Source: Candidatus Polarisedimenticolia bacterium (GTDB lineage: Bacteria > Chloroflexota > Limnocylindria > Limnocylindrales > CSP1-4). Taken from it: DNA of 64,000 nt. Both the position numbers and the translations under genes were made by a program. Every line of letters begins with the position of its first letter. The stretch's first letter is position 1. Below, piece by piece: positions 1 to 64,000 of the stretch. The notes below the pieces were generated by a model. That model saw nothing but the letters and a program-made list of their open reading frames with translations, had not been told where the DNA came from and did not search any database. The stretch covers positions 1,021 through 65,020 of the forward strand of contig DASRJS010000109.1 of the NCBI GenBank assembly GCA_035649355.1, in the 5' to 3' direction.

Positions 1-107
1 TCCTGCTGTCGTTCGGCTACCCGGCGGACACCGACGCGCTCACGGCTCCGCCGAAGAAGGGCGGCCGCAAGCCGCTCGAGTCGGTCATCCGCGAGGAGCG
101 CTGGTAG
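1..107 (+). CDS. 3' end of a gene truncated at the window edge; C-terminus resembles nitroreductase-family proteins
   Basis: In-frame translation LLSFGYPADTDALTAPPKKGGRKPLESVIREERW ends at a TAG at 105-107. The GYPA motif is typical of nitroreductase C-termini. The ORF runs off the window start. Confidence 0.35.
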   Translation, partial: LLSFGYPADTDALTAPPKKGGRKPLESVIREERW

Positions 108-364
108 CGGCGCCCCTGCCCGCGCCGCGCCAGGTTTCTTGCACATACGACCGGGGGTCGTGCTAGCTGACCTTCCACCACTCCGCGAGCCGGCAATGGC
201 GATTGCCCGAACAGGAGATCGAGCGTTGTCACCGCGTGCGCCCGGGTTGCGGGGCTGATTCGGGCGCTAGTACGACGCGGGCTCGTACGTGGTGGAAAGA
301 CTGCCTGGCGTGAGCGACGCCGGACGCGGGACGCCGGCGGCCTGACCAGGAGCGCTCGTAAGCG

Positions 365-1462
365 CTACTGCCAGCGGAAGAAGCGCGCCGAGATCAGGAA
401 GCAGATCCCCAGGAACGCGATCAGGACCGCGAAGCACAGCCATAACGGCGAGAACGGCGTCCCGCCGACCATCGCCTGGCGCAGCCCGTCCGAGAGATAC
501 GTCAGGGGCAGGGCCCGGGCGACGGCCTGGAGGGCCGGCGGCATCGCGTCGATCGGGAAGAACGTGCCCGAGAGGAACATCAGCGGGAACTGCACGATGC
601 TCGCCATCCCGTTCGCCGCCTCCTCGGTCGGCGCGAACGATGCGACGACATAACCAAGGGCAATGAACGACACCGAGCCGGTGAGGATCAGGGCAGCGAT
701 GACGAGCAGGTTGCCCGAGATCTGGACGTCGAACGCGTAGGCCCCGACGCCGACGATGATCAGCGTCTGGACGATCGCGATCAGCAGGCGCATGACGACG
801 TTCGAGCCGACGAGCTGCCAGCGCCGCAACGGTGTCGCGGAGAGACGCTTCAGGATCAGCTTCTCGCGATCGGCGACGAGCGGCAGCGCGGCGAACACGC
901 CGAGCTGCATGAGCGCCATCCCGAGGATGCTCGGCACGAGATAGCTGATGAACGTCAGGTTCTCGGTCTGGATCCTGCGTGGCGTCGGGATGACCGCGGG
1001 GCCGCGACCGCTGACCTCGAGGTTGATCCGTCCCAGGACCACGCCGACGAGCTGGTAGGTCGCGGTGGTGCCGTTCTGCTGGGTCGGGTCCGTGTAGACC
1101 TCGATCGACGCAGGCGGGCCGGGTTGCGTGACCAGGCTGTCGACGGCCGCGCCGTAGCCCGCCGGCACGACGAACACGCCGTCGACGTCGCCCGTTCGCA
1201 TGGCGGCGAGGGCATCGTCTTCGGTCTTGTCGACGAGCTCCACGTTCTCGACCCCGGCCAGCGCCTCGCGGAGGGCCGCCGAGCGAGCGCTCGAGTCGTG
1301 GTCGACGTAGGCGTAGGTCCGCGTTGAGTCGCCACCGCCCGTGAAGATCGCGCCGAACATGACGATGAAGATCAGCGGGAAGGCGAGCGTCCAGAACAAT
1401 GCCGCTCGGTCGCGCGTGAAGCTCCGGATGTTCGCGAGGATCAGGATCAGCAGCGCGCGCAT
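365..1462 (-). CDS. ABC-2 type transporter permease
   Basis: 365 aa protein with multiple hydrophobic helices. It is immediately downstream of, and near-overlapping with, an ABC ATPase gene (DrrB-like arrangement). Confidence 0.8.
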   Translation of the reverse strand: MRALLILILANIRSFTRDRAALFWTLAFPLIFIVMFGAIFTGGGDSTRTYAYVDHDSSARSAALREALAGVENVELVDKTEDDALAAMRTGDVDGVFVVPAGYGAAVDSLVTQPGPPASIEVYTDPTQQNGTTATYQLVGVVLGRINLEVSGRGPAVIPTPRRIQTENLTFISYLVPSILGMALMQLGVFAALPLVADREKLILKRLSATPLRRWQLVGSNVVMRLLIAIVQTLIIVGVGAYAFDVQISGNLLVIAALILTGSVSFIALGYVVASFAPTEEAANGMASIVQFPLMFLSGTFFPIDAMPPALQAVARALPLTYLSDGLRQAMVGGTPFSPLWLCFAVLIAFLGICFLISARFFRWQ

Positions 1463-1471
1463 CGGTCCCGC

Positions 1472-2419
1472 CTAGTCTCGCAGCGCCCGGCCGGTGAGCA
1501 CGAGGAAGACGTCCTCGAGGGTCGGCCGGCGCACGAGGAGGTTCTCCGGTTCGGCGCCGATCGCCTCGGCCGCGTCGAGCACTGCCCCGATCGTCTGGGG
1601 CACATCGCGCGTGTAGAGCACGACCTCGCCGTCCTCGTGGGCGATCGACGCGACGCCGCCGATCGCGCCGAGCTGGGCGTCGTCGAGACCGGCAATGGCA
1701 TCGAAGCGAACGGAACGCTCCTGGAAGTGCCGACCGACCAGCTCCTTGACGGTCCCCGTTTCGAGGATCCGGCCGTGGTCCATGATCGCGAGGCGGTCGC
1801 AGAGGATCTCGGCCTCTTCCATGTAGTGCGTCGTCAGGAGGACCGTCCGGTCCTCGCTGCGGAGCTCGTTGACGATGTCCCACAGCGACCGCCGCGCGGC
1901 GGGATCAAGGCCCGTGGTGGGCTCGTCGAGGAAGACGACCTCCGGGTCGTTGATCAGCGCCAGGGCCACCGCGAGGCGCTGTCGCTGACCACCGGATAGC
2001 TCCTTCGTCCGCGTCTTCCGCTTCTCGCCGACGTCGAAGCGTTCGATCAGCTCGTCGGCCGAGCGACCGGGCCGGTTGCCGTAGAAGCTCTTGAAGAGCT
2101 CGAGAACCTCGGTCACCGTGAGCTTCGGGTACAGCGCCGCGGTCTGGAGCGACACGCCGATCCGTGGCTTGAGCGCGTCGGCGTCGCGGTTGCAATCGAT
2201 GCCCAGGACGGTCGCAGTCCCGGAATCTGCACGACGCAGGCCCTCGAGGATCTCGACCGTCGTCGTCTTGCCCGCGCCGTTGGGACCGAGGAGCCCGAAG
2301 ACCTCGCCTCGGCCGACCTCGAACTCGATGCCGTCGACGGCCTTCGTGTCGCCGTAGGTTTTGCGGAGATCGCGAACGACGACGACTGGGTCGTGGACCG
2401 CGGAGCGCTCCGCGGTCAT
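1472..2419 (-). CDS. ABC transporter ATP-binding protein (DrrA-like)
   Basis: Walker A GPNGAGKTT, signature LSGGQRQRL and Walker B FLDEPTTGLD are present. Confidence 0.9.
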   Translation of the reverse strand: MTAERSAVHDPVVVVRDLRKTYGDTKAVDGIEFEVGRGEVFGLLGPNGAGKTTTVEILEGLRRADSGTATVLGIDCNRDADALKPRIGVSLQTAALYPKLTVTEVLELFKSFYGNRPGRSADELIERFDVGEKRKTRTKELSGGQRQRLAVALALINDPEVVFLDEPTTGLDPAARRSLWDIVNELRSEDRTVLLTTHYMEEAEILCDRLAIMDHGRILETGTVKELVGRHFQERSVRFDAIAGLDDAQLGAIGGVASIAHEDGEVVLYTRDVPQTIGAVLDAAEAIGAEPENLLVRRPTLEDVFLVLTGRALRD

Positions 2420-2859
2420 CCGATGCGCTTGCGCAGGTAGGCCGTGACCGCTCCGTCGTAGCCGAGCGCCTCGTACAGCTGGCGCGCCTCCGGCCGGTGA
2501 TGGCCGGCCGTGATCTCGACGAACGCCGCTTGGTGCTCGCGTCCGAACGACTCGGCCTCGGCCATCAGGCGATGGCCAACGCCGCGTTCGCGGGCGCCCG
2601 CGTCGACGACGACGGCGAGCACGCGGACGAAGCGATCGTCGTGCTCGAAGCGGGGTACGGCGTGAACGGCGATGAAGCCGATCACCTCACCGGCCTGCTC
2701 CGCGACGATGACCGCGGCGTCGGGATCGTCGAAGCGCGCGAGGCGCGAGGCGACGTCCGTCGGGCCGACCGGATAGCCCTCATCGGTCAGGAGCTCGGCG
2801 ATGCGGCCTGCGTCCGTCGCGGCTGCGGCCCGCAGCGTCAGGGCCTCCGAGCTGATCAC
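2416..2859 (-). CDS. GNAT family N-acetyltransferase
   Basis: 147 aa protein with an acetyl-CoA-binding-type motif (RERGVGHRLM). It overlaps the upstream ABC gene start by 4 nt. Confidence 0.7.
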   Translation of the reverse strand: MISSEALTLRAAAATDAGRIAELLTDEGYPVGPTDVASRLARFDDPDAAVIVAEQAGEVIGFIAVHAVPRFEHDDRFVRVLAVVVDAGARERGVGHRLMAEAESFGREHQAAFVEITAGHHRPEARQLYEALGYDGAVTAYLRKRIG

Positions 2860-3383
2860 GCGGTCATGGTAGCGCCGGGCGCCGTCAGCACGAGATGCGG
2901 GCCCCAGGCGCGTCCGCCGAGGACGACCCGCTCGGTCCCGAACGGACCCCGGCCGACAGCGGACAGGACGAGGCCACCGAGGTTCGCCCGCGCGAGCAGC
3001 CGCGTGTCGTCGAGTCCGGGCGCGACCCAGGCGACCGCAACACCCTCGCCGCGCCGTGCCAGAGCTGCGGCGAGGCGGCCCTCGGTCGTCGGCTCGAGCA
3101 GGACCAGCGCCGGACCGTCGTCATCGCGTTCGAGGCGGAGGCAGCGGGCGCCGAGTGGCCCTTCTGCGGGCATCGCAACGGGCTCCTCCTCGGGCAGCCC
3201 GAGGACCCGCCGCAACTCCCCAGCCGCGCGATCAGCATCGACCGTCGCCCAGCCGATCGCATGCAGCTCGATCGTCTCCGGTTCGCCGCGCAGCTTGAGC
3301 CGGCGCGCCGGGGCGGCAATGGCGAGCGCCTCAGCGACGAGCGCATCGAACGCCGCGCCGTCGCTCACTCGACCTCCGTTCAC
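2856..3383 (-). CDS. hypothetical protein
   Basis: Ala/Leu/Gly-rich 175 aa ORF. Its start and stop overlap the neighbouring genes by 4 nt. The alternative-frame ORFs in the same span are Arg-rich artefacts. Confidence 0.45.
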   Translation of the reverse strand: MNGGRVSDGAAFDALVAEALAIAAPARRLKLRGEPETIELHAIGWATVDADRAAGELRRVLGLPEEEPVAMPAEGPLGARCLRLERDDDGPALVLLEPTTEGRLAAALARRGEGVAVAWVAPGLDDTRLLARANLGGLVLSAVGRGPFGTERVVLGGRAWGPHLVLTAPGATMTA

Positions 3384-3394
3384 TCGGCCGCCGC

Positions 3395-4231
3395 TCAGCG
3401 CTGCAGGAGGGCGGTCACGCCGCCGTCCGCGAACGCGTAGCCGAGCCGCTCGTAGAGATGGCGCGCAGCGTCGTTGCCGTCCTCGACACCGAGGAAGATC
3501 GTCTCGCTGCCGGCCGCGAGCGCATCGTGCGTCGCCGCGGACGTGACCAGCCGGCCGAAGCCCCGCGTCCGGTATCCGCGGCGTGTTCCGATCGCGGCGA
3601 GGAGCGACGCCCGGCCGTCCGTCGTGCGGCGAGCAACCGCAACGGCCTCACCCTCGACCCGCACGAGGACGAAGCTGATCGCCGGGACCTCGAGCATCTC
3701 GACGACGTCCGCTTCGATGAGGACGTGGAAGGCCGGATCGAGCTCGAACGCGTCGGCGATCACGGCCGCCACGTCGCGTGCGGCGCGAAGGCGATCAGGC
3801 GTGGTCATGTCGACCCGTTCGACGGCGACACCGTTCGCCGTGCCCACGGACGCCGCGAGCTCGAGCGCCGAACGGTCATCCAGGTACATGTATCGGCTTG
3901 CGCCAACCTGGCCGAATCCGGCCCGCTCGATGCCGGCGATCCGGGCGTCGTCGAACGGCGCGGTCAGCCAGAGGTGCGGCCGCCGGGCGATGCGATCGAA
4001 GACCTCGCGAACCGCCCGCAGCCAGTCGTCGATATCGGTGTCCGCGTCGGGCAGGACGGGATCGACGAGCCTGTTGAAGACCGGCTCGTGATCGTCCGGA
4101 TCGTGGACGAGCCAGCCGCCGAGGACCTCGCGGATCGTGCGCCGCGGCCAGCGATGGGCACGCGCCTCGAGCGCCAGGAGCGTCCCGACCCGGAGGCGTC
4201 CGGCTCGTCCGTGAAGGCCCATCGGGCGCAC
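3395..4231 (-). CDS. GNAT family N-acetyltransferase (two-lobed, MshD-like size)
   Basis: 278 aa protein. The C-terminal half has the GNAT motif RRGYRTRGFGRLV...LGVEDGNDAARHLYERLGY. Confidence 0.65.
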   Translation of the reverse strand: MRPMGLHGRAGRLRVGTLLALEARAHRWPRRTIREVLGGWLVHDPDDHEPVFNRLVDPVLPDADTDIDDWLRAVREVFDRIARRPHLWLTAPFDDARIAGIERAGFGQVGASRYMYLDDRSALELAASVGTANGVAVERVDMTTPDRLRAARDVAAVIADAFELDPAFHVLIEADVVEMLEVPAISFVLVRVEGEAVAVARRTTDGRASLLAAIGTRRGYRTRGFGRLVTSAATHDALAAGSETIFLGVEDGNDAARHLYERLGYAFADGGVTALLQR

Positions 4232-4344
4232 GATACCCGCCGCCCGTTCGAAGGCCCTCCGAAAATCCGCTCACCCGGTGAGCGCGTATTGTTCCCCGGA
4301 TCCAGGGCGAAGATGTCCCCGTGACGCCTGAGGAGGTGCGACTC

Positions 4345-4770
4345 GTGTTCCGACGACTCCCTGCCGCGGCCCTTGCGCTCGCCGTCTCGATGGTCCTCGC
4401 CGCCTGCGGCGGAGCCACGAGCCAGGCGCCGTCCACCGGTCCGAGCTCTGAACCGAGCGCGGCGGCCAGCCAGGGCGGCCCGGTCGCGTGTGAGCAGGCG
4501 GCTGCCGACGCCGACTTCGCGGGCAGCGTCTCGATCAAGGACTTCACCATGGACCCGACGACCGTGACGATCAAGGTCGACGAGGCCGTGGCCTGGACGA
4601 ACAACGATTCGGCGTCGCACACCGCGACGATGGACGACGTCGACTGCTCGACCGACAGCATCGCCAACGGCACGACCGCGAAGCTCGTGTTCCACGTCGC
4701 CGGCACGTACAAGTACCACTGCCGGATCCACTCCGCGATGACCGGCTTCACGGTCGAGGTCACGCCCTAG
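4345..4770 (+). CDS. cupredoxin (plastocyanin/amicyanin-like blue copper) lipoprotein
   Basis: Copper ligands of the HCxxH...M type are present (YKYHCRIHSAMTG). A lipobox LAACGG follows the signal peptide. AGGAGG lies 8 nt upstream of the GTG at 4345. The track ORF starts at 4321. Confidence 0.75.
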   Translation: MFRRLPAAALALAVSMVLAACGGATSQAPSTGPSSEPSAAASQGGPVACEQAAADADFAGSVSIKDFTMDPTTVTIKVDEAVAWTNNDSASHTATMDDVDCSTDSIANGTTAKLVFHVAGTYKYHCRIHSAMTGFTVEVTP

Positions 4771-4851
4771 TCCAAACGCTGCCGGGCAGCCGCGCCCGGC
4801 CCTCGCGCCGGGCACCAGGTCCGGCGACGTGCAACCCTTCAGCCGGACTCC

Positions 4852-5475
4852 GTGTTGAAGGGATCGATGGACGCCGACGTCGACCTCGCCAAGCGCCTTG
4901 CCCGTGACCTCGACGGCTCGTTCGAGGCCCTTGTGGTGGCCCACCAGGACCGCCTGTTCACGATCGCCCGGCGGCTGCTCGGCGATGCCCATGACGCCGA
5001 AGAGGTGGCGCAGGACGCGTTCGTCCGGGCCTACCGGGCGATCGAGGGCTACCCGCCCGAGCGTGTCCGCGAGCTGCGGCTGCGACCGTGGCTCGCCGCG
5101 ATCGTCGTGAACCTCGCCCGAAACCGCCGCCGGCGCGTCGCTGACCGCCAGCCAGCCTCGCCGCTGACGCCGCTGCTCGAGAACGGCCTCGACCTCGAGG
5201 ACCAGGCTTCGGCCCGACCCGAGGCGCGTCACGCGACCGCCGAGTCGCGCCGCGAGTGGTCCGCCCGGCTCGCGGCGTTGCCGGTCGCCTACCGCACAGC
5301 GGTCGTCCTCCGCCACGTCGACGGGCTGAGCTACGACGAGCTCGCCGTGGCTCTCGGGCGTCCCGAGGGCACCGTCAAAGCCCAGGTCCATCGCGGCCTG
5401 CGGCTCCTGCGCGCCGCGCTCGACGCCGAAGCCACCACCGACCGCCATTCGAACCACACGGAGATGTCCGCATGA
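4852..5475 (+). CDS. RNA polymerase ECF-type sigma-70 factor
   Basis: Region 2 and region 4 are recognisable (LSYDELAVALGRPEGTVKAQVHRGLRLLR). The true start may be the internal ATG at 4867. Confidence 0.85.
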   Translation: MLKGSMDADVDLAKRLARDLDGSFEALVVAHQDRLFTIARRLLGDAHDAEEVAQDAFVRAYRAIEGYPPERVRELRLRPWLAAIVVNLARNRRRRVADRQPASPLTPLLENGLDLEDQASARPEARHATAESRREWSARLAALPVAYRTAVVLRHVDGLSYDELAVALGRPEGTVKAQVHRGLRLLRAALDAEATTDRHSNHTEMSA

Positions 5476-6272
5476 CCACGCCCCTCTCGCCCGATCGACT
5501 CGCCGAGCTTGCCGAGCTCGATGACCATGCCCCGGCCGGCCTGCGACCGGACGTCCTCGTCGCCGTCGGGCTTGCCGACCGCTACGCCCCGATCCCAACG
5601 CCGCTGGGTGAGCTCCACGTCGCCTGGAACGGCCGTGGCGTCTCGTGGCTCGGCAGTGCCGACCGCGATGACTTCGAGGCCGGCTTCCATCGCACGATCC
5701 GGCGCCCGCTGGAGCCCGTCGATCGCGTGCCGGATCGGCTCGGTGAAGCGATCGAGCGGCGAATCGAGGGCGACCGGCGTGTCCGGATCGACCTCGACCT
5801 TCGCGGCCGGACGCCGTTCGAGGTCGCCGTCTGGCACAAGGCGCTCGAGATCCCGCGCGGCGAGGTCCGGCCGTACGGCTGGGTTGCCTCCGAGATCGGG
5901 CGGCCACGGGCCGTCCGGGCCGTCGGCTCCGCGCTCGCCCACAACCCGGTGCCGCTCGTCGTGCCGTGCCATCGCGTCGTTCGGTCGGATGGCTCGATCG
6001 GCCAGTACTCGCTCGGCGGCCCAGATTCGAAGCTGAAGATGCTGACGTTCGAGGGCCTCGCGCCGCTCGAGCTCGAGGCCGCCGCGCGAACCGGGGAGCG
6101 GTTCCTCGGCTCGGACACGACGCACATCGTCTGCCTGCCGAGCTGCCACAACGCGCGGCGCATCACGCCGCGCCACCGCGTGCCGTTCCGATCGCTGGCG
6201 GCCGCGGAGGCCGCTGGCTACCGCCCATGCCGCGAATGCCGGCCGGCGTCGGGGGCGACGCTCGTCGCCTGA
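5472..6272 (+). CDS. ogt: methylated-DNA--protein-cysteine methyltransferase (Ogt) fused to a C-terminal Ada-type Cys4 zinc domain
   Basis: The MGMT active site PCHRVV and the N-terminal MGMT domain TPLGELHVAWNGRGVSWLG are present. The C-terminal 45 aa contain CLPSCH...(26)...CRECRP, matching Ada CRPSCP...CKRCQP. The ATGA start overlaps the sigma factor stop. Confidence 0.8.
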   Translation: MTTPLSPDRLAELAELDDHAPAGLRPDVLVAVGLADRYAPIPTPLGELHVAWNGRGVSWLGSADRDDFEAGFHRTIRRPLEPVDRVPDRLGEAIERRIEGDRRVRIDLDLRGRTPFEVAVWHKALEIPRGEVRPYGWVASEIGRPRAVRAVGSALAHNPVPLVVPCHRVVRSDGSIGQYSLGGPDSKLKMLTFEGLAPLELEAAARTGERFLGSDTTHIVCLPSCHNARRITPRHRVPFRSLAAAEAAGYRPCRECRPASGATLVA

Positions 6273-6364
6273 GATCGGCGGGCCTCATCCGCCGCCACCA
6301 AAGCGCAACCTTTGGCCTACTGGACTAGGCCATCGGGGTTCGCTAGACTCCAGCGAAACGCCGC

Positions 6365-7363
6365 TTGGACCAGCAGGGTATGCCAAAAAGTTCCGCCGTT
6401 TCCAGCTCGCGTCTCTGGCTCGCGCTCCTGACGATCTATGTCATCTGGGGCTCGACCTACCTCGGCATCGCCATCGCGATCCAGTCGGTCGAGCCGTTCA
6501 CGCAGGGTGCGATCCGGTTCACGATCGCCGGCCTGGTGCTGCTCGCGTGGGCCCGGCTGCGCGGCGGCGCAAACGTTCGCATGCCAACGCGGCGCGAGTG
6601 GCGCGACGCCCTGATCATCGGCGGGCTCCTGTTCGGAGGCGGCAACGGCCTCGTCGGCTGGGGCGAGCAGACTGTGCCGTCCGGGATCGCCGCGCTCCTG
6701 ATCGCCCTCGTCGCTGTCTGGTTCGCGGTGTTCAGCCGAATCTTCTATGGCGATCGGATCCCGTTGATCGTGGGAATCGGGATCGCGGTCGGCATCGCCG
6801 GTGTGGCGCTCCTCGTCTGGCCGTTCGGGTCGACCGCGACCTTCGACGGTCCCGGGATCCTGGCCCTCATCGGCTCGCCGATCTGCTGGGCCAGCGGCTC
6901 GATCTTCGCGGCACGCCGCGCGAAGATGCCCGCGAACCCGATGGTCGCGACCGCGTCCCAGATGCTCGCCGGCGGGCTGTCACTCGGGCTCCTGGGGCTC
7001 GTGACCGGCGAGGCCGGCCGGTTCAGCCTGGAGATCTCGACGGCGTCGCTGCTGGCGATCGGCTATCTCCTGGTCTTCGGCAGCCTCGTCGCGTTCTCGG
7101 CCTACAGCTGGCTCCTGCGCCACGCGCCGCTGCCGCTGATCGGCACGTATGCCTTCGTCAATCCGATCGTCGCCGTCGCGCTTGGATCGATCTTCCTGTC
7201 CGAGCCGATCACGCCGCGGATGCTCCTGGCGGCCGCGGTGATCGTCGTGGGCGTCGCGCTCGTGATCCTCGGCCGCTCGAGACTTCGGGCCGCCAGCATC
7301 GCGGCAACGGCGGCGCCCGTCGGACCGACGAAGCTGAGCGCGGCGATCTCCGACCCAGGCTGA
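6365..7363 (+). CDS. EamA/DMT family drug-metabolite transporter
   Basis: Ten predicted TM helices in the two-EamA-repeat architecture. Confidence 0.8.
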   Translation: MDQQGMPKSSAVSSSRLWLALLTIYVIWGSTYLGIAIAIQSVEPFTQGAIRFTIAGLVLLAWARLRGGANVRMPTRREWRDALIIGGLLFGGGNGLVGWGEQTVPSGIAALLIALVAVWFAVFSRIFYGDRIPLIVGIGIAVGIAGVALLVWPFGSTATFDGPGILALIGSPICWASGSIFAARRAKMPANPMVATASQMLAGGLSLGLLGLVTGEAGRFSLEISTASLLAIGYLLVFGSLVAFSAYSWLLRHAPLPLIGTYAFVNPIVAVALGSIFLSEPITPRMLLAAAVIVVGVALVILGRSRLRAASIAATAAPVGPTKLSAAISDPG

Positions 7364-7371
7364 CTGGGGGC

Positions 7372-9441
7372 TTAGCCCTCGGCGAGGATCGTCCTGGAGA
7401 CCCGTCGCGCCATCGCCATCACGGTGAGCATCGGGTTGACGCCGAGCCCGGTCGGGAACGTCGAGGTGTCGGCGACGTAGAGGCCCGGAACCACCGCCCC
7501 GCCCGTATCGCGACGGACGTGGCCGCGTTCGTCCGCGGCGTGATCCCGGGCCGATGCGCCCATCCGAAGGCTGCCCATCTGGTGGGCCGAGAAGACCGTC
7601 CCGCGATTCGGTCCGAAGTCGAACGATGCCAGGCCATCGACGAAGGCTTCGAACGCCCGCTCCGCGCTCGAGCCATGGGCCCGGGCATCGAAGAACGCGC
7701 CCGGGGCCCCGAGGGCGAGGATCTCGTTCGCGCCGGCGGCTCGGGCCAGGCGCGCCTCCGTCTGGAGCGCATGGCGCAGGGTCGCGATCCCGCGTCGGTC
7801 AAGGCGGTAGTCGAGGCGGACGCGGCCGGCCCGAGTCAGTCGAACCGTGCCCTCGCCGCCGTCCCGCGTCACGGCGATGAACGGCCCGAACGTGCGGGCC
7901 CGGCTCATGAGCTCGCCGTGCCGCGCGCGCCCGGTCCACGGCAGCGCGAGCGCGATCAGGCCGGGATGGCCCGGCGCCGATTCGATGACGTACCCGTTCC
8001 GGTTCGTGTCGCCCGTGACGAACTGAATCGAGCGAACCGACTGGAGCGGGCCCCGCCAGGCGTCGATGGACTCGTCGAACATGCCCGCGACGACGGGCAC
8101 GGGATGAATCCTCAGGTGGCGCCCGGCCGCCGGGTGGCTGAAGCCGCTGGCTTCGACGATTGCGGGCGTCCGAAGGGCGCCCGCGGTCAGGACGACCTGC
8201 TCGGCTCGGACCTCGATCGGCCGCGTCCGGACCTCGACGGACCCCGGGGCGAGCGGGATCGGCTCGCCCGCCTCGCCGACGACGACCGCGAGCCCGGCGA
8301 CGCCCACGGCACGGCCGCCCTCCACGAGCACCCGCAGGACGCGGACCCGCGGCACGATCCGCGCCCCGGCAGCGTGCGCACGCGCGAGATGGACACGCAG
8401 CCCGGATCGTTTCGAGCCGCGCCGGCAGCCGAACGAGCAGGTCCCGCAGTCATCGCATGGACCGCCGTCCCGCATCGTGGAACCCGCCTCCCAGCCGAGG
8501 ACCGCGGAGCCGCGGACGATCGCGGAATCCTTCGGCGGGATCGGCGCGGAGGGCTGGATCGCGAGCTCGCCGGACACCGTCGCGATGTCCGCATCCCACT
8601 CCGCGCCATCGAAACCGTCGAGCCCGTGCTCGGTCGCCCACTCGCGGCGGACCTCGAGCGGCGCATCGATGCTCGTCATCCAGTTCACCAGCGTGCCGCC
8701 GCCCACGCCGCTGCCCGCGAGCAGCGTCACGGAGCCATCCCACGTGGAGAGCAGGCCGCGGTTGAGATAGAGGCGGATGTAGCCGTCGAGCTCGTCGCTT
8801 GGCATCGAGGCCTCGTTGACGAACGGCCCGGCCTCGAGGACGACGACGGACCGCCCGGCCTCCGCGAGCGCCGCCGCGACGACACCGCCGCCAGCGCCCG
8901 ATCCGACGATGACGACGTCGGCGTCGAGCGAGATCGGTCCCTGATCCACGTCCGAGGCGCGCGCGACGATCGTCGGCTCGATCGGCGTCAGCTCCGAGGT
9001 CACCGGCGGCTCGTCCCGGACGTAGCCCATGCCCGCGAGAAGCGGATTGGCGCCGGATTCGCCAGGATCGGCGTAGGCGATGGATGTGAGGAGCTTTCGG
9101 TACGCGTGAGCGCCGGCGCGGAGGACGCCGATCGGCGAACCGAGCCAGCCACGGAGCACGGCCTCGCGTGCGCTGATCGGGAGGTTCGCGAACGCCCGAG
9201 GGCGGCCGGTCAGGAGCAGCGTCCCGAGCCGCGTGCCGAGCAGCCGCAGGACGAGCCTGAACTGCGCCAGCTGCGTTGGGTCGAGTCCCCGAACGGCCGC
9301 TTCAGCGGCGAGGTTGACCCGCCGTTCGATGACGTCGGGCGTGCCCTCGACGAACGTTTCAGCGAGCGCCGCCAGCGCGCGTCGTTCGCGGCGACTCCAG
9401 CCAGTCGGTGGGGTGGCGCGCGGGCCGGGCCGGATGGTCAT
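7372..9441 (-). CDS. GMC family FAD-dependent oxidoreductase (long-chain alcohol oxidase-like)
   Basis: FAD-binding GSGAGGGVVAAALAEAG is present. A C-terminal GMC His/Asn region and a long N-terminal extension match fatty alcohol oxidases. Confidence 0.8.
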   Translation of the reverse strand: MTIRPGPRATPPTGWSRRERRALAALAETFVEGTPDVIERRVNLAAEAAVRGLDPTQLAQFRLVLRLLGTRLGTLLLTGRPRAFANLPISAREAVLRGWLGSPIGVLRAGAHAYRKLLTSIAYADPGESGANPLLAGMGYVRDEPPVTSELTPIEPTIVARASDVDQGPISLDADVVIVGSGAGGGVVAAALAEAGRSVVVLEAGPFVNEASMPSDELDGYIRLYLNRGLLSTWDGSVTLLAGSGVGGGTLVNWMTSIDAPLEVRREWATEHGLDGFDGAEWDADIATVSGELAIQPSAPIPPKDSAIVRGSAVLGWEAGSTMRDGGPCDDCGTCSFGCRRGSKRSGLRVHLARAHAAGARIVPRVRVLRVLVEGGRAVGVAGLAVVVGEAGEPIPLAPGSVEVRTRPIEVRAEQVVLTAGALRTPAIVEASGFSHPAAGRHLRIHPVPVVAGMFDESIDAWRGPLQSVRSIQFVTGDTNRNGYVIESAPGHPGLIALALPWTGRARHGELMSRARTFGPFIAVTRDGGEGTVRLTRAGRVRLDYRLDRRGIATLRHALQTEARLARAAGANEILALGAPGAFFDARAHGSSAERAFEAFVDGLASFDFGPNRGTVFSAHQMGSLRMGASARDHAADERGHVRRDTGGAVVPGLYVADTSTFPTGLGVNPMLTVMAMARRVSRTILAEG

Positions 9442-9472
9442 CGGGCGGCCGGCCTTCGAGCGGGCTGGTCGA

Positions 9473-10708
9473 TCAGCCGCGGAGGGCGGCGGCGGACCCG
9501 GCAGGCAGCCGTTCGAAGCCCTGCGCCGGCAGCGGCTCGCAGCGGATCGGCCGGTCCTCGCGATAGCCCAGCGCGTAGTCGGCCTGGATCAGCGTGTGCA
9601 GCTGGCTCGTGCCCTCGTAGATGACCGCCGCCTTCGAGTTGCGCAGGTAGCGTTCGACCGGGAACTCGTTCGAGTACCCGTTCGCCCCGTGGACCTGGAT
9701 CGCATCGAGCGCGCTCGCGACCGCGTGATCCGTCGCGTGCCACTTCGCGAGCGAGGTTTCGCGGGTATTTCGAACCCCGTGGTTCTTCAGCCAGCCGGCG
9801 CGCCAGGTCAGCAGACGGCCCGCTTCGATGCCCGCCGCCATCTTCGCGATCATCTGCTTGACGAGCTGGTGCTCGCCGATCTCGACGTCGAACGTCTTGC
9901 GCTCGTGGGCGTACTTCACCGATGCATCGAGGCAGGCCTGTGCGAGGCCAACGTTCCCCGCGGCAACCGTGTAGCGGCCCTGGTCGATCGCGCTCATCGC
10001 GATGAGGAAGCCCTCGCCCTCTTCGCCGATCCGGTTCTCGAGCGGGACCCGGACGTTGTCCATGTTGATGATCCCGGTGTTCCCGGCATGGATCCCGAGC
10101 TTGCCGTGGAGCGTCCCGGTCGAAAGGCCCGCCATCCCGCGCTCGAGCACGAAGGCGGTGACGCCCTTGTGCTTCTTCGACCGGTCGACCGAGGCGAAGA
10201 CGAGGAACTGGTCCGCGATGTCGGCGAGGCTGATCCAGATCTTCTGGCCGTTGAGGACGTACGAGTCACCGTCCCGGCGCGCGGTCGAAGCGAGGTTCCC
10301 GGCGTCTGTGCCCACGCCCGGCTCGGTCAAACCGAAGGTCGCGAGCTTCTCGCCCTTCGCCTGGGGGACGAGCCAGCGCTCCTTCTGCTCGTCGGTGCCC
10401 CACTGCATGAGCGTCAGCGAGTTCAGTCCGACGTGGACGCTCTGGACGACGCGAAACGCGGTATCGCCCTTCTCGAGCTCCTCGCACAGGATCGCGAAGC
10501 TGATGTAGTCCATGCCCGAGCCGCCCCAGCGCTCCCAGACCGGCGCGCCGAGGAACCCGAGCTCGGCCATCTTCTCGAAGACCTCGCGGTGGACCTCGCC
10601 CTTGGCGTCCCACTCCCGGATGTGGGGCTTGATCTCGGCGTCAACGAAGGAACGGGCGCTGTCGCGGACGAGCCTGTTCTCGTCGGTCAGCGTGAAGTCG
10701 ATGGGCAT
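9473..10708 (-). CDS. acyl-CoA dehydrogenase
   Basis: ACAD N, middle and C domains are recognisable (YALGYRE...; QVHGANGYSNEFPVERYLRNSK). Confidence 0.9.
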   Translation of the reverse strand: MPIDFTLTDENRLVRDSARSFVDAEIKPHIREWDAKGEVHREVFEKMAELGFLGAPVWERWGGSGMDYISFAILCEELEKGDTAFRVVQSVHVGLNSLTLMQWGTDEQKERWLVPQAKGEKLATFGLTEPGVGTDAGNLASTARRDGDSYVLNGQKIWISLADIADQFLVFASVDRSKKHKGVTAFVLERGMAGLSTGTLHGKLGIHAGNTGIINMDNVRVPLENRIGEEGEGFLIAMSAIDQGRYTVAAGNVGLAQACLDASVKYAHERKTFDVEIGEHQLVKQMIAKMAAGIEAGRLLTWRAGWLKNHGVRNTRETSLAKWHATDHAVASALDAIQVHGANGYSNEFPVERYLRNSKAAVIYEGTSQLHTLIQADYALGYREDRPIRCEPLPAQGFERLPAGSAAALRG

Positions 10709-10763
10709 GCGGCGATTCTGTCACGCGCCGAGGTCGGCCTGTTCGCCGCCTATACTCGCCGCC

Positions 10764-12068
10764 ATGCCCACCGCCCCGAAGGCCTCCGGCCTCGATCTTG
10801 GCGCGCTCGCCGCGCCGCACCTCACGCCGGCGCTCGGACGCTATTTCGAGAAGTCGTGGAGCCACGGCGACGGCCACCGGCTGTACGACACCGACGGCAA
10901 GGCCCACCTCGACTTCGCCAACGGGATCGCGGTCACGGCGCTCGGCCATGTCCATCCGGCGGTCACCGCGGCGATCCACGCGCAGGTCGACAAGCTCATC
11001 GGGCCGACCGGCGCGCTGGGGTTCTCCGAGCCGGTCGCCCGGCTTGTCGGGCGGCTCGCGGCGACGTTGCCGGATCCGATCGACACGATCTTTCTGCTCA
11101 ACTCGGGCTCGGAGTCGATCGACGCGGCGATGAAGCTTGCCCGGCGCGTCACCGGCCGCAGCGGCCTGATCGCCTTCCAGGGCGCATTCCACGGCCGGAC
11201 CTACGGTGCGACCTCGATCACGAGCTCGGCCCTGAACTACCGGAAGGGCTACGCGCCGTTCCTGCCGGGCATCCACCTCGTGCCCTATCCCCAGGCCTGG
11301 CGCGAGCACGACGGCGACGAGGACGCGGCGACGGAGGCATCGTTAGCCGCGCTCGACGAGGTCTTCGAGAAGCTCATGCCGGCGAACGAGGTCGCGGCGA
11401 TCATCATCGAGCCGGTCCTCGGCGAAGGCGGCTACATCCCCGCCCCACACCGGTTCCTCAGGGAGCTGCGGCGGATCTGCGATGCGAACGGCATCCTGCT
11501 CGTCGCCGACGAGGTCCAGACCGGCTACGGCAGAACCGGGCGGATGTGGGCCTTCGAGCACGCCGGCATCGTCCCGGACGTCGTCTGCATCGCGAAGGCG
11601 ATCGCGAACGGCCTGCCGCTCTCGGCGATCGCGACGCGGCGCGAGCTCCAGGAGCGCTGGGGCCGCGGCGCCCACGGCTCCACGTACGGCGGTAACCCGG
11701 TCGCCTGCGCAGCGGCCCTCGCCGTGCTCGACACGATCGAGAGCGAGGGACTGGTCGCGAATGCCGCCGCGCGCGGCGCCGAGCTGAGCGCCGGATTGGC
11801 ACGGATGAAGGCCGAAGACGAACGGATCGGCGACATCCGCGGGCCGGGGCTGATGATCGGCGTGGAGTTCGTTTCGAATCCGAAGACGAAGGCCCCGGAT
11901 GGTGACCTTGCGGTTCGGGTCGTCGCGAAGGCCGCGGACCTCGGCCTGCTCGTGTTGACGTGCGGTCAGCAGCACCAGGTCATCCGCTGGATCGCGCCGC
12001 TGAACGTGACGCCGGCGGAGATCGTCGAGGGGCTCGAGCTGTTCGGCGAGGCGCTCCGAACCGCCTGA
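10764..12068 (+). CDS. class III aminotransferase (4-aminobutyrate/omega-amino acid aminotransferase-like)
   Basis: The PLP-lysine region is present (LLVADEVQTGYGRTGRMWAFEHAGIVPDVVCIAKAIANG). The ATG at 10764 was chosen over the long artefactual upstream ORF extension. Confidence 0.85.
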   Translation: MPTAPKASGLDLGALAAPHLTPALGRYFEKSWSHGDGHRLYDTDGKAHLDFANGIAVTALGHVHPAVTAAIHAQVDKLIGPTGALGFSEPVARLVGRLAATLPDPIDTIFLLNSGSESIDAAMKLARRVTGRSGLIAFQGAFHGRTYGATSITSSALNYRKGYAPFLPGIHLVPYPQAWREHDGDEDAATEASLAALDEVFEKLMPANEVAAIIIEPVLGEGGYIPAPHRFLRELRRICDANGILLVADEVQTGYGRTGRMWAFEHAGIVPDVVCIAKAIANGLPLSAIATRRELQERWGRGAHGSTYGGNPVACAAALAVLDTIESEGLVANAAARGAELSAGLARMKAEDERIGDIRGPGLMIGVEFVSNPKTKAPDGDLAVRVVAKAADLGLLVLTCGQQHQVIRWIAPLNVTPAEIVEGLELFGEALRTA

Positions 12069-12088
12069 TCAACCCCAGACACGCGAAA

Positions 12089-12110
12089 GCGCCCGCGCAG
12101 GCGCGGGCGC
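12089..12110. terminator. bidirectional hairpin between convergent genes
   Basis: Perfect 10 bp inverted repeat GCGCCCGCGC-ag-GCGCGGGCGC, 20 nt after the aminotransferase stop and before the stop of the minus-strand HTH gene. Confidence 0.4.
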
Positions 12111-12181
12111 TCGGAGTTTCGCGAGGTCAGCTGTTCGCTGCCGCGTCCGGCGTTCCCCGCTTCGTCGGACGACGAAGCGAG

Positions 12182-12376
12182 CTAACGATTGGTGTGAAGG
12201 AAGCGGAGGACGTCTTCGAGCCGGAACCGGCGGTCGCCGCGCTTGCACACCCGGTAGAAGGGCAGCTCGCCGCGGTCGCCGAGTCGCTTCACCGTGTTCA
12301 CGTGCAGGTGGAGCATCTCTGCCACCTCTGACGCGGTGAGCATGGGCCCGAGCTCACTGATCGCCATCGAAGCCAT
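12182..12376 (-). CDS. small helix-turn-helix DNA-binding protein (excisionase/MerR-superfamily type)
   Basis: 64 aa protein. The HTH LTASEVAEMLHLHVNTVKRL is followed by a wing (RFRLEDVLRFL). Confidence 0.6.
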   Translation of the reverse strand: MASMAISELGPMLTASEVAEMLHLHVNTVKRLGDRGELPFYRVCKRGDRRFRLEDVLRFLHTNR

Positions 12377-12545
12377 CTATGCGTAGCCTTTCAACTTGCA
12401 GCGAGTCCACGCGGTTGTGCGGGGCGACGACGGGTATGGTCCGGCTCGCTGCTGATGGGAACCTATCGGTGCTGTCCGGGCCCGCCAAGCCGTACTTCGG
12501 TCGGGTGAAGGGCAGTACGAGAGGGTCCGCTAGCATCGGCGGCCC

Positions 12546-13775
12546 GTGAATCCTTCTCCGACGCCCTCCTACCGCGCCCTCCTCGCGGTGCCGTCGCTGG
12601 GTCGCGCCCTGCTCGGGACGCAGCTTTCGCGCCTCGCCCAGTCGATGGTCGGCGTGGCGATGGTCCTGTTCACGCTCCTCGAGTACAAGTCGCCGGCCCT
12701 GGCCGGCATCGTGACGTTTGCGAGCCTGGCGCCGGGCCTGATCGTCAGCCCGATCGCCGGTGCGCTCCTTGACCGCCTGGGGCGGGTTCGACTGATCGCG
12801 ATCGACTTCGTGATCGCGATGGTCGCCCTGGGGCTCATCGGGGTCCTGGGTGCGCTCGACCGCCTGCCGCCGTGGCTTCTCATCCTCATCGCCGCGGTTA
12901 GCTCGCTCACGGGCATCTTCAGCGCGACCGGGCTCCGGACGCTGTTTCCGCTCATGGCGCCGCGTGAGCTTTGGGAGCGCCTCAACGCCGTCGATTCGAA
13001 CGGCTACGTCATCGCCTCGATCATCGGGCCGCCGCTCGCGGGACTCGCCGTCGGGATCGTCGGCGGGCCGCTCACCATCTTGTCGATCGGGCTTCTGTAC
13101 GGCGCCGCGGCCGTCGTCGTCATCCGCGTGCCCGAGCCGCCGCACGATGCGGTCATGAGCGGCAACCTGCTGACCGATGCCTGGGAGGGCCTGAAGTACA
13201 CGTGGCGCAACGCGACGCTGCGCGGCCTCGGCTTCTCGATCACGGTCGCCAACCTCGGCTACGGGATGATGACGATCGTCGTGCCGCTGATCATCCTGGA
13301 GCGGCTGCACCTCGGCGAGGCAACCGTCGGGCTGGTGTGGGCGCTCCAGGGTGTCTTCGGAATGGTTGCTGGCTTCGCGGCGGGCCGCTGGGACACGCGC
13401 GGTCGGGAGCGGCGACTCATCGTGATCCCGACGCTCCTCGTCGCGCCGGCCGCGGCGCTCCTGCTCATCGACGACGGCCTGTGGCCGATCCTCGTCGCCA
13501 TGGCGGTCATCGGCTTCGTCATCGGGCCGCTCGATGTCGCGATGTTCACGCTCCGCCAGCGCCGCACCGACCCGGCCTGGATGGGTCGCGCGTTCGCGAT
13601 CTCGATGTCGTTCAACTTCGCGGGCTATCCGGTTGGCGCGGCGATCTTCGGCGCGCTCGCCGGCTACTCGATCGAGCTCTCGATCGTCCTCGGCGTCGTC
13701 GCGATCCTCGTTTCGGCCGTGCTCGCCCAGGTCCTGATCCCGGCATCCGAACCCGGCGTCGCGCCTGCCGCCTGA
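12546..13775 (+). CDS. MFS transporter
   Basis: Twelve predicted TM helices. It is transcribed divergently from the small HTH gene. Confidence 0.8.
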   Translation: MNPSPTPSYRALLAVPSLGRALLGTQLSRLAQSMVGVAMVLFTLLEYKSPALAGIVTFASLAPGLIVSPIAGALLDRLGRVRLIAIDFVIAMVALGLIGVLGALDRLPPWLLILIAAVSSLTGIFSATGLRTLFPLMAPRELWERLNAVDSNGYVIASIIGPPLAGLAVGIVGGPLTILSIGLLYGAAAVVVIRVPEPPHDAVMSGNLLTDAWEGLKYTWRNATLRGLGFSITVANLGYGMMTIVVPLIILERLHLGEATVGLVWALQGVFGMVAGFAAGRWDTRGRERRLIVIPTLLVAPAAALLLIDDGLWPILVAMAVIGFVIGPLDVAMFTLRQRRTDPAWMGRAFAISMSFNFAGYPVGAAIFGALAGYSIELSIVLGVVAILVSAVLAQVLIPASEPGVAPAA

Positions 13776-13778
13776 GCG

Positions 13779-14399
13779 TCAGCCGCCTCGGAAGCGCCGG
13801 GTCAGGTTCTGGGGGAACGTCGGGCCCGGTGGCGCCGGGATCCGAGCCAGCTCCTCGGGCGTGGTCGCCTTCCGGCGAGCCAGCTCGAGCTGGAGGCTCC
13901 GGGCGCCGTTGCGCATGACCCAGAAATGGTTCGACCGGAAGAGCGGCTTCAGGAGCCGGGAGAGCCGCCGGATGAGCGGCTGCTCGGCGCGGACGCGCCA
14001 CTCGTAGCGGAGGTCGACGCGGTCGCCGTCCTGGGCCAGCGTCCACGTCCCCTGCCCGACGAGATCGCCGGTCGCGGCCACGGTGAAGCCGTGGGGCCGG
14101 CGGACATCGACGACCGTGAACCGGAGGTTGAGGCTGTACGGCATCCAGCCCTTGACCTTGTAGCTGAACTCGCCGCCGACGCCGTCGGCGTCACCGCGCT
14201 TGATGCCCTTGTACTCGAGCCAGGCGCACGGCCACCAGCGACCGTAGTCGTCCGGATCACCGATGACCTCGGCCACGTCTTCGAGCCGCCCGGGGAGGCG
14301 CCAGCGGTTGATGAACCGGTACTCGTTCGGCTCGAGGGTTGCCTCCTCCGATTCGAGGACCTCGGTCCTGGCATGCGCGTCGCCTGCCTGGACGCTCAT
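13779..14399 (-). CDS. SRPBCC (polyketide cyclase/dehydrase-like) domain protein
   Basis: SRPBCC-type N-terminal motif FINRWRLPGRLEDVAEVIGDPDDYGRWWP. Confidence 0.55.
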   Translation of the reverse strand: MSVQAGDAHARTEVLESEEATLEPNEYRFINRWRLPGRLEDVAEVIGDPDDYGRWWPCAWLEYKGIKRGDADGVGGEFSYKVKGWMPYSLNLRFTVVDVRRPHGFTVAATGDLVGQGTWTLAQDGDRVDLRYEWRVRAEQPLIRRLSRLLKPLFRSNHFWVMRNGARSLQLELARRKATTPEELARIPAPPGPTFPQNLTRRFRGG

Positions 14400-15612
14400 C
14401 GGCTCCGCTCCTCCAGATCGGTCGTCGCGGGCGCGGCCGCGACCGTGACGCCACGCCGGCTGGCCCAGGCGCTGCCGAGCTCGCTCGGGATCTCGAAGCC
14501 CGCGCGCTCGTATCGGTGGCTTCGATCGCCATCCGGGTCAGCGATCGATACGCCAGCTCATCGACGAGGTCGCCGACCGAACCCAGCGAGCGGTCGAAGA
14601 ATTCCAGCGTCCGGCCGATCGTGCCGTAATGCCGGATCAGGTGATCCCACGGCCCGCGAGGGACGGCCATCCAGTCCGCGACCTGCTTGCCGACGAGGAG
14701 CCGGATGACGGCCGGGAGGAGGCCGTCGAAGGCCTCGCCGGGCATCACCCGGTCGTGCATCTCGATGAGGGCCTTGGTCAGCATCGCGCCCTCGGGCGAG
14801 GGGCCGAACTGGCGCCGCGCGATCAGCGCGCGGAGCTGCGCCGCCTCCGCGATCGATGTCGGGATGATCGCCCGCGGGATCCCGAGGAGCTCGCCGATCA
14901 CCCACCACGCGTAGCAGTAGTCCTCAGCGTCCTGCGGGTCGAGATCCACGCCGAGCCGATGCAGCCCGGCGACGACGTCGTGCGAGAACGTGAGCAGCGC
15001 GAGGAGCATGTCCTCCTGGCACAGCGGCACGCCGAGCTCGTCCGTCGGCCAGCGGCCACTGTTCGCGATGAGGTCGCGCAGCGACGAGTGCAGCAGGCGA
15101 ACCTTCTGGATCGCCCGGATCCCGCCACCGCCCTCTTCGAGGCCGCCCGGAGCGAGAACAAGGAGGACGAACTGCGACGTCTCGGCGGCACGGTGGTAGA
15201 GGTCGTGGCGCATCCGGCTGCTGAACATGAGCGCCTTGACGCCTTTCGTCGCGGCGTAGCACCAGATCAGCGACGCGGTCGAGAGGATGAGGGCCATCTG
15301 GAGGCCGTGCTCGCGGAATAGCTCGGCCGCCCTATCGAGGCGAGCCCGGTCCACGTCCGGCGGCAGGCGCCCGCTCGTGCGCAGCCAGTCTTCGAGGTCG
15401 TCGGGCAGCTCGGCCGGCACGACCTGGTCATTCCGTTCGAGCCTTCGAAGGCCGCCGTTGACGGCGCTCGTCTCGCCGCGCGCGATCACAGCCGCAACGA
15501 GCCCGTCTGGCACGGGATCGCCTTCGAGGCGCAAGGCATCGAGCAGCCGGTTCGTGTAACGCACCGCAGGGCACCCAGCTAGCCGCGTCCCGGCGGTAGG
15601 GTACGCGCCCAT
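14257..15612 (-). CDS. MpaB/DUF2236-like oxygenase-family protein; the 3' ~140 nt overlap the next gene and look frame-shifted
   Basis: The N-terminal ~370 aa look like a genuine protein. The last ~80 aa are Arg/Pro low-complexity and overlap the start of the SRPBCC gene by 142 nt. Confidence 0.45.
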   Translation of the reverse strand: MGAYPTAGTRLAGCPAVRYTNRLLDALRLEGDPVPDGLVAAVIARGETSAVNGGLRRLERNDQVVPAELPDDLEDWLRTSGRLPPDVDRARLDRAAELFREHGLQMALILSTASLIWCYAATKGVKALMFSSRMRHDLYHRAAETSQFVLLVLAPGGLEEGGGGIRAIQKVRLLHSSLRDLIANSGRWPTDELGVPLCQEDMLLALLTFSHDVVAGLHRLGVDLDPQDAEDYCYAWWVIGELLGIPRAIIPTSIAEAAQLRALIARRQFGPSPEGAMLTKALIEMHDRVMPGEAFDGLLPAVIRLLVGKQVADWMAVPRGPWDHLIRHYGTIGRTLEFFDRSLGSVGDLVDELAYRSLTRMAIEATDTSARASRSRASSAAPGPAGVASRSRPRPRRPIWRSGADERPGRRRACQDRGPRIGGGNPRAERVPVHQPLAPPRAARRRGRGHR

Positions 15613-15640
15613 GCGCCGACGATCTGTTCGAATGGGAAAG

Positions 15641-15716
15641 TGGCGCCCCCGGCAGGATTCGAACCTGCGACCTTCCGCTTAGAAGGCGGCTGCTCTGTCC
15701 ACTGAGCTACGGGGAC
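15641..15716 (-). tRNA. tRNA-Arg(TCT)
   Basis: The reverse complement folds as a cloverleaf. Acceptor GTCCCCG/CGGGGGC, D-stem GCTC/GAGC, anticodon loop CTTCTAA, T-arm GCAGG-TTCGAAT-CCTGC, then discriminator G and CCA. Confidence 0.85.
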
Positions 15717-15806
15717 GCGGTAGCGCCAGTTTCGCATGACGGCCGGCTTTCTCTCCGCCGAGCCTGACGTGCGTTAGGGTGCTCGCCACAGTACTGGAGG
15801 GCTTGG

Positions 15807-16163
15807 ATGGGCAAGGTCCGCGTCGTTCGGGGCGCCGATCACGAGGCGCTGCCGTGGACGGAGACGCCGCGACCGGAGGGCGACACGAACCCGGCCGGCG
15901 AAGAGGTCACGAGCTTCAAGAGCGGCGACGGACGATTCATGGTCGGGCTGTGGCGGCGCGTCCCGGAGACGGGCCCGATGGCTCTCGACGATTACCACGA
16001 GGTCGCGCTGATCCTCGAGGGCGACGTCGAGGTGACCGATGAGGACGGCTCCGTCCACCGCGCCGGACCCGGTGACCTGCTGATCACGCCGAAGGGCACG
16101 AAAGCGACGTGGCACGCCCTGACGCCGATCAAGAAGGTCTGGATGATCTATTCGGGCGACTGA
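15807..16163 (+). CDS. cupin domain protein
   Basis: 118 aa protein with a small beta-barrel cupin signature (GDLLITPKGTKATWH). Confidence 0.65.
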   Translation: MGKVRVVRGADHEALPWTETPRPEGDTNPAGEEVTSFKSGDGRFMVGLWRRVPETGPMALDDYHEVALILEGDVEVTDEDGSVHRAGPGDLLITPKGTKATWHALTPIKKVWMIYSGD

Positions 16164-16170
16164 GGAAACG

Positions 16171-17388
16171 TTGACAGAGGGCAGGCCGTCGCGCGGTCGG
16201 AGGCTGGACCGCGCGATCCCGGCCGCGATCTTCGTCTCGAGCCTTGTTCTCATCATGGCCCTGATCGGGCTGACCCGGGGCTTCGCCATCTCACCAACGA
16301 CTGGGCCGGGCGACTCCGCTGCGTTCGCGGCCGAGACGGCGACGCAACAGCCGACGCCGCCACCAACGCCCACGACGGCGCCGACGCCCCGTCCGACGCC
16401 GACGCCACAGCCGACACCGAACCTCGTCGCGGCGCCGCTCACCGGCCGCCTCGTCACGGAGGCGCAGGCCGCCCAGCACCCGATCGCGGTGATGATCGAC
16501 GACCATCGAGACGCCAGGCCGCAGTCCGGATTCAACGCCGCCTCGGTCGTGTGGCAGGCGCCGGCCGAGGGTGGCATCCCACGCTACATGCTGATCTTCG
16601 GCGAGACGATCCCGGCAGCGGTCGGGCCCGTTCGCAGCGCCCGCCAGTACTACATCGAATGGGCGGCTGAATGGCGGGCGATGTACGTCCACGGCGGGGG
16701 CTCGCCGGAAGCACTGCAGACACTCCGAGCCTCAGGCCGCGGCCAGCTCGTCTGGAATGCCGACGAATTTCGCTGGGGCGGGCGCTATCTGTGGCGTTCG
16801 AACGAGCGATTCCCGCCCCACAACGTCTACACGGACGGCGAGAACCTGCGTGCCCTTGCCGGCGTTCTCGGTGCAGCCGACGGACCGCTGCCCGCCGCCT
16901 GGACGTTTGGACCGCCGACAGACGGGGACCGGCGACCCGTGGGCGGCCAGATCCGCGTCGTTTACCCGTACGAGACGGTCACGTTCCAGTACGACTCCGT
17001 CACCAATACCTGGCCGCGCTACATCGACAAATCGACGCTCGCGCAGGTCGACGCCGCCGATGGTGTCGTCGTTGCGCCTGCGAACATTGTCATCCTCCGG
17101 ATGCGGTTCGGACCGCTCAACGACGGGTCGAAGAAGCACCGACTCGAGGCCGACTCGATCGGCACGGGCGAGGCCTGGATTGGCACGAACGGGCGGATCA
17201 TCAAGGGCACGTGGCGCAAGGACTCGGCGACAAGCCCGACACTCGTCTTCGGCGCCGATGGGGAACCTGCCGTGCTGGTTGCCGGCCAGACCTTCGTCCA
17301 GGTCATCGCCCTGTCGTACGACTTCTCGGTCACCGCCGGCCGACTACCGACGCTGGAGTACAGCCGCCTGCCCTCTGCACAGCGCTGA
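16171..17388 (+). CDS. DUF3048 (YerB-like) secreted/membrane-anchored protein
   Basis: An N-terminal TM segment is followed by a Pro/Thr-rich linker and then the conserved block VMIDDHRDARPQSGFNAASVVWQAPAEGGIPRYMLIF. Confidence 0.6.
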   Translation: MTEGRPSRGRRLDRAIPAAIFVSSLVLIMALIGLTRGFAISPTTGPGDSAAFAAETATQQPTPPPTPTTAPTPRPTPTPQPTPNLVAAPLTGRLVTEAQAAQHPIAVMIDDHRDARPQSGFNAASVVWQAPAEGGIPRYMLIFGETIPAAVGPVRSARQYYIEWAAEWRAMYVHGGGSPEALQTLRASGRGQLVWNADEFRWGGRYLWRSNERFPPHNVYTDGENLRALAGVLGAADGPLPAAWTFGPPTDGDRRPVGGQIRVVYPYETVTFQYDSVTNTWPRYIDKSTLAQVDAADGVVVAPANIVILRMRFGPLNDGSKKHRLEADSIGTGEAWIGTNGRIIKGTWRKDSATSPTLVFGADGEPAVLVAGQTFVQVIALSYDFSVTAGRLPTLEYSRLPSAQR

Positions 17389-17416
17389 ATCTGTGGGCCA
17401 CTGACCAACCGCCCTA

Positions 17417-17447
17417 TTGACAGGCGCGCACGGCGCGAGACTATCCT
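17417..17447 (+). promoter_or_regulatory. sigma-70-like promoter candidate upstream of the methyltransferase gene
   Basis: TTGACA at 17417-17422 and TATCCT at 17442-17447, 19 bp apart. The spacer is partly palindromic (GGCGCGCACGGCGCG). Confidence 0.25.
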
Positions 17448-17504
17448 CCGCGCCCCGGCGGCCGATGGCTGCCGGTCGAGCGACTGGGAGCCCAAGCCCG
17501 CCGC

Positions 17505-18977
17505 ATGCCACCGCGACCGCGCACCCTGCGAGTGCCCGCAGGTTCGTCGGGCCTCGCGACCGCGACTGCGACCGCTGCTGCGGCAGTGGCGGCGACCCAG
17601 CTCGCCCTCGAGCTGCCGGTCGAGCTGCCACGCATCGCGATCGAGCCCGAGTGGAAGGCCCAGCAGCGCCTCTGGGGCCACTCGTTCCACCCGATGTGCT
17701 CGTATCTCGCGAGCTTTCCAGCCGCAATCGCGCATGCGTTCATCGCCCGCTACAGCCGGCCCGGTGATGTCGTCCTCGACCCGTTCTCCGGCCGCGGCAC
17801 GACCCCGCTTCAGGCCTCGACCGAGCGCCGGATCGGCGTCGGCAACGACCTCAACCCGTTCGCGCACCTGCTGACCGCCTCGAAGGTCGAGTCGCCGACG
17901 GCGCCCGCGGCGCGCACTCGCCTCACCGCCCTTCGCCTGGGCTGGGCCGCCGAGGCGGCGGGCTGGGAGGCGTTGGCGGTCCGGCTCAGCGCCGCGAAGC
18001 CCGACCTGTGGACCCGCGTCCCGAGCGTTGGCTCGCACCTCGATCCCACCGACCGGGCCAGGCTCGACCAGGACGGCGAGCCGGTGCCACCGGAGGTGAC
18101 GCTGGCCTTCCACCCGCGCACGCTTGCACAGCTGTTGTTCGTGCGCGCGAACCTCGACCTGGAGGAGCGAACGGATCGGTTCCTCGGCGCCGCGATCTCG
18201 GGCATCCTCCACGGCAAGAGCGCGTCGTACCTCTCGACCGTCATGCCGAACACGTTCAGCATGGCGCCGCGCTACGTCCGCGACTACGCGGCACGGACGG
18301 GCTTCGAATCGCCGGACCGCGACGTCTTCGATGGACTGTCGAAGAAGCTGGATCGTCTCTTCCGCGACGATGCGCCCGCAACCCCGGGCGTGGCTCTTCT
18401 CGGCGACGCTCGCGATGTCGGCCTTCGAGCCCGAGCCGCCCTCCGAGAGCGCGGCCTGCCCGACCGGGCACGGCTCGTCGTGACCTCGCCGCCCTATCTG
18501 CGCGTCGTCAAGTACGGCTACTACAACTGGCTGCGGGCGTGGTTCCTGGGGTTCGATCCGCGGGCGATCGACGCTGCCCTCGACGACGCCCACCATCGGC
18601 GGCCATACCTGCGCTTCCTGCGCGAGGCGCTGGCCGGGCTGCGCCCCGCGCTGACCGATGATGCGGTCGTCGTCCTCGTGATCGGCGACGTCTTCACCGA
18701 CCGCGGCCGGGCGATCGAGGGCGGGGTCGGCCTTGCGGAGCAGGTCTGGGAGAGTGCTGCCGAGCCTGAGGGCTATCGCCTCGCCGGCCTCGCGCTCGAC
18801 GACGTCCATGCCCACCGCAAGATGACGAAGCTCTGGGGCGACGAGGCCGGCCGGGCGACGCCGATGGACCGGATCCTCGTCCTCGGCGCGACCGAGCTGG
18901 GGCGGCGACGCGCGCTCGCGTCGGTGAACCTGCCGATCGACTGGACCTGGTCGAGGCGCAGCCTCAGGGCGGTGTGA
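17505..18977 (+). CDS. DNA N6-adenine/N4-cytosine methyltransferase (N6_N4_Mtase family, alpha-class motif order), orphan
   Basis: The AdoMet motif I DVVLDPFSGRGTT comes about 230 aa before the catalytic motif IV VVTSPPY. No restriction endonuclease gene is nearby. Confidence 0.7.
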   Translation: MPPRPRTLRVPAGSSGLATATATAAAAVAATQLALELPVELPRIAIEPEWKAQQRLWGHSFHPMCSYLASFPAAIAHAFIARYSRPGDVVLDPFSGRGTTPLQASTERRIGVGNDLNPFAHLLTASKVESPTAPAARTRLTALRLGWAAEAAGWEALAVRLSAAKPDLWTRVPSVGSHLDPTDRARLDQDGEPVPPEVTLAFHPRTLAQLLFVRANLDLEERTDRFLGAAISGILHGKSASYLSTVMPNTFSMAPRYVRDYAARTGFESPDRDVFDGLSKKLDRLFRDDAPATPGVALLGDARDVGLRARAALRERGLPDRARLVVTSPPYLRVVKYGYYNWLRAWFLGFDPRAIDAALDDAHHRRPYLRFLREALAGLRPALTDDAVVVLVIGDVFTDRGRAIEGGVGLAEQVWESAAEPEGYRLAGLALDDVHAHRKMTKLWGDEAGRATPMDRILVLGATELGRRRALASVNLPIDWTWSRRSLRAV

Positions 18978-19501
18978 GCGCGCGAGACGCCTCCGCGGTC
19001 ATCGTTCGAGCCCATCTGCCGCCCGCGCTCGAAGAGCTCAGGCGAGCGTGGGTCAAGGACGCCGAACGCGGCCTCCCGGCGCATCTGACGCTCCTCTCGC
19101 CGTTCGTCCGCGCCGGTCAGCTCGACGCGGCACTGCGCCGGAGGCTCGCGACGGTCGTCGCCCGCCATCTCGCGTTCGACTATCACCTCGTCGGCCCGAA
19201 AGCGTCCGCGGACACGATCTACGCCGGCGTCGATTCGGAGCGGCCGTTCCTGGAGCTCCACCGCGATCTCGCGACCGAGTTTCCGGAGTACCCGATCTAC
19301 GAAGGCAAGGGCGGCGCGCTCGTGCCGCACGTCACCGTGGCGTCTGGCCGCGGGGCCATCAAGGATCGAGGGCTCATCGAGGATCGGGCGTGGCACGCGC
19401 TCCCGACGCGGCGTCGAGCGCATTCAATCGAGCTCATCGCACCCGGCCCAGATCGACGCTGGGCGACGGTCTGGCGCTTCCGGCTGCCGACGATCGACTG
19501 A
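18974..19501 (+). CDS. 2H phosphoesterase superfamily protein (LigT/2'-5' RNA ligase-like)
   Basis: Two H-x-T-x motifs are present (AHLTLLSPF and PHVTVASG). The GTGA start overlaps the methyltransferase stop. Confidence 0.65.
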   Translation: MSARDASAVIVRAHLPPALEELRRAWVKDAERGLPAHLTLLSPFVRAGQLDAALRRRLATVVARHLAFDYHLVGPKASADTIYAGVDSERPFLELHRDLATEFPEYPIYEGKGGALVPHVTVASGRGAIKDRGLIEDRAWHALPTRRRAHSIELIAPGPDRRWATVWRFRLPTID

Positions 19502-19562
19502 CGCGGGCACCCAACGCTCGGGCGGCCACCTGACCAATCGGAGCCGCTGCTACGATCCGTCC

Positions 19563-19790
19563 GTGGAGCAGATGTACCACCCGTCGGATCTGGCGTCGAT
19601 GGATCCGCTCGTGCTCATGAAGAACCTTGACCACGTCCGGATGACGAGCCGACGCCTCAGCTACATCCTCCAGCAGCAGACGCACCTCTACACGCCCGAT
19701 GCGAACCAGCTCCGGGAGCAGATCGACCGCTACGTCGAGGCCGAGCGCCAGATCGAGGGCGAGATGGCCCGGCGGATGATCCGCGCCTAG
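19563..19790 (+). CDS. hypothetical small protein
   Basis: 75 aa ORF with strong GC3 bias and a GGAG motif 4 nt upstream of the ATG. Confidence 0.4.
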   Translation: MEQMYHPSDLASMDPLVLMKNLDHVRMTSRRLSYILQQQTHLYTPDANQLREQIDRYVEAERQIEGEMARRMIRA

Positions 19791-19829
19791 GCCACCTCGC
19801 CTCCCGCTCCCCGGCGGGCGGGGCTTGAA

Positions 19830-20165
19830 TTACGCCGGTGACGCCGCCAGCGACGGCCGCACGCCGGCAGCGCCGTCGCGATGCTCCTCGAGGACCCTCG
19901 CCGCCAGCGACGACAGCGCAGGCAGGTCGAACAGCCCGAGGCCGATCCCGTGCTCGGCGAGCTCCTCTGGGCCCATGCCCTTGTAGAGGCCGCGCCCGGC
20001 AACGGCACACATTTCGTCGTAGAGCTCCGGCCAGCCCAGGCGTCGTCGGCGATAACAGAACCGGATGAACTCCACCGCTTCAGGCGTTGGATCCGCAATC
20101 TCTGCGGGATAATTGCTGACTGCCGACGACGGCATGGAGACGGGGCCCGCGCGCGGCACCATCAA
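19830..20165 (-). CDS. hypothetical protein
   Basis: 111 aa ORF with coding-like codon usage, convergent with the previous small ORF. Confidence 0.35.
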   Translation of the reverse strand: MMVPRAGPVSMPSSAVSNYPAEIADPTPEAVEFIRFCYRRRRLGWPELYDEMCAVAGRGLYKGMGPEELAEHGIGLGLFDLPALSSLAARVLEEHRDGAAGVRPSLAASPA

Positions 20166-20447
20166 GCTCCTCCTCTCCCCTCACTGAACAGGGCACGGGC
20201 GACCAGGCCGCGGGCAACGGCGAGAAATGAAACCGCACCCGCGGGGGCCGGAGCCGTTTGGATCTCCGGCCGTTGAACCCCTCCCGGGTTGCTCGGCGAC
20301 CGGCGCGTGCCGATCGTAAATCGGTTCAGGTGCCGCCCGGAAGAGGCTTCTCCACCTTCTTGTCCACGAATCTGTCCACACGAACGGACGTTCGGGGGAT
20401 GAGTCGGGTAGCCGGTGTGGACGACTCGGTCCGCAGGGCGGAACGCA

Positions 20448-21533
20448 TCAGCCGACGCGTCGCTCCAGGCCGAGGCCCGGGGCATCGGTCAGTCGCCAGC
20501 GCTTGTCAGGGCCCAGCTCCAGGCCGCCGAACGGGTCCCGGGCAATCAGCAGGTTTCCGTCGAGATCGACCCACTCGGCAAGTGACGCCACCGCCGCCGA
20601 GGCGGCAATCCCGACCGATGTCTCCTCCATGCAGCCGAGGAACGTCCGGAAGCCGAGCTCGCGCGCGCGAACCAGCATCCGCGCCGCCGCCCCGACCCCG
20701 CCGCATTTCGCGAGCTTCACGTTGACGCCGGCCGTGACGCCGACGAGCCCGTCGAGGTCGCTCTCGACGATGCAGCTCTCATCGGCGACGAGCGGCAGGG
20801 GCGAGCGTTCCTGGAGCCAGCGCAGCTGGTCCAGCCGCTCGGCCGGGAACGGCTGCTCGATGAGCTCCACGCCAAGCTCGACGAGGACCGGCAGGAGTGC
20901 CTCCGCGTCCTCAGGCGTCCAGCCGGTGTTCGCGTCGACCCGCAGCGGGCCGCTGTAGACGGCTCGGACCGCGCGGAGCGTCTCGACGTCGGCCGGCCCA
21001 CCCACCTTGATCTTCAACGCCGGAAAGTCAGTGGCGCGGGACGCCCGCTCGGCCACGACGGCAGGCTCGTCGATGCCGAGCGAGAAGTCCGTCGACGGGA
21101 TGTCGGCCGAGAGACCGAGCAGCTCGTACAGCGGAATCCCGAGCGCCTTCGCCGCGACGTCGTGGAAGGCGATGTCGAGCGCGCACTTCGCGGCGCCGTT
21201 GCCAGGCATCGCGGCGGCCCACTGATCGACCAGCCGGCCGAGCGCAGCGCGCGCCTCGTCGACGGTCTCGAGCTCGAACTCGAAGCCCTCGGTCAGGAGG
21301 AAGAGCTCGTGCCAGGCCCGCTTCATCGACTCCGGGCTCTCCCCGTAGAACGCGTCCGGGTAGCCCTCGCCATAGCCGACGATGCCCGGCAGGTCATCCG
21401 ACTCGACCTCGACGACGACGGTCGTGATCGACCGGCCGCGGGCGTGATCCGAACGCGCGATGACGAACGGGTCGCGGAGGTCGAGCGTGAGGACGTCGTG
21501 TCGGAGGCGGATCGTCACCCGGGCATGACCCAC
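20448..21533 (-). CDS. enolase-superfamily racemase/epimerase (dipeptide epimerase / DgcA-like N-acyl-amino-acid racemase family)
   Basis: The MR/MLE C-terminal barrel is present (KLAKCGGVGAAARMLVRARELGFRTFLGCMEETSVGIAAS), along with metal ligand D/E positions. Confidence 0.8.
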   Translation of the reverse strand: MGHARVTIRLRHDVLTLDLRDPFVIARSDHARGRSITTVVVEVESDDLPGIVGYGEGYPDAFYGESPESMKRAWHELFLLTEGFEFELETVDEARAALGRLVDQWAAAMPGNGAAKCALDIAFHDVAAKALGIPLYELLGLSADIPSTDFSLGIDEPAVVAERASRATDFPALKIKVGGPADVETLRAVRAVYSGPLRVDANTGWTPEDAEALLPVLVELGVELIEQPFPAERLDQLRWLQERSPLPLVADESCIVESDLDGLVGVTAGVNVKLAKCGGVGAAARMLVRARELGFRTFLGCMEETSVGIAASAAVASLAEWVDLDGNLLIARDPFGGLELGPDKRWRLTDAPGLGLERRVG

Positions 21534-22618
21534 GGCAGGGCATCAGTCCCCTGCTTGATCGCCGCCCAGAGCTCGCCGGCGCCGAAGCGCACCGGATCGG
21601 CGACGGGAAGTCCCGTTTCGGCTGCGGTTGTCGAGATCGCCCGGCGAGCCTCGGCCTCGTCGGCGACGAGCGAGGTGTTGAGCGCGATTGCGACGACCCG
21701 CGAGGGGGCGACGAGACCGGCAACGGTCTCGTGGAGCTTGATGAATTCCGGCAGCGTCGCGATCGGGAACGAGGCCTCCGGCAGGTGGTCGAAGTCGTGC
21801 TCGGTCTGGCCGAACTTGTGGACGAGGACCATCGCGTGCGGCGTCGCACCGTGGAGCAGCCCGAGCGTCACCGATGAATACGCGGGGTGATCGATCGAGC
21901 CCTGTCCTTCGACGATGATCCAGTCGCCGGCGGCCTCGGCCTGCTCGACCATCCACTCGACGGTGCCCTGGACGAAGTCGCTGATGACGCGGTCCACGGC
22001 GACGCCCCAGCCCTCGATCATCATCCCCGTCTGGCCGGTCGGGACGAAGACCGCCCGGTCGCCGGCTGCGACCGCCGCGTTTCGAAGCTCGAGGGCGACG
22101 GACATCTTGCCGATCGCGCAGTCCGTGCCGACGGTGAGGATGACCCGCGAGCCGGGCCGATGCTTCCGGCCGACCGCGGTCTCCTTGCGTTCCGGCGGGC
22201 GCCGGTAGTCGACCATCTCGACGCCGCTGGCCCGCGCCGCTGCCGCGAACTCCGGATCGTCACCGAGGAACTCGTGGAGGCCGGAGTGAACATCCAGGCC
22301 GGCGTCGATCGCCTCGAGGATCGTTTGCCGCCACTCGGGCGGCAGCTTTCCGCCCGTGGGCGCGATGCCGATGAGCAGCGTGTCAGGTCGAACCGGCAAC
22401 GCCAGCGCGCCCGCGAGCGACGCGACGACCGGGATGTCGTGGCCCGGCAGCCACTCGGCGACGTTACGACCCGCGATCGTCGAATCGAGGAGCGCGACGA
22501 CGTCATCCGGGCCATAGCGGATCACGCCCATCGCGGTCTTCGCGTTGTGGACCTGCCACTGGCCCTCGGTCAGGATCGCGAGCCTGCGCGTCGCGGTACG
22601 AGCGGTCGGGATCGCCAT
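21515..22618 (-). CDS. DUF1611 family protein (DgcN-like; N-terminal Rossmann-like domain plus P-loop-like domain)
   Basis: The DUF1611_N-like segment AILTEGQWQVHNAKTAMGVIRYG is present. Its 3' end overlaps the epimerase gene start by 19 nt. Confidence 0.65.
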   Translation of the reverse strand: MAIPTARTATRRLAILTEGQWQVHNAKTAMGVIRYGPDDVVALLDSTIAGRNVAEWLPGHDIPVVASLAGALALPVRPDTLLIGIAPTGGKLPPEWRQTILEAIDAGLDVHSGLHEFLGDDPEFAAAARASGVEMVDYRRPPERKETAVGRKHRPGSRVILTVGTDCAIGKMSVALELRNAAVAAGDRAVFVPTGQTGMMIEGWGVAVDRVISDFVQGTVEWMVEQAEAAGDWIIVEGQGSIDHPAYSSVTLGLLHGATPHAMVLVHKFGQTEHDFDHLPEASFPIATLPEFIKLHETVAGLVAPSRVVAIALNTSLVADEAEARRAISTTAAETGLPVADPVRFGAGELWAAIKQGTDALPWVMPG

Positions 22619-22632
22619 CGCGCGAGTCTAGG

Positions 22633-23685
22633 TCAGCCAAGCACCCGCCCCACGAACAGCGAGATGCGCTCGAAGGTCACGAACATCCGGTTGCCGGTCT
22701 CGCCGAGACCGCCCAGGCGAGCCACGATCGCGAGCGCCGGGGTGAGAACCGTGAGTGAGACCACCGCGACGCCGAGCACGAGCGGCCGGGTGAGCCGGGC
22801 ACGCCCGAGCCTCAGGAGCGGGCGCTTGAGGTCTCGTCCCGCGAAGCTGAGCGGCCGCTGGCCCATCGGGGCGTCGGTCAGGCCGTGCTTCGCGTCCAGC
22901 CGGGCGAGCCCACGGCCTCGGCGCACCGCTCGCCGCAGCACCGCCCACAAGGTCTGCGGATGATCGTGCCGCAGCCGCAGGGACGGCTCGGGCGTGATCG
23001 CGTGACCGGCTTTGTGGAGGCGGATCCCGAGGTCGACGTCCCCGGCCTGGCGAAAGCTGGGGTCGAACGGCACCGCCTCGAGGACCGAGCGGCGGATCGC
23101 GAGGTTCCGGGTGTCGCAGAACGCGACCGCCGGCGAGGCGGCCACGCGCCGCCAGCGCGCCTCGTCCACGTCCTGGACCCACGCCGCGACAACGGACTCC
23201 ACGGTTGACGAGCTCGGCCCGATGACAACCTCGCGAGCCGCGTCGTCGAAGAGGCCGGCAATCGAGGCCAGCCACGTCGCTGCCGGGACGCAATCCGCGT
23301 CGGTGAAGACGAGCACGTCGCCGGACGCGTGAGCCGCACCGGCGGATCGCGCTGCGTAGCTCCCGCCGTCCGCGTGCCGCAGGTAGCCCACGCCCGCGCT
23401 CGCCGCCATCGACGCGGCACTGCCGTCCGCCGCGTTGTCGACGACCAGGACGTCGAACCGATCAGGCTCGAGGGTCTGGCCGGCAAGCGCCGCAAGGCAG
23501 CGCACCAGGCGCAGGTCGTGCTTGACGGGGATGATGACCGAGAGCCGCGATGCCACGACCTCGCCCACCGGGCCGATCCTAGCGGAACGCGGAGCGTCCT
23601 CGTCCGCTGGCCCCGGCATCCCTACAATCGCTGCGCCGGTACGGCTGGGCCGGCGAGGCAGGGAGGAGATCGTTGCCCGACCCAC
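22633..23685 (-). CDS. family 2 glycosyltransferase with C-terminal membrane anchor
   Basis: GT2 motifs LSVIIPVKHD, VVDNAADGS and FTDADC are present, with C-terminal TM helices. The true start is possibly the internal Met at about 23622. Confidence 0.75.
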   Translation of the reverse strand: MGRATISSLPRRPSRTGAAIVGMPGPADEDAPRSARIGPVGEVVASRLSVIIPVKHDLRLVRCLAALAGQTLEPDRFDVLVVDNAADGSAASMAASAGVGYLRHADGGSYAARSAGAAHASGDVLVFTDADCVPAATWLASIAGLFDDAAREVVIGPSSSTVESVVAAWVQDVDEARWRRVAASPAVAFCDTRNLAIRRSVLEAVPFDPSFRQAGDVDLGIRLHKAGHAITPEPSLRLRHDHPQTLWAVLRRAVRRGRGLARLDAKHGLTDAPMGQRPLSFAGRDLKRPLLRLGRARLTRPLVLGVAVVSLTVLTPALAIVARLGGLGETGNRMFVTFERISLFVGRVLG

Positions 23686-24632
23686 GCGCCGATGAGCGCC
23701 CGATGGTGTCGATCGTCGTCGAGACGTCGAACTGGGAGCGGCGGCACCGCATCCACCTGGAGGACACGCTCACCGCGATCGCCGCCCAGACCTACCCGGC
23801 CGATCGGATGGAGACGATCGTCATCCTCGACGAGCCGAACCAGTTCGAGCACGACCGAATTGCGACAGCCTTCCCCTGGATCAGCCTCATCGACGCCCCG
23901 AAGGGCATGACCTACTACGAGTTCAAGAACTTCGGAGCGCGCCAGACGAAGGGCCAGATCATCGTCCTCACCGATGCCGATTGCCTCCCGGTCCCAGCCT
24001 GGATCGAGGAGTTCGTCAGCACCTTCGCCACCGCCCCGGCGAACGTCGCCGTCGTCCAGGGCAAGACCCGCTTCCTCCAGGCGACGATGTCGCGGGCGTG
24101 GGACTCCACGTGGTGGTCGCGGGCCTTCGAGGATGAGGGCCGGCTCGATCGCCTCTACACGAGCAACAACCTGGCGTTCCGGCGCGAGGTCTTCCTCGAG
24201 CACGGCTACATCGAGGGCAGTGGCTTCAAGGCCGGCCTCGAGCGACCCCTGACCCGCGAGCTCCACGCGGCGGGCTTCGAGGTCTGGCTGAACCCGCGTG
24301 CCGAGTGCACCCACAACTACCTGCCGAAGCTCCGCGAGATCGTCCAGCAGGGCCTCGTCCGGGGCTTCAACTGGATGTCGATCCGGCGAACGTTCCCGGG
24401 TCCCGGGGACCGGCGGATCACGCGGCTCGGGCCGGTCTCGCCGCTCGTCGGCGTCGCGGGCATGTACATCAACGACGTGCGCCGCGTCGTCGGACGTGCC
24501 GAACGAATGGGCGTCCAGGGCTACCGCGTGCCGCTCTACCTCCTCGCGCTGATCCCCTTCGACGCGGTCGCGCTCGTGGGGATGTACTGGGCGATCGTTC
24601 GGCCGCGCCAGATCCCGCGCCGGCCGCTCTGA
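23673..24632 (+). CDS. family 2 glycosyltransferase
   Basis: GT2 motifs MVSIVVETSNW, ILDEPNQ and LTDADC are present. It is divergent from the other GT2 gene. Its start is possibly the second Met at 23703. Confidence 0.75.
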   Translation: MPDPRADERPMVSIVVETSNWERRHRIHLEDTLTAIAAQTYPADRMETIVILDEPNQFEHDRIATAFPWISLIDAPKGMTYYEFKNFGARQTKGQIIVLTDADCLPVPAWIEEFVSTFATAPANVAVVQGKTRFLQATMSRAWDSTWWSRAFEDEGRLDRLYTSNNLAFRREVFLEHGYIEGSGFKAGLERPLTRELHAAGFEVWLNPRAECTHNYLPKLREIVQQGLVRGFNWMSIRRTFPGPGDRRITRLGPVSPLVGVAGMYINDVRRVVGRAERMGVQGYRVPLYLLALIPFDAVALVGMYWAIVRPRQIPRRPL

Positions 24633-24674
24633 GCCGGCGTCGGGCGGCGCGGCCTCACGAACAGGGGCCCAGCT

Positions 24675-25256
24675 TCAGCGGCAGCGGATCGCCGAATTGA
24701 ACTGAGCGAAGATCCCCGCCGGGTTCTCGGTGATCAGCCACACATGCAGGTCGTAGTGCCACGGCATGTCCGGATTGTGCCCGGCCATTGGGCCGTCGAA
24801 CGGCTGGCCGAACAGGCTCGGTGCCGGATTGAAGAACGTGAGGCCGGCGTCCCGAGGATCGTCCTGGCTGAACCACGGCCGTGGACCATCCGGGGTGCTG
24901 ACGAGCGCGACCATCCAATACTCAACACCAGCCAGCCCCAGCGAGCCGTCTGCCCGGGGCGCGTACAGGAGGATCGGCGGCTGCAGCGGATCGATCGCGC
25001 CGCTGGAGAGCAGGCCGAAATTGACGGCGTGGTAGCCCATCGTGCCGAGTCCCGGCGCGGCGACGCAGGGCTCGCCTGACGCGCTATAGCCGGCAGCGAG
25101 CGCCTGGTCGTAGCTGTGGTACTTCGCGACTGCCGCACGGACGCTCTGTAGCTCGCCGGAGAGCGGTCCGGCCCCCGCCCTGGCGGCGGCGCCTGCCGCA
25201 AACAGCACGCCAAGAAGCCCAGCCGCGGCGAATGCGGCGAATGTGCGTCGGTTCAT
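24675..25256 (-). CDS. secreted hypothetical protein
   Basis: Signal peptide MNRRTFAAFAAAGLLGVLFAAGAAARA. There is no recognisable domain. Confidence 0.5.
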   Translation of the reverse strand: MNRRTFAAFAAAGLLGVLFAAGAAARAGAGPLSGELQSVRAAVAKYHSYDQALAAGYSASGEPCVAAPGLGTMGYHAVNFGLLSSGAIDPLQPPILLYAPRADGSLGLAGVEYWMVALVSTPDGPRPWFSQDDPRDAGLTFFNPAPSLFGQPFDGPMAGHNPDMPWHYDLHVWLITENPAGIFAQFNSAIRCR

Positions 25257-28197
25257 CGTGACCTCCCTGTGTCTCCGGCCTCCAGCGCGTTCAGCGCGTC
25301 ACGGGCCGCCCGTGGGCGAGAGCCTTCCACGGGGCGGTTGCAATTCGGTTGCAGGCGGCCGTGGCAGAGCCGCACTGGAAGACCGCGGTGCTGGGTACCA
25401 TCGGCCGACAGTGGCAACGACAAACCACGCGAGCGTCGAGTTTCGGCTGCTCGGGGGCGTCGAAGCCGAGAGCGACGGTCAACCGCTGCAGCTCGGCGGC
25501 CCGCGTCAGCGAGCCCTCCTGTCGCTGCTCCTGCTCGATGCCGGCCGCCCCGTGAGCGTCGACCGGCTGATCGACGAGCTCTGGGCTGGCGCGCCGCCGG
25601 ATGGGGCAGAGACCAGCCTCCGGAGCTATGTCTCACGCCTCCGCGCTGCCCTGGGCGACGGCGTGCCCATTCTCGGCACCTCCGACGGCTATGCGATCGC
25701 CATCACTCCCGACCGGCTCGACACCGATCGGTTCGAGCGCCACGTCCGGGAGGCCGAGGCGGCGTTGGGCGGCCGAAAGCCCCGCCGGGCCCGCGACCTG
25801 CTCAGCCAGGCGCTCGGGTTGTGGCGCGGCGAGGCATTCGGGGAGCTGGCAGCGGACGGCAGCCTGCGAGTCGAAGCAGAACGGCTGGAGGAGCTCCGTC
25901 TGCATGCGCTCGAGATGCGGGTCGAGGCGGACCTCGAGCTCGGAGGTGGGCCTGAGCTCGTCGGGGAGCTCGAAGTGCTCGTCAGGCAGCACCCATTCCG
26001 CGAGCGCCTGTGGCGGCAGCTGATGCTCGCCCTGTATCGCGCCGATCGGCAAGCGGACGCGCTTGATGCCTACCGGCGCGCGCGCCAACAGCTCGTGGAG
26101 CAGCTCGGCCTGGAGCCCGGCGAGGAGCTGGAACGGCTGCAGCTGGCGATCCTCCGCCACGAGGTGCCTGTCGCCGCGCCGCCCGAGCAGCGCCACAACC
26201 TGCCTGCCCCGATCTCCAGCTTCATCGGCCGCACGACGGAGCTCGCAGACGTCACGCGACTCCTCCGCGACCATCGACTCGTCACCCTCACGGGCGTCGG
26301 CGGTGTCGGCAAGACGCGCCTCGCGCTCGAGGCGGCCAGGCAGCAGCTGACCGAGTTCAGCGACGGTGTCCGATTCGCCGACCTCGCGGCGATCGACGAT
26401 ACAGCCCTCGTGCCGGGCGCGGTCGCGACCGCCCTCGACATTCGAGAGCCGGCGGACGCGAACTCGGTTGAGCGGCTCGGCGTCCGCCTCCGCGATCGAG
26501 ACCTCCTCGTCGTGCTCGACAACTGCGAGCACCTGCGAGAGGCTGTTGCCGGCCTCGCCCTCGCGCTGCTCGAGGCGGCGCCGGGTGTCCGAATCCTTGC
26601 GACGAGCCAGGCTTCGCTGGGCGTCCCTGGCGAGCTCGACTACCCGCTGCAGCCGTTGGGGCTGCCGCAAGACCCGGACGACATGGCCGCGGCCAAATCG
26701 TCCGAGGCGGTCGCATTGTTCCTGGACCGGGCGACGACGGCACGCCCGACGATCGACATTGACGATGCGGCCATGCAGGCTGCCGCCCGAATCTGTCTCG
26801 CCCTCGACGGCCTGCCGCTGGCCATGGAGCTCGCAGCCGCCCGGAGCACGGCCTTGTCTCTCCAGGACATCGCGTGGCGCCTGCACGACCGCTTCGGCTT
26901 CCTCGTCTCACGGCGTCGGCCCGGCGCCGCGCGTCATCGGACGCTCCGCGAGGCGATGGACTGGAGCCACGACCTCCTCTCGGAGGACGAACGAGCCCTT
27001 CTGGCGCGGTTGTCGGTGTTCGCCGGCGGCTTCACCCTCGACGCGGTCGCGAACGTCTGCATGGGCGGCGACGATGCGCAAGCAATCGACGGGCTCGAGC
27101 GCCTGGTGAGCGCATCGCTGGTCGCCGCCCGGGAACGGTCGGGCGAGATGCGCTACGGGCTTCTCGAGACCGTCCGCCAGTACGCCGCGGAGCGGCTCGA
27201 AGCGACCGGAGAACGGGAGCGGATCGGGCGTGCCCACGCGGAGCACTACCTGCGACTCGTTGAGTCGGCGAACCTCGGCGTGCTGACCCCCGGCCGCGTG
27301 CCACAACGGCCCCAGATCGTCGAACCCGAGGAGGCGAATGTCCGCGTGGCGCTGGAGTGGTCACTCGACCACGACATCGAGCTGGGGCTGCGCCTTGGGA
27401 TCGCGCTCGAGAACTTCTGGGTGACCCGCGATCCGAGTGAGGCGGAACGCTGGCTGGGCGCGCTGCTGGATCGGGCTGAGGCGGCCGACGTCACGCTCCG
27501 AGCCGAGGCGACTCGAGATCACGCCTCCATGGCCCACGTGCTCGGCAACTTCGACGTGGCCGACGCTCGCTATCTCCGGAGCAAGGCCCTCTTCGAGAAG
27601 GCCGGCGACAGTCGCGGGATCGCCGAGATGGTCTTTCGCCTCGGGCTCACGGCCAGGAGGCGGCGCGAGTTCACGACCGCACGCCGGCTCGGCGACGAGA
27701 GTCTCGCCGAATTCCGCCGGCTCGAGGACAGGGTCGGTGAGTGCCAGGTGCTCACGCACCTCGCGCTGGTGGAGTTCGAGCAGGGCAACATGGCAGCTGG
27801 CTTCGACGTGATCGGACGGGCCTTGACGGTGACGCGCGGCATTCCGTGGCCGTGGTGGGAGATCCAGGTCCTCGGCATCTCGGCCCAATGGTTGCTCGAG
27901 ACGGGGCGCGTCGAGGAGGCCGAGCACGATGCGCGAGCGGCACTTTCGCTGACGGTCGAGCCGGGCTATCGAGCTGACCAGGTGGACGGCCTTGTGCTCC
28001 TCGCATGGGCAGCGGCCCAGCGCGGCGACCTGCATCGGGCAAGCCTCCTCTGGGCCAGCGCGAAGGCGGAAACGGCCACGGTTCCGGTCGCCTCCTGGGG
28101 TGCCGGTTGGGCTGCCATTGCACCAAATCTGCCAGTCTCGGCCGATGCGTTGCCGCTCCCGCTGGCCGACGCTGTCCGGTACGCGCTGACCGGCTAG
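25243..28197 (+). CDS. SARP/AfsR-family transcriptional regulator (OmpR-type winged helix + BTAD + NB-ARC ATPase + TPR)
   Basis: The winged-helix and BTAD region is LLGGVEAESDGQPLQLGGPRQRALLSLLLLDAGRPVSVDRLIDELW. A P-loop LTGVGGVGKTRLA and C-terminal TPR-like repeats follow. The true start is probably downstream, for example GTG at 25411. Confidence 0.8.
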   Translation: MRRFIVTSLCLRPPARSARHGPPVGESLPRGGCNSVAGGRGRAALEDRGAGYHRPTVATTNHASVEFRLLGGVEAESDGQPLQLGGPRQRALLSLLLLDAGRPVSVDRLIDELWAGAPPDGAETSLRSYVSRLRAALGDGVPILGTSDGYAIAITPDRLDTDRFERHVREAEAALGGRKPRRARDLLSQALGLWRGEAFGELAADGSLRVEAERLEELRLHALEMRVEADLELGGGPELVGELEVLVRQHPFRERLWRQLMLALYRADRQADALDAYRRARQQLVEQLGLEPGEELERLQLAILRHEVPVAAPPEQRHNLPAPISSFIGRTTELADVTRLLRDHRLVTLTGVGGVGKTRLALEAARQQLTEFSDGVRFADLAAIDDTALVPGAVATALDIREPADANSVERLGVRLRDRDLLVVLDNCEHLREAVAGLALALLEAAPGVRILATSQASLGVPGELDYPLQPLGLPQDPDDMAAAKSSEAVALFLDRATTARPTIDIDDAAMQAAARICLALDGLPLAMELAAARSTALSLQDIAWRLHDRFGFLVSRRRPGAARHRTLREAMDWSHDLLSEDERALLARLSVFAGGFTLDAVANVCMGGDDAQAIDGLERLVSASLVAARERSGEMRYGLLETVRQYAAERLEATGERERIGRAHAEHYLRLVESANLGVLTPGRVPQRPQIVEPEEANVRVALEWSLDHDIELGLRLGIALENFWVTRDPSEAERWLGALLDRAEAADVTLRAEATRDHASMAHVLGNFDVADARYLRSKALFEKAGDSRGIAEMVFRLGLTARRRREFTTARRLGDESLAEFRRLEDRVGECQVLTHLALVEFEQGNMAAGFDVIGRALTVTRGIPWPWWEIQVLGISAQWLLETGRVEEAEHDARAALSLTVEPGYRADQVDGLVLLAWAAAQRGDLHRASLLWASAKAETATVPVASWGAGWAAIAPNLPVSADALPLPLADAVRYALTG

Positions 28198-29420
28198 GAC
28201 GTGGCCGTGTAGCGGGCCAGGCGGACGGGCGCGGCGATGCCCTTCAAACGGACGTCGCCGGCATCCTCCCACGCGGCGACGCGGCCCAGGGACTCCGCGA
28301 CCTCCCACGACACGAGCAGCTCGCCGGCCCGACTGTGCGAGGCGATCCGCGATGCCAGGTTGACGGTGTGGCCGTACACGTCGCCGTCCCGGACAACGAC
28401 GCGTCCGGTGGCGATGCCCGCGTGGGCGGCGGGCAAGCCATGCTTCGGCAGCGCGGTCATGAGCTCCCGGACGGCAGCCACCGCATCCTCCGCTGATCGA
28501 AAGAGCAGCATTACACCATCGCCAAGGAGCTTGACGACGCGACCTCGGTGCGTGGCCGCGGTCCTCTGGGCCAGGCCCTGGAGGGCGGTGGCATCCTGCG
28601 CGGCGAGCTCGTCGCCGGCCGTGGCGGTCCGCTCGGTGTAGCCGGAGAGGTCGACGAACGCGATCGCCGGCGGATCGGCCGGGCGCGCCGGCAGGCGGCC
28701 GGCCTTCTCGAGCGAGTGCTCCGTAAACGCCACGATCCGTCCGAAGACCTCGTCCTCCTGGTGCCGCTCCCGAAGCCACGCCAGCAGCGTGTCCATCATC
28801 GGAGCCTGCTGGACGGAGGGGGCGATCGCCTCCTCCACCGAGAGACCGCGGCGCAGCCGTTGTGGTGGCGAGCCCCCGAACTCGTCAAGCAGGTCGGTCG
28901 AGGCAAGGACGATGTGGCGCATCCCTGCGCCCGCGATCCGCGCCGCCCGGAGGAGCACCTCGGGCCGCTCGTCGACCATCGACCAGACCGAGAAGAACGC
29001 GGTCAGGGCCGCCTCCTCGTGATCGCGCATCGCTGTCTCGGGAGGTGGCGTGCCGAGCCCAAACGAGGCGTAGATCTCCGGCAGCAGCGCCGCCTTGTCG
29101 CCGAACGTCGCCGCGAACTCCGCGTAGGTCCGACCCGTCGCTTCCGGGATCAGACCCATCCGCGGGACCTCGCTGAACGGCATGTTGCCGGTCTCGATCT
29201 CGTGCATCAGGTCCGCCACGGCGATGCCGCTCGAGGCCAGGGCGTGCGCGAGCCTGACTCGCGGCACGTCGGCCGCCTCGTGTGTTCCGTCCACGGCTCG
29301 CTTGATGGCGCCGGCGCTCGCAAGCTCGTCGATCAGCTCGAGCGGAGCGCTCGCCTGAAACGCGAGCTGGGCCGGCGTCAGCCGGCGTGAGTCAGGCGAA
29401 GGCTGCGGCTCGGGCGGCAT
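28194..29420 (-). CDS. class III adenylate/guanylate cyclase (CHD) with an N-terminal sensor domain of unknown type
   Basis: C-terminal cyclase homology domain: IAFVDLSGYTERTA...VVKLLGDGVMLLF...GIATGRVVVRDGDVYGHTVNLASRI. Confidence 0.7.
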   Translation of the reverse strand: MPPEPQPSPDSRRLTPAQLAFQASAPLELIDELASAGAIKRAVDGTHEAADVPRVRLAHALASSGIAVADLMHEIETGNMPFSEVPRMGLIPEATGRTYAEFAATFGDKAALLPEIYASFGLGTPPPETAMRDHEEAALTAFFSVWSMVDERPEVLLRAARIAGAGMRHIVLASTDLLDEFGGSPPQRLRRGLSVEEAIAPSVQQAPMMDTLLAWLRERHQEDEVFGRIVAFTEHSLEKAGRLPARPADPPAIAFVDLSGYTERTATAGDELAAQDATALQGLAQRTAATHRGRVVKLLGDGVMLLFRSAEDAVAAVRELMTALPKHGLPAAHAGIATGRVVVRDGDVYGHTVNLASRIASHSRAGELLVSWEVAESLGRVAAWEDAGDVRLKGIAAPVRLARYTATS

Positions 29421-29473
29421 GGCGCGAGTGTAGGCACGACCGGCGCGTCGTCAGGGAGTCGGATCGAGATGGT

Positions 29474-29550
29474 TGGTACCGCATACCGGATTCGAACCGG
29501 TGATCTTCGCCTTGAGAGGGCGATGTCCTGGGCCACTAGACGAATGCGGC
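29474..29550 (-). tRNA. tRNA-Glu(CTC)
   Basis: Cloverleaf on the reverse complement. Acceptor GCCGCAT/ATGCGGT, anticodon stem TCGCC/GGCGA with loop CTCTCAA, T-arm ACCGG-TTCGAAT-CCGGT, then discriminator A and CCA. Confidence 0.8.
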
Positions 29551-29596
29551 ACGGGCGCCGCGGGCGGACCCGCGGGCAGTGGCGGAGTTTACCAGC

Positions 29597-30499
29597 CTAG
29601 AGCCGGTGCGCCTCCAGGAAGGCCCGAATCGCCTCGGCCACCTGCTGGTAGCCGGTCTCGCCGAGGATGAGCCCGAAGTGCGAATGCGCGCCGAACGGCT
29701 CGTACTCCGCACCCAGCCACTCGGCCACGCGTTCGGTGGTTGGCTCCGGCACGTAGTGATCGAGCCCAGCCCCGATGACGAGGCGCGGAATCGCCTGGAC
29801 GGCATCGCGGTCGACCACGACGCCGCGCAGGACCGCGCGCTTCGCGGCCCCGGATTCGTGCGGCTTCTGGCCGAGGAGGTGCTGGATCCGCAGGACGTCC
29901 GCGATCGTGAGGTCGCGATGGTCACGCTGGAGCTTCTCCGGCAACGTCTCCCAGCCGATCAGGCCCTTGCCGTAGACCTCCGGGATCTCGCGCAGCTCGT
30001 GCGGTTGGGGCGCGGTCCGCAGCCCCGCCGGAGCCTCCGGGGAGAGGAGGACCAGGCCACCGAGCTCGGCCCGTTCGGCGGCCTTCAGGGCGAGGAGGCC
30101 GCCCATCCCGTGACCGATGACCACGACGCCGGGCCCGAGTCGGCGCATCGACGCCGCGACGTCCTCGACGTACGTCGCAAATGACAGCTCTGCGGGGTCC
30201 GCGGTCTGACTCCAGAAGTGGTTCCGCAGGTTGAGTGCGTGGCCCTCCCAGCCGCGCCCGGCGAAGTAGCCGAGGAAGCGCTCCCAGAGCCACGACCCAC
30301 CGAGCTCGCCGTGGACGAAGAGGAGCGGCTTGCGGCGCGACCGACGTTCCGGCAGCCACGATTCGATGTAGATCCCCCGCTCCGTCAGCTCGATCTCGTC
30401 CTTCCGGACCGGCCGGCCCGGGGCGGGCGCGAGCACGGGCCGCGTGAGCAGCGACTCAGGCAGGGTGTCGGTCAGGTCGGGCATCGGGTCACCACTCAT
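29597..30499 (-). CDS. alpha/beta hydrolase
   Basis: Nucleophile elbow GHGMGG. An HGxxG-like segment LLFVHGELGGSW. Confidence 0.75.
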   Translation of the reverse strand: MSGDPMPDLTDTLPESLLTRPVLAPAPGRPVRKDEIELTERGIYIESWLPERRSRRKPLLFVHGELGGSWLWERFLGYFAGRGWEGHALNLRNHFWSQTADPAELSFATYVEDVAASMRRLGPGVVVIGHGMGGLLALKAAERAELGGLVLLSPEAPAGLRTAPQPHELREIPEVYGKGLIGWETLPEKLQRDHRDLTIADVLRIQHLLGQKPHESGAAKRAVLRGVVVDRDAVQAIPRLVIGAGLDHYVPEPTTERVAEWLGAEYEPFGAHSHFGLILGETGYQQVAEAIRAFLEAHRL

Positions 30500-31859
30500 G
30501 CGGGTTGATGACGAGGCCGGTCAGGGCCTTCGGGTAGAAGTACGTGCTCTTCTGGGGCATGACACCGCCGGCCGCGGCGACGTCGAGGACCGCGGATACC
30601 GGTGTGGCTTCGAGGAGGAACGCAGCATCGGCCCCGGCGGCGTTTCGGTCAACCCGGTCGATCGCGTCGGCCGCGTCGTGGGTGTATTCGAGCCGCTCGC
30701 CGGCGGCCACCTCCTCCGGGCCGAGGCCCAGGAGCCGCTCGAAGACGAGCCCAAGCCGGGTGACGTCGAGCCGGCTGACGGCATCATCGCCAAGCGCGTG
30801 CGCGAAGACCTCCGAGCGGGCCGCCAGCCGCAGCCCGCCGTCGCGTGTCCAGAGTCCGAACCGGCCGGCGCCACCCTCGTGCGGCGCGTCGAACGCCGCC
30901 ACGAGCTCATCGGCGCTCTCCACGACGTCGACGACGAACCATTCATCAAGGCCGGCGCGGGCGCCCGCGAGCCAGGCGTCACCGAGCCCGCGGACGACGC
31001 GGTGCGTCGGCAGCGTCGTCAATGGTTCGTGCGCGGCATCGAGGAATAGGACGAGCGTGTGGTCCCAGGCCGGGTCCGGGTCGCTCGCCGGTGCGCCAAC
31101 GCGCCGCTCGTCGCGGTAGCGGAGCGCGGTCTCGTAGCGGTGATGACCATCCGCGATCGTCAACGGCCCACGACCCGCCGCTGCCGCCAGGGCAGCGACT
31201 GCGTCGGTCTCGGTGACGAGCCACAGGCGATGCGTGACCCCGTCGTCGTCCGTGATGTCGGCGGCCGGTGCGGTCCCTGCCACGGCCTCGAGGATCCCGG
31301 ACGCGGCGCCGTCCTCCTCCTCGTAGAGCATCACGACCGGACTGGTGTTCACACCGGTCGCCCGAAGGAGCCGATAACGGTCCTCGCGCGGCGCGGGCAG
31401 CGTCCGCTCGTGGCGCCGAACCCCGCCGTCGTAGGCCTCGATGCGCAACCGCCCGAAGAACCCACGTTGCGTTCTGACCACGTCGCTGGAGGGCAATCGG
31501 TAGGTCTGCTCGTAGGCGTAGAAGGCAGGCCGCGCGTCGGCGCGAAGCACACCCGACGAGCGCCACTCCGCCAACGTTCGGGCAGCGCGCCGGTAGCGCG
31601 CGTCCGGCTCTTCGCCAGACTCGGCCGGAGGCAGGTCCAGACGGACGACATTGTGGGGATCGCGGAGCAGGAGCTCGGCCTGTCGCGCGGTGTCGATGAC
31701 GTCGTAGGGCGGCGCGACCACCCGCGCGAGATCAACGACGTCGGCCGGATAACGCAATGCACGAAACGGGCGGACGACGGGCACGCGGACCTCGGGACGG
31801 GGCGGGCTGGCCGCCAGGAATCGGGACGGGCGCATCGTAGGATACCCGGGCTCGTGCAA
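30489..31859 (-). CDS. DUF1015 family protein
   Basis: Conserved N-terminal block VVRPFRALRYPADVVDLARVVAPPYDVI. Confidence 0.7.
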   Translation of the reverse strand: MHEPGYPTMRPSRFLAASPPRPEVRVPVVRPFRALRYPADVVDLARVVAPPYDVIDTARQAELLLRDPHNVVRLDLPPAESGEEPDARYRRAARTLAEWRSSGVLRADARPAFYAYEQTYRLPSSDVVRTQRGFFGRLRIEAYDGGVRRHERTLPAPREDRYRLLRATGVNTSPVVMLYEEEDGAASGILEAVAGTAPAADITDDDGVTHRLWLVTETDAVAALAAAAGRGPLTIADGHHRYETALRYRDERRVGAPASDPDPAWDHTLVLFLDAAHEPLTTLPTHRVVRGLGDAWLAGARAGLDEWFVVDVVESADELVAAFDAPHEGGAGRFGLWTRDGGLRLAARSEVFAHALGDDAVSRLDVTRLGLVFERLLGLGPEEVAAGERLEYTHDAADAIDRVDRNAAGADAAFLLEATPVSAVLDVAAAGGVMPQKSTYFYPKALTGLVINPHEW

Positions 31860-31924
31860 CTTTCCGGGGAGGTCCCACGTCGTTCCTCTGACCAGCCGCT
31901 GATTCCCCGTGCCATGGAGGCGCA

Positions 31925-34414
31925 GTGATCGCGTCCGCTCCGACCGCCGCCGACCGCGCCAGGACCGTCGCGCGGCGCCTCGCGGTCATCGCTGCGCTCC
32001 TCCTGCTCGCACTCGGCCCGGCCGCGCACCGCAGCGTCGCTGCGGGCGACATCACGCTGACGGCGGCGGTGCTCCTCCAGGGCCACGCCCGCGTTGGAAC
32101 GTGGATGGCGATCACCGTCCACATCGAAAACGCCGGGCCGTCGCTGAACGGTGAGCTGCGGCTTGCCGGCGGGACCCAGGGCCGCACGCGATTCAGCGTC
32201 CCGGTCGACCAACCGACGGGCTCGTCGAAGGACTGGCTCGTGTTCGCCCAGCCGCCGGCGTTCGGGCGGAACCTGTCGATCGACCTCGTCGCCTCGGACG
32301 GCACCAAAGTCGCTGCCGCGGACGTCGCCTTCCTCGCCCACGACCCGTCGCAGCTCGTCGTCGGCGTAATCGCCGAACGGCCACAGGGCATCGTCGCCGA
32401 GATCAACCTGCCACCGAACCAGAACAACACGCAGCCCGCGATCATCACGCTCTCACCGGCCGACCTGCCGGATCGAATCGAAGGTTGGGCGACGCTGGAC
32501 CGCCTGATCTGGCAGGACGTCGACTCGAATCTCCTGTCGAACGGGCAGATCCAGGCGATGCGCGGCTGGCTCGCCGGCGGCGGGCAGCTGATCATCGCCG
32601 GCGGCTCGGCCGGCATCGGCACGCTCTCGGCCTTTCCGGACGACCTCCTGCCCTACCGCCCGACGTCGACGGTCGACGTCCCGGCCGCTGCGCTGAACAC
32701 CCTTCTCGGCGGTGCCCCGGCCGCGGCCCCGGACGTCCCGGCGCTCGCCGGCGAGCTGGACCATGGCCGCGCGCTCGCGACCGTCGGCGACCGAGTCGTC
32801 GCCGCGGATGCGAGCTATGGCAGCGGCAGCGTGACCATCCTCGGAGTCGACCCGGCGTCCTCGTGGCTCGCCGAATCCAAGGACGTCGCAAGCCTCTGGC
32901 GGAGGCTCCTGCCGCAGCGCGCCGCCGGCGGCCCGTTGATCACGAACGACGACAGCCAGCTGGTCTCGGCCGTCAACCAGCTACCGGCGCTCGCCCTGCC
33001 GCCGACCGGCGGCCTGCTGGCCCTGCTGGGCGGCTACATCCTGCTGATCGGCCCGGTCAACTACCTCATCCTGAAGCGTCTCGACCGGCGTGAATGGGCC
33101 TGGATCACGATGCCGGCCCTCATCGTCGTCTTCGCCGTCGCGGCCTACGGCTACGGCGCCCTGCTCCGTGGCGTCGACGTCATCGTCAACGAGATCTCGA
33201 TCGTCCGCGGCGCCGTGGATGCCCCCGAAGGCAGCGCGCAGGTCTACCTCGGCATCTTCTCGCCAACGCGCGGCAGCTACCTTCTCGAGGTCCCGGGCGG
33301 GGCGCTGCTCTCCGCGCCGATCTCGGGCGACCAGTTCAGCACGGATGCCTCCGCGCTCGACGTCCTGCAGGGTGACCCGTCCCAGGTTCGAAACCTCGCA
33401 ATCGGCGTTTACGGCCTCCGATCCGTACGCGCGGAGTCGGCCGCGGTCGTGCCCCGGATCAGCGCGACGCTGCGGCTCGAGGGCGGCGTGCTCACGGGCA
33501 CGGTCACCAACAAATCCGACAACCCACTGGAGAATGTCGCCGTCGTCCTCGGCAGCTCCGTCGCGGTCCTTGACGACATCGCTCCCGGCGAAACGAAGGA
33601 CGTCTCGCTTCGGCCGACCTCGAACCCGAATGGGATGTCGCTCTCAGACCGGATCATGGGCCAGCAGTTCTTCGGCAACGGCACTGGCTTCACGGACGAC
33701 TCGCTGCGCAGGACCGTCCGAGCGTCGGTCATCAACCAGCTGACATACGATCCGTTCCAGGGCTTCGCGGGTCGCCTCAACGCCGAAACGCCCGTGCTCC
33801 TCGCCTGGGGGAGGCAGAACGTGCTCGACGTCCAGATCCAGGGCCAGCGCCCTCGGCGCGTCGCGAACACGCTCTACTACGTTCCCGTTCCGATGACGAT
33901 CAGCGGTCGAACGACGTTCGAGGGCGACCTCATGCGCAGCGTCGTCGTCGATTCGAGCGCGATGTTCTTCACGAAGGACCCGACCTGGCTGAACCTCAGC
34001 ACGGGATCCGCGACCGTGTCCTACAGCCCGATCGAGTTCGAAGGCTCACTCGCGGTGACGGAGCTCGAGCTCCAGCTCACGAATGGCGAGCCGATCCGGG
34101 TCGGCGCCGGCAAGCCGATCGACCCGTTGCCGGGGATCCCCGAGGTCTGCTCGAATCTCGAGAACAACGCGCCGGAGGGCTGCGTGCCGCGGATCCAGGA
34201 CAACATGCCAGAGGTGGAGCTGTTCGATCGCTCCGGAGAGGGCATCTGGGTCCGTCTCCCCCACCTGACCGCCGGCCAGGGCTACACGATTGCCGCGCCG
34301 GAGCGGTATGTCGACCCGGCGAGCGGCACGGTCCTCGTGCGCTTCGTCAACGAGCAGCCGGACGGCAATTTCGGCTTCCAGTTCGGCGTGTCGATCAGCG
34401 GTGACGTCCGATGA
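31925..34414 (+). CDS. large secreted/membrane protein of unknown function; first gene of the MoxR-vWA operon, possible GldG-like ABC accessory component
   Basis: 829 aa protein with a signal peptide and a central TM pair (LLALLGGYILLIGPVNYLILKRL...WAWITMPALIVVFAVAAYGYGALL). GTG start with GGAGG 5 nt upstream. Its 3' end overlaps the ABC ATPase gene by 4 nt. Confidence 0.6.
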   Translation: MIASAPTAADRARTVARRLAVIAALLLLALGPAAHRSVAAGDITLTAAVLLQGHARVGTWMAITVHIENAGPSLNGELRLAGGTQGRTRFSVPVDQPTGSSKDWLVFAQPPAFGRNLSIDLVASDGTKVAAADVAFLAHDPSQLVVGVIAERPQGIVAEINLPPNQNNTQPAIITLSPADLPDRIEGWATLDRLIWQDVDSNLLSNGQIQAMRGWLAGGGQLIIAGGSAGIGTLSAFPDDLLPYRPTSTVDVPAAALNTLLGGAPAAAPDVPALAGELDHGRALATVGDRVVAADASYGSGSVTILGVDPASSWLAESKDVASLWRRLLPQRAAGGPLITNDDSQLVSAVNQLPALALPPTGGLLALLGGYILLIGPVNYLILKRLDRREWAWITMPALIVVFAVAAYGYGALLRGVDVIVNEISIVRGAVDAPEGSAQVYLGIFSPTRGSYLLEVPGGALLSAPISGDQFSTDASALDVLQGDPSQVRNLAIGVYGLRSVRAESAAVVPRISATLRLEGGVLTGTVTNKSDNPLENVAVVLGSSVAVLDDIAPGETKDVSLRPTSNPNGMSLSDRIMGQQFFGNGTGFTDDSLRRTVRASVINQLTYDPFQGFAGRLNAETPVLLAWGRQNVLDVQIQGQRPRRVANTLYYVPVPMTISGRTTFEGDLMRSVVVDSSAMFFTKDPTWLNLSTGSATVSYSPIEFEGSLAVTELELQLTNGEPIRVGAGKPIDPLPGIPEVCSNLENNAPEGCVPRIQDNMPEVELFDRSGEGIWVRLPHLTAGQGYTIAAPERYVDPASGTVLVRFVNEQPDGNFGFQFGVSISGDVR

Positions 34415-35376
34415 GCGCGATCGTCAGCGTCGAGGGCCTCGTCAAGCGCTACAACGGCACGCTCGCGGTCGCGGGCGTGGAGCTGGCGGTCGAGCCGGGT
34501 GAGATCTTCGGGCTCGTCGGGCCGAACGGCGCGGGCAAGACGACGATGCTGCGGATGATGGCCACGCTCCTCGAGCCGAGCGCCGGGGATGCGGTCATCG
34601 CCGGCGAGTCCGTTCGTCGGAACCCGGCCGCGGTCCGCCGCGTCCTCGGGTTCATGCCCGATGTCTTCGGCGTCTACGACGACATGAAGGTCTGGGAGTA
34701 CCTGGACTTCTTCGCCCGCTGCTACGGCCTGCCCGCGGCACGCCGGCGCCGGATCATCGCGGACCTTCTCGAGCTCGTCGACCTCGGACCGAAGCGCGAT
34801 GACTACGTCCAGGCGCTGTCACGGGGCATGCAGCAACGCCTCTGTCTCGCCCACGCGCTCGTCCACGACCCCCAGGTGCTCCTGCTCGACGAGCCGGCAT
34901 CCGGGCTGGACCCGCGCGCCCGCATCGAGCTTCGAGAGCTCCTGCGCGAGCTGCGCCGGCTCGGCAAGACGATCCTCATCAGCAGCCACATCCTTCCCGA
35001 GCTCGAGGAGATCTGCACGAGCGTCGCGATCATGGATCGCGGCAAGGTGCTCGCGGCCGGGCGCATCTCGGACATCGAGCAGCGCCTCCGCGTCGGCGCC
35101 GTCCTGCGGGTGCGCGTCCTCGCCGACGAGGCCGGCCTGGACGAGGCGACCGAGGCGTTCCGGGCCGAGCCCGATGTCGCCTCGGCGGAGATCCTCGAGG
35201 ACGGCACGATCGAGCTCGGCTTCCGAGGCGACGATGCGGCCGCGGCGCAGCTCCTCGCCCGCGCCATCGCGCGCGGATCGACGGTCGCGAGCTTCGCCCG
35301 CGCCGCGAGCGACCTCGAGGAGCTGTTCCTCCAGGTCACCGGGGCCGAACCCGAGAGCGTCGGAGACGCGGCATGA
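34411..35376 (+). CDS. ABC transporter ATP-binding protein
   Basis: Walker A GPNGAGKTT, a signature-like motif LSRGMQQRL and Walker B LLLDEPASGLD are present. Confidence 0.9.
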   Translation: MSAIVSVEGLVKRYNGTLAVAGVELAVEPGEIFGLVGPNGAGKTTMLRMMATLLEPSAGDAVIAGESVRRNPAAVRRVLGFMPDVFGVYDDMKVWEYLDFFARCYGLPAARRRRIIADLLELVDLGPKRDDYVQALSRGMQQRLCLAHALVHDPQVLLLDEPASGLDPRARIELRELLRELRRLGKTILISSHILPELEEICTSVAIMDRGKVLAAGRISDIEQRLRVGAVLRVRVLADEAGLDEATEAFRAEPDVASAEILEDGTIELGFRGDDAAAAQLLARAIARGSTVASFARAASDLEELFLQVTGAEPESVGDAA

Positions 35377-36587
35377 CCGCGATCGCGCTGCCGTCCCTTC
35401 GCGCGCGCCTGGGCCGCCTCGGCGGCTCGGTCCGTGGCGCATCGTCCGGGCTCACGGCCATCGGCGTGAAGGAGCTTCGCGGTCGAATGCGCGGCCGGCG
35501 CGCGTTCATCATCCTGACCGTCTACCTGATCCTCATCGGCGGCTTCGCCTGGATGTCGGAGATCCTCCAGGAGAAGCTTTACGCGGGCGCGTTCGCAAAC
35601 CAGGCGACGTTCGCCTCGGCGGCGATCGGGCGCGCCGTCTTCGGCGCGATCCTGCTGCTCGAGACGCTGCTCGTCGTCGTGCTGACACCGGGCTTCACCG
35701 CCGGGGCCATCAGCCTCGAACGTGAGAAGCAGACGCTCGACATGCTCGCGACGACGCCGATCTCGTCGCTCGCCATCGTCATCGGCAAGCTACTCTCCGC
35801 GCTCGTCTACGTCTTCATCCTCGTGCTCGCGTCGGTCCCCCTTTCGGCCCTCGTCTTCGTCTTTGGCGGCGTGGCCTGGGACGACGTCCTGCGCGGCTAC
35901 ATCGTCCTGCTCGCGACGGCGGTCGGCATCGGCTCGGTGGCGCTGTTCTTCTCGGCGCTCGCACGCCGAACGCAGGCGGCCACGATCCTGTCGTACTTCG
36001 CGGTCCTGGCGGCAACGCTCGGCAGCCTGTTCATCTTCTCGTTCTGGTCGACGGTCGCCTCCACGACGACGTTCGCGCCGGACGGCAGCACGCGGATCAG
36101 CGGTGGGCCGCCCGAGGCGATCATGTACCTCAACCCATACATCGCCCAGGCCGACGTCCTCTGCGGCGCCGGCGATGGCGTCGATGCGCTCGACCGGAAC
36201 ACGACGTTCTGCGGCCGTGTCGGATCGATCACGGGCGCGAACCCCTTCGGGATCACAACGCCCCTCCCGATGCCTGGCGTGAAGGTCGACCCAGGTTTCG
36301 GCGGGGTGATCAACCTCGGCGGCGGCGACGGCGTCAACGTCGACGGCGCCCCTGGTTGCCCCGCGAACGCGCGGTGCGCCGCGATCGCCTTCGATGACGT
36401 GGCCGTCACCGAAGGCCAGATCTTCGGCGTCCAGCGCGACACGTTCTGGCCGAAGAGCGTCGCCGCCTGGCTCGTCATCTCGGTGATCTTCACGTTGCTG
36501 TCCGTCCAGCTCGTCACACCCACGCGTCGCTGGCGCCCTCGCCTGCCGGGCTTCCTGCGCCGTCGCAGCTCGAGGAGTCCCGCCTGA
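35373..36587 (+). CDS. ABC-2 type permease
   Basis: Six or more TM helices. A 4 nt overlap with the ATPase gene. A GldF/NosY-like layout with an extended loop. Confidence 0.75.
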   Translation: MTAIALPSLRARLGRLGGSVRGASSGLTAIGVKELRGRMRGRRAFIILTVYLILIGGFAWMSEILQEKLYAGAFANQATFASAAIGRAVFGAILLLETLLVVVLTPGFTAGAISLEREKQTLDMLATTPISSLAIVIGKLLSALVYVFILVLASVPLSALVFVFGGVAWDDVLRGYIVLLATAVGIGSVALFFSALARRTQAATILSYFAVLAATLGSLFIFSFWSTVASTTTFAPDGSTRISGGPPEAIMYLNPYIAQADVLCGAGDGVDALDRNTTFCGRVGSITGANPFGITTPLPMPGVKVDPGFGGVINLGGGDGVNVDGAPGCPANARCAAIAFDDVAVTEGQIFGVQRDTFWPKSVAAWLVISVIFTLLSVQLVTPTRRWRPRLPGFLRRRSSRSPA

Positions 36588-38530
36588 TGGCTCGCGCGTT
36601 CCGCCGCCCCTCGCTTGCCTGGCTCGGCCGCGGCCGTGGCCGCGGAGCCGGCACGGAGCCTGCCGCACTGGCGGCCGGGCTCATCCCCGCGGATCCGCGG
36701 CGAGTCCTCAGCGGCGTCCTCGATCCGGACCTCGATGCGATTCGTGGCCGCCTCCGGCCGCATCGTCGACGCCTGTGGCTTCGGCGAATCGTCCGCCGGG
36801 CATGGATGGTCGTGGCTCTCGTGGCGCTTTTCGAGCTGGGCCTCTGGACGGTCGCACGTGTGCGACCGGTCGAGATCGCGCCCGCGCTCGGGGCGGCACT
36901 GCCACTCGTTGGCCTGGTCGCGCTCGTCATCGCTTCGATGTCCGCCCGGCCGAGCCTCGGCGAGACCGCGCTCGCGGTTGACCGCGAAGGTGGCCTCGGT
37001 GACCGGACCGCGAGCGCGCTGGCCCTGGCGATGGCCGTGCCTGCCGCCGCCGGACCTGCAACCGACGACGAGCTGGCCCAGCTCGAGGACGATCACACTG
37101 CCCCTCTGGACCGTGAGGCCGAGGAGCGACGCTTCGTCCGGCGCCAGCGCCGTGACGCCCTTCGCTCGTTGGGCGTCGTCCGGCGTGACCTGTTCCGCCC
37201 GCGCCTTTCGCGGCAGCCGGCCGCTGCCGCGCTCGTCGCGATGCTCGTCCTCGCGCCCGTGATCCTGCTGCCGAACCCGCAGGACGTCGTCATCGCGCAG
37301 CAGCGCGAGGCGAAGGAAGAAGCGAAGAAGACGGCCGACAAGCTCGATGAGCTCGCCGACAAGCTCGCTGAGAAGGGCACGAACCCGAACGATCCCCGGA
37401 CGAAGCTGGCGCAGGAGCTCCGCGAGCTCGCCCGCCAGCTCCGCGAGAACCCCGGCGACCTGAACACGAACCTCGCCAAGCTCGGCGAGATCGAGGCCTC
37501 GATCCGGGCCCAGCTCGATCCCGCGAACGAGCAGCGCGCCGCCGCGCTCGCGAACCTGTCTCGCTCCCTGTCCCGGACGGCGAGCGGCAATCCGAACGCG
37601 AACACCGACGGTGATCCGAACAAGACGAAGGACGACCTGAAGGGCCTCGGCGACAAGCTGAAGTCGATGACCGACGAAGAGCTCAAGGACCTCGCGAAGT
37701 CGCTGAGCGAGATGCAGGGCACGGCCACGCAGGCCAACGGCGCGGTCGCACAGGCGCTTCGAGACGCGGCCCAGAGCCTGGGCCAGGGCGATACGGCGAG
37801 TGCCCAGGAGGCGCTCGACCGGCTCGGGGAGGCGCTGAACAGCGCCCAGAACGGGGTCCAGACGAATCGCGACCTCGCGACGGCCGCCAATCGGCTGCAG
37901 GACAGCCGGCGCGACCTGGCCAACGCCGGGCAGCAGGGTCAGGGCCAGCAGGGCCAGGGCCAGCAGGGCCAGGGTCAGCAAGGGCAAGGTCAGTGTCAGC
38001 CCGGCCAGAGCCCAGGCACCGGTCAGGGCCAGGGGCAGGGACAGGGACAGCCGGGCCAGAGCCCAGGTGCCGGTCAGGGTCAGGGTCAAGGTCAAGGCCA
38101 GGGCCAGGGTCAAGGCCAGGGTCAAGGCCAGGGTCAAGGCCAAGGCCAGGGCCAGGGCTCGATCGGTGGCGGCGGCTCGAACGCCAACTACCTCGGCTCG
38201 GGCATCGGTGGCAACTCGACACCGCGTGGACCGGTGAACCCGAATCGGCCGTCCCAGCTCGGCGAAGACCTCAACGGCATCTTCGCCCCGTTCGACCGCC
38301 TCGGCCGTCCAGGCGACCCGTCGTACGTCGCCGGCAGCGGCGGCGACGGCCAGACGAGCCAGGGCAACAACCAGGGCCCCGGCGTGGATCCCGGCTCGTA
38401 CGTCCCGTACAGCGAGGTCTACTCCGACTTCAAGAGCTACGCGCTCACGACCCTCGACCGATCCTACGTGCCGCTCTCGATCAAGGACTTCGTGCGCGAC
38501 TACTTCAGCTCGCTCGACCCGTCGAACTGA
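36587..38530 (+). CDS. membrane-anchored coiled-coil protein with a long Gly-Gln repeat tract, unknown function
   Basis: N-terminal TM helices are followed by a Lys/Glu/Leu-rich coiled coil (KEEAKKTADKLDELADKLAEKG...), then a (GQ)n tract, a Gly-rich region and a conserved C-terminal tail. The TGATG start overlaps the permease stop. Confidence 0.6.
   Translation: MARAFRRPSLAWLGRGRGRGAGTEPAALAAGLIPADPRRVLSGVLDPDLDAIRGRLRPHRRRLWLRRIVRRAWMVVALVALFELGLWTVARVRPVEIAPALGAALPLVGLVALVIASMSARPSLGETALAVDREGGLGDRTASALALAMAVPAAAGPATDDELAQLEDDHTAPLDREAEERRFVRRQRRDALRSLGVVRRDLFRPRLSRQPAAAALVAMLVLAPVILLPNPQDVVIAQQREAKEEAKKTADKLDELADKLAEKGTNPNDPRTKLAQELRELARQLRENPGDLNTNLAKLGEIEASIRAQLDPANEQRAAALANLSRSLSRTASGNPNANTDGDPNKTKDDLKGLGDKLKSMTDEELKDLAKSLSEMQGTATQANGAVAQALRDAAQSLGQGDTASAQEALDRLGEALNSAQNGVQTNRDLATAANRLQDSRRDLANAGQQGQGQQGQGQQGQGQQGQGQCQPGQSPGTGQGQGQGQGQPGQSPGAGQGQGQGQGQGQGQGQGQGQGQGQGQGQGSIGGGGSNANYLGSGIGGNSTPRGPVNPNRPSQLGEDLNGIFAPFDRLGRPGDPSYVAGSGGDGQTSQGNNQGPGVDPGSYVPYSEVYSDFKSYALTTLDRSYVPLSIKDFVRDYFSSLDPSN
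37928..38158 (+). repeat. hexanucleotide tandem repeat (GGY CAR)n encoding a (Gly-Gln)n tract
   Basis: About 38 tandem copies of GGCCAG, GGTCAG or GGTCAA in two blocks. They are interrupted by two copies of CCGGGCCAGAGCCCAGG (the QPGQSPG motif). Confidence 0.9.
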
Positions 38531-38544
38531 GCCCTGGAGGGGAC

Positions 38545-39552
38545 ATGAACGCCGCAACCGATACCGCAGCCCGGCTCGCCCCGGAGGCCTTCGCGGAACG
38601 CGCGATGGCGATCGAGCGCGAGGTCGGCAAGGTCATCGTCGGCCAGCGGGAGCTGGTCCGCCAGACCGTCACGTCGCTGCTCGCGAACAGCCACGCGCTC
38701 CTCGAGGGCGTGCCGGGACTTGGCAAGACGATGCTCATTCGCACGATCGCCGACGTCATCGACTGCTCGTTCAACCGGATCCAGTTCACGCCGGACCTCA
38801 TGCCGGCCGACATCACGGGCACGAACATCCTCGTCGAGGAGGGCGGCGCCCGTGTCTTCCGGTTCCAGTCCGGGCCGATCTTCGCGAACCTCGTTCTCGC
38901 CGACGAGATCAACCGCGCAACGCCGAAGACCCAGTCGAGCCTGCTCGAGGCGATGCAGGAGCACCAGGTCACGGTCGCGCGCCAGCGCTACCAGCTCGAC
39001 CCGCCGTTCTTCGTCCTCGCGACCCAGAACCCGCTCGAGATGGAGGGCACGTACCCGCTGCCGGAGGCGCAGCTCGATCGCTTCATGTTCAAGGTCATGG
39101 TCCCCTTCCCGTCCGAGGAAGACCTCGTGACGATCATGGATCGCACAACCGGGGCAGACTCACCGACGGCCTCCAAGATCTGCACTGGCGCCGAGATCGT
39201 CGAGATGCAGCGGCTCGCCCGGGCGGTGCCGATCGCGCCGCACGTCACGGCCTACGCGGTGAGCGTGCTGGCGGCCTCGCATCCGGATCAGCCACGGGCC
39301 CCCGAGCTCGTCAGGCAGTACGTCCGCTACGGCGGCTCGCCGCGCGGCGCCCAGGCGCTCGTCGCCGGCGGCAAGATCTATGCCCTCCTCGACGGCCGGT
39401 TCAACGTCTCGATCGACGACATCCGGGCCGTCGCGCTTCCGGCCCTCCGCCACCGCGTCATCCTCAACTTCGAGGGTGAGGCGGAGGGCATCACGTCCGA
39501 GGCCATCGTCCGCTCGATCCTCGACGCGGTCCCTGCGCCGGCGGTCGAGTAG
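38545..39552 (+). CDS. MoxR-family AAA+ ATPase
   Basis: Walker A LLEGVPGLGKT, Walker B VLADEINRA and sensor regions are present. GGAGGGG lies upstream of the ATG. Confidence 0.9.
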   Translation: MNAATDTAARLAPEAFAERAMAIEREVGKVIVGQRELVRQTVTSLLANSHALLEGVPGLGKTMLIRTIADVIDCSFNRIQFTPDLMPADITGTNILVEEGGARVFRFQSGPIFANLVLADEINRATPKTQSSLLEAMQEHQVTVARQRYQLDPPFFVLATQNPLEMEGTYPLPEAQLDRFMFKVMVPFPSEEDLVTIMDRTTGADSPTASKICTGAEIVEMQRLARAVPIAPHVTAYAVSVLAASHPDQPRAPELVRQYVRYGGSPRGAQALVAGGKIYALLDGRFNVSIDDIRAVALPALRHRVILNFEGEAEGITSEAIVRSILDAVPAPAVE

Positions 39553-39572
39553 CCGCCGCGCGAGGCGCGACG

Positions 39573-40541
39573 ATGACCGAGGCGACGAGCCCGTCGACCG
39601 CGGCGGTCCCGGCGAGCCCTGAGTCGAAGGGCGGGCGGCAGGCCTTCCTGCCGTCGGAGATCGACCCGACCGTCTTCGACGAGACGTTCCTGCGCCAGCT
39701 CGAACGCCTCCAGCTGCTCATGCGCCAGCCCGCGCGCGGTGGCCTCAAGGGTGGCCGCCGGTCGGTGAAGCGCGGGCAGAGCGTCGAGTTCGCGGACTAT
39801 CGCGACTACACGCTCGGTGACGACCTTCGGCAGCTCGACTGGAACATCCTCGCCCGGCTCGAGAAGCTCTTCGTGAAGCTCTACGTCGAAGAGGAGGACG
39901 TGACGATCACGTTCCTCCTCGATGCGTCGGCGTCGATGGCCGCCGGGCGGCCCGACAAGCTGACGTACGCGAAGCGCGCCGCGGCAGCGCTTGGCTACAT
40001 CGGTCTCGCCTCCGAGGACCGCGTCTCGATCGTCGCGCTGACCGGCCGCACGGGCCGGCGCCAGGCTGCGATCCGCGGCAGCGGCCGCGTCTTCCGGCTC
40101 CTCGGCGCCCTCTCGGGGATCCCGATCTCAGACGGCCAGACGGATCTCGTCGCGGCGGCCCGCCACGCCGCGGCGCAGCTGACCGGGCGCGGCGTCGTCG
40201 TCCTCCTCTCGGACCTCCTCGACCCGAACGCTGACCGGGTCGTCCGCGAGCTCGCCGCGACCGGCTCGGATGTCGTCATCCTGCATCTGCTGTCGCCGGA
40301 GGAGCTCGATCCGCAGCTCGAAGGCGACCTCCGGCTCGTCGACGTCGAGACCGGCGACGGGATGGACGTGACGATCGACCTCGCGACGATCGACGACTAC
40401 AAGGGCCGACTCGCGGCCTGGCGCGAGGCGTTCGCGGACACCGCGGCCAAGCGCCGCGCCTCGTACGTGCCCCTGTCCACGGACGTGCCGCTCGCGGATC
40501 TTGTGTTCGCCGAACTGCGGCGTCGCCGGGTCCTCGGCTAG
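39573..40541 (+). CDS. DUF58 domain protein (vWA-like partner of MoxR)
   Basis: The DUF58 core is present: RRSVKRGQSVEFADYRDYTLGDDLRQLDWN...ITFLLDASASM. Confidence 0.85.
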   Translation: MTEATSPSTAAVPASPESKGGRQAFLPSEIDPTVFDETFLRQLERLQLLMRQPARGGLKGGRRSVKRGQSVEFADYRDYTLGDDLRQLDWNILARLEKLFVKLYVEEEDVTITFLLDASASMAAGRPDKLTYAKRAAAALGYIGLASEDRVSIVALTGRTGRRQAAIRGSGRVFRLLGALSGIPISDGQTDLVAAARHAAAQLTGRGVVVLLSDLLDPNADRVVRELAATGSDVVILHLLSPEELDPQLEGDLRLVDVETGDGMDVTIDLATIDDYKGRLAAWREAFADTAAKRRASYVPLSTDVPLADLVFAELRRRRVLG

Positions 40542-40550
40542 GCCGGGCGG

Positions 40551-42722
40551 ATGCCGTTCCTCGCGCCGCTGGCGCTCCTCGGGCTGCTGTTCCTGCCGGT
40601 CGTTGTCGCGATGTACCTGCTCCGGCTGCGGCGCGACGAGCAGATCGTGCCGTCGACGCTGCTGTGGCAGCGGCTCATGGCCGACATCGAGGCGAACGCG
40701 CCGTGGCAGCGCCTCCGTCGGAGCCTGTTGCTGCTGCTCCAGCTTCTCCTCGTCGCGCTGCTCGCGATCCTCGCGGCACGGCCGTTCCTCGAGCGTCCGG
40801 CCGGCCTCGCGGGCGACGTCGTGATCGTGATCGACACCTCGGCCTCAATGGCTGCCACAGATGTCACGCCGAACCGCCTGGAAGCCGCGAAGGACCTCGC
40901 GATCGAGGCGCTGAAGGACCTCCCGGCGGGCGGCAAGGTCAGCGTGATCGCCGCCGGCAAGACGGCCCGCGTCGTCGCGAACGGCACAACCGATCTGGGA
41001 CGAGTACGCGCTGCGATCGACTCGATCGCGATCTCGCCATCGACCGGCGATCTCGCCGACGCGCTGCGGCTCGCGAACGCCCTGGCGGCGCGCTCGGGCG
41101 ACGCCGAGATCCTCGTCGCCACGGACGCCGCGCTCGCCTCGAAGCCCGAGGTCCGCCTCGACCACCCGGTCTCGGTCCTGCAGGTCGGCCGCGGTCGGAG
41201 CAACCAGGCGATCGTCGCACTCGCGGTTCGAACGGCCCCGTCCGGCGTGAGCCGATCGGTGTTCGTGAGCATCGCGAACCTCGATCTCGAGCGGTCCGAG
41301 CGCCGGCTCGAGGTCTGGGGCGACGGCGTGCTGCTTGAGGCGCGCGACGTCTACAACGATCCGCAGACGCGCACCGAGGTCATCATCGACGACGTCCCGC
41401 ACGACGTCGCCGTGGTCGAGGTCCGGCTCAGCCGGGAGACGGAAGAAGGCTCGGTCAGTGACCTGCTCGAGCTCGACGACCGAGCGTGGGCGATCGTCCC
41501 GCCGGATCACCTGCGCCGGATCCTGCTCGTCGGCGAGGGCGACCCCTACCTCGAAACAGCGCTGTCCTACCTCCCGAACACCGAGCTCTACGGCGTGACG
41601 CTCGAGAAGTTCGGGGCCGACACTCACCCGGAGCTCTTCGACCTCATCGTCTTCGAAGGCGCGCTCCCGGCGACGCTGCCGGACCGACCGATCCTCGCGA
41701 TCGGCCCGGAGCGCTCGAGCCCGCTCGGCGACGTGACGGGCGTGCTGCGGGACCCGCTGATCGGCGCGCTTGACGCCGATGAGCCGATCCTGCGCTACGT
41801 CGATCTCTCCACGACGCACGTCGGTACGGCCCGGAAGATGACGCTCCCCGCGTGGGCCCGGACGATCATCCCCGGCCCGGCTGGCGCCCCGCTCCTCTAC
41901 ACGGGGACGCGCGACGGCTTCGCGAGCGCCGTGCTCGCCTTCCAGCCGCGGCAGTCCGACCTGCCGCTCCAGGTCGCGTTTCCGATCCTCATGTCGAACC
42001 TCGTCGGCGAGCTGCTCGGGGGCTCAGCCGCGCCCACCGAGGCGGTGGAGCCGGGCTCGCCGGTGACACTGCCCGTGCCGGCGGGCGCGACCGGACTTAC
42101 CGTCACACGGCCGGACGGGAGCACGATCGAGCTGGCGCCGGGCACCGAAGGCGGCACGTCGGTGTCGTTCAGCCAGACCGATCAGCTCGGGGTCTACTCC
42201 GCATCGCCGGTCTACCCGCAGGCCACACCTGGACCGTCGGCGACGGCCGCGCCGAGTGCGACGGCCACGCCGTCCGCGAGCGTCAGCCCGTCTTCGTCGC
42301 CGGGCGGATCCCCCACCCCGGTGCCGACCGGCGGCCCGATCGATCCGAACGCACCGCAGCGCTTCGCGGTCGACCTCTTCGACCCCGATGAGTCCACGAT
42401 CGCACCGGGCTCCGCGGCGGCGATCGAGGCCCTGGGTCTCGCGGCCGGCGCGAGCGGCGGCCCTTCCGCGTCCCCGACCGCGAGCGGCTCGCCAGAACCC
42501 TCCGGATCGCCGGCGGCTTCCGCCCAGCCGTCCCCGGTCACCGGCGGCGGGACGACGGCCGAGCCGCGGCCGCCGGCACGCGACGAGCTCTGGGTCCCGA
42601 TCGTCCTCCTCGTCCTCCTCATCCTCGTCGCCGAGTGGCTCGTCTACCAGCGCGACGCGGTCCTGCGCCTCTGGCGCGGCGCCACGACCCGACTCGGACG
42701 CGGCGGGAGCCGGAGCGCCTAG
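40551..42722 (+). CDS. BatA-like protein: N-terminal double-transmembrane domain + vWA domain + Pro/Ala/Ser/Thr-rich region + C-terminal TM helix
   Basis: The N-terminus MPFLAPLALLGLLFLPVVVAMYLLRLRRDEQIVPSTLLWQRL matches the TIGR02226-type double-TM domain. The vWA MIDAS-like motif VVIVIDTSASMAATD is present. The C-terminal tail is ...SPTPVPTGGP...WVPIVLLVLLILVAEWLVY. Confidence 0.8.
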   Translation: MPFLAPLALLGLLFLPVVVAMYLLRLRRDEQIVPSTLLWQRLMADIEANAPWQRLRRSLLLLLQLLLVALLAILAARPFLERPAGLAGDVVIVIDTSASMAATDVTPNRLEAAKDLAIEALKDLPAGGKVSVIAAGKTARVVANGTTDLGRVRAAIDSIAISPSTGDLADALRLANALAARSGDAEILVATDAALASKPEVRLDHPVSVLQVGRGRSNQAIVALAVRTAPSGVSRSVFVSIANLDLERSERRLEVWGDGVLLEARDVYNDPQTRTEVIIDDVPHDVAVVEVRLSRETEEGSVSDLLELDDRAWAIVPPDHLRRILLVGEGDPYLETALSYLPNTELYGVTLEKFGADTHPELFDLIVFEGALPATLPDRPILAIGPERSSPLGDVTGVLRDPLIGALDADEPILRYVDLSTTHVGTARKMTLPAWARTIIPGPAGAPLLYTGTRDGFASAVLAFQPRQSDLPLQVAFPILMSNLVGELLGGSAAPTEAVEPGSPVTLPVPAGATGLTVTRPDGSTIELAPGTEGGTSVSFSQTDQLGVYSASPVYPQATPGPSATAAPSATATPSASVSPSSSPGGSPTPVPTGGPIDPNAPQRFAVDLFDPDESTIAPGSAAAIEALGLAAGASGGPSASPTASGSPEPSGSPAASAQPSPVTGGGTTAEPRPPARDELWVPIVLLVLLILVAEWLVYQRDAVLRLWRGATTRLGRGGSRSA

Positions 42723-45701
42723 ATGGGCGTCCGCTTCGACACCCCGGTCTGGCTCGTCCTCCTCGTCCCGCTGCTCGGGCTGACGTTCCTCCTCCACCTC
42801 GCCGCCCGGCGCCGCCTCGGAACGACGCGCCGTCGCATCGCCCTGGCGCTGCGAACCCTCGTCCTCGTCGCGCTCGTCTTCGCCCTCGCCGGCTTCCAGC
42901 TCGTCCTCCCCGTCGACCGGCTCGCGACGATCTTCGTCGTCGACCTCTCGGACTCGGTCGGGAACAGCGGTCGCGAGACGGCCCTCGCGTTCATCAGGGA
43001 CAGCCTCGAGGAGATGCCCGAGGACGACGTGGCCGGGATCGTCGCCTTTGGCCGCGACGCCCTCGTCGAGCGCCTCCCCGAGGACCTGCGAACCGTCGAC
43101 CGGATCCACTCCACGCCCGTCAAGGCCGCGACCGACATCGGCGCGGCGCTTCGGCTGGCCTCAGCGCTGTTTCCCGACGACGCCCAGAAGCGGATCGTCC
43201 TCATCTCGGACGGCAACGACACGACCGGCCACGGCCAGGAGGAGGCAGCGCTTGCCGCCGCGCGCGGGGTCCAGGTGGAGACCGTCCGGATCGGGCTCGA
43301 CGACCAGGACGAGGTCCTCATCGAGCGGCTTTCGACACCATCGACCGCTCGCCTCGGCGAGGACATCGAAGCCGTCGCCGACGTTCGTTCGAGCGTCGCC
43401 CAGACCGCGACGATCCGCCTTTACGTCGACGGCACCCTCGTCAAGACCGAGCGCGTCGACCTGAAGGAAGGTCAGAACCGGATCAAGTTCCTGGTCAAGC
43501 CCAGCGAGCCGGGCTTCCACACGTTCCGGGCCGTCGTCGAGGCCGCGCGCGACACGTTCAGCCAGAACGACCGCGCGGATTCGAACACGATCGTCAAGGG
43601 CGAGCCGCGCATCCTGGTCCTCAAGGGCGACGAGAAGGTCGCGGCGGAGCTCGTGACCGCGCTCGAGGCCGAAGGCCAGACCGTCGATTCGATCATCCCC
43701 GAGGCGCTCCCGACCGACTTCGCGGGCCTCGCGACGTACGACAGCATCGTCGTCGTCGACGTCCCGCGGCTGCGACTGTCGGACCGCCAGCTGGCTGCGC
43801 TCCAGGTCTACGTCCGCGACCTGGGCCGCGGCCTCGTCATGGTCGGCGGCCCGAAGAGCTACGGCGCCGGCGGCTACACGGACACGCCGATCGAGGAGAC
43901 GCTGCCGGTCGACATGGGCGTCCGCGATCGCCAGAAGCAGCCCGACATCGCGCTCGTCGTCGTCATCGACAAGTCCGGCTCGATGGACGCCTGCCACTGC
44001 AACACGTTCCAGCAGGGCGGCGGCACGGGCATCGGCGGCGTGCGCAAGGTCGACATCGGCAAGGAGGCGATCCTCCGCGCGGCGGCGGCGCTCACGGCGC
44101 GCGACGAGCTCGGCGTGGTCGCCTTCGACAGCTCCGCGCACTGGGTCGTCAACACTCGACCGCTCGGCCAGATCAGCGACCTGGCAGGCGACGTCGCGAA
44201 GATCCAGCCGAACGGCCAGACGAACATCTTCTCGGGCCTCGACAAGGCCGTGGAATCGCTCGAGAAGACGACCGCCACGCGGCGCCACATCATCCTGCTG
44301 ACCGACGGCTGGTCGTCATCCGGCCAGTACGACGCGATCATCAAGCGGATGCAGGCGGCCGGCATCACCCTCTCGACCGTTGGCGCCGGCGGCGGTTCGA
44401 ACCCGTTCCTCGAGGGCCTCGCGAAGCAGGGCGGCGGCCGCTTCTACAACGCCGCGAACCCATCCTCGATCCCGGACATCTTCCTCAAGGAGACCCAGCA
44501 GGTCTCCGGCCAGCAGATCGTCGAGGAGGACTTCTTCCCGATCCAGACGTCGAGCTCACCGATCCTGCGCGGCATCGACGAGGGCTTCCCGAGCCTCCAC
44601 GGCTACAACGGCACGACGATCAAGTCCGCGGCACAGCAGGTCCTCGTCACGGCCCGCGACGACCCGCTCCTCGCGCAATGGCAGTACGGCCTGGGCCGGT
44701 CGGTGGCGTGGACGTCCGACTCAACGGGTCGCTGGGCCACGAACTGGGTCGCCTGGCCGGGCTTCAGCAAGTTCTTCAGCCAGCTCGTTGGCTGGACGTT
44801 CCCGGGCGAGGAGACCGGCGGCATCGAGGCGACATTCGAGCAGGACGGCAATGAGACCCGGCTCCACGTCGAGAGCGTCGAGGAGGACGGCTCGCCGCGG
44901 AACTTCTACTCGACGACGGCGATGGTGGTTGGACCGGACCTCGTCTCGCACCCGGTGACGCTCGACCAGGTCGCGCCGGGCGTGTACGAGACCGAGCTCG
45001 GCGAGATCGATTCAGGGGCCTACGCGGTGCGGGTGACGCAGACGCGGCCCGGCGATCCGGCCCTGGGGCGAACGATCGGCCTCGTGGCCCCGGTGGCCAC
45101 TGAATACCGGCTGCTCGGCGCGAACGAGGCGTTCCTGGCGACGCTTCGGTCTGCGACCGGTGGCCGGGCGATCGCGACGGCCGCCGAACCGTGGACCCAC
45201 GACCTCGAGACGACGTCGTCGTTCACCGAGCTCTGGCCGTGGCTGCTGATCCTCGCGCTGCTCCTGTGGCCGTTGGACATCGCGCTGCGACGCGTGTCGC
45301 TGGGACGGCGCGAACTTGTCGACGCGCGACGCTGGGTCGGCCGGACGTGGCGTGGCTGGCGCGGCCCGGCCGTTCGAACGGCTGGGGATGCGGCGATCCT
45401 GGCCACCCGCGAGCGTGCCGGAGGCGCCGCGGCGCGCGCGGCCCTCCTCGGACGCGAATCCACGGCTGCACCATCGGCGCCCGTCAGCGCCCCGACAGCC
45501 GAGCGCTCGGGCGCTGCGACTCCGGAATCATCACCCAGCGTCCCGCCTGCCCCGGCGACTCCGGCCGCGACGCCCGGTCCGGCCGCGACACCGCTGACGC
45601 CGGCACCGACGACGCCCACGCCTCCGCCAACCGCCGACGAGGACGCCTCCGACACCATCTCGCGCCTCCGCGACGCCAAGCGCCGCGCTCGCGGCGGGTA
45701 G
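42723..45701 (+). CDS. very large BatA-like protein: double-TM N-terminus, two vWA domains, a GATase1-like domain, a C-terminal TM helix and a Pro/Thr/Ala-rich tail
   Basis: The first vWA is IFVVDLSDSVGNSGRE. A GATase1-like block LVMVGGPKSYGAGGYTDTPIEETLPV follows. The second vWA is IALVVVIDKSGSMDA. The C-terminus is LWPWLLILALLLWPL followed by a PAPATPAATPGPAATPLTPAPTTPTPPPT tail. Confidence 0.75.
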   Translation: MGVRFDTPVWLVLLVPLLGLTFLLHLAARRRLGTTRRRIALALRTLVLVALVFALAGFQLVLPVDRLATIFVVDLSDSVGNSGRETALAFIRDSLEEMPEDDVAGIVAFGRDALVERLPEDLRTVDRIHSTPVKAATDIGAALRLASALFPDDAQKRIVLISDGNDTTGHGQEEAALAAARGVQVETVRIGLDDQDEVLIERLSTPSTARLGEDIEAVADVRSSVAQTATIRLYVDGTLVKTERVDLKEGQNRIKFLVKPSEPGFHTFRAVVEAARDTFSQNDRADSNTIVKGEPRILVLKGDEKVAAELVTALEAEGQTVDSIIPEALPTDFAGLATYDSIVVVDVPRLRLSDRQLAALQVYVRDLGRGLVMVGGPKSYGAGGYTDTPIEETLPVDMGVRDRQKQPDIALVVVIDKSGSMDACHCNTFQQGGGTGIGGVRKVDIGKEAILRAAAALTARDELGVVAFDSSAHWVVNTRPLGQISDLAGDVAKIQPNGQTNIFSGLDKAVESLEKTTATRRHIILLTDGWSSSGQYDAIIKRMQAAGITLSTVGAGGGSNPFLEGLAKQGGGRFYNAANPSSIPDIFLKETQQVSGQQIVEEDFFPIQTSSSPILRGIDEGFPSLHGYNGTTIKSAAQQVLVTARDDPLLAQWQYGLGRSVAWTSDSTGRWATNWVAWPGFSKFFSQLVGWTFPGEETGGIEATFEQDGNETRLHVESVEEDGSPRNFYSTTAMVVGPDLVSHPVTLDQVAPGVYETELGEIDSGAYAVRVTQTRPGDPALGRTIGLVAPVATEYRLLGANEAFLATLRSATGGRAIATAAEPWTHDLETTSSFTELWPWLLILALLLWPLDIALRRVSLGRRELVDARRWVGRTWRGWRGPAVRTAGDAAILATRERAGGAAARAALLGRESTAAPSAPVSAPTAERSGAATPESSPSVPPAPATPAATPGPAATPLTPAPTTPTPPPTADEDASDTISRLRDAKRRARGG

Positions 45702-45982
45702 GCCCGGGCGGTTGGCCTCTGGCGGCTGGGGTCGCCTGGCCCCGACACTTGGGCGGGGTGACCGCCTTAGCCGCCGTCGTGATCGTCGTATGTGCATTCC
45801 GAGGCCTAAGCGCTCGACAACGATGTCCCGCACGACGCTCGCACGCGTCGGCCGTGCACGAATCGATCTTCGACCGCGTGGATTCAGGCGTTCGAAGGGC
45901 CCTTGTCGACCTCCTTGCCCAAGAGATGTGCATACGGCGTGCATGCAGAGCCACAAGCCCACGCGCTCGATCCGCTGAGCGG

Positions 45983-46008
45983 GTTGCACGACCGAAATCG
46001 CGTGCAAC
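45983..46008. promoter_or_regulatory. perfect 8 bp inverted repeat (GTTGCACG-N10-CGTGCAAC) abutting the start codon of a small ORF
   Basis: Seen directly in the sequence. It lies in a 308 bp intergenic region with lower GC than its surroundings. It could be an operator or a 5' RNA hairpin. Confidence 0.3.
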
Positions 46009-46009
46009 A

Positions 46010-46297
46010 ATGCCGCCCATGGAAATGAGCACGCTCGTCACGCAGAACGAGTTCCGCGCGGGACCCGACCAGCGGATCGTCGTCTACCACGTCGGCGACA
46101 CCGGCGAGGAGCTCAACCCGGTCGCGATCTTCGCGGAGATCGCGGAGGACGCCGCGAAGCGCGCCGATCAGGGCCAGCGGATCGTGACGATCTCGTCGCT
46201 GTCGACACGCCATTCGGGCGCATATCTTGGACGTCAGGGCAGCGGCTTCGAAACGAAGGCCTCGATCGCGGTCGTCTACGAGGACCGCCGGCCCTAG
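46010..46297 (+). CDS. hypothetical small protein
   Basis: 95 aa protein (MPPMEMSTLVTQNEFRAGPDQRIVVYHVGDTGEELNPVAIFAEIAEDAAKRADQGQRIVTISSLS...). It is the in-frame tail of a longer artefactual ORF. There is no clear SD. Confidence 0.4.
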   Translation: MPPMEMSTLVTQNEFRAGPDQRIVVYHVGDTGEELNPVAIFAEIAEDAAKRADQGQRIVTISSLSTRHSGAYLGRQGSGFETKASIAVVYEDRRP

Positions 46298-48288
46298 CCT
46301 CGCTGCGCCGTGGCGCGGATCGCTTCGAGCAGCCGCGGATCGTCGAGGGCGGAGAGGTCACCGGGGTCCAGCCCAAGGTAAGCGGCGCGCACGACGCGCC
46401 GCATGACCTTGCCGGAGCGGGTCTTCGGGAGCGCCGGGATCACGGCCACGACATCCGGTTTTAGCGCTTTACCAAGCTCGCGTGCTACCACGCTGCCAAT
46501 CGAGGCGCGGAGATCGGGCGAATCCGTTTCGCCCGGTCGAAGGACGCAGAAGACGGCAATCGACTCCCCCTTCACGTCGTGCGGGATGCCAACGGCCGCA
46601 GCTTCGACCACCGCGGGGTGGGCCACGGCCGCGCTTTCGACTTCGGCCGGCCCGACGCGCTTGCCCGCGACCTTGAGCGTGTCGTCCGAACGGCCCTGGA
46701 TGTACCAGTAGCCATCTGGGTCGATGAGCGCCCAGTCGCCGTGGACCCAGATGCCCGGGAAGCGCGACCAGTACGTCTCGACGTAGCGATCCGGGTCGCG
46801 CCAGAAGCCGCGCGTCATGCCCGGAAGCGGCTGCCGAATGACGAGCTCGCCGACCTCGCCGCGCACGGGCTGACCTGAGGCGTCCACGACGTCGGCGGCG
46901 ACGCCGACCTGGGGCCCGCCGAACGACGTCGGCCGCAGCGGCGTCAGCGGATTGCCGGACACGATCCCGCCGGAGACTTCCGTCCCGCCGCTGTAGTTGA
47001 TGACCGGACAACGGCCGCCACCGATCTCGCGGAAATACCACCACCAGGGCTCGGGATTCCAGGGCTCGCCGGTCGAACCGAGAACGCGGAGCGAAGACAG
47101 ATCGTGGGCTCGAACCGGATCCTCGCCGTGGACCATCAGCGCCCGGATGACCGTCGGCGATAGGCCGAGATGCGTGATCCGATGCCGCTCGACGATTGAC
47201 CAGAGCCGGTCTGGCCCCGGGAAATCCGGCGTGCCCTCGTAGAGCACAAGCCGCGCGCCGAGCAGCAGCGACCCCGAGATCGCCCACGGACCCATCATCC
47301 AGCCGAGGTCGGTGAACCAGAACAGCGTGTCGCCGCGTCCGAGGTCGAAGCTGTGCGCGAGGTCCTGTGCGCCTTTGATCGGGAAGCCGCCGTGGACGTG
47401 GACCGCGCCCTTCGGCCGGCCCGTCGTGCCCGACGTGTAGATCAGCATGTACGGCGTTTCGGGGTCGGTCGTCTGTCGTTCGAGCCCGTTCGAAGGCATC
47501 GACGTCGCCGCCAGCGCGGTGTCCCACCAGACGTCGCGCTCGGCCGACCACGGCGTCTCGGGAGCGGCATCCCCAAGCCTTCGAACGACCAACGTACATT
47601 TGACCGTCGGCGCCGATGCAACCGCTTCATCCGCGACGGCCTTGAGCCCAACGAGCCCGCCCCGCCGACGGAACCCGTCTGCCGTGATGAGGAGCGAGGC
47701 CTCGCAGTCGTTGAGCCGCGATGCGATCGCCGTCGCGCCGTAGCCACTGAAGATCGGCGTGTAAATGGCTTCGATGAGGCCGAGGGCCAGAACGCTGATC
47801 ACGGTCTCGGGGAGCATCGGCAGGAGGATCCCGACCCGGTCGCCAGCCTTTACGCCGAGGCCCTGGAGCATGACCGCGGCCCACTCCACGTGGTGCCGCA
47901 GCTCGGCATTCGTGAACGTTCGAACCTCGCCCTCCTCGCCTTCCCAGACGAGCGCCTCGCCGTCCGGGTCGCTCGAGGCCCGTCCATCGAGGCAGGCGGC
48001 GGCGTAGTTGAAGGCGCCGCCGATCCACCAGCGGGTCCACTCGGGGCCACCTGAAGCGTCCAGAACGGACCGAGGACGGCGCGCCCAGGGGATCGTGATG
48101 TCGTCCGACGCCAGGCCCCAGAACCACGCCGGGTCCGCCGCGGCGTGAGCCTGCAGCGCTTCCAGTGATGGCTCACCAGACGCCCGCACGAGGCCAGCGA
48201 GCCGGCTCTCGGCCAGGTCACGCGGCGATGGCCGCCAGGGCGCGTCGGGGACGTCGCGGCCGAAGATCGGCCACTCGGGGGCGGCCAC
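46294..48288 (-). CDS. AMP-forming acetyl-/acetoacetyl-CoA synthetase
   Basis: 664 aa protein. AMP-binding motifs YTSGTTGRPKG and the C-terminal lysine region SGKVMRR are present. The Acs-like N-terminal extension is present. Confidence 0.8.
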   Translation of the reverse strand: MAAPEWPIFGRDVPDAPWRPSPRDLAESRLAGLVRASGEPSLEALQAHAAADPAWFWGLASDDITIPWARRPRSVLDASGGPEWTRWWIGGAFNYAAACLDGRASSDPDGEALVWEGEEGEVRTFTNAELRHHVEWAAVMLQGLGVKAGDRVGILLPMLPETVISVLALGLIEAIYTPIFSGYGATAIASRLNDCEASLLITADGFRRRGGLVGLKAVADEAVASAPTVKCTLVVRRLGDAAPETPWSAERDVWWDTALAATSMPSNGLERQTTDPETPYMLIYTSGTTGRPKGAVHVHGGFPIKGAQDLAHSFDLGRGDTLFWFTDLGWMMGPWAISGSLLLGARLVLYEGTPDFPGPDRLWSIVERHRITHLGLSPTVIRALMVHGEDPVRAHDLSSLRVLGSTGEPWNPEPWWWYFREIGGGRCPVINYSGGTEVSGGIVSGNPLTPLRPTSFGGPQVGVAADVVDASGQPVRGEVGELVIRQPLPGMTRGFWRDPDRYVETYWSRFPGIWVHGDWALIDPDGYWYIQGRSDDTLKVAGKRVGPAEVESAAVAHPAVVEAAAVGIPHDVKGESIAVFCVLRPGETDSPDLRASIGSVVARELGKALKPDVVAVIPALPKTRSGKVMRRVVRAAYLGLDPGDLSALDDPRLLEAIRATAQRG

Positions 48289-48313
48289 GTGGCGATCCTA
48301 CTAGGATCGGCCG

Positions 48314-48760
48314 ATGCGCAGACGGATCGCCAACCTCGTCGCGGCCGCGATCCTGCTCTCTGCCTGCGACTCCCTTCGGGGCTCGCCCCCGGCGCCGACG
48401 CCGGGCAGCTTCGGCGACTTCGCGATCGAGCTGCGAGCGAGGGGCATCGAGATCGAGAACGTCATCTCCGGCGATCCGGGCTGCAACGACGTGACGCTCG
48501 CGCCGATGGCGATCGCCTTCCGTGCCTCAGGCCTTGACCAGGCGGGCCCGGTCCAGCTCCGGATCTATCTCTTCGGGGACGATGACGCGTACAGCCGCCG
48601 GCGCGCCGACGTCGACACGTGCGTCCAGACCTGGGCGACCGATCCCGCCACGTTCGAGTTCGTGGATGCGAGCCCGTTCGTGCTTGCCGGTCAGGGTCCG
48701 TGGGCCGCGGACTTCACGTCGAACCTTCGGGCCGCGGTGACGAACGCTGCGGGCGACTGA
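48314..48760 (+). CDS. hypothetical lipoprotein
   Basis: Signal peptide with lipobox LLSACDS. 148 aa. Confidence 0.5.
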   Translation: MRRRIANLVAAAILLSACDSLRGSPPAPTPGSFGDFAIELRARGIEIENVISGDPGCNDVTLAPMAIAFRASGLDQAGPVQLRIYLFGDDDAYSRRRADVDTCVQTWATDPATFEFVDASPFVLAGQGPWAADFTSNLRAAVTNAAGD

Positions 48761-48763
48761 GCC

Positions 48764-49930
48764 TCAGACGACGCGCAGTCCCAGGATCTTGCGGGCGATG
48801 ACGAGCCGCTGAACCTGGCTCGTGCCCTCGCCAATCTCTGTGAGCTTCGCGTCGCGGAGGTAGCGCTCCACCGGGTAGTCGGTCACGTAGCCATAGCCGC
48901 CATGGACCTGGATCGCGGCGTTCGTCGCCCGCGAGGAGACCTCCGAGGCGAACAGCTTGGCCTCGGCCGCGGCCAGCGAGTAGTCGCGGCCCTGGTCCTT
49001 GAGCCAGGCCGACCGGTACACCAGCGCCCGGGCGGCTTCGATCTCGGTCGCCATGTCGGCGATCATGAACGCGACGCCCTGGAACGACCCGATCGGGCGG
49101 CCGAACTGCTCGCGCGTCTGCGCATACGGCACCGCAGCGTCGAGCGCCGCCTGCGCGAGACCAAGGGCCAGGGCGCCAATCGAGATCCGGCCGCCGTCGA
49201 GGATCTTGAGGAACGTCCGGAAGCCGTCGCCGCGCGGTCCGAGCATGTTCGCTGCCGGCAGGCGGCAGTCGTCGAAGTGGAGCTCGCCGGTCGCCGAGGC
49301 GTGCAGGCCCAGCTTGTCCTCCAGCCGGCCGACCCGAAAGCCCGGCGTATCGGCGGGCAGGATGAACGCGCTGATCTCGGCGCTGTCGTCGTCCTTCGAA
49401 CCTGTCCGGGCGGTGATGACGTAGGTTCCCGCCTGGCCGGCGTTCGTGATGAAGCGCTTGCCGCCGTTGATGACCCAGGTACCGCCGTCGGGGCCGTCCT
49501 CGTGGACGCCGGTGGTCCGCGTCCCACCTGCGTCCGAGCCGGCGCCCGGTTCGGTCAGCCCGTACGCGCCGATGACCTTGCCGCTGGCCATCGGGACGAG
49601 GAATTTCTCGATCTGTTCGGGCGTCCCGGCGAGGTGCAGCGGACCGCAGCCCAGCGACGTGTGCGCCGCGACGATCAGGCCCAGCGAGCCCCAGACCCGC
49701 CCGATTTCCTCGATCGCGATTGCATACGCGAGCGTGTCGAGACCGCTGCCGCCTTCCTCTTCCGGGAACGGGATGCCCAGCCAACCCATCTCGCCGAGCC
49801 GCTTGACGACCTCGACCGGGAACTTGCGCTCCCGCTCGTGCTCCTCGACGACCGGGGCGACCTCGTTGACCATGAACTCGCGGATGGTGTCGCGGAGGAG
49901 GCGATGCTCGGCGGAGAGGTCGAGGTCCAT
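48764..49930 (-). CDS. acyl-CoA dehydrogenase (short/medium-chain type)
   Basis: ACAD motifs are present (GLTEPGAGSDAGGTRTT; QVHGGYGYVTDYPVERYLRDAK). The start was taken at the MDLDLSAEHRLL Met. The track ORF extends upstream to 50125 with a TTG start. Confidence 0.85.
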   Translation of the reverse strand: MDLDLSAEHRLLRDTIREFMVNEVAPVVEEHERERKFPVEVVKRLGEMGWLGIPFPEEEGGSGLDTLAYAIAIEEIGRVWGSLGLIVAAHTSLGCGPLHLAGTPEQIEKFLVPMASGKVIGAYGLTEPGAGSDAGGTRTTGVHEDGPDGGTWVINGGKRFITNAGQAGTYVITARTGSKDDDSAEISAFILPADTPGFRVGRLEDKLGLHASATGELHFDDCRLPAANMLGPRGDGFRTFLKILDGGRISIGALALGLAQAALDAAVPYAQTREQFGRPIGSFQGVAFMIADMATEIEAARALVYRSAWLKDQGRDYSLAAAEAKLFASEVSSRATNAAIQVHGGYGYVTDYPVERYLRDAKLTEIGEGTSQVQRLVIARKILGLRVV

Positions 49931-50009
49931 CCGGGCGAGGGTAGCAGCGGCGGGTGCGCCCGACCCCACTCGCGGCGCGTCGGGAGCGCCAGTGCTAGCC
50001 TCGCTGGCG

Positions 50010-50714
50010 ATGTCTGAGCGCGTCTTGCCGGCCGTCACGCCCGCGAGCTCCAGCCGCCCGCCGGCAGCCGCCGCGACAACGCCGTCGACGCTCCGGCGCG
50101 AGATCCTCGTCCACCTCCGCCGCAACGGGCCGACGTCGCCCGACGGCCTCGCCGCCGCGCTCGCAGCGAGCCGAACCGGAGTCCTCCAGCAGCTCCACGC
50201 CCTCGAATCGGCGAACCTCGTCCAGCACGTGCTGGAACGCCACGGTGTCGGCCGGCCGAGACACCTCTATGACGTCACTGCCGACGCGCAGGACCTCTTT
50301 CCCGAGGACTACGACGGGCTCGCGTCCGGCCTCCTGACCGCGATCGCCTCGATCGGCGGCGACGAGCTGATCGAGCAGGTCTTCGCCGCGCGGCGGCGCC
50401 AGATCGGCGACCGCGTTCGACGCGAGATGGACGACATCCTTCCGCCGGGCGCCACGTTGACGGAGCGGGTCATGCTCCTCGCCGCGATCCAGGATCGCGC
50501 CGGCTACCTCGCTGACGCCCGACCCGAAGAAGGCGGCCTGCGTCTCGTCGAGCGGAACTGTGCGATCCACCATGTGGCACAGAACCAGCCGGCGGCATGC
50601 GCCGCCGAGCTTGCCCTCTTCAGCGAGGTTCTCGACGCGGACGTGGTCCGCGAGAGCCACATCGCCTCGGGCGAGCGCTGCTGCTCGTACAAGATCAGCG
50701 CCCGCCCGGACTGA
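50010..50714 (+). CDS. HTH transcriptional regulator (ArsR-like wHTH N-terminus, Cys-containing C-terminal domain)
   Basis: wHTH region LRREILVHLRRNGPTSPDGLAAALAASRTGVLQQLHALESANLV. The ATG at 50010 was chosen over the long upstream artefactual extension. Confidence 0.55.
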   Translation: MSERVLPAVTPASSSRPPAAAATTPSTLRREILVHLRRNGPTSPDGLAAALAASRTGVLQQLHALESANLVQHVLERHGVGRPRHLYDVTADAQDLFPEDYDGLASGLLTAIASIGGDELIEQVFAARRRQIGDRVRREMDDILPPGATLTERVMLLAAIQDRAGYLADARPEEGGLRLVERNCAIHHVAQNQPAACAAELALFSEVLDADVVRESHIASGERCCSYKISARPD

Positions 50715-50735
50715 ACCTCGCCCGAACTCGGCCGC

Positions 50736-51791
50736 TCAGGCCTCCTCGCGCTCGACGACCTCGCGTCGCGCCGGCTCGAGAACGGGCATCGCGACGTCCG
50801 AGACGTTCCGCACGAACGACGCGGCCATCGCCGTCGCGGCGACGTGCTCCTGCTCCTCGACCGACAGGATGCCCAGCCGGCCCAGCGTCGCGAGCTCGTC
50901 GCGGATGTACGTCTTGAGCATCTCAGGGCCGTCGGTCGAGATCGTGAAACGGACCTCGTTGCGCCGGAACGTGTCGAAGATCCAGCGGAACTCGTCCCAG
51001 CCCGAGACGACCTTCGTGTTCAGGTTCGAGGTCGGGCAGATCTCGAGCACGATGCCGCGCTCGCGGATCATCGCCATCGCCCGCGGGTCGTACGCCGCTT
51101 TCACGCCGTGGCCGATCCGGTCCGGCTCGAGGATCTCGACGACGCGCGCCACCTCGTCGACCGGGCCGGCCTCACCGGTATGGATGGTGATCCCAAGGCC
51201 GAACTGACGGGCTCGCCGGAACAGCCGCTTGTAGTCGGCCACGCGGAAGGTCGCGGACTCGGGTCCAGCGATATCGACGCCGACGACGCCACGATCGCGC
51301 CAGGTGATCGCCTTCTCGACGATGATCTCGTTGAGGTCGTACGAAAACGCGCGGTCGAGGCAGAAGATCAAGCCTGGCTTGGCGGGGTATTCGAGCGTCG
51401 CGCGGTCCATGCCCCGGACCGCCGCCGCGATGATGTGGTCGAGGTCCTGCTCGCCGCCCCGGTTTCGCTTCATCGGGTTGAAGCGCAGCTCCATCGTCGT
51501 GACGTTGTTCTTCCGGTACGCGCCGCCAACGACCTCGTAGACGCTCCGTTCGACCGCCAGCGGCGAGCTCTGGATGAGCTCGGTCCAGTGGAAGAGCTGC
51601 AGGTAGCCCTCGAACGACTTCGTGCCGCGCGCGTTGACCGTGATCAGCTGCCGGAACTCCCAATAGTCCTTCGTCGGCAGCTTGATGCCCTGCGAGTGGG
51701 CGATGCCCCACATGATCGCCGGGGTCACCGCCGCGCCCAGGTGGCAGTGCAGCTCGGCGAGCGGGATCTTGCGAGAGAGCAGATGCGGCAT
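50736..51791 (-). CDS. adenosine/AMP deaminase-family metal-dependent hydrolase
   Basis: Metal-binding ELHCHLGAA and the C-terminal HTGE/DxHG-type regions are present (ITIHTGEAG; RIGHGV). Confidence 0.75.
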   Translation of the reverse strand: MPHLLSRKIPLAELHCHLGAAVTPAIMWGIAHSQGIKLPTKDYWEFRQLITVNARGTKSFEGYLQLFHWTELIQSSPLAVERSVYEVVGGAYRKNNVTTMELRFNPMKRNRGGEQDLDHIIAAAVRGMDRATLEYPAKPGLIFCLDRAFSYDLNEIIVEKAITWRDRGVVGVDIAGPESATFRVADYKRLFRRARQFGLGITIHTGEAGPVDEVARVVEILEPDRIGHGVKAAYDPRAMAMIRERGIVLEICPTSNLNTKVVSGWDEFRWIFDTFRRNEVRFTISTDGPEMLKTYIRDELATLGRLGILSVEEQEHVAATAMAASFVRNVSDVAMPVLEPARREVVEREEA

Positions 51792-51919
51792 TCGTCGTCA
51801 GGATATCGGCGGAGTCGGCTCGTCGCATGTGGCCCGCTTGGCGTTCCGCCCATGTAACGGACGGGGCGCACGGACGTCTCTTCCACGCAGCCCCCGATGC
51901 TGCCTGGAGGGACGATGCC

Positions 51920-53182
51920 ATGACGAGCGCGCGTGAGCCCGGCTTCCCGGGCGCGGAGATCATCGAAGAGCCCACGAAGGGTCAGCCACCGGTCGAACCC
52001 CGCGACCGGCGTGCGTTCCTGGCCGCGCTCGCCGGCGCTGGCGCCGGTGCCGCAGCCGTCGCGCTGGCAGCACCGGCAGCGGTTCTCGGTGCGCCTCCGG
52101 GACCCCCAGTCGCGACCTTCACCAGCCCCGACGCTGACCCTGCGCTCCTTGGCAAGAACACTGGCACCGGCCCCGGTCTCAAAGGGCTGAGCACGGGCTC
52201 AGGTGGTGACGGTGTGTGGGGCGAACGAACCGGTAGCGGCGATGGATCAGGTGTCGTCGGGTTCCGCGGCGACAACGGCGGCGGGTACGCAGTCGCGGGC
52301 CTTCGTTACGGATCCGGCAGCGGCGCCGCCGTGCGAGCCGAGCGCCATGACGATGGGGACGGCAACGGCGTCCGAGCGATCCGCGATGGCTCCGGGCCTG
52401 GCAACGGCCTGGAGGCGGAACGAGTCGACGATGGCGAAGGAGACGCGGTCCGCGGGAACAAGGGTGGACCGGGCGTAGGCCACGGCCTTCACATCGACAA
52501 GTCGGGCGACGGCTACGGCTACGCCGCCCATCTGTTCAAGACCGGTGCCGGCGAAGGTCCAGGCGTCCAGATCGACCACGAGGGCACCGCCGCCGGCGAG
52601 GCGCTCCTCGTCGCCCGATTCGGCGACGCAGACGGAGCCGCGATCCGCGGCGCCAGGACTGGCGGCGGCGGGGGCACCGGAGTCCGTGGCGACAACGACA
52701 GTCCCGCGCCCGGCCATGCGATTGAGGCGAGCCGGAGCGGCCCGGGCGAGGGCGATTCGATCATCTCGGACCGAACAGGTTCCGGCCATGGTGCTGCGGT
52801 CTCGGCGTACAAGCACGATGACGGGACGGGCTTTGCGCTGTTCGGCGACCACGATGGCTCGGCCGAGGGAGATGCGCTCTTTGCTCGCCGCACGAACGGC
52901 CCGGGCGCGGCGGTTCACGCGGTCGGGGACCTCGGCCTCCTCGTGGAGGGTCGCTCCAGGTTCAGCACGGTCGGTTTCGGTCACGTCGACTCCGGGCAGT
53001 CGCAGGCGACGGTCGACATTGGATCGGCCAACAGCCACGTAACGGTTTCGCTCATCACCGACCCCGGGGCGGCGGTTGCCGTGTCCTGGATCGAGCGAGC
53101 CGACGAGACGTTCACGGTCCACCTGACCGGCACGGTGTCGGTCGAGACGGTCTTCAGCTACCTGGTGGTCGACCCGGTATAG
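51920..53182 (+). CDS. Tat-secreted protein built from about 20 copies of a 13-residue Gly-rich repeat
   Basis: Tat-like signal RRAFLAALAGAGAGAAAVALAAPA. A repeat unit of type GSGxGxAVRAxRxDDGDGxGVRAxRx recurs. GGAGGG lies 8 nt upstream of the ATG. Confidence 0.55.
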   Translation: MTSAREPGFPGAEIIEEPTKGQPPVEPRDRRAFLAALAGAGAGAAAVALAAPAAVLGAPPGPPVATFTSPDADPALLGKNTGTGPGLKGLSTGSGGDGVWGERTGSGDGSGVVGFRGDNGGGYAVAGLRYGSGSGAAVRAERHDDGDGNGVRAIRDGSGPGNGLEAERVDDGEGDAVRGNKGGPGVGHGLHIDKSGDGYGYAAHLFKTGAGEGPGVQIDHEGTAAGEALLVARFGDADGAAIRGARTGGGGGTGVRGDNDSPAPGHAIEASRSGPGEGDSIISDRTGSGHGAAVSAYKHDDGTGFALFGDHDGSAEGDALFARRTNGPGAAVHAVGDLGLLVEGRSRFSTVGFGHVDSGQSQATVDIGSANSHVTVSLITDPGAAVAVSWIERADETFTVHLTGTVSVETVFSYLVVDPV

Positions 53183-53188
53183 GTGGCC

Positions 53189-54280
53189 TCAGCCCGCCAG
53201 CGGCACGACGCGGCCGGAGTCGTCGAGGGTCGCCTGCCGGCGGCGCAGGGCCTTGAGCTCTGCGCCGGGGACCTGGTCGCGGGCGTGGTAGCTGGAACGC
53301 ACGAGCGGGCCTGACTCGACGTGCTTGAAGCCGAGGGCGAGGGCCTCGGCCTTCATCTCCGCGAACTCGTCGGGGTGGTAGTAGCGCTCCAGCAGCAGGT
53401 GCTTCGGCGACGGGCGGAGGTACTGGCCGATGGTGAGGATGTCGGTGTCGACGGCCCGCAGGGCTTCGAACGCCTCGGTCAGCTCGGGGCGCGTCTCGCC
53501 GAGCCCGACCATCAGCGAGCTCTTCGTGTGGACCGCGTGGTTGAGCTCGCCGGCGTAGGCCTTCGAACGCTCGAGAACGCCGAGCGAGCGGTCCCAGCGC
53601 GCGCGCTTCCGGACGGGCTTCTGGAGCCTTCGAACGGTCTCGAGGTTGTGGTTGAGGATGTCCGGCCCGGCCTCCATGACCGCCCGAAGCGGCGCTTCGG
53701 CGCCGTTGAAATCCGGGATCAGGACCTCCACGCCCATGCCGGGGCAACGGTCGCGGAGCTGCCGAATCGTCGCAGCGAATGCGCTCGCGCCACCGTCTTC
53801 GAGGTCGTCGCGGGCAACGGACGTCACGACGACATGCTCCAGGTTTAGGTTCGCGACAGCTTCGGCGACGCGCCGCGGTTCGTCGTCATCGAACCATGTC
53901 GGCCGGCCGGTCTTGATGTTGCAGAAGCCGCAGGCCCGGGTGCAGGTGTCGCCGAGAATCATGATCGTCGCGGTCCGCTGATCCCAGCAGTCACCGATGT
54001 TCGGGCAGTGCGCCTCTTCGCAGACGGTGTTGAGGTTCAGTCCGCGGAGAATCCGCTTGAGGTCGTGGTAGTTCTCGCCTGACGGAATACGGGCTCGGAT
54101 CCAGTCCGGGTGCCGCCGAAGCGCCGCTGAACCGTCCGAAGCGGGCGCGAACTCACCGCCACCCATCGCGATCGAGATGGGCTCGTGCGCGCCGTGGGTG
54201 TGCGCGCCCGGCGGTTCGAACATCGGCAGCTCGCGGGCCATGGCCCGAGTGTACGGCGGGCGTTCGGAGCCGTCAGTCAC
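53189..54280 (-). CDS. lipA: lipoyl synthase
   Basis: CEEAHCPNIGDCW and the radical-SAM motif CTRACGFCNI are present. The true start is probably downstream of the first Met. Confidence 0.9.
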   Translation of the reverse strand: MTDGSERPPYTRAMARELPMFEPPGAHTHGAHEPISIAMGGGEFAPASDGSAALRRHPDWIRARIPSGENYHDLKRILRGLNLNTVCEEAHCPNIGDCWDQRTATIMILGDTCTRACGFCNIKTGRPTWFDDDEPRRVAEAVANLNLEHVVVTSVARDDLEDGGASAFAATIRQLRDRCPGMGVEVLIPDFNGAEAPLRAVMEAGPDILNHNLETVRRLQKPVRKRARWDRSLGVLERSKAYAGELNHAVHTKSSLMVGLGETRPELTEAFEALRAVDTDILTIGQYLRPSPKHLLLERYYHPDEFAEMKAEALALGFKHVESGPLVRSSYHARDQVPGAELKALRRRQATLDDSGRVVPLAG

Positions 54281-55248
54281 GCGCGCCCCCAGGTATCCGC
54301 AACTCCCTGTTCGAGGCTACGCGGGTTGAAGCCCAGCTCGCGCGTCGCCTTGTCATGGCTCACCCAGTACGTCTTGCCTTCGTCCGCCGAGATCGTCTCG
54401 CGAAGGTTCCTCGGGAACCCAGGCAGCCCGCCGACGCGGTCGTTGAGCGGGGCGATGAGGCGCAGCAGCGCCAGTGGGACGCGCAGCCCGGGCGCTCGGC
54501 GCCCACCGACCCTTGCGGCGATCGCGATGGCCTCCCCGAGTCGGAGAATGTCCCCGCCGAGCGCATACGTCTCTCCCGGCCGGCCCCCGTCGAGCGCGGC
54601 GACGATCCCATCAGCCAGATCGTCGACGTGGACCCACGCGATCCCGGCGTCGGTGAATGCGAGGTAGCGAAGCTTGCCGTCATGGGCCAGCTGGAGCTGC
54701 CCGGAAGCGAGCGAGTGGTCGTGCGGGCCGAACGTCTGGCCGGGCTGGACGATGATGATTGGAGCGCCCGTCGCGATCCGCTTGAGCGCCTCCTCGTGGG
54801 CCCGGTATTTCGTCTCGTCGTACCAGGAGGCGAAGCCCTCCGCGAGGTCTCGACGATGGGTCTCGTCGACGGTCCGGCCGTGGGTGTCCCCTGCCACGTT
54901 GTTCGTCGAGACGTAGACGATCCGCGGAACGCCGGCAGCGATCGCGGCGTCCAGCACGCGTTCGGTCGCGCCCACATTCGAGTCCCACATCGCGCGCCGT
55001 TCGGCGCGCGGAATGCCGACCTTGTACGAGCCCGCAGCGTGAATGACGGCATCGGCACCCCGCATCGCCTCCGTCAGGGCTGGCACGCGGTCGAGGTCCG
55101 ACGCGACGAGCTCGACGATCGCGTGCTCGATGTGCTTCGCGTGATTCGGGTCACGGACCAGCGCGACGACGTTGTCGTGCCGGCGAACGAGCCGCTCCAC
55201 GATCGCCCGGCCGATGAACCCGGCGCCTCCGGTGATCACGACGCGCAC
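54277..55248 (-). CDS. NAD-dependent epimerase/dehydratase (SDR family)
   Basis: Rossmann motif VVITGGAGFIGRAIV. YxxxK-type catalytic region. Confidence 0.8.
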   Translation of the reverse strand: MRVVITGGAGFIGRAIVERLVRRHDNVVALVRDPNHAKHIEHAIVELVASDLDRVPALTEAMRGADAVIHAAGSYKVGIPRAERRAMWDSNVGATERVLDAAIAAGVPRIVYVSTNNVAGDTHGRTVDETHRRDLAEGFASWYDETKYRAHEEALKRIATGAPIIIVQPGQTFGPHDHSLASGQLQLAHDGKLRYLAFTDAGIAWVHVDDLADGIVAALDGGRPGETYALGGDILRLGEAIAIAARVGGRRAPGLRVPLALLRLIAPLNDRVGGLPGFPRNLRETISADEGKTYWVSHDKATRELGFNPRSLEQGVADTWGRA

Positions 55249-55281
55249 GGTCAGCCGCCGCCGCGCACGGTTGACCTGGGC

Positions 55282-56772
55282 TCAGTAGATCGCCGTGTCC
55301 GGCCCCACGCCTTCGAGCCACGACTTGATGTCTCGAAGGAGGGCCGCGCCACCGGCGCCATCGTTGGCCCGGTGGTCGACCGCGAGGACCATGTTCATGA
55401 TCGAGCGGATCGCGATGACGTCGCCGTCCGGCGACTCGACGACGACCGGCCGCTTCGTGATCCGGTCCATCGTGACGATCGCGACCTCGGGCACGTTGAT
55501 GATCGGCATGACCATGTTCGTGCCGAGCCAGCCGGTGTTGTCGACGGTGAACGTGCCGCCGCCGAAGTCGTCGATCTTGAGCTTGCCCCCGCGGGCCCGG
55601 GCCGAGACGTCCGCGATCGCCTTGTTCAGGCCGGAGATCGAAAGCCCGTCCACGTCCCGAACGACCGGCACGATCAGCCCGTCGTCCAGCGCGACCGCGA
55701 CGCCGACGTTGATCCGCCGCTTGGCGAGGAGGCCCTGCTCCGTCCAGTGGGCATTCAGCGTTGGGTTGCGCTTCAGCGCCTCGGCCGAGGCCTTGATGAC
55801 AAACGGGACGAAGCTAAGGGGCAGGCCCTCGCGGTCCGCGTAGGCCTTCTTGTTGCGGTCGCGGAAGCGGACCAGGTTCGTGACGTCGACTTCCATCTGG
55901 ACGTAGGCGTGTGGCACCTGGAGCGCGCGCGTCATCTGCGCCGCGATGCCCTTGCGCATCTGGGTCATCGGGACGAGGACTTCGTCGGCGCCCGGCGGGA
56001 ACGTGATGCCCGGGCTGGCGGTCGTGGCGACCGACGGCGCGGTGGAGGCAGCCGCAGGTGCGGCTGGCGCTGGCGCGGGAGCGGACGGGGTCGAAGCCGG
56101 AGCCGACGGGGCTGAAACCGCGGCCTGGCCACCGGCGGCGTTCTGCTTGCCGACCGGGGCGCCCGTGCGCTGGCTCTCGACGTAGTCGGTCACGTCCTCG
56201 CGAGTGATCCGGCCACCGCCGCCCGTTCCGACGATCATCGCCGCCTGGAGGCCGTGCTCGCGCAGAAGCCGTCGAACGGCGGGGGTCATCCGGGCGTCGG
56301 CGTTTCCGGGCAGCTCGGCGGGTTCGGTCGACGTCGTCGCGGTCGGTGCGCTCGACGCCATCGGCATCGCTGTCGGCACCGGCGTTAGTGTCGGCGCCGG
56401 CGTTGGCGCATCGGAGACCGGTCGCTCGTCAGATCCGGCCGGCCCGTGGGCAGGCTCCGGTTCGGGCTCGGGAGCGGCTTTCGGTGCCTCCGCCGGGGCT
56501 GTTGTCGCCGCGGGTGCTTCGGCCGCCTTCGAGCTGGCGCCGTTCCCCGAGCCCGCCTCCTCGATCACCGCGATCTCGGCATTGTTCGGGACCGTCGCGC
56601 CCTCCTCGACGAGGATCTCCTTGAGGATGCCCTCGTACGGCGATGGGACCTCGGCGTTGACCTTGTCGGTGATGACCTCGAGCAGCGGCTCGTACTTCGC
56701 GACATGGTCGCCCGGCTGCTTGAGCCATTTGCCGATCGTCCCCTCGGCGACGCTCTCGCCGAGCTGGGGCAT
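55282..56772 (-). CDS. 2-oxo acid dehydrogenase E2 (dihydrolipoamide acyltransferase)
   Basis: Lipoyl domain MPQLGESVAEGTIGKWL, Ala/Pro linkers and the catalytic DHRANDGAGGAALL are present. The start was taken at the MPQLG Met. The track ORF extends to 56826. Confidence 0.85.
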   Translation of the reverse strand: MPQLGESVAEGTIGKWLKQPGDHVAKYEPLLEVITDKVNAEVPSPYEGILKEILVEEGATVPNNAEIAVIEEAGSGNGASSKAAEAPAATTAPAEAPKAAPEPEPEPAHGPAGSDERPVSDAPTPAPTLTPVPTAMPMASSAPTATTSTEPAELPGNADARMTPAVRRLLREHGLQAAMIVGTGGGGRITREDVTDYVESQRTGAPVGKQNAAGGQAAVSAPSAPASTPSAPAPAPAAPAAASTAPSVATTASPGITFPPGADEVLVPMTQMRKGIAAQMTRALQVPHAYVQMEVDVTNLVRFRDRNKKAYADREGLPLSFVPFVIKASAEALKRNPTLNAHWTEQGLLAKRRINVGVAVALDDGLIVPVVRDVDGLSISGLNKAIADVSARARGGKLKIDDFGGGTFTVDNTGWLGTNMVMPIINVPEVAIVTMDRITKRPVVVESPDGDVIAIRSIMNMVLAVDHRANDGAGGAALLRDIKSWLEGVGPDTAIY

Positions 56773-56847
56773 CGTCACCTTTGCCACGATGAGGCTCCTC
56801 CGAGGGTCACGCGGTCGCGGGTCCACATTCGAACGCTCACGTCGCGC

Positions 56848-58092
56848 CTAGTGTCGCGCATCCGCGCGCGATCGGTCGACTGAGCGGGCGGACGACCCGG
56901 CCGGCTGATCGGCGCGGGGGTCCCGGCCGCGGCCGATGACTGCCCACCAGACCGCGGCGGCTGCGAAGGCCGACAGCGCCGTGCAGGCTGCGAACAGCGC
57001 CTGAAGACCGACGCTGCCGGCAATGGCTCCGCCCAACGTCGTCCCGATGATCGTGCCGGTGGCGAAGGCCGTGCCCGAGAACAAGCCCTGCGCGGTCGCG
57101 CGTGCCTCCGGCGGCGCGACCCTAGCCACGTACGTCACGGAGCCAACGAAGAACAATGCGAAGCCGACCCCACCCATCGCCGAAACCGCGATCAGCGTGG
57201 GCAGGCCGTCCGACACGGCGAAGCCGAGGGCGCGGAAGGCGAAGGCGCCCGCGCCGATGATCAACAGCCGCTCGGCGCCGGCGCGACGGACGAGCAGCGG
57301 AAACGCGAGCATCAGCGGGACCTCGACGACGGCATTGACCGCCCAGCCGGTGCCGACGAGCCCGGCGTCGGCGCCGATCTCGATGAGGCGCAGCGAGAAG
57401 AAGGCAATGACAGCCGAGCTCGACGTCCAGACGAGCACGGACGCGCCGAAGAACGCTGCCAGCCGGCCGTCGCGCAAGAGCCCGACGCGGCTTGGAACGT
57501 CGGCGTTGACGGCGTTTCGCCGGCCGGAGCTTCGACCGAGCAGGACCGCCGCGACGATGCCGACCAGCACGACCGTCGGACAGAAGACGAGAAAGAGGCT
57601 GCTCGGTCCCTGTCGCTCAACCACCATGCCCACCACGACCGAAGACACGATGAACGCCACCGAACCGACGGCACGGACTCGCCCAAAGCGATCGCGGTTG
57701 ACGCCGAGCAGCTCGAGCGTGCGGCTGTCGACGAGCGGCACGATGCCGGCGCTCCCGAGCGAAAGGAACGCGATTTCGATCGCGATGATTGGTGGGGTGG
57801 TCGAAAGCGAGAGTGCCGCCGCCGCGGTCGCCGTCCAGATCGAGGCCACGAGGAGCGGTCCGCGCACGTCGCCGAATCGGTCCGCCGCGGCTCCCCACGC
57901 GGGCGCTGCGACGATCGTCGCAGCCGCCGACACGCCGGCGAGGAGGCCGATCGTGCCCAGGCCGACCCCGAGCGACTGCACGAATACGGTCCAGTACGGG
58001 ACCCAGGCGCCGACCGCAGTGAAGGCGAGGAGGTAAACGACAGCGGCGCGCGCGACGGAGGGTTGTCTCGCCTGGGCGTCGGCGTCCGTCAT
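56848..58092 (-). CDS. MFS transporter
   Basis: Twelve predicted TM helices. Confidence 0.8.
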   Translation of the reverse strand: MTDADAQARQPSVARAAVVYLLAFTAVGAWVPYWTVFVQSLGVGLGTIGLLAGVSAAATIVAAPAWGAAADRFGDVRGPLLVASIWTATAAAALSLSTTPPIIAIEIAFLSLGSAGIVPLVDSRTLELLGVNRDRFGRVRAVGSVAFIVSSVVVGMVVERQGPSSLFLVFCPTVVLVGIVAAVLLGRSSGRRNAVNADVPSRVGLLRDGRLAAFFGASVLVWTSSSAVIAFFSLRLIEIGADAGLVGTGWAVNAVVEVPLMLAFPLLVRRAGAERLLIIGAGAFAFRALGFAVSDGLPTLIAVSAMGGVGFALFFVGSVTYVARVAPPEARATAQGLFSGTAFATGTIIGTTLGGAIAGSVGLQALFAACTALSAFAAAAVWWAVIGRGRDPRADQPAGSSARSVDRSRADARH

Positions 58093-58134
58093 CGCGACAA
58101 GTTTGGCGCGTCCGGGGTCGTGCAGACTGTCCAG

Positions 58135-58815
58135 ATGGCCCGCTCACGCCGCGCGTTCATCCTTCGACACACGCGCTTGCGACCCGTCCCGGGACTCGAG
58201 GAGGTCCGGCTCCACCTCGCCGACGACGCGCTCGAGCTGTGGCGAGCGGTACAGGTCGAGACCGGCGACCCGGACGCCCCGATTCCGTTCTGGGCGTTCG
58301 CGTGGGGCGGTGGCCTCGCGCTTGGGCGATACCTGCGCGAACACCCCGAGGCGGTTGCTGGACGGCGTGTGCTCGACTTCGGCTCCGGATCCGGGATCGT
58401 CGCGATCGCGGCGATGCTCGCGCGTGCGAAGGAGGTGGTCGCGACGGACATCGATCCGATGGCCGTGTCCGCGATCGAGCTGAATGCTCGGGCGAACGCG
58501 AGCCGCGTGACCCCGATCCTTCGAGACGTCCTGGCCGACCCTGCGCCGGACACGGAAGTCATCCTGGCCGCGGACTGCTGGTACGAGGCCGCCCCGGCGA
58601 GCCGCGTGATGCCCTGGCTCCAGCGGGCACGCGCCGCGGGGATCGACGTCCTCGTCGGCGATCCCGGCCGGCGCTACCTGCCGCTCGACGACCTCGCCGA
58701 GCTCGCGAGGTACGAAGTTCGGACGACCACCGAGCTCGAGGACCTCGATCACAAGCAGGCCAGCGTGTACGAGCTCCGAGGCGCGGATCCACGTCGAGGA
58801 TCTGCGACCGCGTGA
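58135..58815 (+). CDS. class I SAM-dependent methyltransferase (Methyltransf_16/protein-lysine-MTase-like)
   Basis: Motif I VLDFGSGSGIVAIAAM. An acidic post-I residue ATDID. Confidence 0.65.
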   Translation: MARSRRAFILRHTRLRPVPGLEEVRLHLADDALELWRAVQVETGDPDAPIPFWAFAWGGGLALGRYLREHPEAVAGRRVLDFGSGSGIVAIAAMLARAKEVVATDIDPMAVSAIELNARANASRVTPILRDVLADPAPDTEVILAADCWYEAAPASRVMPWLQRARAAGIDVLVGDPGRRYLPLDDLAELARYEVRTTTELEDLDHKQASVYELRGADPRRGSATA

Positions 58816-58870
58816 GATCGAGGCGAGTCTTCGTCATAAACTCGCGAAACCCAGGATCGCCGGAGGTCGC

Positions 58871-59782
58871 ATGCGAAAGCTCGAGATCGGACTTGTGCTC
58901 CCGATGGGCGAGTCGTTCGTGGACGGTTCCACGACTCGGTGGGTCCAGATCCGCGAGCTCGTGACCCACGCGGAGGAGATCGGGTTCGACACCGTCTGGA
59001 CGGCCGACGAGCTCCTCTGGCGCCCCACGGACGGCCGGACGCAGGGCTGGTGGGAATGTGTCGCGATGACCGGCGCGGTGGCGGCCGCGACATCGCGGGT
59101 GAAGGTCGGAACGTGGATCCTCTCGGCGCTGCACCGGAACCCCGGGATCACCGCCAAGGCCGTCGAGACCCTCGACGAGATCAGCGGCGGCCGCTTCGTC
59201 TTCGGTCTCGGCTCCGGGCACGCGGGTCGCCAGGGGCATACCTTCGGGCTGCCCGAGGACCACGTCGTCGGCCGGTTCGAGGAAGCCCTCGAGGTCATCG
59301 TCCCGTTGCTTCGGCAGGGCCGGGCGGACTTCGAGGGGACCTTCCACGCGGCGCGTGACCTGGAGCATCGGCCCGTCGGTCCCCGCCCGGGCCGGATCCC
59401 GATCATGATCGGCGCGAAGGGACCGAGGATGCTCCGGCTCGCCGCCCGTCACGCCGACATCTGGAGCTGGTATGTCGAGGAACGGAGCGACCTGACCGAG
59501 TTCGGGCCGAAGCTGGCGGCGCTCGAGGCGGCGTGCGTCGAGGTCGGCCGGGACCCCGCGACGATCGGCAAGTCAGCGGGGATCGTCGTGGAGCCGACGT
59601 CGTTCACCGGTGCTGAGGCCGTGCTCGGAACGCCGATCCGAGGCACGCCTGAACAGATCGCCGACGGACTTCGTGCCTTCGGAAGCGCCGGCTTCACCAA
59701 CCTCGAGCTCCTCGTCTGGCCGCCCACGCCTTCGGCGCTCGACGCATTGGCTCCGGCGCTCGAGCTTCTCAACGCCGGCTGA
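58871..59782 (+). CDS. luciferase-like monooxygenase (LLM) family F420-dependent oxidoreductase
   Basis: TIM-barrel LLM motifs are present (FDTVWTADEL; GGRFVFGLGSG). Confidence 0.75.
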   Translation: MRKLEIGLVLPMGESFVDGSTTRWVQIRELVTHAEEIGFDTVWTADELLWRPTDGRTQGWWECVAMTGAVAAATSRVKVGTWILSALHRNPGITAKAVETLDEISGGRFVFGLGSGHAGRQGHTFGLPEDHVVGRFEEALEVIVPLLRQGRADFEGTFHAARDLEHRPVGPRPGRIPIMIGAKGPRMLRLAARHADIWSWYVEERSDLTEFGPKLAALEAACVEVGRDPATIGKSAGIVVEPTSFTGAEAVLGTPIRGTPEQIADGLRAFGSAGFTNLELLVWPPTPSALDALAPALELLNAG

Positions 59783-59800
59783 TCAAGCCTGGAGTCGCCC

Positions 59801-60193
59801 ATGCCGAGCATCGAAACCAGCACGCCACCGAACACGCCGACGCCGATCGGTCCGTACAGCCACGTCGCGAAGGTCGGGCAGACCATCACGATTGGCGGCA
59901 CCGCGGGCATCGATCCGGCGACGGGTGAGCTCGCGGGTCCGGATATCGGGTCGCAGACGAGGCGGATCCTCGACAGCTTCCGGGTCATGCTCGAGTCGGT
60001 GAATTCAGACCTCGACCACGTCGTCCACGTCAACGTGTTCCTGGAGGACATGAGCGACTTCGAGGCAATGAACGCGGCCTACGTCGAGAGCATGGGCTCG
60101 CACCGGCCGGCCCGCACCGTCATCGGCGTTCGCGAGCTTCCGAAGCCCGGCGTGCTCATCACGATGAACCTCACCGCGGTGACCCGCGACTAA
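59801..60193 (+). CDS. RidA/YjgF family reactive-intermediate deaminase
   Basis: 130 aa protein with the conserved PARTVIGVRELPKPGVLI C-terminus. Confidence 0.85.
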   Translation: MPSIETSTPPNTPTPIGPYSHVAKVGQTITIGGTAGIDPATGELAGPDIGSQTRRILDSFRVMLESVNSDLDHVVHVNVFLEDMSDFEAMNAAYVESMGSHRPARTVIGVRELPKPGVLITMNLTAVTRD

Positions 60194-60205
60194 GCCCGGC
60201 GTCTC

Positions 60206-60763
60206 CTATGGTTCGAGAACACCCTCGAGCGGCAGCTCGAAGACGACCTGGCCGACCGAACGTCCGTCGTCGCCGTCAGTGGGCACGACTCCCACCTTCT
60301 TGAAGCCGCTTCGCGCCGCGACGCGCTGGGAGAGCGCGTTGGCGGGGTCGGTCGTGAGGAGGAGACGCTTGATGCCCAGCTCCGACACGGCCCAGCGTGA
60401 GATGAGACGCACGGCGCGAGTCGCAAGCCCGCGCCCTCGGGCCGCAGGGAGCAGCCAGTAGCCGACTGACCCGATCGTCCGGTCGTCGGCCCGGAGGTTG
60501 ACCCAGACATGCCCGACGCAGATCCCGTCCATCTCGCAGACCGCGAACGTCGGCGAGCCGTCGGCCCAGCGCCTTCGGTTCAGTTGGAGGGTTTCCGCGG
60601 CGCTGCCTTCGGGCGCGCCGATCCATCGGATGACGTCCGGGTCGTGGATCCCGAGTTCGATCGCAGCGAGGTCACCCTCATCCGGCAGCCGCAACGTCAC
60701 GACGCCGTCACTCAGTCGCGGTTCAGAGTCGGACGAGACCACGCTGCCGCCTTGCCCGGACAA
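60206..60763 (-). CDS. GNAT N-acetyltransferase (RimJ/RimL-like)
   Basis: GNAT motif A RGRGLATRAVRLISRWAV. Confidence 0.75.
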   Translation of the reverse strand: MSGQGGSVVSSDSEPRLSDGVVTLRLPDEGDLAAIELGIHDPDVIRWIGAPEGSAAETLQLNRRRWADGSPTFAVCEMDGICVGHVWVNLRADDRTIGSVGYWLLPAARGRGLATRAVRLISRWAVSELGIKRLLLTTDPANALSQRVAARSGFKKVGVVPTDGDDGRSVGQVVFELPLEGVLEP

Positions 60764-60774
60764 GCCAGGCGTGA

Positions 60775-61179
60775 TTAACGACGCCTCGGGTTGGCCGCCA
60801 GGGCCTTTGCGACGATCTCGGGCTGGCGCGCGATGCCCTTCGCGGCGACGGCCTCAAGCTCCGTGAACAACGCCTCGTCGATCTTCGTGAAGTTGAAGCA
60901 CGACTTGCCCTGCATTCGCCGTTTGAGCTCGGGCGACATTGAGGCGATGATCGAGGGATCCGCGTAGGCGCTCATCAGGTGGAAGCTGACATAGCTCTTG
61001 CCGATCTTCGTCGCGGCCACGAAGCCCCAGGGCTTGCCTTCGAGACCGGGCATCTCGAGCGCCATTCCGCCGGGCCCTTCCCGCGTGACCGAGAGTGTGG
61101 CCCGATAGGGCTCGAGAATCCGGCGCAACCGCCGCTCGACTTCGGGGAATGCATCGCTGTTCGGGGCCGCCACCCGCAC
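60775..61179 (-). CDS. DUF1801 (YdhG-like) domain protein
   Basis: 134 aa protein. Its size and pattern resemble YdhG-family proteins. The assignment is tentative. Confidence 0.45.
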   Translation of the reverse strand: MRVAAPNSDAFPEVERRLRRILEPYRATLSVTREGPGGMALEMPGLEGKPWGFVAATKIGKSYVSFHLMSAYADPSIIASMSPELKRRMQGKSCFNFTKIDEALFTELEAVAAKGIARQPEIVAKALAANPRRR

Positions 61180-61256
61180 AGTTTAGGCTCGCCACGACGA
61201 CCGGCCGACCTCGGATCCCTGGTGCTGGCGTCGGCGACTGGCCGCTGGCCGTCCGG

Positions 61257-61742
61257 TCAGGCGGAGCCGGTCGCCTCCACCGGCGTCAGCCGGAAATAGC
61301 GTCCGACCGCTCGAACATGCTGGCGCGCCCCTCGGTAGATCGCACCCGTCGGATTCGGCTGCCGGCCGGTCGCGGCGATGACGCGGTCACGCTCGGGCCC
61401 GTCGGGAATCTCGACGGCCGTGACTCGTACTGGTTCATGCCCGCGCCGGATCACCGTGCAGCTGCCGGCGGCGATGAGGTTGCGGACCCACTGCGATGTC
61501 CCGTTCGGATGACCCACGTACCACGTTCCATCCACGTCATAAAGGGAGAGCAGGAGGTTCCGCTCTAGGCCAGAGCGACGGCCAATGAAGACGAACTCTT
61601 CCATCAGGACCGCGGGGTTGGATCGACGAATGCGCTCGAGCAGGGACCGAGGAGCGCTGTTCAGATAGAACTTGAGGACTGCACGCCAGAGCCGGCTCTC
61701 GCCGACCGGACGCGGCGACTCGGACGTATCGACGCTGGCCAC
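61257..61742 (-). CDS. F420H2-dependent reductase-family protein (DUF385/nitroreductase-like split-barrel)
   Basis: The motif FIGRRSGLERNLLLSLYDVDGTWYVGHPNG resembles the DUF385 core GRKSGKPR...VVASNGG. Confidence 0.5.
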   Translation of the reverse strand: MASVDTSESPRPVGESRLWRAVLKFYLNSAPRSLLERIRRSNPAVLMEEFVFIGRRSGLERNLLLSLYDVDGTWYVGHPNGTSQWVRNLIAAGSCTVIRRGHEPVRVTAVEIPDGPERDRVIAATGRQPNPTGAIYRGARQHVRAVGRYFRLTPVEATGSA

Positions 61743-61834
61743 CGGACTGCCTCCTCGGCAAAAGAGATCGCATTACACTGTGTAACGCGATAAGTCGGAG
61801 GCTAGCGAGCCTGGGTTCCGCCGTCAATATCGAA

Positions 61835-62479
61835 TTACGCGCTGCTCCGTGATTTTCTCGCGATGCGCACTGGCTTCGAGGCCCGCTCGGCATCGCGGGC
61901 GGCGACGACCATGCCGACCATCAGCGTCACGGCTTGGTTGTTCGTCAGCCCCTGCACGTTGCGGAGCGCGAGCCACGTCGGAAACGCGATCGCGTGCCCG
62001 ATCGCACCGGCCAGAAGCGTGCCGGGTCCGCTCTCGACTCCCCAGCCGGTTGCCAGCAGCTCCCCGAGACGGCGCTGAGCTTCGAAGACCGGCGCGAGCG
62101 CGACCCCGAGCGCGGGCTTATTCGGCAGGGCGTTCGCGCCGCTGGCGATGATCTGCTCGTGATCGGAGAAGTAGCCGTACATGCCCGTGAGCGCTGCCTC
62201 GAGCCGGCGCAGCGGATCGTCGATCGCCATGAGGCCCGACAGGTCAGGCGGCGGATTCCGCTGGTCGTAGGTCCCGGTGCAGGCGATGAACAGGCTGACG
62301 TCGTCCGGGAAGTGACGGTAGACCGTGAGCCGGCTCACCCCGGCGAGCTTCGCCACTGCGGTCATCGTCGTGCCCATCATCCCGACGGTCTGATGGAGCT
62401 CGATCGCCGCGTCGACGATCCGGCGACGGGTCTCCGCCTGGCGTTCAGCGCGGCGCTTGAGCTCGTACTTCCTTGGCAT
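61835..62479 (-). CDS. TetR family transcriptional regulator
   Basis: N-terminal HTH IVDAAIELHQTVGMMGTTMTAVAKLAGVSRLTVYRHF. Confidence 0.8.
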   Translation of the reverse strand: MPRKYELKRRAERQAETRRRIVDAAIELHQTVGMMGTTMTAVAKLAGVSRLTVYRHFPDDVSLFIACTGTYDQRNPPPDLSGLMAIDDPLRRLEAALTGMYGYFSDHEQIIASGANALPNKPALGVALAPVFEAQRRLGELLATGWGVESGPGTLLAGAIGHAIAFPTWLALRNVQGLTNNQAVTLMVGMVVAARDAERASKPVRIARKSRSSA

Positions 62480-62532
62480 CCCGATTCATGTTACACGGCG
62501 TTTCACAGAACTCGGAGACGCAACCTCCGACA

Positions 62533-63516
62533 TCAATACGCAGCGAGCTTTCGGATCCCATCCGCGATCTTTTCGGGGTTGACCATGAACCAGTCCTCGA
62601 GGACGTGGTTGTACGGCACGCCCGGCACATCGGGGCCGGCGATGCGCGTGACCGGCCCGTCGAGGTAGTCGAAGGCCTCTTCGGCGACGATCGCCGAGAC
62701 CTCCGCGCCGTAGCCTCCGAAGCGGTTGTCCTCGTAGACGATCAGGCACTTGCCCGTCTTTCGAACGGACGAGAGCACGGTCTCCTTGTCGATCGGCCGG
62801 AGCGTTCGAAGGTCAACGACCTCGACGCTGATCCCCTCCTCTGCCACGACATCGGCGGCTTCGAGCGCGTAGTGCGCCATCAGCCCGTAGGCGATGACCG
62901 TGATCTGCGTTCCGGCATGGGTGATCGCGGCGCGCCCGAGGGGCACCGTGTAGTCGGTGTCCGGGACGTCGCCACGGACCGAGCGGTACATCTTCTTGTG
63001 CTCGAAGAACAGCACCGGGTCGTCGTCGCGGATCGCCGAGCGCAGCAGGCCCTTCGCGTCATACGGGGTCGAAGGAATGACGACCTTCAGGCCCGGTACG
63101 TGCGTGTAGAACGCCTCGACCGACTGGCTGTGATACAGCGCGCCGTGGACGCCGCCGCCGTACGGCGCGCGGATCGTCATCGGCACGCCGAACGTGTTGT
63201 TCGAGCGATAGCGCATCCGCGCGGCTTCCGACACGAGCTGGTTGAAGGCCGGGTGGATGAAGTCGGCGAACTGGATCTCGGCGACCGGGCGGAGGCCGTT
63301 CATCGACGCGCCGATCGAGGCCCCGACGATGAGCGCCTCGCTGAGCGGCGTGTCGATGACGCGATCGTCCCCGAACTCCGCGTGCAGGCCGTCGGTCGCG
63401 AGGAAGACGCCGCCCTTCAGCCCGACGTCCTCGCCGAGGACGATGACCGCGTCGTCGCGGCGCATCTCCTCACCCAGCGTGTCGCGGATCGCCTCGATGA
63501 ACGTTCGAATGGCCAT
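62533..63516 (-). CDS. 2-oxo acid (pyruvate/branched-chain) dehydrogenase E1 beta subunit
   Basis: Transketolase-like Pyr and C-terminal domains: MAIRTFIEAIRDTLGEEMRRDDAVIVLGEDVG... Confidence 0.9.
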   Translation of the reverse strand: MAIRTFIEAIRDTLGEEMRRDDAVIVLGEDVGLKGGVFLATDGLHAEFGDDRVIDTPLSEALIVGASIGASMNGLRPVAEIQFADFIHPAFNQLVSEAARMRYRSNNTFGVPMTIRAPYGGGVHGALYHSQSVEAFYTHVPGLKVVIPSTPYDAKGLLRSAIRDDDPVLFFEHKKMYRSVRGDVPDTDYTVPLGRAAITHAGTQITVIAYGLMAHYALEAADVVAEEGISVEVVDLRTLRPIDKETVLSSVRKTGKCLIVYEDNRFGGYGAEVSAIVAEEAFDYLDGPVTRIAGPDVPGVPYNHVLEDWFMVNPEKIADGIRKLAAY

Positions 63517-64000
63517 CAGTCGACCGCGTTCTCGGCCGCCGAAGCGTCGCCCTCATGGCCTTCCAGCCCGTGGCTCTTGCCGAAGCCCCAGGCCGGCGGC
63601 GTCTCGGACGGCCAGTCCTCGGCGAAGACCCAGCGCATGGCAGTCGAGGGATCCGGGTCCGGCTCGCTCTCGGAGTGTTCGGTGGCCTCATCGACCTCGC
63701 GCTTGATGTCGGCGGCGATGGAGGCTTCGAGCTCGTCCGTCAGGACGCCGGCCTCGCGCAGCTGGTCGCGGAACAGCGGCAGCGCGTCGTGGGAGCGGAG
63801 GTCCGCGAGCTCCTCCTCAGGCCGGTACTTCGTCTGCTGGTCGTCCGAGGAATGCGCGGTCAGACGGATCACCTTTGCCTCGATCAGCGTTGGGCCATCG
63901 CCGCGTCGCGCGCGGTCAACGGCCTCCTTCGAAGCCTTGTAGCAGGCCAGCACGTCGGAGCCGTCCACGACCACGCCCGGGATGCCGTAGCCCGCGGCGC
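63516..64000 (-). CDS. 2-oxo acid dehydrogenase E1 alpha subunit, 3' part (the gene continues beyond the window end)
   Basis: The C-terminal E1-alpha sequence is present. The stop overlaps the E1 beta start by 1 nt. The ORF is open to the window edge. Confidence 0.8.
   Translation of the reverse strand, partial: AAGYGIPGVVVDGSDVLACYKASKEAVDRARRGDGPTLIEAKVIRLTAHSSDDQQTKYRPEEELADLRSHDALPLFRDQLREAGVLTDELEASIAADIKREVDEATEHSESEPDPDPSTAMRWVFAEDWPSETPPAWGFGKSHGLEGHEGDASAAENAVD

Follow-up and report, generated by a model that had tools for sequence, protein, structure and literature searches.

The locus consists of an ECF sigma factor gene and, overlapping its stop codon, a gene for an O6-alkylguanine-DNA alkyltransferase that carries an Ada-type zinc domain at its C terminus (5472-6272, + strand, 266 aa; hereafter the partner). 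We call the whole stretch of DNA analysed, 64,000 nucleotides long, the 64-kb window, and positions are counted from its first letter. The features discussed below are:

4831-4856, + strand: predicted autoregulatory ECF-type promoter GCAAC-N18-GTT (-35 at 4831-4835, -10 at 4854-4856)
4867-5475, + strand: ECF sigma factor gene, 202 aa, with regions 2 and 4 and without region 3
5461-5464, + strand: putative GGAG Shine-Dalgarno of the partner gene, 7 nt before ATG 5472
5472-5475, + strand: ATGA start/stop overlap of sigma and partner, 4 nt, within ...GCATGA...
5472-5576, + strand: N-terminal extension (partner residues 1-35), putative remnant of anti-sigma-domain helices III-IV
5577-6059, + strand: two-domain O6-alkylguanine-DNA alkyltransferase (partner residues 36-196)
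6090-6245, + strand: N-Ada-type Zn(Cys)4 domain (partner residues 207-258)
6365-7363, + strand: EamA/DMT transporter gene (PF00892), 92 nt 3′ of the partner

The sigma open reading frame matches Sigma70_r2 (PF04542, 2.5e-16) and Sigma70_r4_2 (PF08281, 3.2e-15) in Pfam and passes the NCBIfam model TIGR02937 for sigma70-ECF (82.9 bits, cutoff 42.9). It reaches no equivalog cutoff among the NCBIfam models (SigE, SigW, RpoE and others). The frame opens mechanically at GTG 4852, a codon within the promoter; comparison with the homologous loci shows that the homologous start is a different one. A preliminary description of this DNA had hinted at a shorter sigma factor, and the predicted start at ATG 4867 is indeed well supported: the promoter keeps a fixed distance to it, three homologous loci (L003, L004 and L007) have in-frame stops two codons 5′ of the sigma ATG, and a database protein of 202 aa (P0277) is 100% identical to the sigma factor read from ATG 4867.

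This ATG stands 10 nt past the GTT of the GCAAC-N18-GTT element, a distance of 9-11 nt across homologous loci. Based on the 22 loci fetched for the partner gene (the genome set, in which L014 comes without upstream sequence), the element is found at the same distance from sigma in 21-22 of 22 loci, and again in 14 class-A metagenome loci. For example, Streptomyces sp. NBC_00503 has GCAAC-N18-GTT-N9-ATG and Rubrobacter has GAAAC-N18-GTT 5′ of sigma; the Actinomadura loci likewise carry the promoter element before sigma. The window element resembles the GGAAC/T-N18-GTT style that is typical of actinobacterial SigR/SigH/SigE-type sigma factors.

The promoter had previously been given as AAC-N16-CGT at 4833-4853. 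This assignment does not hold, as AAC (4833-4835) and CGT (4851-4853) are separated by 15 nt and not 16, and the -10 was mis-assigned: the CGT positions vary among loci and the conserved element is GCAAC-N18-GTT. The autoregulation suggested along with it is strengthened by the conserved promoter at a fixed distance 5′ of the sigma start. Transcription of the sigma and partner operon from GCAAC-N18-GTT is well supported by this conservation, and the sigma factor that uses the promoter would be the operon's own. Because GTT ends 10 nt before ATG 4867, the transcript is predicted to be leaderless or nearly so.

The exact element occurs once in the 64-kb window, compared to 0.55 occurrences expected. 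A second copy is absent from the window and from the 4 kb on either side of 21 loci, bar one match within the sigma gene of L013 that is probably due to chance; no wider regulon is therefore documented. Across the homologous loci we saw no Ada-box-like or other conserved extra DNA element beside the promoter.

The junction of the two genes is equally constrained. It reads ATGA or GTGA in 22/22 loci of the genome set, most metagenome loci have a -4 overlap, and the sequence ...ATGACCGCATGA... is conserved among homologous loci. The GGAG before the partner start sits in the codons of a conserved E-M-(S/T)-A at the sigma C terminus and would act as the Shine-Dalgarno of the partner. With the 4-nt overlap and with domain matches on both open reading frames, the early reading of an ECF sigma factor tied to an Ogt-Ada(Zn) gene stands; judging from the arrangement of the two frames, sigma and partner are translationally coupled.

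The central part of the partner matches PF01035 (residues 115-195, 5e-29) in Pfam and TIGR00589 (90.9 bits, cutoff 46.4). Its PCHRVV motif at residues 165-170 holds the predicted acceptor Cys166 (codon 5967-5969). The homologue alignment shows a conservation of 90% or more for each of Y135, R149 (the Arg finger), N158, P165-C166-H167-R168 and E194. The AF2 model of the partner (pLDDT 94.9) resembles E. coli C-Ada (1sfe, TMt 0.80) and M. tuberculosis OGT (4wx9, TMt 0.76) in Foldseek. These family matches, the conserved catalytic residues and the two-domain MGMT fold confirm the view that the protein is a complete O6-alkylguanine-DNA alkyltransferase with PCHRVV, and the alignment indicates that it keeps every catalytic residue of such an enzyme.

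The C-terminal part matches Ada_Zn_binding (PF02805, residues 207-258, 1.3e-10, 41.6 bits for a cutoff of 23). Aligned by phmmer with the N-Ada structures 1adn and 1u8b in the PDB, its cysteines correspond one by one to those of Ada (C221=C38, C225=C42, C253=C69, C256=C72). Cys221 (codon 6132-6134) thus corresponds to Cys38 of E. coli Ada, which accepts the methyl group of methylphosphotriesters. In Foldseek, the zinc domain of the AF2 model superposes on methylated N-Ada (1u8b_A) with an rmsd of 1.8 Å over 51 columns at 39% identity. The HMM and the structure comparison with the Ada N-terminal domain, both proposed in the preliminary description, therefore agree, and the likeness of the Cys4 module to N-Ada that it had drawn holds for the fold and for all four cysteines. 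Its boundaries (residues 225-267) do not hold: the module begins before residue 225, because the cysteines are 221/225/253/256. Loss of the cysteine cluster in orthologues had been named as a ground for refutation; each zinc cysteine is at least 90% conserved and PF02805 is present in 59/60 diverse homologues.

No AraC or HTH domain is found in the partner with Pfam, and the score against the full-length Ada equivalog NF011964 (108.6 bits) stays below the cutoff of 345. The picture of a reversed, minimal Ada arrangement without the AraC domain is thus upheld, with MGMT first, the zinc domain last and no HTH_AraC match. Both methyl-acceptor sites are predicted to be competent, based on alignment and model.

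We then considered how widespread the pair is. Informative loci were the 21 genome loci with upstream sequence together with 29 metagenome genes having at least 500 nt upstream. An ECF sigma gene lies directly 5′ of the MGMT-AdaZn gene in 50/50 of them, usually with the 4-nt overlap; it is immediately upstream and on the same strand in 21/21 genome loci, and upstream in 29/29 metagenome loci. The 50 paired loci stem from Chloroflexota (Limnocylindria), Actinomadura and metagenomes, and annotated Rubrobacter and Streptomyces plasmid records contain the same pair. Its flanking genes differ among Actinomadura, Rubrobacter and Streptomyces. Phylogenetic profiling had been suggested early on, with the possibility that the pairing is unique to one genome; these 50 loci and the additional records show that it is not. 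Cultured carriers include Actinomadura sp. DC4, Rubrobacter radiotolerans, Streptomyces sp. NBC_00503 and Nonomuraea gerenzanensis.

At 50% identity, partners with E <= 1e-30 form around 200 clusters. Distances between sigma factors and distances between partners are correlated (r = 0.89 over 55 pairs, Mantel 0/1000). Sigma-coupled relatives without the AdaZn domain also exist (classes B and D, 10 loci).

The neighbours of the pair vary. In 8 loci the partner is followed directly by a PF09859 2OG-Fe(II) DNA-repair oxygenase, L047 has Tag downstream and Streptomyces has a separate Ogt there. In Streptomyces sp. NBC_00503, which has this separate Ogt, the Arg-finger region of the partner is diverged. 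In the window the next gene is EamA, and the 92-nt gap before it contains neither a promoter motif of its own nor a U-tract terminator; co-transcription with sigma and partner is possible. EamA is downstream in 19 Limnocylindria-type loci and absent from this position in Actinomadura, Rubrobacter and Streptomyces. Because the synteny is confined to Limnocylindria, we rejected EamA as core of the module, and it probably lies outside it.

The first 35 residues of the partner are absent from ordinary Ogt. In the AF2 model they form two short helices (7-15 and 24-31), with the motif L..L...AP..L....L...GL.D, and their conservation (0.52) equals that of the MGMT N-domain. The length of this region follows the linkage to sigma: sigma-linked MGMT genes have 146-220 residues before PCHR compared to 121-149 for the Ogt-sized ones among 13 sigma-less MGMT genes, the rest of which are other N-terminal fusions.

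Relatives of the partner suggest what the extension derives from. A zinc anti-sigma domain (zf-HC2, PF13490) forms the N terminus, followed by the same MGMT(-AdaZn) body, in 7/60 diverse homologues of the alignment set, and zf-HC2 is found as well in L023, L051, L065, L066, L069, L076, L078, L085, L086, L094 and L097. These forms are sigma-coupled too (L023, L051, L066, L069, L078, L085, L086, L094 and others). The N-terminal profile of the relatives matches the anti-sigma structures RslA (3hug_B, 2.6e-6) and RsiW (5wuq_C, 3.9e-6), and further DdvA, RsrA and ChrR.

The window-type extension aligns after the HxxxCxxC of the ZAS-bearing homologues. In hhalign it matches the anti-sigma-domain profile with 94.9% probability when the MGMT start is included, and with 50.5% (E 1.6e-4, only 29 columns) when the MGMT part is trimmed off, the register being unchanged. 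Residues 1-35 of the window partner contain no PF13490, no other Pfam anti-sigma domain and no H/C motif, and helices I-II are missing. For the N-termini of class E the match to the same profile is weak (probability 8-11%) and we claim no homology.

The statement that the alkyltransferase is encoded "instead of an anti-sigma factor" is thus misleading. Because relatives carry zf-HC2 and the window protein keeps a putative remnant, the partner is best read as the anti-sigma factor of its coupled sigma, which it would bind. A conventional anti-sigma factor elsewhere had been raised as an objection; within the 64-kb window there is no HxxxCxxC (ZAS-type) open reading frame, nor is there a second sigma of the same type or a second MGMT.

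Four database proteins (P0251, P0271, P0272 and P0274) that join sigma and MGMT were rejected as natural fusions, as frameshift junk lies between or inside their domains. One of them, P0271 (sigma region 2, frameshift junk and partner), was modelled by AF2 as a single chain. The model, which includes the junk, has a pTM of 0.53; its N-terminal helices were predicted no more confidently (pLDDT 56-75) and it shows no confident docking.

Taken together, we propose that sigma and partner form a self-activating sigma/anti-sigma module of two genes, whose anti-sigma factor is itself a suicide acceptor of DNA alkylation. We give this reading a probability of roughly 55%; binding of sigma by the partner and alkylation-triggered release are the steps that we infer. 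Control of the ECF sigma by irreversible cysteine methylation had already been put forward as a hypothesis in the preliminary description. A fuller version goes further and, to our mind, falls somewhat short of an even chance. There, the DNA-repair event itself would free sigma: a "consumption-sensing" anti-sigma factor would irreversibly take over an alkyl group from O6-alkylguanine or methylphosphotriester. Chloroflexota and Actinomycetota would then widely possess an adaptive response to alkylation that is based on sigma and independent of Ada. It would come in modular forms, in which the zinc anti-sigma domain, the Ada zinc domain and an AlkB-like oxygenase are each present or absent, and these forms would trace an anti-sigma domain whittled down to two helices.

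In an undamaged cell, the partner would keep sigma inactive through its N-terminal helices. Once DNA is alkylated, it would irreversibly accept alkyl groups on Cys166 (from O6-alkylguanine) and/or on Cys221 (from methylphosphotriesters, or from SN2 agents directly). The spent partner would change conformation or be degraded, sigma would be released and the free sigma would transcribe its own operon. Consumed partner would thereby be replaced one-for-one with new sigma, until unalkylated partner exceeds sigma again. In other lineages the operon would also supply an AlkB-like dioxygenase, Tag or a second Ogt. The whole would amount to an Ada-type adaptive response with an ECF sigma factor as output in place of the AraC DNA-binding domain. 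Precedents exist: Ada is switched irreversibly in transcription by methylation of its Cys38, alkylated AGT/MGMT is destabilised, and ChrR and RsrA are cytoplasmic anti-sigma factors with sensor modules.

The alternative that survives best, though we consider it rather unlikely, is that the partner is the principal target of the sigma factor and not its regulator. Sigma would then be controlled elsewhere (by an unlinked anti-sigma factor, by proteolysis or through transcription only), the overlap would ensure that repair protein is made along with sigma, and the extension would be of use to the enzyme itself, perhaps for binding DNA or for oligomerisation. Translational coupling, co-divergence and the autoregulated promoter are also expected under such an arrangement; operon partners co-diverge as well. 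It would also fit the window partner having no Pfam-recognisable anti-sigma domain, and the junk-containing P0271 model having given no confident sigma docking. Such an ECF group is moreover listed as "without cognate anti-sigma" in the literature, where the portion describing it leaves the MGMT neighbour as regulator or target. Nonetheless, in relatives a genuine zinc anti-sigma domain is joined to the same MGMT body, in the same position and beside a similar sigma, and the N-terminal extension is confined to sigma-linked MGMTs. Among the loci compared, no further candidate regulator is shared between phyla, and a sigma factor that activates its own gene would run in a positive loop without check if no inhibitor were linked to it.

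Could the partner instead be a positive co-factor? In such a scheme, methylation of the zinc-bound cysteine raises DNA affinity and the partner stays on sigma or RNA polymerase, where it recruits or stabilises the holoenzyme; sensor and sigma would be the two subunits of a split Ada-like activator. The N-Ada zinc domain is complete, coupled 1:1 synthesis would suit a stable heterodimer and E. coli Ada is a precedent: Cys38 methylation acts as an electrostatic switch that raises DNA binding, and methylated Ada activates transcription via contacts with sigma70 region 4 or the alpha-CTD. We regard this possibility as improbable. The zinc domain cannot be the universal link to sigma because classes B and D do without it, the domain common to the N-termini of the relatives is an inhibitory anti-sigma domain, and the promoter has no Ada-box-like conserved element beside it.

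A signal other than DNA alkylation, with the Zn(Cys)4 or the active-site thiolate as a general electrophile or oxidant sensor and the MGMT fold as a scaffold, is more improbable still: Zn-thiolate anti-sigma factors such as RsrA and RslA commonly sense thiol-reactive stress, and the Arg-finger divergence and separate Ogt of NBC_00503 hint that the partner is more sensor than enzyme in some lineages, but in the window lineage Y135, R149, N158, PCHR and E194 are all conserved, which argues for real DNA-lesion chemistry, and the linked genes, where present, encode alkylation-repair enzymes.

If the sigma/anti-sigma module that we favour is correct, a large uncharacterised set of ECF sigma factors gains a defined signal and mechanism. 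Their partners at present carry no annotation beyond "methylated-DNA--protein-cysteine methyltransferase" or "Ada metal-binding domain-containing protein". The partner would be the first anti-sigma factor with a suicide DNA-repair enzyme as its sensor, and it would explain the induction of alkylation repair in phyla without canonical Ada. The module would also offer synthetic biology a compact, orthogonal and alkylation-inducible set of sigma, anti-sigma and promoter.

The closest published counterpart is the group ECF122 (Casas-Pastor et al. 2021), described as having no canonical anti-sigma factor and a conserved 6-O-methylguanine DNA methyltransferase neighbour, with an actinobacterial example in Cellulomonas sp. 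Root930 (PMC8999054). By description, the window sigma is like ECF122 in its adjoining MGMT (PF01035) gene and in the absence of a canonical anti-sigma factor. The passage of PMC8999054 on the group makes no mention of an Ada zinc domain, an N-terminal anti-sigma remnant or a promoter. The ECF122-MGMT association as such is already noted in the literature, uncharacterised in that passage. A literature search, with the ECF Hub supplements outside its reach, found no experimental paper on a sigma/MGMT pair.

Among characterised systems, RsrA-SigR, ChrR-RpoE, RslA-SigL and RsiW share with the window pair a soluble, cytoplasmic partner whose gene is co-transcribed directly 3′ of an autoregulated ECF sigma, and it is RslA, RsiW, RsrA and ChrR that the N-terminal domain of the relatives matches. 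ChrR, the partner of RpoE, also carries a C-terminal module, a cupin. Unlike these zinc anti-sigma factors, the window partner is without helices I-II and without the zinc site HxxxCxxC. The sensor proposed for it is a suicide DNA-repair enzyme with a second, unrelated C-terminal Zn(Cys)4, and the proposed signal is irreversible S-alkylation compared to reversible oxidation.

Ada modules are known to be shuffled in Gram-positive lineages, as in AdaA/AdaB of B. subtilis and AdaA-AlkA plus Ogt of M. tuberculosis. Unlike the window pair, the AdaA/AdaB and AdaA-AlkA systems keep an AraC-type DNA-binding domain on the zinc domain. To our knowledge, none of the split or rearranged Ada systems has a sigma factor as output, and the Ada response is so far known to us only with an AraC-type DNA-binding output.

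E. coli Ada, composed of the N-Ada Zn(Cys)4 domain, an AraC-type HTH and the C-Ada MGMT, is the textbook protein made into a transcription factor by irreversible methylation. The window pair has both of its irreversible methyl-acceptor modules and, as in Ada, the acceptor is encoded in an operon predicted to be autoregulated. It differs in the reversed order of these modules in the partner, in having no AraC/HTH domain and in leaving promoter recognition to a separate, coupled ECF sigma factor.

We found that the ECF sigma factor gene is translationally coupled to a partner gene whose 266-aa product looks like an anti-sigma factor. The features of the region, in window positions, are as follows.

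4321-4770, plus strand: cupredoxin/plastocyanin-like protein with an N-terminal signal and a lipobox-like LAACGG
4831-4856, plus strand: ECF-type promoter GCAAC-N18-GTT, conserved upstream of the sigma gene in homologous loci
GTG 4852 or ATG 4867 to stop 5475, plus strand: sigma ORF with Sigma70_r2 and Sigma70_r4_2, passing the sigma70-ECF superfamily model
5461-5464, plus strand: partner Shine-Dalgarno GGAG, inside conserved E-M-S/T-A codons at the sigma 3' end
5472-6272, plus strand: MGMT-AdaZn partner, with PF01035 at residues 115-195 (PCHRVV at 165-170) and PF02805 Ada_Zn_binding at residues 207-258 (domain search)
6365-7363, plus strand: EamA/DMT transporter 3' of the partner, kept in around 19 Limnocylindria-type loci
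7372-9441, minus strand: GMC-family oxidoreductase convergent with EamA, kept in around 10 Limnocylindria-type loci

The sigma product reached no named equivalog model in the family-model search. The preliminary description hinted at a shorter sigma factor, and the homologous start is indeed ATG 4867: in-frame stops lie two codons 5' of the homologous ATG in three aligned loci (L003, L004 and L007), the 202-aa database protein P0277 is identical to the sigma read from this ATG, and GTG 4852 falls within the -10 region of the promoter. The sigma stop and the partner ATG overlap as GC-ATGA (5472-5475). Very long antisense or out-of-frame ORFs (3964-5907 on the minus strand and others in 2497-9624, e.g. 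of 647 and 1025 aa) overlap the real genes and have a composition dominated by Arg, Pro, Gly and Ala; they are artefacts of the kind usual in 70% GC DNA.

The possibility that the pairing is unique to one genome no longer holds. A genome scan yielded 20 loci, from Limnocylindria/Chloroflexota MAGs and Actinomadura sp. DC4, and look-ups added two further contigs. A homologous ECF sigma gene lies directly upstream of the partner in all 21 genome loci with upstream sequence, and the junction is an ATGA or GTGA overlap in 22 of 22, window counted. A metagenome scan with the family alignment provided 80 more diverse loci, in which an ECF sigma is found upstream of 29/29 MGMT-AdaZn genes with at least 500 nt of upstream sequence, mostly with an overlap of -4. 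As a control, 13 sigma-less MGMT genes from the same scan are Ogt-sized (121-149 residues before PCHR) or other fusions; in the sigma-linked proteins, 146-220 residues precede PCHR, which means an N-terminal extension. Annotated records also contain the pair in three further cultured organisms: Rubrobacter radiotolerans, on plasmid 2 ('RNA polymerase sigma factor' and 'methylated-DNA--[protein]-cysteine S-methyltransferase'), Streptomyces sp. NBC_00503 (sigma, 'Ada metal-binding domain-containing protein' and a separate Ogt) and Nonomuraea gerenzanensis. Sigma and partner distances are correlated (r = 0.89, 55 pairs, Mantel 0/1000), which fits a co-inherited, co-evolving pair; contact does not follow from r. 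Four database proteins resembling Rosetta-stone sigma-MGMT fusions (P0251, P0271, P0272 and P0274) are actually frameshifted read-throughs of the ATGA junction carrying out-of-frame Arg/Pro-rich junk.

In start-codon-aligned upstream regions, GCAAC-N18-GTT is invariant in 22/22 genome loci, and its GTT stops 9-11 nt short of the ATG. Another 14 metagenome loci with the window's partner architecture (class A) share the motif, which recurs as GCAAC-N18-GTT-N9-ATG in Streptomyces and as GAAAC-N18-GTT in Rubrobacter. The exact motif occurs once in the 64 kb window versus 0.55 expected. A second exact copy in one related locus (L013, 3658-3683), inside the sigma coding region, is probably due to chance. 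These data replace the AAC-N16-CGT promoter proposed from the sequence: AAC (4833-4835) and CGT (4851-4853) are separated by 15 nt, not 16, the CGT positions differ from locus to locus, and GTT at 4854-4856 is the -10 element that is conserved. Given that the aligned upstream regions contain no conserved Shine-Dalgarno before the sigma ATG and that the promoter-ATG distance is fixed at 10 nt, we infer that the sigma mRNA is leaderless or nearly so.

The partner is, as first described, an Ogt-Ada(Zn) fusion: the domain search found no AraC/HTH domain in its 266 aa, and its score of 108.6 bits with the full-length Ada model, below the cutoff of 345, shows that it is not Ada itself. Its C221, C225, C253 and C256 align with E. 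coli Ada C38, C42, C69 and C72 (phmmer against PDB), bearing out the suggested match to the N-Ada zinc site. In a very confident AF2 model (MSA of 60 homologues; pLDDT 94.9, pTM 0.88), two short N-terminal helices (7-15 and 24-31) precede an MGMT fold of two domains and a C-terminal domain resembling N-Ada. Foldseek matches it to C-Ada (1sfe, TMt 0.80), to the OGT of M. tuberculosis (TMt 0.76) and, with an rmsd of 1.8 A over 51 columns, to methylated N-Ada/DNA (1u8b). The Cys cluster is conserved: across 60 diverse homologues, C166, the four zinc Cys and the MGMT catalytic residues Y135, R149, N158, H167, R168 and E194 are each at least 90% conserved, and PF02805 is present in 59.

Seven of the 60 homologues are longer, with an N-terminal PF13490 zf-HC2 domain (C...HxxxCxxC), and such forms are also translationally coupled to an ECF sigma (loci L023, L051, L066, L069, L078, L085, L086, L094 and others). 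A profile of their N-termini matches the solved anti-sigma factors RslA (3hug_B, 2.6e-6) and RsiW (5wuq_C, 3.9e-6), as well as DdvA, RsrA and ChrR. Five partner architectures adjoin a sigma.

Class A: short extension, MGMT and AdaZn (window type)
Class B: short extension and MGMT
Class C: zf-HC2, MGMT and AdaZn
Class D: zf-HC2 and MGMT
Class E: another N-terminus of about 85 residues, MGMT C-domain and AdaZn

Residues 9-35 of the window partner (RLAELAEL..APAGLRPDVLVAVGL) align with the post-CxxC segment of the zinc forms, which corresponds to the end of helix III and helix IV of the anti-sigma domain. With hhalign, the window-type extension matches the zinc forms with 94.9% probability when the MGMT domain start is included and 50.5% when it is trimmed off (E 1.6e-4, 29 columns), in unchanged register. 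The extension has a conservation of 0.52 versus 0.53 for the MGMT N-domain, and L13, L16, A20, P21, L29, G33 and D36 are each found in at least 80% of 56 sequences. AF2 on P0271, a stand-in for the sigma-partner complex in whose ORF sigma region 4 is destroyed, gave a pTM of 0.53 and left the confidence of the N-terminal helices no higher, a result that weighs neither for nor against docking. Because HxxxCxxC and helices I-II are absent from the window partner, we do not file it as a member of the zinc anti-sigma domain family; we propose that its extension acts like a truncated anti-sigma domain.

Neighbouring genes differ from phylum to phylum, the conserved unit therefore being the two-gene module. 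Actinomadura, Rubrobacter and Streptomyces lack the EamA and GMC synteny. Inspection of the gap between partner and EamA revealed no U-tract terminator, so co-transcription of the two is possible. A GC-rich hairpin without U-tract (GGCGG-N7-CCGCC, 6276-6292) is located 3 nt past the partner stop. On the other side, 60 nt separate the end of the cupredoxin-like gene from the sigma promoter, and in 8 related loci homologues of this gene also lie upstream of the module. In other lineages, a PF09859 2OG-Fe(II) oxygenase, annotated by Pfam as acting on damaged DNA, is a candidate third operon member: this AlkB-like 'Oxygenase-NA' gene is immediately 3' of the partner in 8 loci (class A: L031, at 1024-1752, and L032; class E: L053, L054, L059, L060, L067 and L077), sometimes overlapping it. 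In one metagenome locus (L047, 3880-4497), the next gene 3' of the pair encodes Tag, 3-methyladenine DNA glycosylase I (PF03352). In the Streptomyces sp. NBC_00503 plasmid locus (L107, 2282-4284), the pair is followed directly by a second, stand-alone Ogt of 190 aa. The partner there keeps PCHR and the four zinc Cys, but its RAVG Arg-finger region has diverged (ALDGIAG), and in this lineage it may act mainly as a sensor and less as a repair enzyme.

The module is conserved, translationally coupled and autoregulated, where we infer the use of the promoter by the sigma, and the partner combines two intact irreversible alkyl-acceptor sites with an N-terminal extension positionally homologous to an anti-sigma domain. 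Ada is switched irreversibly by methylation of its Cys38 and is also activated when SN2 agents methylate it directly; alkylation destabilises AGT, and both RsrA and ChrR act as sensor anti-sigmas in the cytoplasm. Partly based on these precedents, we favour, at roughly 55% probability, a model in which the unalkylated partner would sequester the sigma. Once an alkyl group is transferred to Cys166 and/or Cys221, the partner would be inactivated or destabilised and would free the sigma, which would re-express the operon and replace the spent suicide protein; the loop would close once fresh partner exceeds sigma. We consider it unlikely that the partner is a mere target gene of the sigma. A role as methylation-dependent co-activator seems more doubtful still, and a thiol sensor for a signal other than alkylation is the least probable reading.

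The association of an ECF sigma with MGMT is already known. In the part of a review of non-canonical ECFs that concerns ECF122 (PMC8999054), this group is described, with an example from Cellulomonas, as having no cognate anti-sigma factor, 6-O-methylguanine DNA methyltransferase as conserved neighbour and an unknown mechanism. Casas-Pastor et al. emphasise that neighbours of this kind can be either regulators or targets. Our literature search found no experimental work on the pair and no mention of the Ada Zn fusion, the anti-sigma remnant, the zf-HC2-MGMT fusions or the promoter. Compared with this known group, the Chloroflexota MGMT-AdaZn form, the evidence for an MGMT protein as anti-sigma factor, the promoter and the linked repair genes appear to be new; sequestration by the partner with release on alkylation, if true, would be a new regulatory mechanism, and one that is readily testable.
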